Shown piece after piece: positions 1 through 64,000 of a DNA stretch of 64,000 nt. A program made the translations under genes and the position numbers. Origin of the DNA: Lytechinus pictus (Eukaryota); contig NC_087261.1 in assembly GCF_037042905.1 (NCBI RefSeq), positions 29,264,001 through 29,328,000 of the forward strand, read 5' to 3'. Positions within the stretch are counted from its first letter, which is position 1. Every line of letters begins with the position of its first letter. The notes under the pieces are model-generated. The model saw nothing but the letters and a program-made list of their open reading frames with translations. It searched no databases and had not been told where the DNA came from.

Positions 1-847
1 ACCTAATCTATTTTAAAAAGTAAAAACTAGTGACCCCCCCCCCCATGAACGTGAGACAAATAAAGTTAACCAGATCACTTTGGTGTGCCATCTATTTAAT
101 TCATTGAGTATTCCTTCTCAAGTTTCAGTCTACGAGATCAATCACAGCTTGAACAAAGACTTCTATCACAACATTAAAGTTTGCTGAAGGTTGTCCTGGT
201 ATAGCAGCAGAACTTTCCTACATTATAGAAAACTGGTTCCAAATATTGTCATACAATAATATTGGCAACTATTCCCCTCCAGTAAAATATATAGGTTTCA
301 CAGCAATATATGAATGCATTCAATCAATTTTCTGGAGGCTAATTTCAAATTTGGATAAGTCCTGAAGAGTACATGTCACAATTCCAATCCATTACAAGAT
401 TATATACTTTAATATTCAAAGGCTAATTTTAAAAGTTAGTTTAAATGGAAATTTGTTTTCATCGGGTGCCTAAACAAAATAAAATAAAATATTTTTGTAT
501 GTAACATCTATTTATTTAAAAACACTCATACAATGGACTGAGAATTGCGGTCCTCTGATATCCCATTATTGTACAAGTTGTACGATATGTTCTCAAAGGG
601 TCATTAACTTTAAAAGAAAAAAATAACTTGTTAAAAAAGGAGCCAGATAATTCATTACCATAATTGTTACACAGAATGAAAGAATGGAAAATATTCACAG
701 GCCAGGATTGGAATATTAGATGATAGTCATTACAATCACATTCTACCAAAGCTTTAGTTGGGCTTTCAACTAGAATTAAAAACACAAATTCACTCATGAA
801 AAAGGAAAACACAAAGCACAGTCCATGCATGTTAACGTTCAACATAA

Positions 848-1443
848 AGGACAAGTCCACCCCAACAAAAAGTTGATTTGAATAAAAAGAGAAAAATTCA
901 ACAAACATAACACAGAAAATTTCATCGAAATCGAATGTAAAATAAGAAAGTTATGACATTTTAAAGTTTCGCTTAATTTCACTAAACAGTTATATGCACA
1001 TCCTGGCTGGTATGCAAATGAGGAGACTGTGACGTCATCCACTCACTATTTCTTTTGTATTTTATTATATGAAATATGAAATATTCTAATGTTCTCCTTA
1101 TTGTCAAGTGATACAACGATTAATTCCTCCCTGAACATGTGGAATTAGCATTGTTTAAAACCATATGGTTCAGTCAAGTTGGTCCTTATTGTCAAATCTA
1201 TGAAAAATGAAATATTGTATAATTCAAACAATAAAAAACAAAAGAAATAGTGAGTGACAACATGGACATCATCGACTGAGTCAAGTAGTTGTGCATATCA
1301 CTGTTTTGTGAAAGATAAGCGAAACTTTAAAATGTCATAACTTTCTTATTTTACATCCGATTTTTATGAAATTTTCAGCACTATGCTAATTTGATTTTTC
1401 TCTATTTATTCAAGTCAGCATTTTCCTGGGGTGGACTTGACCT
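848..1443. mobile_element. Non-autonomous TIR element (Kolobok-like MITE)
   Basis: Long imperfect TIRs (aggacaagtccacccc...aagaaagttatgacattttaaagtttcgctt versus its reverse complement ending ggggtggacttgacct). Flanks ATAA/TTAA. AG...CT termini in TTAA are typical of Kolobok. Confidence 0.8.
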
Positions 1444-1825
1444 TTAAAAGATGATTCTTTGTTAATTTCAAGCCCAACCACTGAGTTGTTTGACCAACCA
1501 AAGTATACATGTTTCAATACAATTTGTTGTGGATTTAATATCAAAACTGCAAGCCGAAAATGATTGAGTCCTCTGTAGCATTCAATCTAATGTACACATC
1601 CATATTAAAAAAATCACACAATTCAAATGCACCGTTTTGAGTGTTTTAAGGTTGCAGTTTTAAAGTCACTTATAGTTTTTTATGACTGACACAAAACTGC
1701 TTGTTGGCCATCAATTTGTTTTGTTTGTTTTTTTACTGAACTATAGATCTTTTAAAACTGGTTTTCTTGGGTGAACAGAAGTGATGATTGCGTGCAGCCT
1801 ATTGAGGATTAAATGTCAGACATGA

Positions 1826-1921
1826 AACTTCCTCCTATTAAGGTAATTAACACCATCAAAGCATTGCTGCTTCAACTTCCTCCTATTAAGGTAATTACAC
1901 CATCAAAGCATGCTGCTTCAA
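1826..1921. repeat. Local tandem duplication, 2 x ~48 bp
   Basis: aacttcctcctattaaggtaatt(a)acaccatcaaagca(t)tgctgcttc at 1826 and 1874. Confidence 0.9.
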
Positions 1922-2205
1922 GTCTGCAGACAATGAAATCCATCTGTTTATAATGTCTATCATCATGATCAAACATTCATGTGACAATTTCATTCAAGGA
2001 CAACATGATGGTATCCATCACAACAGATTTCCGTCAATATTACAAAGACTTACAGAAACATGATACTTTCCTGTGGAAAATAGGCCAACACATGCAGAGT
2101 ACCCAACTTTTTAAATTTGCATGAAGTTTCTCATTGTAATTTTGACCCATAAATATATGATTACAGATTGCAACTTTCATACAACATGTATTTCATTATT
2201 TATTT

Positions 2206-2496
2206 TATGCGGTCTAGCGTCCTTTGGCAAGGCGTTAATCCACACTTTGCCACTCTCGACCCAGGTGCTAAATGGGTACCCGGTAGGATGCGAAAGATAT
2301 TGTATGTTTGATTTTGCCAGCACCATAATGAGGCTGCGATGAATGCAATGGAATGCTCCCAAGGGAGTGGAAATTGTGCACTTTTCGTGTGGGATTGAAA
2401 TGAATCCAATGACCAGGGTAATAATATGCTGTAACGCGCTTTTAGCCATTCTGGGAAAAGCGCTTTATAAAAATTGGCTATTATTATTATTATTAT
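2206..2496 (+). mobile_element. 5'-truncated SINE with L2-type tail (same family as 8182-8546)
   Basis: Core ccactctcgacccaggtgctaaatgggtacc, tail aagcgctttataaa...(tta)n. Aligns to the reverse complement of 8182-8480. Confidence 0.85.
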
Positions 2497-3053
2497 TGTT
2501 TTTCGTTTTGTTTGACAGTGCATTTGATGATAAATAGAGATGGAATTAATAAAGGATGAGATTCTTAAAAAATATGGGTTTAAGCCATTCTTAAACTCTT
2601 GATTTTAGTTGAAGTCTAAAGATTGATATTGATATCATATAATTTAAATTTGAAATCTTTAAGTATGAAATTCAAATTTGTTACTGTAAGCTATATAAAT
2701 TTACACTGAATGTATAAAATTCCTTTCACTTTTGATTTATGGAGGTTTAAACACATTTTGTTTTACAAGTGCTAAAATGATCTTTTGTACATTTTCATTA
2801 TTTTGTTAATCACAGCAGCTCTCTATTTTCATTTCAATCCATGAAATTTAGAGTGTAAGCAGGCAGCCAATTGATTTAATTTAATTTACTTAAATCCAAG
2901 TTAATGAAATTAAATGTGAAAAATAAAATATCGATAATGTCTCTAGTTACAATGTATAAATAAGCCTATACGTTCAGTGTACACTCATATAATACTATAA
3001 AGTACTTTATAGTAGATAGGCCTACTATTTACATGGGGTGCATGTATGGACTA

Positions 3054-3277
3054 CACTCTTAAATTTCAAAGGATTTAAAATAAATCCAGATCAACTTTGA
3101 ATAGTGACCATCCAAATATTGAATTTTTTCTAATTTTTCAAGTTTATCTTTGAAATCTGAAAATATTTAAATTCATATCTTTTAGCTCTATCTTCAAATA
3201 CACATGGTTTATCTCTAAATCTAATCCACTATTCACGACCAATCTGGATTTATTTTAAATCCTAAGACTAAAGAGTG
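3054..3277. mobile_element. Degenerate MITE with CACT...AGTG termini
   Basis: cactctt...aggatttaaaataaatccagat versus atctggatttattttaaatcct...aagagtg inverted repeats. Confidence 0.6.
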
Positions 3278-4889
3278 AATAATACGATGAAATTATTCAA
3301 TACCTATATCATCTATTTTCCAGATTAAAAAGTGATGTCTGGCAATGTTAAATATATATATCATTATATTTACATATATCAAAGTAAAATTTTTTTTTAA
3401 CAAAACAAAATAAACAATTTAATAAATCAGCAGCATTCAAATCAATAATTTACAAATTTTTTTAATAACAAAAAATCATTTTGATCTGTAAGGGCATTAT
3501 GATAATATTTTTCCATTGGAGTCAATTCTAAAGGGCTCTGCAACTATTCATAATTTTGATTCAAAATGCTGGAATTCTGCAAGAATTAACATTGTTCCTT
3601 TATTTGTGTGGAGTTACAAAGCATTTCAGACAAAGGAAATTTGAAAGCTGTAGGCCTATGTGTCTATAAAAAATATACATCACATAAAAATCCTCAATAC
3701 ACATCCAAAATGAATTTCCTAAAATGGCAATTTTTGGTCAAGAATGTGGCATAACCACAGGCAAAGTTTCTTGAAAGTTTCTGAGCTGAGAGTGTGAACA
3801 ATATTTCCTTTTCATAATCTGAAAACAAAGTATCTAAAATGGATATAGTAGGCTTGGTGAAATTTATATGTCTAGTCAGATATCTTACGGTATTTTACTT
3901 TAAACAGAGTCAAAATGAATAATAATAAAAATACTAGTTGCACCCAGCTGACTCTTAGATCTTCCATTTTGACTAATTGGATGGAGCATATATTAAAGTA
4001 TGATAGGAGCACCAGTTCTTCTCCAATAGAACTGAATATTGTGAAGCACTAGACATTTTAAGCCCTACTTGCCCAGACCAGACTATTAAAAAAAATATGA
4101 GATGTTATTAAAATCAATGCACTCCCTGACAACTACATCACAATTTCAGTCAGATCACTACATCGGTTGTACATGTGGTCTACAGTTATCTAAGGCCAAG
4201 GAACTCTTTATGAACATTTCATTTTTTTTTCAATGGCCCAAATTCCGACGTCTAGATTAACTTAGGCCATGGTCTAACTCTACGTTACAATAAAAAATTA
4301 TGGAAAGCCAAAAAATCTCAGATTATATTTACATTGTAATGCATGTCTCCCCTCTTTATACTGCGCTCTTTCCTCGTGCTCTAATGACAAAGAGAACAAA
4401 TTCAGTAATTATTCCCTGTCAGTTATGAATGATTTGAGTGGTTAAAGAGCTGACAAACTGAACTTGTACTGTTTGAGAATACCTTTCACAATTGGCTCTC
4501 CATAGTTAAACCACATTACTTAAGAACAGAATTTAAATTATCACAGGAAGCAAACCATTATATACCAAGCCATGTGCAACTGTACATTTTATGGTACAAG
4601 TGAAGTATTAGCAGCAATTGCAAGTACAGTAAAAAAAAAGGGAACTTCAATGACATCTGTATTATTCTCTTTTATCAATTTAAGTTAACAAAACATGCAC
4701 ATAAAAGGCAAGATATTAAGCATCAATATGTTTTATGCAGCAGTAATTTTTGCCAAACTCATTACCACTTAGAGTTAAAATCCAACAATTCAGCTTTTAG
4801 TTTCAAAAAGCATGTCACTTTACAATTATTTTTTTAGTTTACGTAACCCCTAGCATGCTTTTGATTCATAAACATCCTGCCTTGGAAAC

Positions 4890-6014
4890 CTATCTCTTCT
4901 TTTCATACAACTTTATAGCACTTGCTCTCCGGGGCCTGGGTTGGTTGGGAGGCCCATCGTTGCTTATTTTGACATTTTTAAAAGATTCCTCAAACAGCAA
5001 AGGTCCAAGAGTGTCTGCACTTTGAGAACCTCTTCTGGATGGCCTGCCTGGTTGTTGTCCATTCGTCTTCTCTTGTGGAGAGTTTGATGGTGGAGATTTT
5101 GATGGCAGAGATTTTGATGGAGATTTTGATGGTGGAGAGTCTGGTGCACTTGCTTTGCTTTCCTGCTTGCCTGTGAATGCATTTGGGTAAGCATAGTCTT
5201 TCAGATTGTCCAGAAAAGAAAGAACCAGGATGCCATAGTCCACCACAATGTCCTCGACCTTCTTCTTGTCCTCCTCCTTAATCTGATCTTTGCTAAGAAC
5301 TTCTGCAACACTCAGATGGGTCATTCCCTCAAACAAAGGCAAGATGTTGGGTGAAAACTCTTCAAGGAACCTTCCAAGTATAGTGGACTTCCAGTAGCGC
5401 CGTAGGAAAGCATCAACTTGTATCTCCTTGATGATGCCATCAAAGCTCAGCAGATGCACTACAGAGAGGGCGTTACCTGCAGCTATCAAGCCTTCTGTGA
5501 GGTCTTCCATGGTGTCAAGGAGCACGGGGCCAAAGCGGATAGAGTCAGTAAAGTAAAGAGAAGCCCAAAGACATTCTGTGTCCACCAAGGCAATCAGGTC
5601 TGACTTGGGTAGGTGATAGTAGTCTTCCATGGATTCATCCAGGCTGCATACACCAAACTTCCCGGCAGAGAACTTGATCCGAGACCGATGCGGGTAGCAG
5701 AACTCTGGAAGCAGTCCGCCCATGATGTCCATCCACATCTCAACATATCCGTCTTTGCTGGAACAGACATAGCTAATCTTAGGATTTGGATCATCCTCAA
5801 CATCTGTCTTCAAATCATCGACAAGTTCCTGGATGTCTTCTTCCTTGATGCTGGAGTCGGCATGAAGCAGGACAACTTTATTCTTGCCTGTAATGGCAAT
5901 TACTGAGCAGATGCTTACTTTGGTGGTCAAGAGCTCATAATGCTGACTGCAGGTGCTTACACCATGACCCTGAACAGCCATTTTTCTCTCAGGAACTGGT
6001 TCAGCACTGTCCAT
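4890..6014 (-). CDS. Uncharacterised 374-aa protein, putative CNF1/CheD/YfiH/NTAN1-fold Cys-His deamidase-like N-terminal domain plus Ser/Pro-rich tail
   Basis: Long GC-elevated ORF in an AT-rich context. A splice acceptor (ttcttttccag, ending at 6021) lies 6 nt before the ATG at 6014 (aaaATGg), so the ORF-track start at 6044 is intronic. Motif VQG...LLTTKVSICSVIAITGKNKVVLLHADS. Tail has SPSK repeats and RRGS/RRAS sites. The gene call is fairly confident, the product call is tentative. Confidence 0.7.
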   Translation of the reverse strand: MDSAEPVPERKMAVQGHGVSTCSQHYELLTTKVSICSVIAITGKNKVVLLHADSSIKEEDIQELVDDLKTDVEDDPNPKISYVCSSKDGYVEMWMDIMGGLLPEFCYPHRSRIKFSAGKFGVCSLDESMEDYYHLPKSDLIALVDTECLWASLYFTDSIRFGPVLLDTMEDLTEGLIAAGNALSVVHLLSFDGIIKEIQVDAFLRRYWKSTILGRFLEEFSPNILPLFEGMTHLSVAEVLSKDQIKEEDKKKVEDIVVDYGILVLSFLDNLKDYAYPNAFTGKQESKASAPDSPPSKSPSKSLPSKSPPSNSPQEKTNGQQPGRPSRRGSQSADTLGPLLFEESFKNVKISNDGPPNQPRPRRASAIKLYEKKR

Positions 6015-6818
6015 TTTTAACTGGAAAAGAATTAAAATGTGCAATGAAACTGTAATAATATTGCCAAGTGGGGAAAAAATAAAGCCCTTGGAATTTCAGT
6101 ACCTGGATCATTATAAGTCACCAGCCATCCAAAACAAGCTCATTTAATACTCAAATATTTCATAATTGTCTTTGAATAATATCTAAAAGAGAGCATAGTA
6201 AACCGAAAACAATTTTATCATTTTTGGCCGAACATAATTTTAGCAAAGTGTTCATTTAAACTGGTTTTTGAAATAGAGGCCAATAACTCTTAACAATTCA
6301 ATGTTCATGACAAATATGTAGCAAGCAGAACTGCACAGCCATGAGCTTGATTTTTTTGTCTTTAAAGTATCTTTGTCAAAAAATCGATATCAACCATTAC
6401 AGACATTTGTACAAAATATTTAATAGACAAGATGGAAAATAAAGAATGAAATAGAATAATGGAAGAAAAAATATTGACAGATCTTAACTCTTAACAGATC
6501 TATGCTTGTGTTCGCTTTGGAACAATTATTCTCCATGTTTGGAAAAAAATATACACAGATACAAACAGCACAGAGAGGACACGTGTATATAAAGGCTTTG
6601 TAAAGTAAAATTATGACACTATCAAAACCTTCGACCAATCCGCTGGATTGACACTTCTAACTTATTAGTTTTAAAAATATCAAACAATTTTGTTTTAAGT
6701 TCAGACTTAATATGAAACAATATGAATCGTTTTACATATACTGTATTTCTGCAATACACAGATGTTGAAATACAATTGTATAGTGTTCAATGAGCAAGAT
6801 ATAAGGTAAATCACTTAC

Positions 6819-7265
6819 AAGTCTTGTATCGCTGAACTGAGAAAAGTCAGATGCTATTGGCAATGCAAAGATTAAATGTTCAGTCACTGTTGCTTACTGC
6901 ACTGGTGAACAAAACACGCGTCCTATACATTTAATCTTTTCTTCAAGCGGAACACTTGGAGAGTTGTCCTGCCAGGCGGGAGCACTTTCTGCCTGTCTGA
7001 CTGGATTCCAAGGACGGGCGCCCTAAAAATACGAGCAGTCGTTGTGCGTTGTCGGTGTGAAGTCTCGGCCCAGCACCACATGGTCGGAAGCGGAGGGTAA
7101 AAATACCACAGCGATTGTCCAACTGTAAAATTTGGCACCCAATCCAAGGCAAAATCCAATACATTATCTTGGCGGAAATGCAGCCATTCAGCGCCGGATG
7201 CTGCGTCTTTTAATCGCCTTGTGATTGTCGCTGTATCATAAGAGCTACCTTGTGACATCAGTCAC
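6819..7265 (-). other. Putative non-coding first exon (5' UTR) of the 4890-6014 gene; intron 6021-6818
   Basis: GC-elevated block ending in a consensus donor (gactt|gtaagt at 6818). TATA box ~30 nt upstream of the inferred start. Confidence 0.45.
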
Positions 7266-7289
7266 CTACTTCACAAAGGGCTGGATGTG

Positions 7290-7297
7290 CTTTTATA
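7290..7297 (-). promoter_or_regulatory. Candidate TATA box (TATAAAAG)
   Basis: cttttata on the plus strand, directly upstream of the putative first exon and downstream of a long pyrimidine/purine tract (7580-7680). Confidence 0.35.
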
Positions 7298-8181
7298 CAG
7301 AAGGCGATTACAACCATCATTCTTTCTTCCTCATCATCAATACTATTCATCATAGCTCTGAATAGATTCCTTTCCCTCTCTGTATCTCTCTCACTCACAC
7401 TTTTCCCCTTTGTCTGGAGATCCTGACATTTCAAGTACAACCAACTCAGCAGTGGATTTTTTTGTTGGCTCTCTCTTTCTGAAAGTGAAATAGTCCTGAG
7501 ACAGGATGCAAGCACGAGTGTTCTTTTGTTTTTAATACCGTGATCGATGATTTGTATTGATGGGGATGTGTCAGATAGCTGGCAGAGAGAGAGAGAGAGG
7601 GGAGGAAAGGAGAAAGGGAAGCAAGAGAGGGAGGGAAAGAGAGAGTTAGGAAGAGGAAGCAAAAGGGAATGAGGAGGACTCAAGAGGGTGGGTGTTATAA
7701 ATCTAAAGGGAAAGTAAGTACCAGATCTTTGAAGACAGAAGAGCATTTGGTAGGCCTACATATGAAAAAAAAGAGAGGAAATGTAATCAAGAGATAGAGA
7801 GAGCAGAGAAAAGGAGACAAATCTCAAAAACATTTTTTTTAAATTGGAGTGAGAACATACAATGTATTTTCAGAAGGGGCGATAAGGTGAATACTCTCAG
7901 CAAAGTGCAATTGCCAAACCCCAAAGACAAGGTCTCTAATGATTTTGATATCAGATGTTTATACTATTAATAAATGACAACTACAACACTTTTCTATTAC
8001 CCCTCGTCAGTACATCTTTACAATCTCTACATGTTATTGAAGCATAGCTCATTAGCAAAGGCTTTTTTAAGTACTTTTTTAGTGCAATGTAGATGCAATT
8101 GTGGAGTGCTAACAGTAACCACTATTGTCAATTTTATCTTGCACCCTTTGCTTTTAGTATAAGGTGTAGATCTATCTGTTA

Positions 8182-8546
8182 TGTAATAATAATTAATAAT
8201 CCGCATTTATACAGCGCTTAATACATCTGAACGAGGTGTCTAAGCGTTTTACAGCAGATATATTATTACCCAGGTCATCGGATTCAATCAGTCATTCCCC
8301 ACACAATGTGTGCGCATCCTCCACTCCCTGGGGAGTATTCCAGTCAGTCGCCGGTGAGGCGCACACAGTACTAGACAAGCTACAATGACTTTCACATTTT
8401 ATCGGGTACCCATTTAGCACCTGGGACAAGAGTGGCAACGTGTGAATTAACGCCTTGCCAAAGGACGCCAGACCGTGGAGGGATTTAAACACACGACCCT
8501 CTGTTTACAGGGCGAGAGTCAGAACCACTACACCACGGCTCCTCCA
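8182..8546 (-). mobile_element. Full-length tRNA-derived SINE with L2-type tail
   Basis: Minus-strand head ggagccgtggtgtagtggttctgactctcg (A-box-like), degenerate B box, core cccaggtgctaaatgggtacc, tail aagcgctgtataaatgcgg(att)n. Confidence 0.85.
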
Positions 8547-10620
8547 GATCTATGGAACAGTCACAACTAAAGTAGGGGTCTCCACATTGCAGTTGAACTC
8601 TTACAAAGTCAGAAACTCTTCCCTGTGCTGACTGAATTTACCTCCTCTATTTTCTTTTTACCAAACGTATTTTGGTTACATAAACATTTAGTCTCTGAGG
8701 CTCAGAGTTTTCCTGCATGAGGGGAAAATCAGCTCATATGGGGTTAAAAATTAAAATATCATATTTTTAAGATGGAGGGGGTTCTTTCTACATAGATCTA
8801 AGTCCTATCCCTATCTGATCTCTATCTCATCATAACAGATTTCAAAATATAGAACCCTGTCCCTCTACCTTCTTGCACTCCATATGGAGAAGGATAACAT
8901 CTGTAGGTAAATAAGAGCAAAGTATTTTTATTTGATCCCATATTAGATTTTGACAAGAACAACCTCCTGGTGCTCTTTCAGCAACTTATCAACATTTGTT
9001 ATTTTTCAGATGGTGTGGATAACTCAATAGATCATCATCATTAAAGTACATCATCAAGCAAATATTTTATCATGTTGTTATTTAAAAGCACTAACGATTA
9101 TGTGAAATCTTTGATACTTTTAGCAGAATAAAACTTATCATTTTTTTAAAACTCTACAAATGCCTGGCAATGACAGAGATGAAAGTGAAAAGTAAAATGT
9201 ATGCTCAAGACAAGTTCTATTGTGCAAAAGGGCAAACTGTACGAATATAACACAAGGCCTATAAGCAAAAAAAGAGAGCTGCATATATATATAAATCCAT
9301 CTACAGAAATACATATCCATATACATTTCCCTCTGTCATCTCTCAACTATCCCTATATAGAACCACCTGCATCTTTTATCACCATAAATACATGTAAAAA
9401 TATCGTGTTCTGAAATAGATAAATGCATGCATTGATCAAATAAAGTTTGCTTAGGCTGGCATGAGGAATGCAGGTGCATGAATAATTCCTATTTCTGGTA
9501 GGTTTTGCACTTCATGATGTATTAATTAACAGGTGTACCCTTGGTGATTGAACCCTAACTTGAAACTAATGGTCAATCAGGAGGCTGCATGCACAGACTC
9601 AAGAAAGAAAGAACAAAAGTCAGAAAGAAGAAAGGAAGGAATGAATGAAAGAAGGAAGAAAATAAAAAACAAGAAAGGGTAAAGAAAGGAAGGATGGAAG
9701 GAAGGGATAAAGAAAGTAACAAAGAATGAAGGAAAAAATTGACTCTTTTACCAATTATACCATGTCTAAAGTGAATACTAGTTTATAGTTGGTTATGTTA
9801 TTGTTCATGTGGTTGTTGTAGCCTTTTGCAACATGTTCTTTTCACAAAACAAACATTTGTATTCATCAGTGTAATGATAATTTTTTTGTTAATGCATGCA
9901 TTCATTATTGTAAATAGGGTCAGCTTTTATAAACACAGATTCATTATACTTTTATAGTCCTTGTTGAGATATTCATAATCTCAATTGGGGGTCAACATAA
10001 TTTTATAAAATCTAGAATTTCAAATCACAGAAATTATTTTTAAGATGTCGATAATTGAGAATTGAAATGTGATCTACTTTTCCTCCTTTAGTACAATTCA
10101 AATGAGCGTATCACTGAAATGTGATAACCCCATAGGTTACATGTGTGTGTGAGTTTCCCATAACCCAGTAATGGTAATGGCCTCATGTATGGGGTGTGCC
10201 ACAGTGATAACACCTTTCAAGGGTATAAAACACAAATGTGGACCTTTTTTTTTTTTTTTTTTTTTTAATTGCTTATGTTTCCTGAGATAAATTACCAATA
10301 GTTGGGACTTGGGAGTGAAGACCTGTTTTGGGGGCTTGTTAATATTTTTTTCTGCACAAAAATGCCCCCCATTTTGGGAAATCCTGGATCCACCCCTGAA
10401 CTAAGGCCAGGGCTTAGCCTACATGTATATCAGTCACAGCAAAACTTCTATATTTATTGTTTGTTTTCATGATTTAGGGTTGTGATATATGTCAGGGATA
10501 ATTGGGTCAATCCACGTCAAATCAACAAATTTTAGACAATTTGTCACCCGACCCCCTTCGATTTTATTTAAACTCGCACCAAATGTTCCCCAAGTGTCTG
10601 ACGGAAAAAAACTGAAAAAT

Positions 10621-11810
10621 GTGAATATGAAAATTTTTAAAGCATTTACAGCTATTTTTAGATCAATGTCAAGGTCAAAATATAAATATATGACTTTATG
10701 ATTTATTTGGAGCTTAAAATTGAACAAGAAAGGAACGTGATTTGCAATTATCAGCTAAAAGTCACAATTAGTATTGAAATGAGACAAAAGTGAAAGTCGG
10801 TGCAAACAACCTATAATGGGATATTGGCGGATTATTGATTTTTTGTATAAATTTCAGCTGTATTTTCAAGTTCATTGTCATGTAAGACAAATTGATTAAT
10901 ACTAAATCATCCAAGTACTCATTATGGACTACCGATACAGCAAATATCAACATGATCAGGCATTCATTCTGTGAAAAAATCAATTTGGAAATGTGTTGTA
11001 AAGCTCACAGGTGTTGTGAATATGCAAATTTTTAAGGCATTTACAGCTATTTTTAGATCAATGTCATGGTCAAAAGATAAAGATATGACTTTATGTATTA
11101 TTTGGAGCATAAAATAGAACCAGAAAAAAACATGATTTGCAATTATCAGCTTAAAGTCACTGTTAGTATTGAAATAACACAAATTGAAAGTCGGTGTAAA
11201 CAACCTATAATATAATAATGGGATATCGGCAGATTATTGAATTTTTGTATGAATTTCAGCTGTATTTTCAAGGTCATTGTCATGTAAGAACAATTACTTA
11301 ATACTATATCTTCCAAGTACTCATTATGGACTACCAATACTGCAAATATCCATATGATCAGGCATTCAGTCTGTGAGAAAATAAATTTTGAAATGTGTTG
11401 TAAAGCTCACATGTATTGTGAATATGCTAATGTCAGGGCATTTATAGCTATTTTTAGATCAATGTCAAGGTCAAAAGATAAAGATATGACTTTATGTATT
11501 ATTTGGAGCATAAAATAGAACCAGAAAAAAACATGATTTGCAATTATCAGCTTCAAGTCACCATTAGTATTGAAATGACACAAAAGTGAAAGTGGGTGTA
11601 AACACATTTTAACGCCCTATCATTAAGGAAAATTGACCCGATTTATTGTTTTTGATGATTTTCAGCAGTATTTTTCAAGGTCATTGCCAATAAGACAAAC
11701 TATTTGTGATGCATATCCTTTCAGTACTAATTACAGACTACCATCACAGACAATACCAGTGATTGCTTGCTTTTTGTTTTTTGATTTATCCTAATTTGAA
11801 ATGTGCTGAA
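10621..11810. repeat. Internal tandem array, ~3 x 400 bp
   Basis: Unit start gtgaatatg...gcatttacagctatttttagatcaatgtcaaggtcaaaa recurs at ~10621, 11017 and 11419. Confidence 0.9.
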
Positions 11811-12508
11811 AACTTGTACGTGTTGTTTTTCATCGATTTTGTGGTGTTTACGACCATTTTCGAATGCGTCATACCCCCATTCCACAGAGAATTGGGCTCA
11901 TCGGTCACTCATCGGAAGCAAAGTTTTTTTCTTCCGGTAACCCACCGAAGAGTATCGTATCACACTCCGATGAATCCGATTTGTGTTTGTCGACTATCAG
12001 GTCAGTGTCCGACGTGTCGGGCGTGATCCGATGAGGCGAAATCGTCCGATGAAGGAACTAAGCTCAGAGCTTAGTTCGCCATCGGACGCCATTTCCGGTC
12101 GCAAATCGAGTCAGCGTCGGATGAATGTCGAGTCAGTCCGATGTGTGTCAAAATCGTGTTGTGCAACTATCGGACCTGTCTAGCCGACGTCCGACGGCAA
12201 TCTGATGAGTGTCCGATGATTTACTGTCATCTGACGCTCATCTGATTGCAATCGGCGGTCTGTCCGACGCGCCTGATAGCCGCCCATCACCAATTCGATT
12301 CTCATCGGCGGTTAACGTGATAATTAGTACCGTCCGATTGCTATCCGTTGTGACATCGGAGGGTAATCGCTCATTAACCAAACTGCCATCCGACACATAT
12401 CGCATAGCAAGCGGCGACATCTGAAGGCCAACGGACTATGAAAGGAGGGCCAGCCAACGCTGACTTCACATATTTTCTCGGACACTACACAGCACCAAGA
12501 TCTTAAAT

Positions 12509-14469
12509 ATGGCTTCAAGAAAAAACAGAAATGTTCGAGGACAGAAGGCTAAGAAGAGACCTCCCGACACTCCACAACAATCTCAAGTGGCAGAAGAATC
12601 CTCTGTGCCTTCTCCTGAGGATGCAGAGACGGAGGATAGGCCTATTCAGGCCCCAATCACTGCTCAGCCACACGACTCTCCTTGTGTTATTGGTAAGTAC
12701 AGCTGAGTTAGGAATATCAAAGTGAGAAAAGCAAGTCAATATGTTTTTATAATGAATTGAATTGTAATTTTGAAATATTTGTAATCAATTCTTATCTAAA
12801 TATTTGAAGAATTTTTGAGATGGAATGGAGTTTTATGTAGGCCTAAGTCATGTAAAGCTGTTTTTTCCATTATAAATTATCAGGCACCGTGAGGCCAGGC
12901 AGCACTGCTGCTACCACCAGCATCACCGCCGTCATCACCGCCACAAACTTTACTGCAGGTTCCACATCCACTGCCTCCACAGCTGCTACTCCTGCTACTG
13001 CAGATGAAGATGACGATGAAGATGAGACAGAAAAAGGCAGGGACACTGATGGAGAAAATGCCCAGCCCCCTGCAAAGAGAAGGCGTAAGGCCCCCGAGGC
13101 CTCCTGTCGTCCTTTCCGAAGAAGAAATGGTGGAGGTAGCTGAATTCCTCAAGGAGAACGATAGCCTGTATAACAAATCAAGAGACCTCTGGAGGGACAC
13201 CCAGGCCAGAGCACGTCTGTGGGATCAGCAAGGACAGGCCATGGACAAGACGGGGTTGGAGCTGCAACAGTGGTACGAGAGTCTGAGGACAAAGCTTGGA
13301 CGGCTAAAGAAGAAAGCACAAAAGAGTGGATCTGGAGCTGAGGTCCTTATGCCAACAAGCGCCTGCTGCAGCTTTTTGACTTCCTCACCCCTCACATGTA
13401 CGTTGTGCAAAGGAGGAACATAGTTAGTGTAAGTATACTTAACAACAACAAAAAACCAAAAAAAATTGTGAAATACATCATATCACGAAAAATTGAATAA
13501 AATTTAACAAAAAATTATTTTGAATTATTTTACATTAACTTTGATTTATATCTTAACATTTCCTCATCTCAAAACATTCTTTGCTTTGTATCTTTTCAGC
13601 TACAGGAACGTATTGAGGCCAGAGGACCAGCACCTCGGGAGGAGGAGGAAGAAGAAGAGGACCAGGAGCGAGGGGTGGAAAGACAGGTAGAGCCAGCCCA
13701 GCCACAAAACCAGGAGGAAGCTACCACTAATCAGCAGTCTTTAGATGGAGCCAGCAAGGAAAGCACTCCATTCCCCAGGGACAGCAGGTACAACAAGGGT
13801 AAGGCACCACAAAAGTCCCCGAGACAGCAGGAGACGGATGTTCTGGATCATCTTATCAAGAACCAGCAAAACAGCGAGCAGCTGATGGCCCTTTCTGCCC
13901 AGGTGTTGCGTACACTTGACAGGCCCCAGTCACAGCATCCAGACCGTGAGCAGTTCACTAACTACGTCGGTTCGGTGCTGCAGCAACTCCCTGATGACTT
14001 GTATAGGAAGGCAAACAGACTGCTGAGCAACTTGCTCCTTGACATACAAGATGAAGCCAGCACCAGACGTCAAGACTCTCTGTTCATGCAGCATCGACAC
14101 ACATCACTGCAACCTCCCTCGGATCCTCCAATAGCAAGACCTGGTACAAGTTCAGGGGTCACTCAACCCCCCTGCGGAGATGGATGGCAGCCCCCACCAC
14201 ACCTTTGGCCTACCAACCCAGTTTCCACCAGCGTTTGGCACTCCATGAAGCAGTCCTACATGGCGAACGTGATACCTGGGATGAACGACCATTCAACGCC
14301 CTCCTACACCACCATGCAGCCACGCTCCGCCAGCGCCCCTTCTCTCTCAGCAGGCAGAAGTTCTAGGGAGTCAAGTGACTTTAGTATGACAAGCTTCTTG
14401 GCAAGCCTGAATGATTCATCTCAGACGCCCCAGCAGCAGCAGACCCAGCAATGTTCACAGGAAGATTAG
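12509..14469 (+). pseudogene. Harbinger Myb/SANT (MADF) DNA-binding protein gene, 3 exons (12509-12692, 12884-13428, 13600-14469), two frameshifts in exon 2
   Basis: GT-AG introns with compatible phases. MADF-like EFLKENDSLYNKSRDLWRDTQARARLW...WYESLRTKLGRL. BESS-like REQFTNYVGSVLQQLPDDLYRKANRLLSNLL. Frame changes at ~13095 (C run) and ~13349. Confidence 0.85.
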
Positions 14470-14636
14470 GGTCACCAAATGCAGAGCAAGGATGGCAAAA
14501 AAATGAAAAGAATAAAAGCAATTGTGTTTTTGTTTTCCGGCTTTGGACTTTTTTGTTTATCAGACTTGTCATTAATGAGGAATGAGCCAGGAAGACGATG
14601 TAGATTTTTTTTTGGATTAAACATGAGAACAATACA

Positions 14637-15013
14637 GGGGAGGCAGTGTAGCTCAGTCGGTTAGAGCGCCTGTTCCGGAAAAGATCGTAGATCTCAACGT
14701 GCGTGGGTTCGAGTCCCGCAGCATGCCGGAAGACTTCTAACAAAAAAACTGATGCTAGCGTTGTGTGTTAACGTGCCTCACCGCTGTGTTCAGTGCGGGT
14801 GTGAATGCAGTTGGAAAACACTCCGTCCATCGGAAAGGACGCAAATGTTGGTCCCGTGTATAGGAGAGTCACAACCTATGCACGTTAAAACCAATACACT
14901 ATTCGTCAAAGAGTAGGGTGTTCACCCGGTGTATTGCACCTGCCGGTCCCCGGTACTACAATACTGCAAGAATCTTCAGGATTGAAGGAGGCAGTGTAGC
15001 TTGAAGAAGAAGA
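14637..15013 (+). mobile_element. tRNA-derived SINE with Deu/Nin-like central domain and (GAA)n tail, inserted in the Harbinger
   Basis: A box tagctcagtcgg, B box ggttcgagtcc. Central ccgtccatcggaaaggacg...ggtcccgtgt...gcacgttaaaa...cactattcgtcaaagagtaggg...cccggtgt resembles the DeuSINE/Nin domain. AATAC on both flanks. Confidence 0.8.
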
Positions 15014-15844
15014 ATACTGAGAAGGAAACGAACATAAATCGGTCTTTGTTTTCATTGATTTAGTTTTTAGGAGTTAGACCCTTTATCATTTATAAGTTTT
15101 TTATCATTGACTTGTGTTTTGCTATGTTTGTAAAGATTGTTTTTGTTGAATAAAGTACGCACAGGTTGCATATTAATGTTTAGAATTATCTTGCGTATGA
15201 TTTGTCATTCTTGAGTGAAACAAATCATTATTTCCCATCAATCTCTCTCTCTCTCTCTCTTAATGCTTTGGTTAAGAAATGAATACTTGTATTCGACTCC
15301 ATTAATAAATTCAAATTTGAAGATTTGGAACGTAGAATGAATCAAGAAATAACAATTCAGAAAATTTACATTGTTCACTTTATTGAACACTATGCAACTC
15401 CCTTTTAAGATACATTGCCTTGGCTACAAGCTTCTTTGGCAATTCAAAAACACATCATATCCAAGTACAATAACTGATAATAATACTTGATGCAACTCTA
15501 ATGTAGTACAAAATATTTTGGCAACTCAGTTACTCAGAAACACATCACTTTCATTAACTGATGTTTTTTTTTTTTTTATTGATTGATTTTTAAAAATCAA
15601 TAAGGTTTTTTGTAAATGCAACCTCACGGCATTTTGATTGAATTTTTTTTTACACACAAACATATTAGTCGCCGTTCAGACGACAAATCATGAACATTGC
15701 TTAATAATTATGACAATTAGTAATTTCAAGGCTCAACATCCATTGCAGTATTCTAACAAATGCTGGCAACAAAATAGTTAATCATAGTAATTGTCATCTT
15801 TATCTATGTCCACTTCAGGTAACAAAAGTTTATACTCCGTTATC

Positions 15845-17146
15845 TCAAATCATCCTCTCCTGCCAAGGAACTGCTCCTCCAAGAGGATTGTTGAAGTACA
15901 GTCTTAGGGTTTCACGCTGTGCTTTGGCCTCTGCTGTGTCGCGGAAGGGTCCTCTTGGAGTTGGTACTTCATGCATGGGAGCCATGTTCCTCCATTCTCC
16001 TGGTATGATGTTATGGTCGGTATCCTCTGTATCCAGCTGACCATGGTGCATGGCTGGGTGCCGTATTCCAATCAGGTTGTGGAGACAGACACATGTTTCT
16101 ATGATGTTACGCACAACATCAGGTTGTTGCTGTAGTGTTCCTAGAAGACACTGGAATCTGGCTGCTAGTATTCCGAAGGCATTTTCCACGACTCTTCGGG
16201 CTCTACTTATGCGATAGTTGTATATCCGCTCTGTACGATTCAGGTTCTTTCTCGAGTAGGGCTTCATCATGTGGGTTCGCAAAGCAAAGGCGTCATCCCC
16301 GATCATGAAATATGGCATGTTCTGGTTGTCATTGGTCATTGGCTCAGGTGGGGGGAATCCTATTTGACCACTCTCCACTGTCTCTTTGAGCTCAGATGCA
16401 TTGTATATATGCGCGTCAGACATGTGTCCTTGAGCACCGGTGTCTATCCACAAGAACCGGTAGTTAGCATCAACAAGTGCCATGAGGACTACTGAGAAGA
16501 AATGTTTATAATTATGGTAGAGACTGCCGGTGTTCTCTGGTTTCCTGAGTGCCACGTGCTTGCCATCAAGTGCCCCCATTACATGTGGAACGTTCCAATG
16601 CCTCTCGTATTCTTCAGCAATTGCACGCCATTCTTGTTCAGTGGTGGGACACTGGATCACTTCATTAGCATACTCATCCACTATGGCTTGACAGACTTCG
16701 GGGATAAACTTGCAAATGGTTTCTCGAGCAACCCTGAAACTGTATGACAGTGACGGATACCGATCGCCAGCTGCAAGGTGCCTTATGGTACAGGCTAACT
16801 TGAGACCAGGTTCAAGGGCTCTCCTGGCATTGGTATCGTCCTTCGTGAGCCTTGGTGCGAGTCTCTGGAGTAGTTCATCAAAAAATTCTGACGTAACTCT
16901 CAAGAAATTGAAAAATGCCGTTGTATCCTCCATTCTTAGTTCATTCAAGAGTCTGGTGTAGTGCCCATATAACAGCCTTCTCTCAGCTTGCAGCCATGGT
17001 CGAACCCAATAACGACGTGGTCTTCTTCGCCTTTTTCTCAGCCTCTTTCTCAGGACCTGAAGGGCTATTGCGTCTTGTTGCATAGTTTGTTGCTGGAGCA
17101 TAAAAACACAGCCCAGGGCTGCAGCGTTGCGAAGAAGTTGATCCAT
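15845..17146 (-). CDS. PIF/Harbinger DDE transposase (HARBI1-like), 433 aa, apparently intact
   Basis: Motifs GALDGKHV, SVVLMALVDANYRF, GHMSD, MIGDDAF, YNYRISRARRVVENAFGILAARF. N-terminal RRYWVRPW and HTH-like region. Confidence 0.95.
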   Translation of the reverse strand: MDQLLRNAAALGCVFMLQQQTMQQDAIALQVLRKRLRKRRRRPRRYWVRPWLQAERRLLYGHYTRLLNELRMEDTTAFFNFLRVTSEFFDELLQRLAPRLTKDDTNARRALEPGLKLACTIRHLAAGDRYPSLSYSFRVARETICKFIPEVCQAIVDEYANEVIQCPTTEQEWRAIAEEYERHWNVPHVMGALDGKHVALRKPENTGSLYHNYKHFFSVVLMALVDANYRFLWIDTGAQGHMSDAHIYNASELKETVESGQIGFPPPEPMTNDNQNMPYFMIGDDAFALRTHMMKPYSRKNLNRTERIYNYRISRARRVVENAFGILAARFQCLLGTLQQQPDVVRNIIETCVCLHNLIGIRHPAMHHGQLDTEDTDHNIIPGEWRNMAPMHEVPTPRGPFRDTAEAKAQRETLRLYFNNPLGGAVPWQERMI

Positions 17147-18267
17147 GTCTAGTATTGTCAGGAGGTGCAGCCTGCTTTTATACTCGACTGCCGATTTTGG
17201 CGAAAATCCGACCAGTATTGGGTCAGTGTCCGATTACCCTCCGAACAGCAACCGATTTGTCGGGTTGATGTCGGGAGAGTGTTGGAAGTGTCAGATTAGT
17301 GTCAGGCCACCCTCGAATTACAATCCGACCACATTCGAATCAATCGGACGCTGCCGATGAAAATGGCGGACAGACATCGGGCCGCTACCAGTCCTTCATC
17401 CGATTACCCCGATCAATGTTGGATCTTTATAGGATTTTACGGAAAACAGGGACCAAAAAGAGTGGATGTCGGGTGAATTTTCATCGGAACTCATCAGAGC
17501 GCTGACATTTTTGCAAAATTGGGATCAGATTGGCGTCAGATCAGGTTCCGATGGTCAGTGGAATGGGGGTATAAACCAGCTATTAAACATTTCGGTCACA
17601 AAAAAATTTAAGTATCCCATGAAAATATAGGTAAATGTCTATTAGTATACAGAAATTGGGGTCACACCTGGATGGGACAAGGGGTGATTTGTGACCTTGA
17701 ACTTGGCAACTTTTAGAAAAAATCCAACTTTGAGGGCACCTTACAAGAAATTGACGAGCATGGTAGGGCCACTTTTTTGTAGGTCTGTTCACTCTGTTGA
17801 GCAAGTCTTAGTCTTCAAATATGCATAATATTGGGTTCTAAGCTAATAGATTTTGGAAGTTATGAGCCTCCAAACATGCACCCCAAAACATTGACTTGGA
17901 CGCTTAACACCATTTTCGGCGACCTCGTGCGCAATAACGGCTGGTCAGATCCACGTCATAATATATTGTGTGTGTTAAGACTATAAAGTTCTTCCAATTT
18001 ACAGAAAATAAGTACTCTACCTCATCAAACTTGGCTGCAGCAGTCAATCATAATTAGTCAATTTTATTTCAACTCTATTGTTTGGCCACGCATTGGTTGC
18101 TAAGGGAGGCCATATCTTAGCAACCGTTTGACCTTGGGGTAAAATATTTCAGTTTTTTCCGTCAGACACTTGGGGGAACATTGGTGCGAATTTAAAGAAA
18201 ATAGAAGGGGGTCGGGTGACAAGCATTGGTTGATTTGATATGGATTGACCCTAAATAAGTTCCAATA

Positions 18268-18401
18268 CAGGGGCCGCGGAACGGTTTTCAAAGTGGGGGG
18301 GGGCTGACCATGCAAAAATATCACAATCATATGGTCATTTTTACGATTTTGTACAAGGTTTGGAAAAAAGTCCCCCCCCCCCCCCGCTTCCGTGGCTCCT
18401 G
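18268..18401. mobile_element. Short GC-rich TIR element (CAGGGGCC ends), 5-bp TSD CAATA
   Basis: caata|caggggccgcggaa...ttccgtggctcctg|caata. Same family as 32589-32751. Confidence 0.8.
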
Positions 18402-18601
18402 CAATATTTGGTGTACTACAACAGTAATTTTTTTCACCCCCCCCCCTTACTTCTCTCATTCCTTTGTTTGCTCAAGAAAAGTGATCTGAGTATGCAGCCC
18501 GATATCCCTGATAGTGACTTGTGCACTTCTGGTCAATCCTTATATTATGAAATTAAAACAATTTGTAATAGTATCATGCCAAGATCCACTTGTTGTTTTA
18601 A

Positions 18602-19180
18602 GGGGTACTCCAGGTTGAAAATAATATGATTTGAACAGAAAAAGAAAAATCAGACAAATGGAACACTCAAAATCAGACAAGCAATTCATAACAAAGTTAT
18701 TGCAATTTAAATTTGATTTGCATTATTGTGAAAGAGTTCTGGGCATGTCTTTAAAAATAAATACATTCATGAGTAAACTGATGTCGTTTCCCCACTTGTC
18801 CTTAAAATTGTATTTTATCACAATATATTATAGGGTGTTTATTCCTCCAATAATTAAATACTTGGATTGACAACTGATTTACTGCATTTATATTCACTGC
18901 TGTAACTTACTATATTACAAAAGAGGCATATAATTCACACATTATAAGAAAATGAAATAATTATGATTTCATGTGATAACATAAGAAAAGGAAAATGGTG
19001 TTGTGGTATCATCAGCCCACCTAATGAATTGTCATGACGACGTGCATGTAGCCAGTTTTCACAAAATATTGCTAAACTTAAGAATTAAATAACTTTATTT
19101 GTTATCAGATTTTGATGAAATGTTTGGCACATTGCTCAGTGAAATTAACTCCATTTCGATTACTTTCAGCCCGGAGTATC
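18602..19180. mobile_element. Kolobok-like MITE, degenerate
   Basis: ttaa|ggggtactccaggttgaaa ... ttcagcccggagtatc. Internal similarity to 30511-34190 and 51873-52380. Confidence 0.7.
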
Positions 19181-19922
19181 AGAGTCTGTATGTACAGACT
19201 ATTCTTCCTCTACCCATGGAACCTTATTTCCCTGCCTCCCTCTTCCTCATAACTTCTCACTTTCATTTTGATGGCACTCAAATTTACAGAGATGAAGGGG
19301 GAGTGGGGAGGGGTGGCGGTTACTCGGAAAAGAGGCCCAGTGATTTTTTTGAAATCTTTTTGTTTCATCACTATTTGGATGACATGACTAAAAATCTTGT
19401 GTTTTTCTCAATTCCATTCATCTTAAGTCTTGAAAAATATTGTTTCTTTGGGAAATGCATGGAGCTAGGGATACACCTGTAGCCCCCCCCCCCCCTATTC
19501 AGTGACTCATATCGGCTCCTCTCATTGCTTTGCTCTCTAAATTTTCTCAGGTGACCTCCCACTTTAACTATATGTACAAACTGTAACTGAAACTAATACC
19601 GCTATTAGTGACTATATAAAGCAAGATATGTTTTAATTAGAGTTATGATACTTTTCCTTTTCTTTTCTTTTTCTTTTAATTACCAATTTATTGCTCCTAG
19701 GCTAAAGAACATCACAAATAGGTGAATAAAAATAAAATTTAATAGAAAGTGAAACAAATTAATTGGGCCTACATAAAATAGGCCTGTATCTAAAAGTAAC
19801 AATCAAATAAAATGGAAATGATCAATCACATGCTAAGGTATACTATCTCACACCCTATTTTGCCAACACAAAGCAAGACTGTCCCAAATGATGTTGAAAC
19901 TTGAAAATGAAAAGTAGCTTAC

Positions 19923-20170
19923 CCCTTCTGAATCTGCTGCCAATTTTCACCTTGGATTCTGGATTTGACTCCAGGCTACAACAGATGATTGTAGACGGGT
20001 AGGCCTACAGGTGGTAGTTGCTAAAGATGTATTATCCAAATCCGAGTCCTAGTTTAAATTCTTGAGAAGGCTGAGAGGAGTAATTGGGTACTTTCTACGT
20101 CTCCGTCTTGAGGCTTGGGAGTCGAAACTTCAATCTTGACGACCGGGGCGGAAGCGGGGCGGGGTCACGT
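19923..20170 (-). promoter_or_regulatory. Candidate GC-box promoter and ATG-less first exon of a leftward gene
   Basis: Two GGGGCGG boxes and CGGAAG at 20143-20165. Minus-strand donor ggg|gtaagc at 19922. No ATG seen in the exon. Confidence 0.45.
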
Positions 20171-20854
20171 AAGAACCAGCCCCAGTCAACTGCCGAGTGC
20201 TCACAGAGTTCCGAAAAAGACTTGTGTATCAAGCAGCAGTAGGACTCATCAGCATTTCAAACGACTCTTTCTGTTTCAAATAGAGATAAATGATAAAACA
20301 AGGAGCTCCAACAAATACCCGAAAACTGATTATATACTTGGAAATGAAGACCCACCACAATTCCGCAATGATAACCAAGACCAATTGAGCTAACACGCGC
20401 CCATAGCGATGTGGACCCACTGTTGACAACAAGGGCTCCAATGGGCATGCATGCTCTTGAAGACGATAGGGCTTGGATGCGGGATAGTTACAGACAAACT
20501 GTTTGCCGACCTTCGGATTTGGTATTGGCAAAACAGCTTAACGGAGGAGATTAGCCGCAAGGGATCGATAACGGACCAAAGATGCGCTATTATCTGCCTG
20601 ACTGCTGACATCTTTTAAAAGGGAGCTATTGAATAGGGTGGACTAGGTCGTTATGTCTATCATTATCTCTTTTACAGAAACACCTTTTTTCTATGCAACC
20701 ATTACTCAATTTTATTGATTGGTTTTCAGGCATGATTCTCTAAAAAAACCGTTATAATCAAATGCACCGGTAGCTACTCATTTTGGGAGTAGATACAGGA
20801 TTGCTGGGAATGGGATAGGTCCCATTTTCAGAGTGCTAATAGGGGCTTATTTTC

Positions 20855-21835
20855 ATTTGGTCCAATGCCAATTCGTCCAATTGCCAACTCGTCTAATATC
20901 ATTTGGCCTACCATCAGTTTGCCCAATATCCACATGGTCTAATTGCCATTTCGTCTATACTCACCATTTCGTCCAATAACCAGTTGATCCAATAGCCATT
21001 TGGTCCATATATTATTTGGTCTTATTAGACTACTTGATTGGGCAAAATGAATGAAAATAAAACGAATATTAGACCAACTGGTTACGAGACGAAATGGGGA
21101 TAAGACGAAGTGATGATTGGACCAAATGGTTATAATGATAATGATTTTATAAACCGCAAATTCGCAAATTGCCTCTATATATAAGCGGTTAAGATAAAGG
21201 AAAAGGAAATATAAATAGAAGTACTTTGCACAACAAAATGCATCAAAACTAATATATATTACAATAATTTTACAACTAGTTCTCACCAGATCATGAATAA
21301 AGGAATACCATTAAATTGGCCGCCAAACACAATTATGATATGATCAATTTAAGATTTTAAAAGGTGACTTTTAAGCATAATTTTAAATTATTAGCACAGG
21401 GGGGGGGGGGTTGTTCCAAAGAAATGAAGCTGCGTAAGAGATAGAACGCTGACTTTACTTATTTTTCTTAAAGCTACAAAGGCAGACTTACATATAACAT
21501 CAACATTTTGAGACATGGAAAGGGATGAATCCATGACAGCACCAAGATTCTGCACTTTATTTGAAGGCTTAATTACAGACTGCCCGATCCTTACACTAAT
21601 TTGCGGAACATCAGAGCAATACTTAAAATGAAAGTGAACAAGTTCAGTCTTAGAATCAATTAAAGAAAGCTTATTCTGAAATGACCAAGTTCTAACATCC
21701 TTCAAACAATATTCTATTATTTGGATATAGTAATTTATTTGACTTAATGGTTGTTAGACGAAATGTTGATGGACGGAATGGCATGAGACTAAATGAAGGT
21801 AGATCATGTGGTGAGTGGACGAGTTGGCAGGTTAC
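20855..21835. repeat. Foldback-like repeat arrays (ttggtccaat / attagaccaa units) interrupted by an L2 fragment
   Basis: ~18-20-bp degenerate units in opposite orientations at 20855-21025 and 21025-21130/21750-21835. Confidence 0.65.
21455..21705 (-). mobile_element. L2/CR1-clade LINE ORF2 fragment
   Basis: DVRTWSFQNKLSLIDSKTE...VQNLGAVMDSSLSMSQNVDVICKSAFVALRKI matches the L2 RT C-terminal pattern. Confidence 0.85.
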
Positions 21836-21850
21836 CCTATTAGGGGCTAT

Positions 21851-22134
21851 TAATAATGATAATAATAATAATAGCTGTATTTATGAAGCGCCCTTTGCCT
21901 GATGATACAAAGCGCTGCTATTATTACCCCGGCTGTTGCTCGAGCTACCATCACCGGCGCTCAGTGCATGCAAGGAATGAATCCTGCCGGGTACCCATTC
22001 ACCTCACCTGGGTCGAGTGCAGCACAGTGCGGATAAATTTCTTGCTGAAGGAAAACACGCCATGGTTAGGATTCGAACCCACGACCCTCTGTTTGAAAGG
22101 CGAGAGTCAGAACCACTATACCACGACGCGCCCC
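21851..22134 (-). mobile_element. tRNA-derived SINE (SURF1-like)
   Basis: Minus-strand head ggggcgcgtcgtggtatagtggttctgactc, B box gggttcgaatcc, core cgacccaggtgaggtgaatgggtacc, L2-type tail with (att)n. Confidence 0.85.
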
Positions 22135-24376
22135 TACCCCTACCCAATACCCCTCCCAATGGGGGTATTAAAGGCACCCGACGTAAAGTAAGCATTGTTA
22201 GCGCGCGGCGGGGGGGGGGGCATTCCCCCTCAGAAATGTTGAAGTCTTAGATAATTTTTAATGCAAATATTCACAAAATTCACCAAAAGTTTGCACGAAA
22301 TCCTCAGATTTCACTTTAGAAATCGTCGGGGGGGGGGGGGGTTCAGCTCCCCGACCGGCGACGATATCGGCAATGAAGGTGAAAATCGAAGTACAAATAA
22401 AGGGGGTGCCTAATAATGTCATTACTTTCGCAGTCTCGTTATTCCTTTCCTTTTTTTTCTTTTCTTCCGTGTTCGTCTTCGTTTGCACTTTATTATTCCT
22501 CTTCTGCTCTTTTTGTTCTTCTCCTTCGAGTGCCTATTATTACTTTCTTTTCGTGTTTTTAAAATGTTTTTTCTTCTTCTTTTCCTTTTTCTTTTTTTTT
22601 CCTTCTTCTACTTTTCTGTTTTGTTTTGGACAGGAAGATGATAGATTCGTGGTTGATCATTCAGGAGGAATCGGGGCTTCAAAGAAATAATAAAGTAGAA
22701 AGGTTAAGCCTATTTTCACTTTATTTCCTCCATATGATAACATTCGACAAAACTACCCCCATTTTCAATATACATGTAGGCCCTGTATCATTATCCCATT
22801 TTTATTACATTATGTAAAGAAATGAGGTTTTATTGACTTTATGGTGTACATTATTTCAACATTGGGTAGTTGCCACTATACACCTTCCATTTATACCGAA
22901 AATACGGCCACATTCTTAATTAAAGGTCACAACAACAAAAAAGTTCATTTACCAACAAATCAGCGATCCGTGTGTATTGGAGAATATAATGGCTATAATG
23001 AGGGTTGTTTTAAAAGATCAGGTTATCAGTGAGTACCTAAAGTGAAAGTATTTAGTTTCAATAAAAAATAAAAATATTGTGGGTTGCCAAAAAAACTTTA
23101 TGTTATATTTTTCTTTACAAAGCTACCAAAATCAAGGAAATAAGCCTTTAAAATATGTGTTTATTTCATATTCAAGTCGAAACTCTTCCTTGTTAGCAAA
23201 TGTCAAGTCAGGTTTGTGGCAATTTTCAATGCATACGCCTATACAATCTTACTTGTACATTTTTTTTTATAGAAACTTAACAGGACTATATTGGTACAAA
23301 TTCTATGACAAATATTCGAGTTAGGTGCCTGCCAAACCCCAAAACCAGAAGGGTAGGATATTTTGTGCCAACATTTATGCTTAAAAGTGACCAGAGAATT
23401 GCATCTTTAAATGCCTACAACTTATAACAGCGTGATGACATCGAACAAATGGAGTTGCGTTCGGCTGGTTGCAAACTGTGTTGCCACCATGGCTGATCGG
23501 GGGGGGGGGGGGGCACATCCGGCTCGCCCCCCCCCCATTGAGAGTCATAAAGTTAAAAAAATAAAGAAAATATGCAATTTTTACCCAAGTGTGCCCCCCT
23601 TGAAAGTGAGGACCTTTTTTTATGCTTCTCATTTTTTTTGCAGACGAAATAACCTTAAATTTTAGGTGAAAATGTTTTTTGGGGGCTTGTCAAATTAATG
23701 TTTTTTTTATGTGTTAACGAGATCCCCTTTAAAACAAGAAAACAATATTCTCATTATTATATGTTACTACTTATGGAGGAAAAAAATAATCCTACGTGCC
23801 TATAAGTCATGTGAGTGGGGCATATAAGCAGTAGCGTACAGATGGGGGCTCTTGCCTCCCCCAATAAAAAATTACAACCAAGAAAAAAAAAGAAAAGGAA
23901 AAAGAGAAAGGGTGAAATATGATATTATATTCTCAATATTATATCAAAATCTATCACAAAATTGGATTTTCGTTATGTAATGTCAATTATCTGCTCGCAG
24001 CTTATGAATTTATACGTGATACGACATTATTTAGACCCTCAAAATTTTTGGCTCATTACACCACTGTAGATTAGTCATTTATTCTCTGTTTTGAGATAGT
24101 GTCCTTTTTCACTGCCCCCCCCCCCCACTTTCAACTTCGCCGCTCTGCCGCCCCTGCTTGCTCAGCCTCCATTTCAATACTACTTGTATTTAGGCCTACT
24201 TTGGTCAAAAGAAACAAAAACATGACGTCATATATTAATCAAAATGTTCGAGTGAATCGATAATCCAACTTTTGTGGTTTGTGAATCGTGCTTGCACAAA
24301 CCCCGAATGGATTTCCATAGCTCTCAAGAAACATGTATTTTCCTGACTCAAATGGCATCTATTGATTTGCACTTCA

Positions 24377-24648
24377 GGGCCCCATCTTACAAAGAGTTGC
24401 GATTGATCCGATCAATCATAACTATGGACGGCAAGCAACGTCAACATCTATTATGAAAGTTTGTTTAAAAAAAATCTAACTATGATGTATATTCATGCAT
24501 TCATTGTTTTCTTGAAAATTTACTGTGCTTCTCTTTGTTTACAATGGACATTGTTCAAATTTCCTGTAGAAAAAAATTACGACACTGATGGATTTCCATA
24601 GAGTTACGATTGATTGGATCAATCCTCACTCTTTGTAAGAAATAGGCC
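24377..24648. mobile_element. Harbinger-type MITE
   Basis: ggccccatcttacaaagagttgcgattgatcc versus ggatcaatcctcactctttgtaagaaataggcc. Confidence 0.7.
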
Positions 24649-24708
24649 TACATTGTCATGATTGTGCAGTTGCTGATCTAATGAAGATTAACACCTCCAG
24701 TCCAGTCT

Positions 24709-24856
24709 GGGGCCCGTTGCAGAAAGAGTTGCAATCAATCGCAACTCTAAAAATTCATGCGCAACTTGATTTTCAACCAATCAACAGCGCGCATTTGAGA
24801 CTTGCGCATGATTTTTAGAGTTGCGATTGATTGCAACTCTTTCTGCAACGGGCCCC
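24709..24856. mobile_element. Harbinger-type MITE, near-perfect palindrome, with additionally inverted 36-bp flanks
   Basis: ggggcccgttgcagaaagagttgcaatcaatcgcaactctaaaaat and its exact reverse complement. Confidence 0.85.
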
Positions 24857-25983
24857 AGACTGGACTGAAGGTGTTAATCTTCATTAGATCAGTTGAAGAT
24901 ATTCTATCCGTCAAATACTCAGTAACACCATCTTCAGGGCCCTGGGAACGATTTTTTAACAGGGGGTGCAGCTGGTTTGGGAGAAAAAATTGAGATGGAA
25001 AGAAAAAAAAAGGTTCTCACTACAAAAAAGTGTTGCCAATTTGAAATTTACATATTCTTAGGGATCTCAATTTTAAACGAGCCGTTACTTTCGTGTTGCT
25101 TGTCCGATTTTAAAAAATCTGTCACCATGATCCTTTTCACCTGTTCTTTTTTTGCTCTCTCACACTACTTTTAATGACCAAGGTTTGATTCCCCTTTAAA
25201 CGTAGGTTACCTTTTCTCGGAAGCAGAATATTTGTTTTTGAAGAAAAATGACAGACTATTTCCTTGTCTGTTACTCGCAATATCGATATTCTGAACTCGT
25301 GTTCACCTTAAAGTCCGGTCTGAAGTTGTGGTTTAACCATAGGAAGTCAGCTTTGACACAAATGTTTGATTTTTTCAGTTCTTTCAACGCTCAAATCATT
25401 CAAGCCTGTCTGCTAATGACAACTAAAATATTTCCCTTCATTATCAAAAGCATGAGAAAAGAAACGGTTTCAGCTGCCCATGGGTTTGGCACAATGTTTG
25501 TCCATACTTTGTATTACTACTGGCAGCAGAGTCACAACAGTTTAATAATTCATATAATTCACACACATTATACTCATGTATAGGCCTATTGTAATAACAA
25601 AAATTGAATCAAATGTATTTTTTTCTTTGCTTAGCCTTATCAAAGGCGTAATCAGCAAAATAGGGGGGTAGCAGTGTGTGACAAAATATCTTCAAAGTCC
25701 AGAGCGAGCAAAGCGAACAAGGAAAAATACAAAAGATTATGTTAACTATTTTTTTTATTTTATTTAACAGTATTATGTGAAGCATATGTAAACAAATAGA
25801 CTAATAAACAATTATTTAATAATGGCAATTCCCAATTGATAGGTGCCAGTACATGCATACTTTAATATGGTCGATGATAGAGATACCGTGATATATATAC
25901 CATGTAGATTTTAATTAAAAATTATATTTATCATGTTTATGTATGGAATTGTTTACCATGTTTACCCTAACGGAGCGAGAGAA

Positions 25984-26014
<31 letters not shown>

Positions 26015-26589
26015 GGGTGGGGAGAGGGGGAAGGGGTAGGTGATATATCTTAACGGTGAGGGCGCTGGAGGGAGTAATAATGAGCATTGTAACATTAAGA
26101 GGACGAGGAAACATACGATGAGGGGATAAATTTGGTGTGCATTATCAAAGATAATCATTTTTTTTATGGAGTTTATCGTTTACATTCCAGTTACTAAGGA
26201 AATTATGGCGTGAGGTGTAATATTTATATTCAGTAATGAAACCATATTTCTAGGATTGGTCAGAAACCACTTTAGTTATGGAAACAGAAAGTGTTGTTAT
26301 TGATTGGAAATTTGATCAAGGAAGTAAAATACAAAGCAGAAAAGTATTGTCGTTTAGTTGATGATTTCGTGCAGCTTTATAATTTTTATGATTTCGAGAC
26401 CATATCCATTGGTATTTCCTTGAAATATTACATCTACAAACAGATTCAAGGCCAGGTCGCGAAAAAAGGAAACTGAAGAATCTTTGCCCATGATTTTCAC
26501 TAATGAATAAAAATATCAAATCAGATCTCATTTTGGAACGAAGCGCGGAGTGTATCGTGTCGAAGAGACTATAGGTCGACAAGATAGAG

Positions 26590-26704
26590 ATGGAGCGTTT
26601 TGGATTGTTCTCCCTTGTGGTATTTAGTTGCCTCTTCCACTGTTTCACCAACAGGCTGGTTGAAGGTTTCAACAATTCTAGTTCTGTTGCCAACGATTCT
26701 ACAG
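26590..26704 (+). CDS. Exon 1 (signal peptide) of a putative secreted Ser/Thr-rich, Cys-tailed protein
   Basis: MERFGLFSLVVFSCLFHCFTNRLVEGFNNSSSVANDST, ATG in gagATGg context, donor cag|gtacgt (phase 1). ATTGG boxes at ~26256 and ~26303 upstream. Confidence 0.65.
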
Positions 26705-27037
26705 GTACGTACGACGAAAAGATCCCATCTTCATTTCAATGATTTTTTTAGTGATAATTTTAGTAAACACACACAATTACAAATCAATATGATCAGGAGT
26801 GCCAGTTTTTTTTTCTTCATAGAAATGTATACAAAAAAAGTTCAAGAGCAATGTGTAATATAGTGGATATAAAAATAGATAGAGGTATAGACCCCCCCCC
26901 CAAAAAAAAAGAGAAAAATATTCACCATTGATTCGAAGCAAATAATGGTATATATACTGCAAAATTCCATCGCCTTCGATGGAAAGAAAATTTCCTTTCT
27001 TCGGTACGACGAACCACCCTTTCGACTTTTTTTCCCC

Positions 27038-27705
27038 GAATAATGTTTCGGGAATATTGGATGGCCTTGAGTGGGATGCGTAGAAATATTGTACGAGCTG
27101 AAACCCCATCACACTTATTAGGAATCGGCAGAAATCAAGCAGAATCAGCTGGAATGAATAAAGATAAAAATCTCGAAAAATTATGGGACGGGTCCGAATT
27201 CACCTAACTGGAGTTCTAATAAGGTAAATTTACCAGGCGACTCATCATACACTAGTCACACTAGAGTCGAAATGAGCCTCAATGGAGTCAAGTTTAAAAT
27301 TTGTGCTGCGTTCTTTGGATATTCTAAAAACTCTGACTGTTTTATAATTGCATTCGGAATATTCGGGCCAGTTCTTGCGGGCGCTCATCTCAAAACGTTT
27401 AGGTCATGTTCTAAATTTTTGAGGTGCGTTCGAAGTGGACAGAATATCGAACGGTGTTCAAAGTACATTCTTACTGCATTCTGAATGCATTCCATGTATT
27501 TTATTTTTTTCTAAAACTTGACCAGTTTGTGGTCGAACAATAGTAATTTAATTCCGGCTGATTCTGCTTGATTCGGAATAAGTGTGATGGGGGCTTGAAG
27601 AACAATATTGGATGAGTAGGAGACGAATCCAATATTATTCTTCAGCGAGTAACAATATTTCTACGCATCCGACGAAAATTGGTCATCCAATAACATTATT
27701 ATTAT
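27038..27705. mobile_element. Hairpin (Crypton-like) palindromic repeat split by a MITE
   Basis: Removing 27102-27598 restores ggatgcgtagaaatattgt..gctgaagaacaatattggat-loop-atccaatattattcttcagc..acaatatttctacgcatcc. Confidence 0.65.
27102..27595. mobile_element. Harbinger-type MITE, TSD TGA
   Basis: tga|aaccccatcacacttatt...aataagtgtgatgggggct|tga. Confidence 0.85.
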
Positions 27706-28473
27706 TTAGATTTTACTCATCCTTTTATGTTAATCATGAGCATGGCGACCGGGTATTGTAATAATAAAAAAGAAATATCTGTAAAGATGCGCTAGTGTAT
27801 AATAGTGCACGCAAATTTGAATTCCGTAAACATGGTAAATTGGGGAAATATCGATTATGCAATCTCGATTATGCTTCGTTTCTAAATAAGTTATGCTCAA
27901 AATTCAATATTTTGAGCTTTTAAGTACTTGCTTTCTGTTAGACATGATATGTATATATGCTAATTATAGGTTTAAAAGCTGGGTTTTTGAAGCTTCAGGG
28001 CATTAATCCATTGTTTCAACTGTGAGCCTAATTTTCAAATTTTCTAAAACTTTGCTACGCTCGAATTATAATATTTTGAGCTTTTCAACTGTGGTGTAAT
28101 AGCCAACGATATGATGATGTCGTTATACTTGCATTTTTCTTTCTTTAAATATTTATAATTTTTAGCTTCAGGATACATGTATATACTATTGAACCATAAT
28201 AATCAAATCATTTTTAACGCTAAAATTTGTATTTTTTCAAAACTTGTATAAAATGTACCGGTATTCTATTTGTAAATTACTTGATGAAATACTATTGATG
28301 ATTTTGTACATTTGTATGATTGTTTTCTCAAATACCCACTCTATGGGTGACATGGGAATAAATGTCATTGGCATTGTCTCCTTTGCCACACCTCCTGGCA
28401 ACTAATACGCAATGCAATTTCATTGTAACGTAACAATTGGGACCTTTCGCAATCCTCACGGACGCTAATATTA

Positions 28474-28614
28474 GGATCCCCTAACACAAAAGTTAACGCT
28501 TAATCATACACTTGATTTTTAAGATTGAATGTGCATTATAGTCAATAGAATCAAACGTAGAAAACTGCTCTACAATCAATGCTAAACTTTGTGTTACAGG
28601 GGGGTTACAGGCCC
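28474..28614. mobile_element. Degenerate Harbinger-type MITE
   Basis: cccctaacacaaaagttaacg versus gctaaactttgtgttacagggg. Confidence 0.5.
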
Positions 28615-29083
28615 TACAGATCTGCCTTTCGTGTGCAAAATCCTTTTCTGCGACACTCGCACCATACATAGCATGTATATTACGACTGATGGTTTGAGAT
28701 ATTCGAAATGAAGACCTAAAATAGATTATGACATGGATAAGAAAGTGGTTTTTCAAACAAATCGAGTACATATTGAGTGAGGAAAAACTTACTGAATGAA
28801 GGCTTAGATATAGATCATTACAGTCCATCGAATCGATATTACATTTAATGTGGATTATTGGTGTATCACTGGCAATTGATTTCATGGGTCAGATCAACCT
28901 CTCCAGCCGAACATTTCGCGTGAGTTGATATGTGCACACCATTATGTAATACATTTGAACTCGTTTCTTTTTGTTTCTTTTGTTTCTTTTGTTTATTCCT
29001 TCTACACAAACGATATGCCTCTCGCACACGATGTAATGGGCATTATGTTTTACTTCCCCCAGAAATGGGGATTAGATTCAAAT

Positions 29084-29384
29084 TCCGGGGGGACCACTTC
29101 CATTAATGAGTGGATACCAGGCACGACCATGGGGTTTCGAAAAATACCCTAAACAAGCTGGGAAGTAATTCTTTTCCAGATTATGAAAATGCATCTCTTA
29201 ACAAGAATTTGGCTTGTGAAACCCTACAAGTATTGGATATCCCTTTTTTGTCAGCATTTTAAACATCGTTTTGACACCCTTATAACGTTACATAGGCCTA
29301 TACGTAACGTACCTGCCCACTCTGTCCCCTTTTACGCGTGGTCGCTCCTGGGATCCACTAATCAATGGAAGTGGGCCCCCCGGG
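29084..29384. mobile_element. Non-autonomous TIR element with CCGGGGGG ends
   Basis: ccggggggaccacttccattaatgagtggataccaggcacgacca versus tggtcgctcctgggatccactaatcaatggaagtgggccccccgg. Confidence 0.8.
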
Positions 29385-31025
29385 CGGCCTCTCGAGCTCT
29401 AGGAGGAGTCAAATGTGGCTTTGGAAAGTCGTCCTCAATGAGATATATCGCTGTTACCATAGTAGCAACCAAAATTTTGCACACGAAACGCATATTGAAT
29501 GTTTCCGTCGCAGATGCGAAACGAAAAAAAAATCTCATGTCACACAATTTGCATTGCAGGACGACCATGATGACGGGCCCAAAAAAGTCTCTTCCAAAAT
29601 CAACTAACGTCGTAAATAAGCGTGCGCGTCCTCAAACGAAAGGTCCGGAATATCTTCATGTGCGCAATCATTTATTAACCAATGATAATCTTGTGGGTGG
29701 GGCAAAATATTCACTTCATCCAATATGGAAAATATTGGATGGTTTTCATAGGCATACATGCTAAAAATCAGTTTCAATATTTTGTCTCTTTGAAACAACC
29801 TCGCAAGACGTCAAAAAATATCTGCGCCTCTAAAAGTTTACCCTACATCTAAATGATAATAATGAATAACTTACAATAACATCAAAATCACAATTCACAA
29901 CAACAACAGTCTTTCACGCTTTCAGGGGCCCCACTCATACCAGCTCGGTGTTGCTACGGCTCATTCAGGAATTATACAGTCTATTCTCAAATCATGTTGG
30001 ATTGGGAATTATGTTAGAACCATTTTAAGTAGATCTTCCCTTTTTCATTACAAACTTCTGAGATACAAAACAAAAAGTAATTGACAAGCGAAAAAAAAAT
30101 CTTAATCAAATCTGAGTCGGATACACGGTGACTGCCAGGTGACCCTTTTCTCTAAGCATGAATATGATCCATGCTGTAAAGAGTTACATGTACATATCCG
30201 TCAATACTTACCTTACTCCTTTATTTTCCTACATTTATTATGAGGTCTACTTAAAGGTAGCCATTAAGCCCTTTTCCCTTTTGGCTGCTATTACTCAAGC
30301 ATTTATTTTGCTTATAATAGTTTGCAACTGCATTTGTTTTTCACTACTTTGTCTTATCCTTAAATTGTATTCATGTCTAAATTTTGTTTATGACTCTTAT
30401 AAATTTGTCACATAGCAATGTACTTTCATGTCATACTACAATTATGTCTATGTATTGTAAATTTATTTTGACTTTACAATAAATGCAGAAACTCCTGCAA
30501 AAAAAAAAAATGGCGATGGTCCGGGCTGAAAATATTTATATCTAAATAAATAGAGTAAAATTCACATAGAAAAATGCTGAAATTGTCATCAAAATCTGAT
30601 AACAAATAACGAAGTTATTGAATTTTAAAGTTTATCATGATTTCGTGAAAACAGTTATATGCACATCGTCATGAATATTCATAAGGTGGGCTGATGATGT
30701 CTTTTCCCCACTTTCTCTTTTTTATGTTATTAAATGAAATCATAAATGTTTCATTTTTCCATACATGTGTAAGTAATGTGTCTCCACTATGGTGAAATAA
30801 GTTGCGGTAATATACAGTGCGTATCAAAAAAAAGTTTACACTTAGAAAAAATCCTGTAAAATTATACATTTGTAATATCCTGAATATTTTTCCACATTTT
30901 AACATTGGTACAGATCCATTTAAGCAAATGACGATATAACTGTCGAAAAATATTTCCGCTAGAGTGAGCTCCACTTACTTTTGAAAAGTTAGTGAAAAAT
31001 GATTTGTGCAGAACTTTGAAATATA

Positions 31026-33099
31026 CACAACAAAAAAAGTAAGTCCCCCCCTAAACAAACATAAATAATTTCCGAACCAATGCGAGTTTTTAATATATTT
31101 TTACATGAGCGTGTAGGTAATTTTATAGGCTACCCTCTGAGTAAATGTTATGGACGTATTTTACTTCATGCTTCAGTGAGTACCGTCAGAAGGCAAAAAT
31201 GTCACTTCTCAAAAGTCACAAGCCAAATATCATGACTTTGATTCCATTTTATTGGAACTAATTTTACATTCTCATCATAAAAAATAGTCAGAAGGCATGT
31301 AAAAGGTACTCTCTAAAAGACGATACAACTTGTTTGGCTAAATTTCACGGTTGAATAAACACAAGTCCAAATTTGCTCTAATTGGATTTTTTAAACATTT
31401 ATATCAATAAAAATGATAGAATATGATGACAGTTATTTTTGGAAGAATTTCTTCAACAATATTCATCGTTTCACGGTTCAATGGACATTTATTGAAAACA
31501 AAAAAATACTATTTTCAAATATCATAGGCGAGTATTGGTTCATTTTGGGAACTGAAAATGATCTTTTCTCAACTTTTTCGTTATGTTCATGACCAATTAA
31601 CATGCTTCAGTGATTCAAACGCGTTTAATTAAATATCCACGCTTGAATGAACATGTGGAATGCGATTAGCTCTTTTTTACGTTATTGGAAAAAATGCAAT
31701 TTGTTACTATGGATATCTGTCATCAACCTCCTTGCATAGTTCATTTGATTTGATTTTTATGAAAATCCCGATGTTTAATGCATCAGTGAGCACACAATAT
31801 TCGAAAATTATGCAAATGAGAAGAAAGTTCAAGGCATTGGCCCCACTCTGTGTCGTATCGAATGGTTATTTTGGTGTGCGCGCCTTTTGGATAGTGTTAC
31901 TCTGAAGCCATGTACGAAGTTTCATGAAATAACTATTGGCAGAAGTAACAAAAACCGTCCATGAAACAAACCCTCATTTCATATTTGTTAAAATTTTGAC
32001 TTCGTCTCTCATAGACTTGTGTACATTATGGGTGCACCTGTTTAAGAATAAGTAACCCCTTATTCAATATAGTGGAACTTTTTTTCACGGCTGTCTTTAG
32101 CAATGTCATTTGGCAGTAATGTTTATCAACCTATGGGCAGAATTCTGTGCAAAAATGAAATCGATTTGTTTATTTATGGATGAGTGAGCACGCATCAAAG
32201 TGGGAAAATTTGTATTTTCAATGTCACAGACTCATTTTAAAGGGTAATAAAGTGAATATTGGGGGCAAATTCGGTTTCAAATTGCTATTGTTTTTATCAT
32301 CCATCATTTCTATCACCACACACTTTCCGAACTTTAAACATTTTCATGGTTGAGCGAGCACATTCGAAAACTTAGGAATGAATACTCTTTATACTGCATG
32401 AATGTATTCTTTTCCCAACAATTCCTCATGATCAGTTTAATCTATGGACAAATCAGTGGTGGGTCCAGAATTTTAAAATGGGGGAGGGGCCTATAATCGG
32501 GGGAGCCACCAACATTTTCAAATTTTAACATGATCTAACAAGTTGTAGAGGATACTACCATAAACCCCTATGATGATACGTCACAATACAGGGGCCGGGG
32601 AAGGGTTTTCAAAGTGGGGGGGGGGGGGGTCTGGCCATGCAAAAAATCACAATCGTATGGTCATTTTTACATTTTTGTACATGCTTTTGGAAAAAAGTGG
32701 GGGGGGGGGACTGAAGCTCCCCGCCCAGCCCCCCCGCTTCCGCGGCCCCTGCAATACATTGTGCTCACTCAACCATGAACATTATGATATCAACATTGTG
32801 TGTGGAGTGGCTAAATGATGGATAGTAAAACAGCATAACACCATAAAATTCACCTGAAGACAACATTTGACCAACTTTGTATTTGCACAATCTCAAAAAC
32901 GACTCTTGCGACTTTCAAAAATTGTCATTTTTAATTCAATCTTTAATTACTCATGCATGACTCAACCGATCAATCTTATTTTTCCCCAGGAGTTGCTTAA
33001 TGAGTTTAGAAAACCACCTACGAAATATCATATCTCAAAATAATTCCGTTCAAAATTTACAGCAATTTGATTTAGGGGGGACTTACTTTTTTTGTTGTG
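31026..33099. mobile_element. TA-flanked non-autonomous element, Tc1/mariner-type (layer 3)
   Basis: ta|cacaacaaaaaaagtaagtccccccctaaa...tttaggggggacttactttttttgttgtg|ta. Confidence 0.9.
32589..32751. mobile_element. Short GC-rich TIR element, 5-bp TSD CAATA (layer 4)
   Basis: caata|caggggccggggaag...cttccgcggcccctg|caata. Confidence 0.85.
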
Positions 33100-34304
33100 T
33101 ATAGTTATGCGAATAAAAGTAGACCTTAATCATGAGGTACACGTGGAATTTGGCTAGTAAAATTGATTTGAAGATACAGTGTATCTTTTACTTTTTTTAA
33201 CTTGTTTCCGTGCCCAACACACTTTGAAGAGTGCATTGCGCCCCACCCCACTCCCCCACACACCGATGCCCTCGTGACGATATTTGCTTTACACTGAGCT
33301 GTGATTTACATGAAGTGGCTTAGGCTTGATTTTCATTTTGTTAATCATTGAAAAGCTTGGGAAAAGTGTGGAGAAACAAGTATTAAATGAAAAATGAAAT
33401 GTAAATCCACTTTAAAGGATAAAAACTTAGTGAAAAAATGTTAGAGATGTCTGATATAAACTTTTGTTCAGATTCAGTTATGTCCTCAGATCCAGCTGGC
33501 ACAAAAAGGGTAAAGGTTGTGCTTACTAAGTGTTGAAATTTCAATTTGGGTGGCAAAATTGTTACAAAATGCTTGAATGTATCCGTTTCATTTCAATTGA
33601 CTAAAAGTACAAGGGAAATGTATGAGAAATGTTTCGCAGGATAAGTTTGATTTCGCCCTTTCCCCTTGACACGGCGTAAAAACGAGCATTTCTGCGCAAA
33701 CATATTTCTGCGAGCTTTACACAAATAGACAGTGCTCACTCAAGTGTAACATTCTGTCAAATCTTTTACTTTCATTGGATAGATGAGATCCAAACCCAAG
33801 ATTATATGTGAAAAAATTACCCACATGTTGTATATTTTTTAAATTCCCAGGGCTTTTTCAAAGTGTAAACTTTTTTTGATACGCACTGTATAACTAATGC
33901 ACTTAATCAGTTGTCAATCCGATTGTTTTAGTTCTTGGTAGAAAATTTTTGAACAAAACTCATTTCATATAATAAAATACAAAAGAACAAGTGGGGATAT
34001 GACATCAGCCCACCTTATGGATATTCATATTGAAGAAATGCCTAGAACTGTTTCACTGGAATAATGCAAATCTTTAAAATTCAATAACTTTGTTATTTGT
34101 AAACCGATTTTGATCAAACTTTCAGCATTTTGCTGTGTGAATTTTACTCTATCTATTGAGATATAAATATTTCCAGCCTGGACCATCCCTTTAAAGCTTG
34201 GATAGGATCCATGCTCTAAGAAGTTAATAATCCTTCAAATCTTACCCTCCTTTATTTTCCTACATTTTATTATGAGGTCTACTTAACTTTATGTACATGT
34301 AAAG

Positions 34305-35830
34305 GGGTGAATTATCGGATGGTCTAATACCACTTGGTCTAATATCCAATTTGGCTAATTCCCACTTGGTCAAATATCCAATTCGTCTAATGAGCAGTTG
34401 GGCTTAAACCATTTAGTCTAATTTCCAGTTGATCTAACACCACTTGGTCTAATTTCCACTTCGGCTAATTTCCGCTTGGTCTAATTTTCATTTCGTCTAA
34501 TTGTCATATGGTCAAATGTTTGGTCTAATATACACTTGGTCTAATGATCACTTGGTCTAATAGCCAATTGGTCTAATGACCACTCAGTATATTGACCAAT
34601 TGGGTTAATAATCGTTTGGTCAAATTTTCATTTCGTCTAATTTTCGTATGGTCTAATGATCGTTTGGTCTAATGTCCATTTAGTGTAATCTAAAATCATT
34701 CATTATGGTTTATTTGATCTAAAATTAACAAATATGGTCATGGATAGATAAATACACCATGCATCAGTTAATACATGTCACCGGGACCAAATGGGGGGGG
34801 GGGGGGGTAGAGCCCAGGTAGGGCTGGTGGCGGGCGCAAAACCTCTCCGTGAAGGACTACCGATGACGAGATAGTCGCTCATCACATGAATTATTCTAAT
34901 AAAAAGAAGTCTTATAATTAGGCCTATATCGATTATATATCATGATGCTGAAAATTATATCACACTCATAATCATTACATCACCGGAAGCACATTTACAG
35001 ATTGAATCTGTCAGATTCTAAGTATCGGGTGAACAATAAGTTAGCGACATTGTAGCTTATAATGGTCGAATGCCGGGGGGTTCATCAGAATAACATTAAT
35101 ATGAAGAAAGGAACTAATCTATAATGTAATTGATTGTGTGGATACGTATCTGTCAAACATGTTTATGCCTGTTTTATAATCATTTTTATGCACCATTAAA
35201 CTTGCACTTAATTGAAAATAATCAAATAATCATGCAGTTTGGGGATTTAAAAAAAATTGATATAAGGCCTAGAGAGGACAACATGCATTGCAATATTAAT
35301 TTAAAAAGAAAAACACAAATAACATGAATAAACTTTTGGCCTAATAGGAATACCCCAACAAACCATTATCCCAAATGTAAATTAGACAAATTGGAAATTA
35401 GACCAAGTGGTAATTAGACCAACTGCAACATAGACCAAATGAATAATAGACCAAGCGAGGATTAGACGAACTGGAATTAGACCAAGAAGTACTAGACTAA
35501 CCGACAATTAGACGAACTAGTATTAGACCAAAGATCAAGTTACAATAAAAACCATTAGACGAAATGGCAATTAGACCAAATGAAAATTATACCAAGTGAC
35601 GTTTAGCCCAACTGGGCATTAGATAAAATGGAGTTTAGACCAAGTGGTCATTAAGCCAATTGGCAATTAGACCAATTGGCTATTAGACCAAGTGGTCATC
35701 AGACCAAATGAGAATTGGACTAAATGGATTTAGCTCGAACGTTGTTAAAATGTTAGCCCATCTGACGATCAGACCATAGAGCTATTACAGATGATCAGAC
35801 CAAGTGATATTACTCCGACCGTCAGTAAAC
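34305..35830. mobile_element. Foldback-like element with inverted tandem arrays
   Basis: Many cacttggtctaat-like units at 34320-34690 and the complementary attagaccaa-like units at 35380-35815 around a unique core. Confidence 0.8.
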
Positions 35831-36493
35831 CTATGAGGGGCGGGGGGGGGGGGGGGGGGGTAACCCCGAATAGTTACGGCTCTCGCGTTGCAAAGGAATG
35901 GTCAACTTATCACTTCACCATGTACTGACGTTACTTGTTTGCGTATAAGCATATTCCTTTTTTATTTCTTTTTATAATAATAAAAATAAATAGCTGATCT
36001 GATCTAATCAGTTTCTTAAAGAAATAAAATGTGTTGCAATACATGAATATTCATGTATTGCTATATAGTGATATTTAATGCTATTATAATACAGTCACTA
36101 GGACAGTGACTTATTTGGCGGGGGGTAGAATAAAGGTCATCATAATTTGTTTACAAAATGCACCATATTTTGTATATATCTTTATAGGTTATTTATCATT
36201 GGTGTTTTTAATATAATTGTAATGACACTGATTTGTAGCGCAAATATTTGATATAATGTATGAAAATGATTTGTATCAATATTTATGTCATTTCTGTTGG
36301 AAATAAATCTGAATCTGAATCTGAATTCCAATATTGATGCTCGATAGGGTGTGGTTTGTCGCTTTCCTGCTCCTGTAGAGGCTTTTCCCCTACCATGGAC
36401 CTAGGAGGACCCATGCACCGACCAAAGATGGGTATGTATAAATTATTGTGACCTAATTTCTAAATTTATTTATTTATTGTTTATTTTTTACAG

Positions 36494-36928
36494 ACAGTGG
36501 AAATGGATCCATTGAAGAGTATGATTCGTCTGAATCTATCTACCAAGATACATCTTTCAATATCACAACAACACCGGCACCGTCTATGTCTGTTGCTACA
36601 ACTACAGCATCACTAGAATTGATGGACGAGATCGCCACAACGTCTATCTCAGCGACGGCATCATTTACAGAATTAGTGTACGAGGCATTTTCCACGTCTA
36701 TTTCAACGACCATGACAACGACCTCATCGACAGAGTTGATGGAGGAGACTTTCCCCACGTATCTTGCAACAACGGCATCATTTACGGATTTGGTGGACGA
36801 GACCTCAACTATGTCTATTTCAACAACTGTACCTTTTGGAAATAAGACTCGGTCAATATCTAATTCAACATCAGCATCCTGTAGTAATAAGACTACGAGA
36901 ACATCAACATGTAATTCAACTACGAAAG
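36494..36928 (+). CDS. Exon 2, mucin-like Ser/Thr-rich acidic region with ~20-aa repeats
   Basis: Acceptor ttatttttttacag-like tract ending at 36493, donor aag|gtaatt. 435 nt, phase 1-1, open: DSGNGSIEEYDSSE...ATTTASLELMDE/ATASFTELVYE/TTTSSTELMEE/ATTASFTDLVDE...NKT, NST sequons. Confidence 0.75.
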
Positions 36929-36969
36929 GTAATTAAAAATTCTTCTTCTTCTATGTTATCATTGTTATC

Positions 36970-37950
36970 ATAGGCGGATCCAGGGGGGGGGGGCGAGGGA
37001 CCCGCCCCTCCCCTATTGGCGGAGCAAAAAGATTTAAAAAAGGGAAAGAAAGAATAAAAAAGAAAAAGAAGGGAAAAGAGAGGAGAAAAAAGAAGAGGAA
37101 AAAGAGGAGTAAATAAAATAAGGTAAGGGGAAGACTTGGAAAATAACAAAAATATTTTCATGTCACTATATAAAATTTTCGCTCGCGCTACGTGCTCGCA
37201 TTGCATATTGAGATACATATATTGCCCAATATAGATTGATATGGAGCTTCTGAAGTATATACACAACATATTTCAGCTCGGACATCGAGCTTTCATTATT
37301 TGTTACTATAACAAACTACTTAAAATCCCATTTTCATGACAGCTGTTTACCAAAAATGTCATTAATTTAAAAAAATGTATTAACCCATGCATTCTATTCA
37401 CAATTACATAAGTGCTTAAAATATCCAGTTTTCAGGCCTTATCAGCAACAAATTTTGCACTCTCATTGGGCTAATTAGATTGATAAAGAAGATACGGTAA
37501 CATTTTCATGAATTCCTAATAATTAAATTGTCTCTTTTCAGAAAGGAATATAGACAAGAATAGGAAGATAGTCATTATTTTCATATGATGACACAATGTC
37601 CTCAGAATGTCCCAGTCCTAGGTCAAAATGATAAAATAATAAATATCAGTTCGCGCTCGCATCATTTATTAAGTGCGATCAATATCCACTTCACAATTTT
37701 CTTACACAGTGCTTGGATTAGTGTTCAAATTGACCCTTTTCAGATCAGAATATCAAATATTTTCAGCTCGCGCTCGCAATATTAATGTAGGGGATACTCA
37801 TCTTAATAATCATATACAAAACATGAATAGAGTGTCCCGCTTTTAGGTCTAAATCTCTTTTTTCCCTCGCTCGCGCTTTGCACTCGCATTTTGTAGTTAT
37901 TAACCTATCATGTTCATGATTGCAAAAAGTGCTTAGAATGTCTGTTTTTC
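36970..37950. mobile_element. hAT-like non-autonomous element fragment with gctcgcgcttcgcgctcgc-type repeats
   Basis: Starts ataggcggatccaggggg and carries the repeated motif seen in 51036-53320 and 54606-55767. Right end not found. Confidence 0.55.
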
Positions 37951-50245: not shown

Positions 50246-50696
50246 TAGCCTCTTGTCGAGGTCCTGGCGGCTGCTTTCCGAGCGAAGCGAGGGATATAGC
50301 GAAGCCGGATTTCACCGACTTTCTTTTGTTCTTTAATGTTTTTACCAATACTCCGACCAAAAAAAAGGTCGATGAAAATCATGCAATGAGAGCGCGGACT
50401 GCTATGACGTCATATTGAATATTCATGACCTCATCTTGAATGGCGACCCGTGGATTCTTGGCGAAGAGAGACAACGAAATATCAAAGAGCATTGAATATG
50501 CCTCTAAAATGAAAGTCGATTATATTACATCTTCACTTAAAGGACGAGATGTGTTTGTAAATCTACCCACAGGATATGGAAAAAAATATAATCTTTCATG
50601 AGATTCCACTTTGCGTCGATTATCGATCTCCGCGGTGCAGTGAGGGAATGCTGGAGTCGAGTTGTTCAGTTGGTGCTCCCCCTTGACTCGAGGCTG
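50246..50696 (+). mobile_element. AcademH-like deletion derivative with RecQ-type helicase motif I relic (unit A copy, frameshifted)
   Basis: TAG-starting imperfect TIR (tagcctcttgtcgagg / ccttgactcgaggctg). Encodes LKGRDVFVNLPTGYGK. Confidence 0.6.
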
Positions 50697-50959
50697 ACCA
50701 GGCCGATCTCCCGGGAAGTTTCGGGGCGGTGATGGGTCTGTCACTGCTAGTAGTAGTAGTAATAATAGTATAGTACCACTACTAGTAGCATTTTGCTAGT
50801 TATATCCCCTTTAGTGTCCCGCAATTAAATGAATCCCCTGCATAATACTAGTTGTGGACTGCTAGTATTCCGAACCCCGGACGAAACAGCTTTGACAAAG
50901 GTGACCGGTAATATTCGTGACTCATGTATATTCATTATTATGAAGATGTTCCTCATGAA

Positions 50960-53155
50960 TATATAATTCAGCTCAGATGTCAAGAGCCTATAGAAACCTT
51001 GGACAGTTAGAGCCCGACTAAAAGGACGGCACGTGCAGGGACCTGGGAAGCGGGGGTGCTGGGGGTGCTGAAGCACCCCCAGAAATTATCCTGGGGGTGC
51101 TGCGTGTATTATTTTCCATTGACAGCACCCCCACGAAACCAGGTTACCCCCTGTATTTTTTAAAATATGTTATAATGTACATAATTATCACATCCGACAA
51201 TCGCAAATCATTGAATAGTCTTTCACATATTCCAATAACATCCCTCCTATAACGCGACTCAATCAAGCTCCAGCGGGGCAGCACTCCGATACAGACGTGG
51301 TCGCGCGCAATACGTGATAACCATACACACTCTTCGATAGCAGGGAGGGACATGGGGTGGTTGGACTTGAAACTTCCAGGTTCGAATCAAGTGAGCGGGC
51401 GCCCGACCGCCCGTGTAATGTATACTTATAATTATAAGTCAGACAATAGAAATCAAACTTTACAGTCTTTTTCGCCCTGCCCCATGTCCCAACGGGCTGG
51501 GAAGCGGGGGTGCTGGGGGTGAAGCACCCCCAAAATTTGGGGGGTGCTGTGTGTTATTTTCCATAGGCAGCGCACCTCCTGGAAATCTAGTGGTAGGTAT
51601 GATAAATGACAGAAATGTAATGAAAATAAGGCGACGTTTTGTAGAACCCCCCCCCCCACTTCAGAATTTTCCGACACATTACTTGAAATAATGTTTAAAT
51701 TCACCCTCTTTCAGATCGGAATATCAAATATTTTCTGCTCGCGCTTCGCGCTCGCATTATTGATTTTATAATAAAAAAATGTATTTAGAATGCCCAGATA
51801 CTAGGTCTAACTCTAAACATGCGCACTCATGTTTATTCAGATACGCAGCTTGATTTTTTTTTTTGGGGGGGGGGGATACTCCGGGCTGAAAATATTTATA
51901 TCAAATACATTTTATCAAAATCTGATAACGATTAGTTTAGTTATTTAGTTCTAAAGTTTAGTAATATTTTATGAAAATGGTGATATGCATGTCGTCATGA
52001 ATATTTAATAGGTGGGCTGATGCTGTCACATCCCCACTATCCTAGCTGTTCCTTGTGGAATCAAAATTGTTCAATTTTTTCATACCAGAATGAATGCCCA
52101 AATGAATGATATGTCTCCCTTACAATGAAATAAGTTGTAACAAAGAATATCTAATGGACTAAATCAGTTGTCAATTCAACTGTTTTGGTTCTTGAAAAGA
52201 AAATATTGAATAAACCTAATTGTATATAATAAAATACAAAGGAACAAGTGGGGAATAATGCTAATCTTTAAAATGCAATAACTGTGATATTCCTTGTCTG
52301 ATTTTGATCAAATCTTTATTCTTATGTTCGTTTGAGTTTTCTTTATCCGTTCAAACCATTTTACATTCAGTGTGGAGTTTCAAATCAGAATATCAAAAAT
52401 TTTCTGCTCGCGCTTTGCGCTCACATTATTAATTTAAGAATATATCCAATTACCCATAATTTTCTTGATTTACAAAACATGAATAGAATGTCCCGTTTTC
52501 AGGTCTGAAATCTCAACTTTGTTTCCGCTCGCATCAATTGTATAGTTATATACCTATCCTGTTCATGATTAGAAAAGTGCATAAGATGTCTCGTTTTTAG
52601 GTTTGAAATCTCATTTTTATTTCCGCTCGCGCTTCGCGCTCGCATCAATTGTATAGTTTTATACCTATCCTCATCATGATTATAAAAGTACTTAGAATCT
52701 CTCGTTTTTTTGGTCTGAAATCTTAATTTTATTTCCGCTCGCGCTTTGCGCTCGCATCAATTGTATATATACCTATCCTGTTCATAATTAAAAAACGTGC
52801 TTAGAATGTCCAGTATTTAGGTCGGAATGTCAAATTTTTCAGCTCGCGCTTCGCGCTCGCATTATTTGATTGTTGATATATGTATCGTCTTCATGGGTAA
52901 CTGCAAACAGTCCTTACAACACGTCCCTTTCGATCAGGCCAGAGCGTATATAAAAAATATCTACTCGCGCTCACAATTATTATTACATAAATTGTTATAT
53001 ACGCATCTTGGACCACAAACATTGCTCAAAATGTTCAATTTTCAGGACAAAATACATGAAATTTATACCAAAAAAAGCTCGCGCTTCGCGCTCCAATTAT
53101 CTAATTATATATTTGTGTTCTTTTATAAGAAGAAAGCTAAGAAGTGACCGTCATA

Positions 53156-53203
<48 letters not shown>

Positions 53204-53755
53204 TGGGGGGTGTGTGTGATGTGTGTGTAATTATGGAAAACTCAATTGTGTCTGTCCCCCCCCCCACCTCTGAGGAGAGATTTCAGCACCCCCACTGAAA
53301 AAATCGTTCCCAGGTCCCTGGGCACGTGTAGGAATATGGAATGATTCCTAGATTAAAGCCAAAGTAGAGAGTCTAAGACGGTCCTCAGCAAATCATAAAT
53401 AGTAGAACCACGATGAAGAACACTGAAGCACACGTTTCCTTGCGATGAGATGGCCAGTTGATGGGTTAGATCTGTCGGGCTTCTTGGACTCACCGAGATG
53501 AAGTCGTGCCTGGTGATGAAGTGCACGTGCTGTCAAGAACTGGAAGATACTCAATAAGATGCATCCATCTTGGTTAGATCACTCTGCAGTGCTGTGTAGA
53601 TGGGTCAACGTCGAGATGTAGAACAGGAAAGAATTCAACATGAATCCCGTGAACCATATGCAAAAGATGGCAATTTAAATTCTTCTGCGTGAGAGTAACG
53701 GAACGGGTAGACTACGGCAATGTAACGTTCAATTGGGATGAAGGCTATATACAGA
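50960..53755 (-). pseudogene. GPCR pseudogene (TM3-TM7 remnant) split by a hAT insertion, unit A
   Basis: PFSRALTVQGFY (compare PFHRALSILGFC) at ~50990-51030. Degenerate match to the intact GPCR at 53329-53755 with stops and frameshifts. Confidence 0.8.
51036..53320. mobile_element. hAT-type non-autonomous element, 8-bp TSD GGCACGTG, present only in unit A
   Basis: ggcacgtg|cagggacctgggaa...ttcccaggtccctg|ggcacgtg. Empty site ggcaagtg at ~59862. Contains a nested Kolobok-like MITE at ~51873-52380. Confidence 0.9.
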
Positions 53756-54605
53756 AAGACAATAAAATTTAAATATTGATTGTAAATAGTTGTTATTTTT
53801 ATAATTATTATTTACAATCAATATTTAAATTATATTATTTAATAAAAAAATATTTTCAATCTATGAATTTTTCTTCAAAACGGGACTTCGTAACATAGCT
53901 CATCGAAGCTACATTTACGTCATATTGAAACGGTTCAACGGTCAGGTCTTTTGTATTGCAGTGTTTACTATATGGAAACACGGCATCGGTCTGGTAAGAA
54001 ACCTCTAATTTTTCTTATTTTTAGGGGAAACTGTCATACCTTTATACGCAGTAGGTGTATAAAGGTATGCAATTTAATAAAAATTTTAGTCTGCATGTAT
54101 AATAGCGTCGCAAGTTCTAATGTTAAATATGAAGGGAATTCCCTTCTTGTGTATTATCTTCTCTAAGCTCAGTCCCATATGCTTGTTTAGGCTCCGTGAT
54201 GAAATGACAATATCAAAATCATAAAAAATATCATAACGGAGTCCTCTAAACGACATATCAGCTATCATTTGTATCACTTAATACAACATACAAATACCAC
54301 GTTGCTTTCGCTCATTTATCGGTTCAAATGACTGTATTTGCTATTTCCAGAACTGTCACTCTGATGTACGTAAACGAAGCCTCAGACCATAATGATAAAA
54401 CAGTTCACAAAATAAAGTGTTCTTATTTTTCGGTTTTTTTATTGATTATTATACGGTAAACTTTCCAGGCCACTGTCTTGACTGTTACATGCAAGTAAGG
54501 TTACATGAAATGATAGGTAATATTCATTGATGACAATTAATTATAAGTTAAAAATCGTCCATCTCGTTGGGTGGGAGCTAGTTTTTGTCATTGACTTTCA
54601 CTGAC

Positions 54606-55767
54606 AAGTGGCGTGCCGTGGGTCATGGCATTGGGGGTGGGGGCACCAGCAGACCTAAAAGTGACATGTATATCACCAATTAAACAACGCGAGCGCGAAG
54701 TGCGAGATTAAATTTTTTTTTATATTCAGCCCTAAAAAGGGACATTATAAGCAAATATTTGTAATCATGATAATTATGTACCTGTCTCACTAAACAAACA
54801 ATGCGAGCGCGAAGCGCGAGTAGAAATGTTTGTATTTATTTCCCAGAACAGGGACATTTTAGGGACTTGTTAGAGGAATTTTTAAAGAGCATACATAATA
54901 ATTATAGTAATAATAATGATAGCCAATTTTTATGAAGCGCTTTTCCCAGAATGGCTCAAAGCGCGTAACAGCATACATGTCTCACCATAGTCATTCTATG
55001 CGGGTGCCGTGCGATAGCTGATTTTTTTTTTTTATAGAATAAACACCCAAAACCACCTCAACACATGAATCCCTAATCATGAACATGATCAAATATTGCG
55101 AGCGCGAAGCGGGAGCTATTTTTTTTAATTTAGACCTTTAAGAGGGACATTCTAAGACCTGTTTGTTGGAACTCATTAAGATCATTCTTATTGCCCTAGA
55201 TAAATGTTTCGAGCGCAAAGCGCCAGCTGCAAATTGTTGATATATAAGAACAGAAAAAGGGACATTTCAGGACTGTTTTTTTTTATAGGAGTTCATGAAG
55301 AGCAGATATATTTCACCAATCTACTACATACCAATGGCATGGACTGGAAATGTTTTATATTCAGACCTTAAAAGGGGCAATCACTTTTAAAAGTAGTCAT
55401 GAAAAGAAGCATATACTACATAGATTAACTAAAACTTGAAGAGCGAGGAAACGAGACTTGAAAACGGGGTATTTAAGTACCGTTTAATCCCCTTGAACAA
55501 GAATATTCATTAAACAGACATTGCGAGCACTAAGAGTGATGAGCACATAAGCCCTAAGCTAATTATGGTTCATGAAGTTATTAAACAATCTATATATAAC
55601 ATAACTCATATAGAACATAAAATAGTACACAAAAAGTTCTTCTCCCATTACGTTTCTCTTTCTTTCCCCCTCTTTTTCTTCCTTTTCCCTTGTTTCTTTT
55701 GCCGGTTAGACGGGTTATGGGGAGGGGAGATACGTGCCCCATTGCCCTCCGTATAGTTACACCACTG
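54606..55767. mobile_element. hAT-type non-autonomous element, 8-bp TSD TCACTGAC (unit A)
   Basis: tcactgac|aagtggcgt...acaccactg|tcactgac. Contains a unit-A-specific SINE tail at ~54900-54975. Confidence 0.85.
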
Positions 55768-55995
55768 TCACTGACAATATTTTCCACTTACATGTAATTT
55801 ACAGACACCCCATTCATTTAACATTAAACATTTTAGTACCCTTTAACAAAATTAAATTGAAATAAACATTGTCATTTCCTTGACAAAGTGAAATATTTAC
55901 AATTGCATATATTTATCATTAATCATCACTGGCACGTATGTGCCAGCCTAAAAAGCGAAACATAGAAAAGGCAAAGGATTGCTTTATTCAAAATG

Positions 55996-57204
55996 TTACT
56001 TGGTTTCCCTATCCCCAAATAGTGGAGCCTCTGCGAGCTGACCTCTGGTGAAAAGCTCTCGCACAGCTGTACGGAATTCAGGGTAGCGAACAGTATAGAT
56101 GATAGGGTTGGCGCATGAGTTGCAGAATCCTAGAATTGAAAGAGCGCGGTGAAACGGGCTATAAAGGTATAAATCGGGAATGAATCCTAGATTGAAAGCA
56201 AGGTAGACTATATTAGCAGGCCCCCAGCAGATCAGAAAGATCAAAACTACGATAAATAGTGTTTGCAGAACGCGTTTCTTGGCGATGAGATGTCGGGTTG
56301 AAGGATTGGATATGTCAAGCTGTTTCGCTTCACCTAGTTGAAGTCGTGCCTGGCGATGCAATGCATGTGCTGTAAGGACTTGAAAGTTTATTGTCAGGAT
56401 TGCTGGAAAGAGGAACTCAATCAGGAAAAGGAACACACCCATGGCAATCTGGAACCTTCTGGGATAAATCACTCTGCACTGCGCTGCAGATGGGTCAACA
56501 GTCGAGATGAAAAACAGGAACGAAGTTAACATGAAAGCGGTGAACCAAAGGCAGATTATGGCAATTGAGATTCGTCTTGGAGCTAGAAGTTCTTTGCAAC
56601 GGAATGGGTACACCACGGCAATATAGCGTTCAATGGGTATGAAGGTGAGTGTAAAAATAGATGCAGTAACCGAAACCCACATGAACATTGATGTGTACAC
56701 TACCTTGCAGTAAAAATTGCCGAGTGCAGTCGAAGGAACTCGATTTGTTGGTGGCAGCGGCACCATAAAGATCGACGTGATAAGATCGGCAACTGCCAGG
56801 GCGCCAACCAGTGTGTCCGTGGATCTACTCTTCTTTCGTCTTTGAAAAATGATTATGATGACAAGAGAGTTGCCAACGATACCAAAAAGTGCAGTTGTCA
56901 TCTGTAAAATGACCCACCAGGACCAGGTTATCGGTTGCCAAAGCCAGGATATCGAAGTAGGCGATACGACATTCTTATCCCCATTCTCTTCCGTGGATTC
57001 AATAAGAGAATAATCCTGAGAGTCATTCGTTGAATCTTGAACCGATCCCTCAATGGTTTGCTCTGTCCAAATCTCAGTATAAGAATCCATAGAGGTGTTT
57101 TGCATCCAATCTATCCATTCCTGCCCAACGTCACTGTCAGAAAACGTTTGTCCAACGTAGCTCTTTAAAAAGAGGAGCAGAATAAAGCAAATAATTTCTC
57201 CCAT
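55996..57204 (-). CDS. Intronless rhodopsin-class GPCR (galanin/allatostatin-receptor-like), 402 aa
   Basis: Signal-peptide-like N terminus, 7 TM segments, GN (TM1), LAVAD (TM2), C-ERY (TM3), CWGP (TM6), NSCANPIIY (TM7). Confidence 0.95.
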   Translation of the reverse strand: MGEIICFILLLFLKSYVGQTFSDSDVGQEWIDWMQNTSMDSYTEIWTEQTIEGSVQDSTNDSQDYSLIESTEENGDKNVVSPTSISWLWQPITWSWWVILQMTTALFGIVGNSLVIIIIFQRRKKSRSTDTLVGALAVADLITSIFMVPLPPTNRVPSTALGNFYCKVVYTSMFMWVSVTASIFTLTFIPIERYIAVVYPFRCKELLAPRRISIAIICLWFTAFMLTSFLFFISTVDPSAAQCRVIYPRRFQIAMGVFLFLIEFLFPAILTINFQVLTAHALHRQARLQLGEAKQLDISNPSTRHLIAKKRVLQTLFIVVLIFLICWGPANIVYLAFNLGFIPDLYLYSPFHRALSILGFCNSCANPIIYTVRYPEFRTAVRELFTRGQLAEAPLFGDRETK

Positions 57205-57987
57205 CTTTCACCTGCTTCTGCACTAATAAGAGCAAAGGGTAGTAGTTCAAAGAAGTTGCCTTACAGAACAGTTTATTCACCAGTTTGCAATCATCAAATT
57301 TAGCTTTCAAGACATGACCTGAATCCTTCTGAAATACGTTGCTTTTGCAAAAACTTCGAATGGCTTCGTCTTGGGTTTCTAGTAACCCAATGAGATGTCT
57401 TGATGACACGAACAGAGTAAAATTCGTCAACACGAAACCTTTACGCACTCGCTTTTTTAATGGTTATCCACTACAGAAATCAATACATCACTACTTTAAT
57501 GAGAAGGAAAAAAACGCAAAAGGGTCGAAGAAGGCTACATAACTATTTTCATGTCCATTCATCTATTTCAAAGGAAATAAGATTTTGACTTTTTACTCCA
57601 GTTTATGTCTCATTTATCCTTTATCAAATAACTGCTCTATTTCTTGGCCTTGTATGGTAGAGCAAACAGCAATATATTCAGTGTCACGTTTTTGCCTCAT
57701 CTGCATGGCAGAGTGAGACTATAGGCGCCGGTTTTCCGACGACAACGGCGGCGTCAAATCTTAACCGAAGGTTAAGTTTTTGAAATGGCAGCATACTTTG
57801 AAAGTATATGGACCTAGCTCATGAAACCTGGCCATATGGTTAATCACGTTTTACTAAATATTCTGCCTGATTTTCAGGTCACATGACCAAGGCCTAAGGT
57901 CATTTAGGGTCAATGTACATATGAATCTTGTAAAATACTGTTAACTGATGACCTGTCAGAAGCAAAATTGAAATTGTTATTAGCTTA

Positions 57988-58110
57988 TAATAATATATAT
58001 AATAATAATAGTGGTATATTTACCCAGGGTTGCCACTTCAGTTCCGAAAACTGTTCTCCCAGCGGGCCCTGCTGTTATTATTACCCGGCTAAGCTAGGCT
58101 ACCTAGGCTA
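57988..58110 (-). mobile_element. SINE/LINE 3' tail fragment, present only in unit B
   Basis: (taa)n followed by atatttacccagggttgccacttcag...ccagcgggccctg...ttattattacccggc. Absent at the equivalent site ~49305. Confidence 0.6.
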
Positions 58111-59080
58111 CCTTATGATGGCCGCGCTAGGATTGCCAACTTAACGGTCAATTATTATAACAGTTTTACCGTACATTTCATTGAATGACTCGTCTTTGTA
58201 ATTATCTTGGTATACACGCCACGTACGGCTCCATTTAAAACATTAACGATTCTCAGGTAACTCCGTCAATTTGCTTGTGCAGTTGACGTAGGAGACCTAT
58301 TATACAGGAAGGACATGATCGTGCATATATATATCCTATTGTGTTTTCCGTACTCCTGTTGCGTTAGACCGGGGCGTTAGATGAACATATAATATGTATT
58401 ATAATTATTATAAACCAGCCAGTCGGCAAGCCCACAAAAAGTAGCTTCTTTTATCCAAGTGATATTCATGACTAGAGTGTTTTTGCATTATTAATGAACT
58501 TGGTGCGAACCAAAACACCTCTTTTCATTCGGCCATTGCTGCTCTAAATATTGACAAAATTTCATGTTCTTGGTATTTTTATAAAGAAGAAAAATCATTA
58601 TTTTAGGTCATGTGTTTGGATTTTTAAAAGGATGTTGTAATATAGGGGAAACTTTTGATCTAAAACATGAAACAAAGTCATTATTTTCATGCAACGAAAG
58701 TTGTTATTTTACACCTAAATTTCTGTTTGAGCCCAAGTGATTTTTTAACTATGATTATGATTATGACAAGATCTAAGCTTTAATATAATATCATTTTTTA
58801 TAAGAAGAGGTATTTTAGATGGGTCAGCAGCCAGCTTTTCATAGGCCAATGACATTTAGCAGCTCAAAAACAAGAATACTGCGCTCTGATTGGTTTAGAG
58901 ACCACACACCCACGTCAATCCCAACGTTCCCCACACTGGGCCTCTGCAAGGTCACACTCACCATGTGGTGATCTATTCAAATTTCCTGCGCCTGTTGTTT
59001 AAAAAAAAATTCAGCCAATCAGAACTCTTCATTTTATAGTGAAGAAGATGACAGGGTTGGCGCAAGAGTTGTAGAAACAT

Positions 59081-59529
59081 TAGCCTCTTGGCGAGGTCCT
59101 GGCGGCTGCTTCCCGAGCGAAGCGAGGGATATAGCGAAGCCGAATTTCACCGACTTTCTTTTGTTCTTTAATGTTTTTACCAATACTCCGACCAAAAAAT
59201 GGTCGATGAGAATCATGCAATGAGAGCGCGGACTGCTATGACGTCATATTGAATATTCATGAGCTCATCTTGAAAGGCGACCCGTGGATTCTTGGCGAAG
59301 AGAGACAACGAAATATCAAAGATCATTGAATATGCCTCTAAAATGAAAGTCGATTATATTACATCTTCACTTAAAGGACGAGATGTGTTTGTAAATCTAC
59401 CCACAGGATATGGAAAAAATATAATCTTTCATGAGATTCCACTTTGCGTCGATTATCGATCTCCGCGGTGCAGTGAGGGAATGCTGGAGTCGAGTTGTTC
59501 AGTTGGTGCTTCCCCTTGACTCGAGTCTG
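59081..59529 (+). mobile_element. AcademH-like deletion derivative with RecQ-type helicase motif I relic (unit B copy)
   Basis: ORF 59292-59519 contains LKGRDVFVNLPTGYGKNIIFHEIPLCVD. Same TIR as the unit A copy. Confidence 0.6.
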
Positions 59530-59789
59530 ACCAGGCCGATCTCCCGGGAAGTTTCGGGGCGGTGATGGGTCTGTCACTGCTAGTAGTAGTAGTAATAGTA
59601 GTATAGTACCACTACTAGTAGCATTTTTGCTAGTTATATCCCCTTTAGTGTCCCGCAATTAAATGAATCCCCTGCATAATACTAGTTGTGGACTGCTAGT
59701 ATTCCGAACCCCGGACGCAACAGCTTTGACAAAGGTGACCGGTAATATTCGTGACTCATGTATATTCATTATTATGAAGATGTTCCTCA

Positions 59790-60300
59790 TGAATATATAA
59801 TTCAGCTCAGATGTCAAGAGCCTATAGAAACATTGGACAGTTAGAGCCCGACGAATAGGGCGGCAAGTGTAGGAATCTGGAATGATTCCTAGATTAAAGC
59901 CAAAGTAGAGAGTCTAAGACGGTCCTCAGCAAATCATAAATAGTAGAACCACGATGAAGAACACTGAAGCACACGTTTCCTGGCGATGAGATGGCCAGTT
60001 GATGGGTTAGATCTGTCGGGCTTCTTGGACTCACCGAGATGAAGTCGTGCCTGGTGATGAAGTGCACGTGCTGTCAAGAACTGGAAGATACTCAATAAGA
60101 TGCATCCATCTTGGTTAGATCACTCTGCAGTGCTGTGTAGATGGGTCAACGTCGAGATGTAGAACAGGAAAGAATTCAACATGAATCCCGTGAACCATAT
60201 GCAAAAGATGGCAATTTAAATTCTTCTGCGTGAGAGTAACGGAACGGGTAGACTATACGGCAATGTAACGTTCAATTGGGATGAAGGCTATATACAGAAA
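59790..60300 (-). pseudogene. GPCR pseudogene (TM3-TM7 remnant), unit B, uninterrupted
   Basis: Nearly identical to the unit A pseudogene without the hAT insertion. Confidence 0.8.
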
Positions 60301-61148
60301 GACAATAAAATTTAAATATTGATTGTAAATAGTTGTTATTTTTATAATTATTATTTACAATCAATATTTAAATTATATTATTTAATAAAAAAATATTTTC
60401 AATCTATGAATTTTTCTTCAAAACGGGACTTCGTAACATAGCTCATCGAAGCTACATTTACGTCATATTGAAACGGTTCAACGGTCAGGTCTTTTGTATT
60501 GCAGTGTTTACTATATGGAAACACGGCATCGGTCTGGTAAGAAACCTCTAATTTTTCTTATTTTTAGGGGAAACTGTCATACCTTTATACGCAGTAGGTG
60601 TATAAAGGTATGCAATTTAATAACAATTTTAGTCTGCATGTATAATAGGGCCGCAAGTTCTAATGTTAAATATGAAGGGAATTCCCTTCTTGTGTATTAT
60701 CTTTTCTAGGCTCAGTCCCATATGCTTGTTTAGGCTCCGTGATGAAATGACAATATCAAAATCATAAAAAATATCATAACGGAGTCCTCTAGGCGACATA
60801 GCAGCTATCAGTTGTATCCCTTTATACAACATACAAATACCACGTTGTTTTCGCTCATTTATCGGTTCAAATGACTGTATTTGCTATTTCCAGAACTGTC
60901 ACACTGCTGTACGTAAACGAAGCCTCAGACCATAATGATAAAGCAGTTCACAAAATAAACTGTTCTTATTTTTCGTTTTTTTATTGATTATTACACGGCA
61001 TAACTTTCCAGGCCACTGTCTTGACGGTTACATGCAAGCAAGGTTACATGAAATGATAGGTAATCTTCATTGATGACAATTCATTATAAGTTAAAAATCG
61101 TCCATCTCGTTGGGTGGGAGCTAGTTTTTGTCATTGACTTTCACTGAC

Positions 61149-62433
61149 CAATGGCGTGCCGTGGGTCATGGCATATGGGGTGGGGGCACCAGCAGACCTA
61201 AAACTGACCTAAAACTAAAACTGACTGTGCCAATAAACTGATATGTATATCATCAATCAAACAACACGAGCGCGAAGCGTGAGATGGACATTTTTATATC
61301 CAGACCTAAAAAATGACAACATAAGCAAATATTTGTAATCATGATAATTATGTACCTGTCTCATTAAACAAACAATACGAGCGCGAAGCGCGAGTAGAAA
61401 TTTTTGTATTTATTGCCCAAAACAGGGACATTTTTTAAAGGACTTTTTAAAGGAATTCTTGAAGAGCATACATTTCTCACCGTAGTCATTTAATGCGGGT
61501 CCCATGCGAAGGCTGATTTTTTTTTAGACTAAACACCCAAAACCACCAAAACAAATGAATCTCTTTGGGTAGTCAGTGTAATCATGAACATGATACGTTT
61601 CTCACTAATCAAATATTGCGAGCGCGAAGCGCGAGCTAATTTTTTTTGAAAGACCTTTAAGAGGGACATTCTAAGACCTGTTTGTTGGAACTCATTAAGA
61701 CCATGCTAATTGCACTTAATGTTGCGAGTGCGAAGCGTCAGCTGTAAATTGTTGATATTAAGAACAGAAAAAGGGACATTTCAGGACTGTTTTTTATCCT
61801 GTTTATAGGAGTTCATGAAGAGCAGATATATATTTCACCAATCTACTACATACGAACGGCATGGACTGGAAATTTTTATATTCAGACCTTAAAAGGGGCA
61901 ATCACTTTTAAAAGTAGTCATGAAGAAAAGCATATACTACATAGAATAATAAACATTTGAAGAGCGAGGAAATACATTATATTTGGTGCATATCGACTTG
62001 AAAACGGGTTATTTAAGTACCGTTTAATACCCTTGAACAAGATTATTCATTTCATTAAACAGACATTGCTAGCACTAGGAGTGATGAACACATAGGCCCT
62101 AAGCTAATTATGGTTCATGAAGTTATTAAACAATGTATATATAATATAATTCATATAGAATATAATATAGTACACAAACAGTTCTTCTTCTCCCATTACG
62201 TTTCTCTTTCTTTCTCCCTCTTTTTCTCCTTTTCCCTTTTTTTTTTGCCAGTGGACGCAGTAGCGTACCGTGAACCGCAGGAGACAAAGCATTGGGGGGG
62301 CAGTGCATTGTCTGTGAACAATGCTTTGCCCCCCCAATGCTTTGTCTCCTCCGAGTCACGGTACGCTACTGAGTGGACGGGTTAGGGGGGAAGGGAGATA
62401 CGTGCCCCATTGCCCTCCGTAGTTACACCAATG
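61149..62433. mobile_element. hAT-type element, unit B counterpart of 54606-55767
   Basis: tcactgac|caatggcgt...acaccaatg|tcagtgac. Confidence 0.85.
62258..62371. mobile_element. 114-bp palindromic hAT-type MITE, 8-bp TSD AGTGGACG, present only in unit B
   Basis: agtggacg|cagtagcgtaccgtga...tcacggtacgctactg|agtggacg. Confidence 0.9.
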
Positions 62434-62660
62434 TCAGTGACAGTATCTTCTACTTAATTTACAGACACGCCATTCATTTAACATTAACAATTTTAGTACT
62501 TTTTAACAAAATAAAATTGAAATAAACAGTGTCATTTCCTTGACAAAGTGAAATATTTTTCAATGTCATATATTTATCATTAATCATCGCTGGCATTGAT
62601 GTACGTGCCAGCCTAAAAAGCGAAACATAATAAAGGCAATGAATTGCTTCATTCAAAGTG

Positions 62661-63878
62661 TTACTTGGTTTCTCTATCTCCAAATAGTGGAGCCTCTGCG
62701 AGCTGAGCTCTGGTGAAGAGCCCTCGGACAGCAGTACGGAATTCAGGGTAGCGAACAGTATAGATAATAGGGTTGGCGCATGAGTTGCAGAACCCTAGGG
62801 TTGCAAGAGCGCGGTTAAACGGGCTATAAGGGTACGAATCTGGAATGAATCCTAGCTTGAAAGCAAGAAAGATTGTCTTAGCAGGTCCCCAGCAGATCAG
62901 AAAGATCAAAACTACGATGAATAGTGTTTGCAGGACGCATTTCTTGGCGATGAGATGTCGGAATGAAGGATTGGATCTGTCAAGCTGTTTCGCTTCACCT
63001 AGTTGAAGACGTGCCTGCCGATGCAATACACGTGCTGTAAGGATTTGAAATGTTATTGTCAGGATCGCTGGAAAGAGGAACCCAAACAGGTAGATGAACA
63101 CACCCATGGCATGCCTGACATGCTGGAATCCTTTGGGGTACATCAATCTACAGCGCGCTGTAGATGGGTCAACTGTCGAGATGAAAAACGGGAACGAATT
63201 TAACATGAAAGCGGTGAACCAGAGGCAGATTATGGCAATTGAGATTCGTCTTGGAGCTAGAAGTTCTTTGCAACGGAATGGGTACACCACGGCAATATAG
63301 CGTTCAATGGGTATGAAGGTGAGTGTATAAATAGATGCATTAACCGAAACCCACATGAACATTGATGTGTACACTACCTTGCAGTAAAAAATGCCGAGTG
63401 CAGTCGAAGGCACTCGATTTGTTGGTGACAGTGGCACCATAAAGATCGACGTGATAAGATCGGCAACTGCCAGGGCGCCAACCAGTGTGTCCGTGGATCT
63501 ACTCTTTTTTCGTCTTTGGAAAATGATTATGATGACAAGAGAGTTGCCAACGATACCAAAAAGTGCAGAAATCATCTGTAAAATGACCCACCAGGACCAG
63601 GTTATCGGTTGCCAAAGCCAGGACATCGAAGTAGGCAATACGACATTCTTATCCCCATTCTCTTCCGTGGATTCAATAAGAGAATAATCCTGAGAGTCAT
63701 TCGTTGAATCTTGAACTGATCCTTCGATGGTTTGATCTGTCCAAATCTCAGTATAAGTATCCATAGAAGTGTTTTGCATCCAATCTATCCATTCCTGCCC
63801 AACGTCACTGTCAGAAAACGTTTGTCCAACGTAGCTCTTTAAAAAGAGGAGCAGAATAAAGCAAATAATTTCTCCCAT
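62661..63878 (-). CDS. Intronless rhodopsin-class GPCR paralog, 405 aa
   Basis: Same motifs as 55996-57204, ~90% identical, with a 3-aa insertion in ECL2. Confidence 0.95.
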   Translation of the reverse strand: MGEIICFILLLFLKSYVGQTFSDSDVGQEWIDWMQNTSMDTYTEIWTDQTIEGSVQDSTNDSQDYSLIESTEENGDKNVVLPTSMSWLWQPITWSWWVILQMISALFGIVGNSLVIIIIFQRRKKSRSTDTLVGALAVADLITSIFMVPLSPTNRVPSTALGIFYCKVVYTSMFMWVSVNASIYTLTFIPIERYIAVVYPFRCKELLAPRRISIAIICLWFTAFMLNSFPFFISTVDPSTARCRLMYPKGFQHVRHAMGVFIYLFGFLFPAILTITFQILTARVLHRQARLQLGEAKQLDRSNPSFRHLIAKKCVLQTLFIVVLIFLICWGPAKTIFLAFKLGFIPDSYPYSPFNRALATLGFCNSCANPIIYTVRYPEFRTAVRGLFTRAQLAEAPLFGDRETK

Positions 63879-64000
63879 CTTTCACCTGCTTCTGCACTGA
63901 TATTTATCAGAGCAAAGGGTAGTTGTTCAAAGAAATTGCCTTACAGAATCGTTCATTCACCAGTTTGCAATCATCAAATTTTGCTCTCAAGACATGACCT

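Follow-up and report, generated by a model that had tools for sequence, protein, structure and literature searches.

An undescribed, strongly constrained sea urchin gene family with an invariant Cys-His pair and a possible amidohydrolase-type centre

Positions 4890-6014 of the window (the whole 64-kb stretch of DNA analysed here) carry, on the reverse strand, a functional, single-copy protein-coding gene that belongs to a small, taxonomically restricted family. Judged by its sequence, the family is undescribed and lineage-restricted, occurring in echinoid sea urchins and in one further eukaryote (represented below by the protein P0004), and it has no demonstrable membership in a known family. 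A thiol-based amidohydrolase-like enzyme, centred on a predicted hairpin that holds Thr30, Cys36, His51 and Asp53, is the favoured but tentative reading of its product, drawn from the conservation and layout of these residues. The coding sequence and the parts of the protein are:

4890 to 6014, reverse strand: complete coding sequence, 374 codons followed by a TAG stop at 4890-4892, in one uninterrupted open reading frame.
5181 to 6014, reverse strand: conserved globular region, residues 1-278, with dN/dS of 0.10-0.11 and 61 invariant columns in four lineages.
5955 to 5987, reverse strand: invariant N-terminal motif, residues 10-20 (R10, K11, A13, Q15, G16, H17, G18, V19, S20), in four lineages including P0004.
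5850 to 5933, reverse strand: candidate active-site or metal-site hairpin, residues 28-55, from invariant residues and predicted strands.
4893 to 5180, reverse strand: Ser/Pro/Lys-rich low-complexity tail, residues 279-374, with pLDDT below 35 and dN/dS of 0.23-0.28.
5025 to 5036, reverse strand: R-R-G-S, a basophilic kinase-type motif in the tail.
4920 to 4931, reverse strand: R-R-A-S, a basophilic kinase-type motif in the tail.

For the complete open reading frame dN/dS is 0.13, which indicates purifying selection; by part, residues 1-280 have values of 0.10-0.11 and the tail has values of 0.23-0.28. The start codon, the first ATG directly after a pyrimidine tract and AG, lies in a good initiation context with A at -3 and G at +4. 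The frame has a G+C content of 47%, against 37% for the whole window, and is strongly depleted in CpG (observed/expected 0.28, against 0.71 in the window). The coding region is an uninterrupted frame in Lytechinus, Strongylocentrotus and Diadema, so that the single coding exon proposed in the first-pass annotation is borne out in three echinoid genera. No paralogue is found within the 64-kb window or the related loci. With an N-terminus that has no signal peptide-like features, the predicted product is a cytosolic-type protein. A literature search on the gene identifiers found no paper that mentions them.

How widely is the family distributed? The nearest database protein is Lytechinus pictus LOC129280721 (99% identity), followed by Strongylocentrotus-group orthologues at 76-79%, S. 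purpuratus LOC105447550 among them, and by a Diadema antillarum orthologue at 56%. In L. pictus, S. purpuratus and D. antillarum the annotation reads solely “uncharacterized protein”. An exhaustive HMMER scan covering 1.84 billion representative proteins returned only two true relatives, the Strongylocentrotus cluster and P0004, a protein of 293 amino acids with 30% identity across residues 9-219 of the urchin protein. P0004 has a 99%-identical partner, P0006, in the same ENA assembly (ERZ25069859), and the two lie on a 424-kb contig (21x coverage) and a 318-kb contig (19x). Both contigs carry reverse-transcriptase repeats that recur on many other long contigs of this assembly, which identifies them as two haplotypes of one diploid eukaryote; tblastx revealed no shared flanks, and the clusters of the repeat proteins occur in ENA only. 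Profile searches and a search seeded with P0004 brought no further relatives, and the three word-indexed searches and the exhaustive one together found four lineages only. The 2693-residue repeat protein P0005 was rejected as a relative, BLASTP returning nothing and the HMMER score being the sum of 11 weak repeats. The relatives are eukaryotic only (three echinoid genera and P0004/P0006), with no bacterial matches; the first-pass annotation had considered bacterial effectors as possible nearest hits.

On two contigs of ERZ25069859 (L001 and L022) the gene calling read TGA as sense, and many of the called open reading frames contain in-frame TGA; most of the called neighbours of P0004 on these contigs are therefore regarded as artefacts. 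P0004 itself has zero internal TGA codons.

Across the four lineages, 61 columns are invariant within residues 1-280. In the hairpin these are L28, T30, T31, C36, L49, L50, H51, A52, D53 and S55. Invariant residues further downstream include Y82, C84, C106, R110, H134, L135, P136, D139 and D145, and also G162, P163, L165, L166, D167, D171, D192 and E218. Three Cys and three His are invariant in the first 134 residues (H17, C36, H51, C84, C106, H134). The reading of the N-terminus in the first-pass annotation proves correct: V14-Q15-G16 is followed by twelve residues and then by the segment from L29 to C36, with His51 standing 15 residues past Cys36 (codons at 5862-5864 and 5907-5909, respectively). 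Both residues are kept in all four lineages, even in the 30%-identical P0004. Together with Thr30, Thr31 and Asp53 they are invariant in Lytechinus, Strongylocentrotus, Diadema and P0004, and the two invariant threonines lie at -6 (Thr30) and -5 (Thr31) relative to Cys36.

Is this arrangement more than coincidence? The motif alone is not beyond chance, a Cys followed by a His at +15-17 occurring in 35% of shuffles of residues 1-280. Conservation of Thr30, Thr31, Cys36, His51 and Asp53, unlike the motif alone, exceeds chance. Under label permutation over the 61 invariant columns, the Cys-His dyad arises in 7.9% of trials, and the dyad together with a Ser or Thr at -5 or -6 in 0.56%, the latter by a criterion picked after seeing the data.

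Structure prediction places these residues in a suggestive geometry, within models of low quality. The AlphaFold2 models are unreliable both for the full length (4 sequences, pLDDT 33) and for residues 1-280 (8 sequences, pLDDT 49), and only the helical residues 200-260 are confident, with pLDDT of about 80. In the predicted secondary structure, mostly of low pLDDT, the globular region would be mixed strand and helix over about residues 1-199 and then helical over about 200-267. Despite the low overall reliability, one feature is stable in both models, a strand-turn-strand at 37-43 and 46-52; Cys36 is predicted just ahead of its first strand, and its second strand is predicted to end with His51. 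The same low-confidence models continue with a helix at 58-68 and then a strand ending at Cys84. From the strand pairing, Cys36 and His51 are predicted to lie at one end of the hairpin and to share a sheet face. Foldseek searches of the PDB with these models (pLDDT 33 and 49) gave nothing at E < 0.1, the top match being pesticin with a TM-score of 0.15, and the matches to pesticin, DUF62 and DegV were dropped as noise from unreliable models. Since the models are too poor, the Foldseek outcome is uninformative.

How would a centre of this kind work? If the protein is a thiol-based amidohydrolase, its globular region would be the enzyme and the strand-turn-strand hairpin the framework of its centre. 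The thiol nucleophile would be Cys36, where the chain enters the first strand. His51, where the chain leaves the second strand on the same side of the sheet, would be the general base, and orienting this histidine or stabilising the oxyanion might fall to Asp53, Thr30 and Thr31. The chemistry would then be of the Cys/His/(Ser or Thr) kind and consist of side-chain amide hydrolysis, as in CheD and NTAN1, with the invariant C84, C106, H17 and H134 perhaps completing the pocket or binding a metal.

The domain could also be a different enzyme or a small-molecule-binding fold, unrelated to CNF1/YfiH and with a coincidental Cys-His spacing; this reading is about as plausible as the amidohydrolase one. 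The frequencies of the dyad given above (35% of shuffles for the spacing, 7.9% of permutations for the invariant pair) are in keeping with such a coincidence, and many more invariant polar residues are spread across positions 82-218 (Y82, R110, H134, D139, D145, D167, D171, D192, E218). A borderline PDB match of residues 24-90 of the echinoid-only profile to 2nwi_A (“Hypothetical protein”, E 0.048) points in the same direction; however, it was lost once P0004 was added to the profile and has been rejected, and no other family emerged from any library. Searches of Pfam, NCBIfam, PADLOC and PHROGs gave only noise for the window protein and its relatives, and five PDB sequence searches, with single sequences and with profiles at E up to 10, gave no convincing match. 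Two further PDB matches, 2g7h_A (E 0.88) and 3j46_n (E 0.091), were judged to be chance.

Direct comparisons with proteins of the suspected fold were made against YfiH of E. coli K-12 (NC_000913) and nine CheD proteins encoded on plasmids of non-pathogenic bacteria. By hhalign, the urchin family matches CheD with a probability of 0.3% (0.18% and E 0.33 for the N-terminal domain alone) and E. coli YfiH with one of 0.33%, in an alignment that leaves the conserved Cys residues unpaired. A CheD HMM run on the urchin family by hmmsearch gives negative bit scores (P 0.11-0.15). The best local hhalign alignment (residues 13-40, E 0.33) sets Cys36 on the catalytic Cys of CheD. CheD and YfiH are known to share one fold, yet the control comparison between these two gives a probability of just 0.06%. 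As the control also fails, the negative profile results carry little weight against the fold hypothesis. A CNF1/YfiH fold, an alpha-beta-beta sandwich, with deamidase chemistry is possible for the urchin protein but unproven. Of the outcomes that the first-pass annotation named as speaking against its reading none was obtained, and neither were those that would have established it. The absence of Pfam matches does argue that the protein is not an orthologue of NTAN1 or of LACC1/YfiH, in agreement with the first impression of the sequence.

Could the conserved cysteines and histidines serve something other than catalysis? H17, C36, H51, C84, C106 and H134, together with Asp53, might coordinate a structural metal, zinc for example, or be paired in disulphides, in a non-catalytic domain that acts as a scaffold or adaptor with the tail as its working end. 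Three invariant Cys and three invariant His within 134 residues would suit a structural metal site equally well, no catalytic-family signature was found, and the small-residue motif of the nucleophile loop is absent. The tail adds to this case. It is rich in Ser, Pro and Lys (17, 15 and 11 per 96 residues) and less constrained than the globular part, but its final 13 residues, R-R-A-S among them, hardly vary between the three echinoid genera. The conserved basic motif at the C-terminus and the R-R-x-S sites would point to a regulatory or interaction role. However, the tail is absent from P0004, which nevertheless keeps the Cys/His-bearing domain; this argues that the conserved function resides in the domain. 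The spacings of the potential ligands are also unlike those of a classical zinc finger, and no Pfam zinc-binding match was obtained. A purely structural role for these residues is only slightly less plausible than the amidohydrolase reading. For the amidohydrolase reading, the R-R-x-S sites of the tail would permit control by basophilic kinases, and phospho-regulation of the tail may reasonably be supposed from these motifs.

Upstream of the start codon, the same strand holds the following elements:

6021 to 6039, reverse strand: candidate 3' splice acceptor, a pyrimidine tract with AG at 6022-6021, six bases before the ATG (sequence pattern).
6897 and 6818, reverse strand: candidate splice donors (pattern scan).
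6984 to 7667, reverse strand: conserved non-coding block, 73% identical over 689 nt to positions 3994-4627 of the S. purpuratus locus L003 (E 1e-100).
7297 to 7291, reverse strand: TATAAAA, inside the conserved non-coding block.

The 73% identity of the upstream block compares with a synonymous divergence of about 0.9, and few of its indels have a length divisible by three, which marks the block as non-coding. It is probably the promoter together with a first non-coding exon. Either of the candidate donors at 6897 and 6818, joined to the acceptor at 6021, would give an intron in the 5' UTR, as the first-pass annotation had proposed. The Logan contigs L004, L007 and L008 were considered as spliced transcripts proving this intron and were rejected, being colinear with the genomic sequence of the window. 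Downstream of the TATA-like element, the block contains several perfectly conserved islands of 10-20 nt, among them two inverted CCAAT-like (ATTGG) sites and one GATA-like site, and is a candidate cis-regulatory module. A further island of 32 nt (3550-3581, reverse strand), some 1.3 kb past the stop codon and 90% identical to L003 11772-11802, may be a 3' UTR element. In S. purpuratus, a 4.3-kb insertion with 20-nt terminal inverted repeats lies upstream of the orthologue (L003 5324-9643). Neither the window nor the genomic contigs L004, L007 and L008, which are of the Strongylocentrotus group, contain this insertion, and it accounts for the splice-like gap of these contigs against S. purpuratus. 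Its inverted-repeat ends and its absence elsewhere identify it as a DNA transposon, sitting within the probable 5' UTR intron.

Several other features share the window. Two tandem, intronless open reading frames for rhodopsin-family GPCRs (55996-57204 and 62661-63878, both on the reverse strand; 402 and 405 aa; 7tm_1 E about 1e-42) have near-identical N-terminal halves, and the pair looks like a recent tandem duplication. An uninterrupted 433-aa frame at 15845-17146 (reverse strand) matches DDE_Tnp_4, the PIF/Harbinger-type transposase, over its full length (E 3e-32). About 2.4 kb from it, at 13004-13423 on the forward strand, lies a frame with a MADF/Myb-like DNA-binding domain, and a MADF/Myb-like protein is the usual second gene of Harbinger elements. 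An 892-aa frame at 45971-48649 (reverse strand), with no Pfam match, holds an extended series of degenerate acidic repeats, each roughly 15 residues in length.

How did a coding region without introns come about? Retroposition of a multi-exon parent gene long ago would account for a coding region that is uninterrupted in three genera and in P0004. Against this, the exhaustive search returned orthologues only, and neither a paralogue nor a parent turned up in the window or the related loci. The GPCR neighbours are likewise intronless, so the absence of introns is not unusual in this region, and a retroposed origin appears very unlikely. Horizontal acquisition of a bacterial toxin- or effector-type deamidase, which the first-pass annotation had raised on the strength of the motif resemblance and the intronless coding region, is highly improbable and finds no support, since no prokaryotic relative occurs among the 1.84 billion representative proteins of the HMMER scan, 185,579 prokaryotic genomes (one per species, GTDB), the JGI metagenomes or PADLOC, PHROGs and NCBIfam, and the gene has a conserved upstream non-coding block, a G+C content of 47% with a CpG ratio of 0.28, and a presence common to echinoids as distant as Diadema.

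How does the urchin protein compare with the Cys-His deamidases already described? The catalytic triad is Thr21/Cys27/His44 in CheD and Ser69/Cys75/His92 in NTAN1, placing a Ser or Thr at -6 and the His at +17 from the Cys in both, and BLF1 likewise has a Ser or Thr about six residues ahead of its Cys (PMC7022378). The urchin family resembles CheD in two respects upstream of the Cys, a Gln-Gly some 20 residues away and a Thr at -5 or -6. In the two families alike, the Cys enters a hydrophobic strand that is followed by a turn and by a second strand ending in His, an arrangement which for the urchin protein is predicted, and local hhalign and HMM alignments set the invariant urchin Cys on the catalytic Cys of CheD. 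However, the similarity does not rise above noise (probability 0.18-0.3%, P about 0.1-0.3). The His stands at +17 in all nine CheD proteins and at +15 in the urchin family, while L-G-S-C, present in 9/9 CheD proteins, is replaced by V-S-I-C or L-R-T-C. The sequence around the CheD His has no counterpart in the urchin protein, which adds about 110 helical residues and a disordered tail, is eukaryotic, and stands outside any chemotaxis context.

NTAN1 is, like the urchin protein, eukaryotic and cytosolic, with a hydroxyl residue at -6, a His about 15-17 residues past the Cys and an appended C-terminal region. Differently from NTAN1, which is widespread and has a spacing of 17, the urchin family is restricted and has one of 15; it gives no NTAN1 match in Pfam or among PDB sequences (6A0E and related entries being in the PDB). 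By sequence alone NTAN1 itself resembled nothing until its structure was solved (PMC7022378). In the bacterial toxins CNF1 and BLF1 the nucleophiles are Cys866 and Cys94, respectively, within an L-S-G-C loop (PMC8960835). Compared with them by this literature motif, the urchin family shares a Cys nucleophile, for which Cys36 is the candidate, but has no L-S-G-C loop, no bacterial relatives and no library matches. According to the first-pass annotation, the Cys-His spacing of CNF1 is 15. With YfiH/PgeF and the C-terminal domain of LACC1 (Pfam Cu-oxidase_4) only the general idea of a Cys/His centre is shared, there being no Pfam match and an hhalign probability of 0.33%.

Taken at its most specific, the amidohydrolase reading would make the urchin family a previously unrecognised eukaryotic branch of the CheD/NTAN1-type Cys-His amidohydrolases, too divergent to be recognised from sequence, as was NTAN1 itself, with a hairpin shortened to +15, an added helical domain, a kinase-regulated tail and a deamidation activity found in sea urchins and one or more other eukaryotes alone. 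In this full form the proposal is rather unlikely. To our knowledge, only a few protein deamidases have the CheD/NTAN1/CNF1 fold, and every known example governs an important switch. These switches are the maturation of chemoreceptors, N-degron targeting and the action of toxins on GTPases and eIF4A. A further member in an animal would, if real, mean that a classic model of developmental biology has a regulated deamidation not known so far. Should the deamidase reading prove wrong, a strongly constrained, undescribed family without a structural template is still a reasonable target for structure determination. The gene is one among many lineage-restricted uncharacterised genes, with no link to a toxin. 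It is like other echinoderm orphan genes in its lack of domain matches, its narrow distribution and its “uncharacterized” annotation; it differs from them in its unusually strong constraint, in its dense invariant Cys, His and Asp residues, and in having a 30%-identical relative in another eukaryote.
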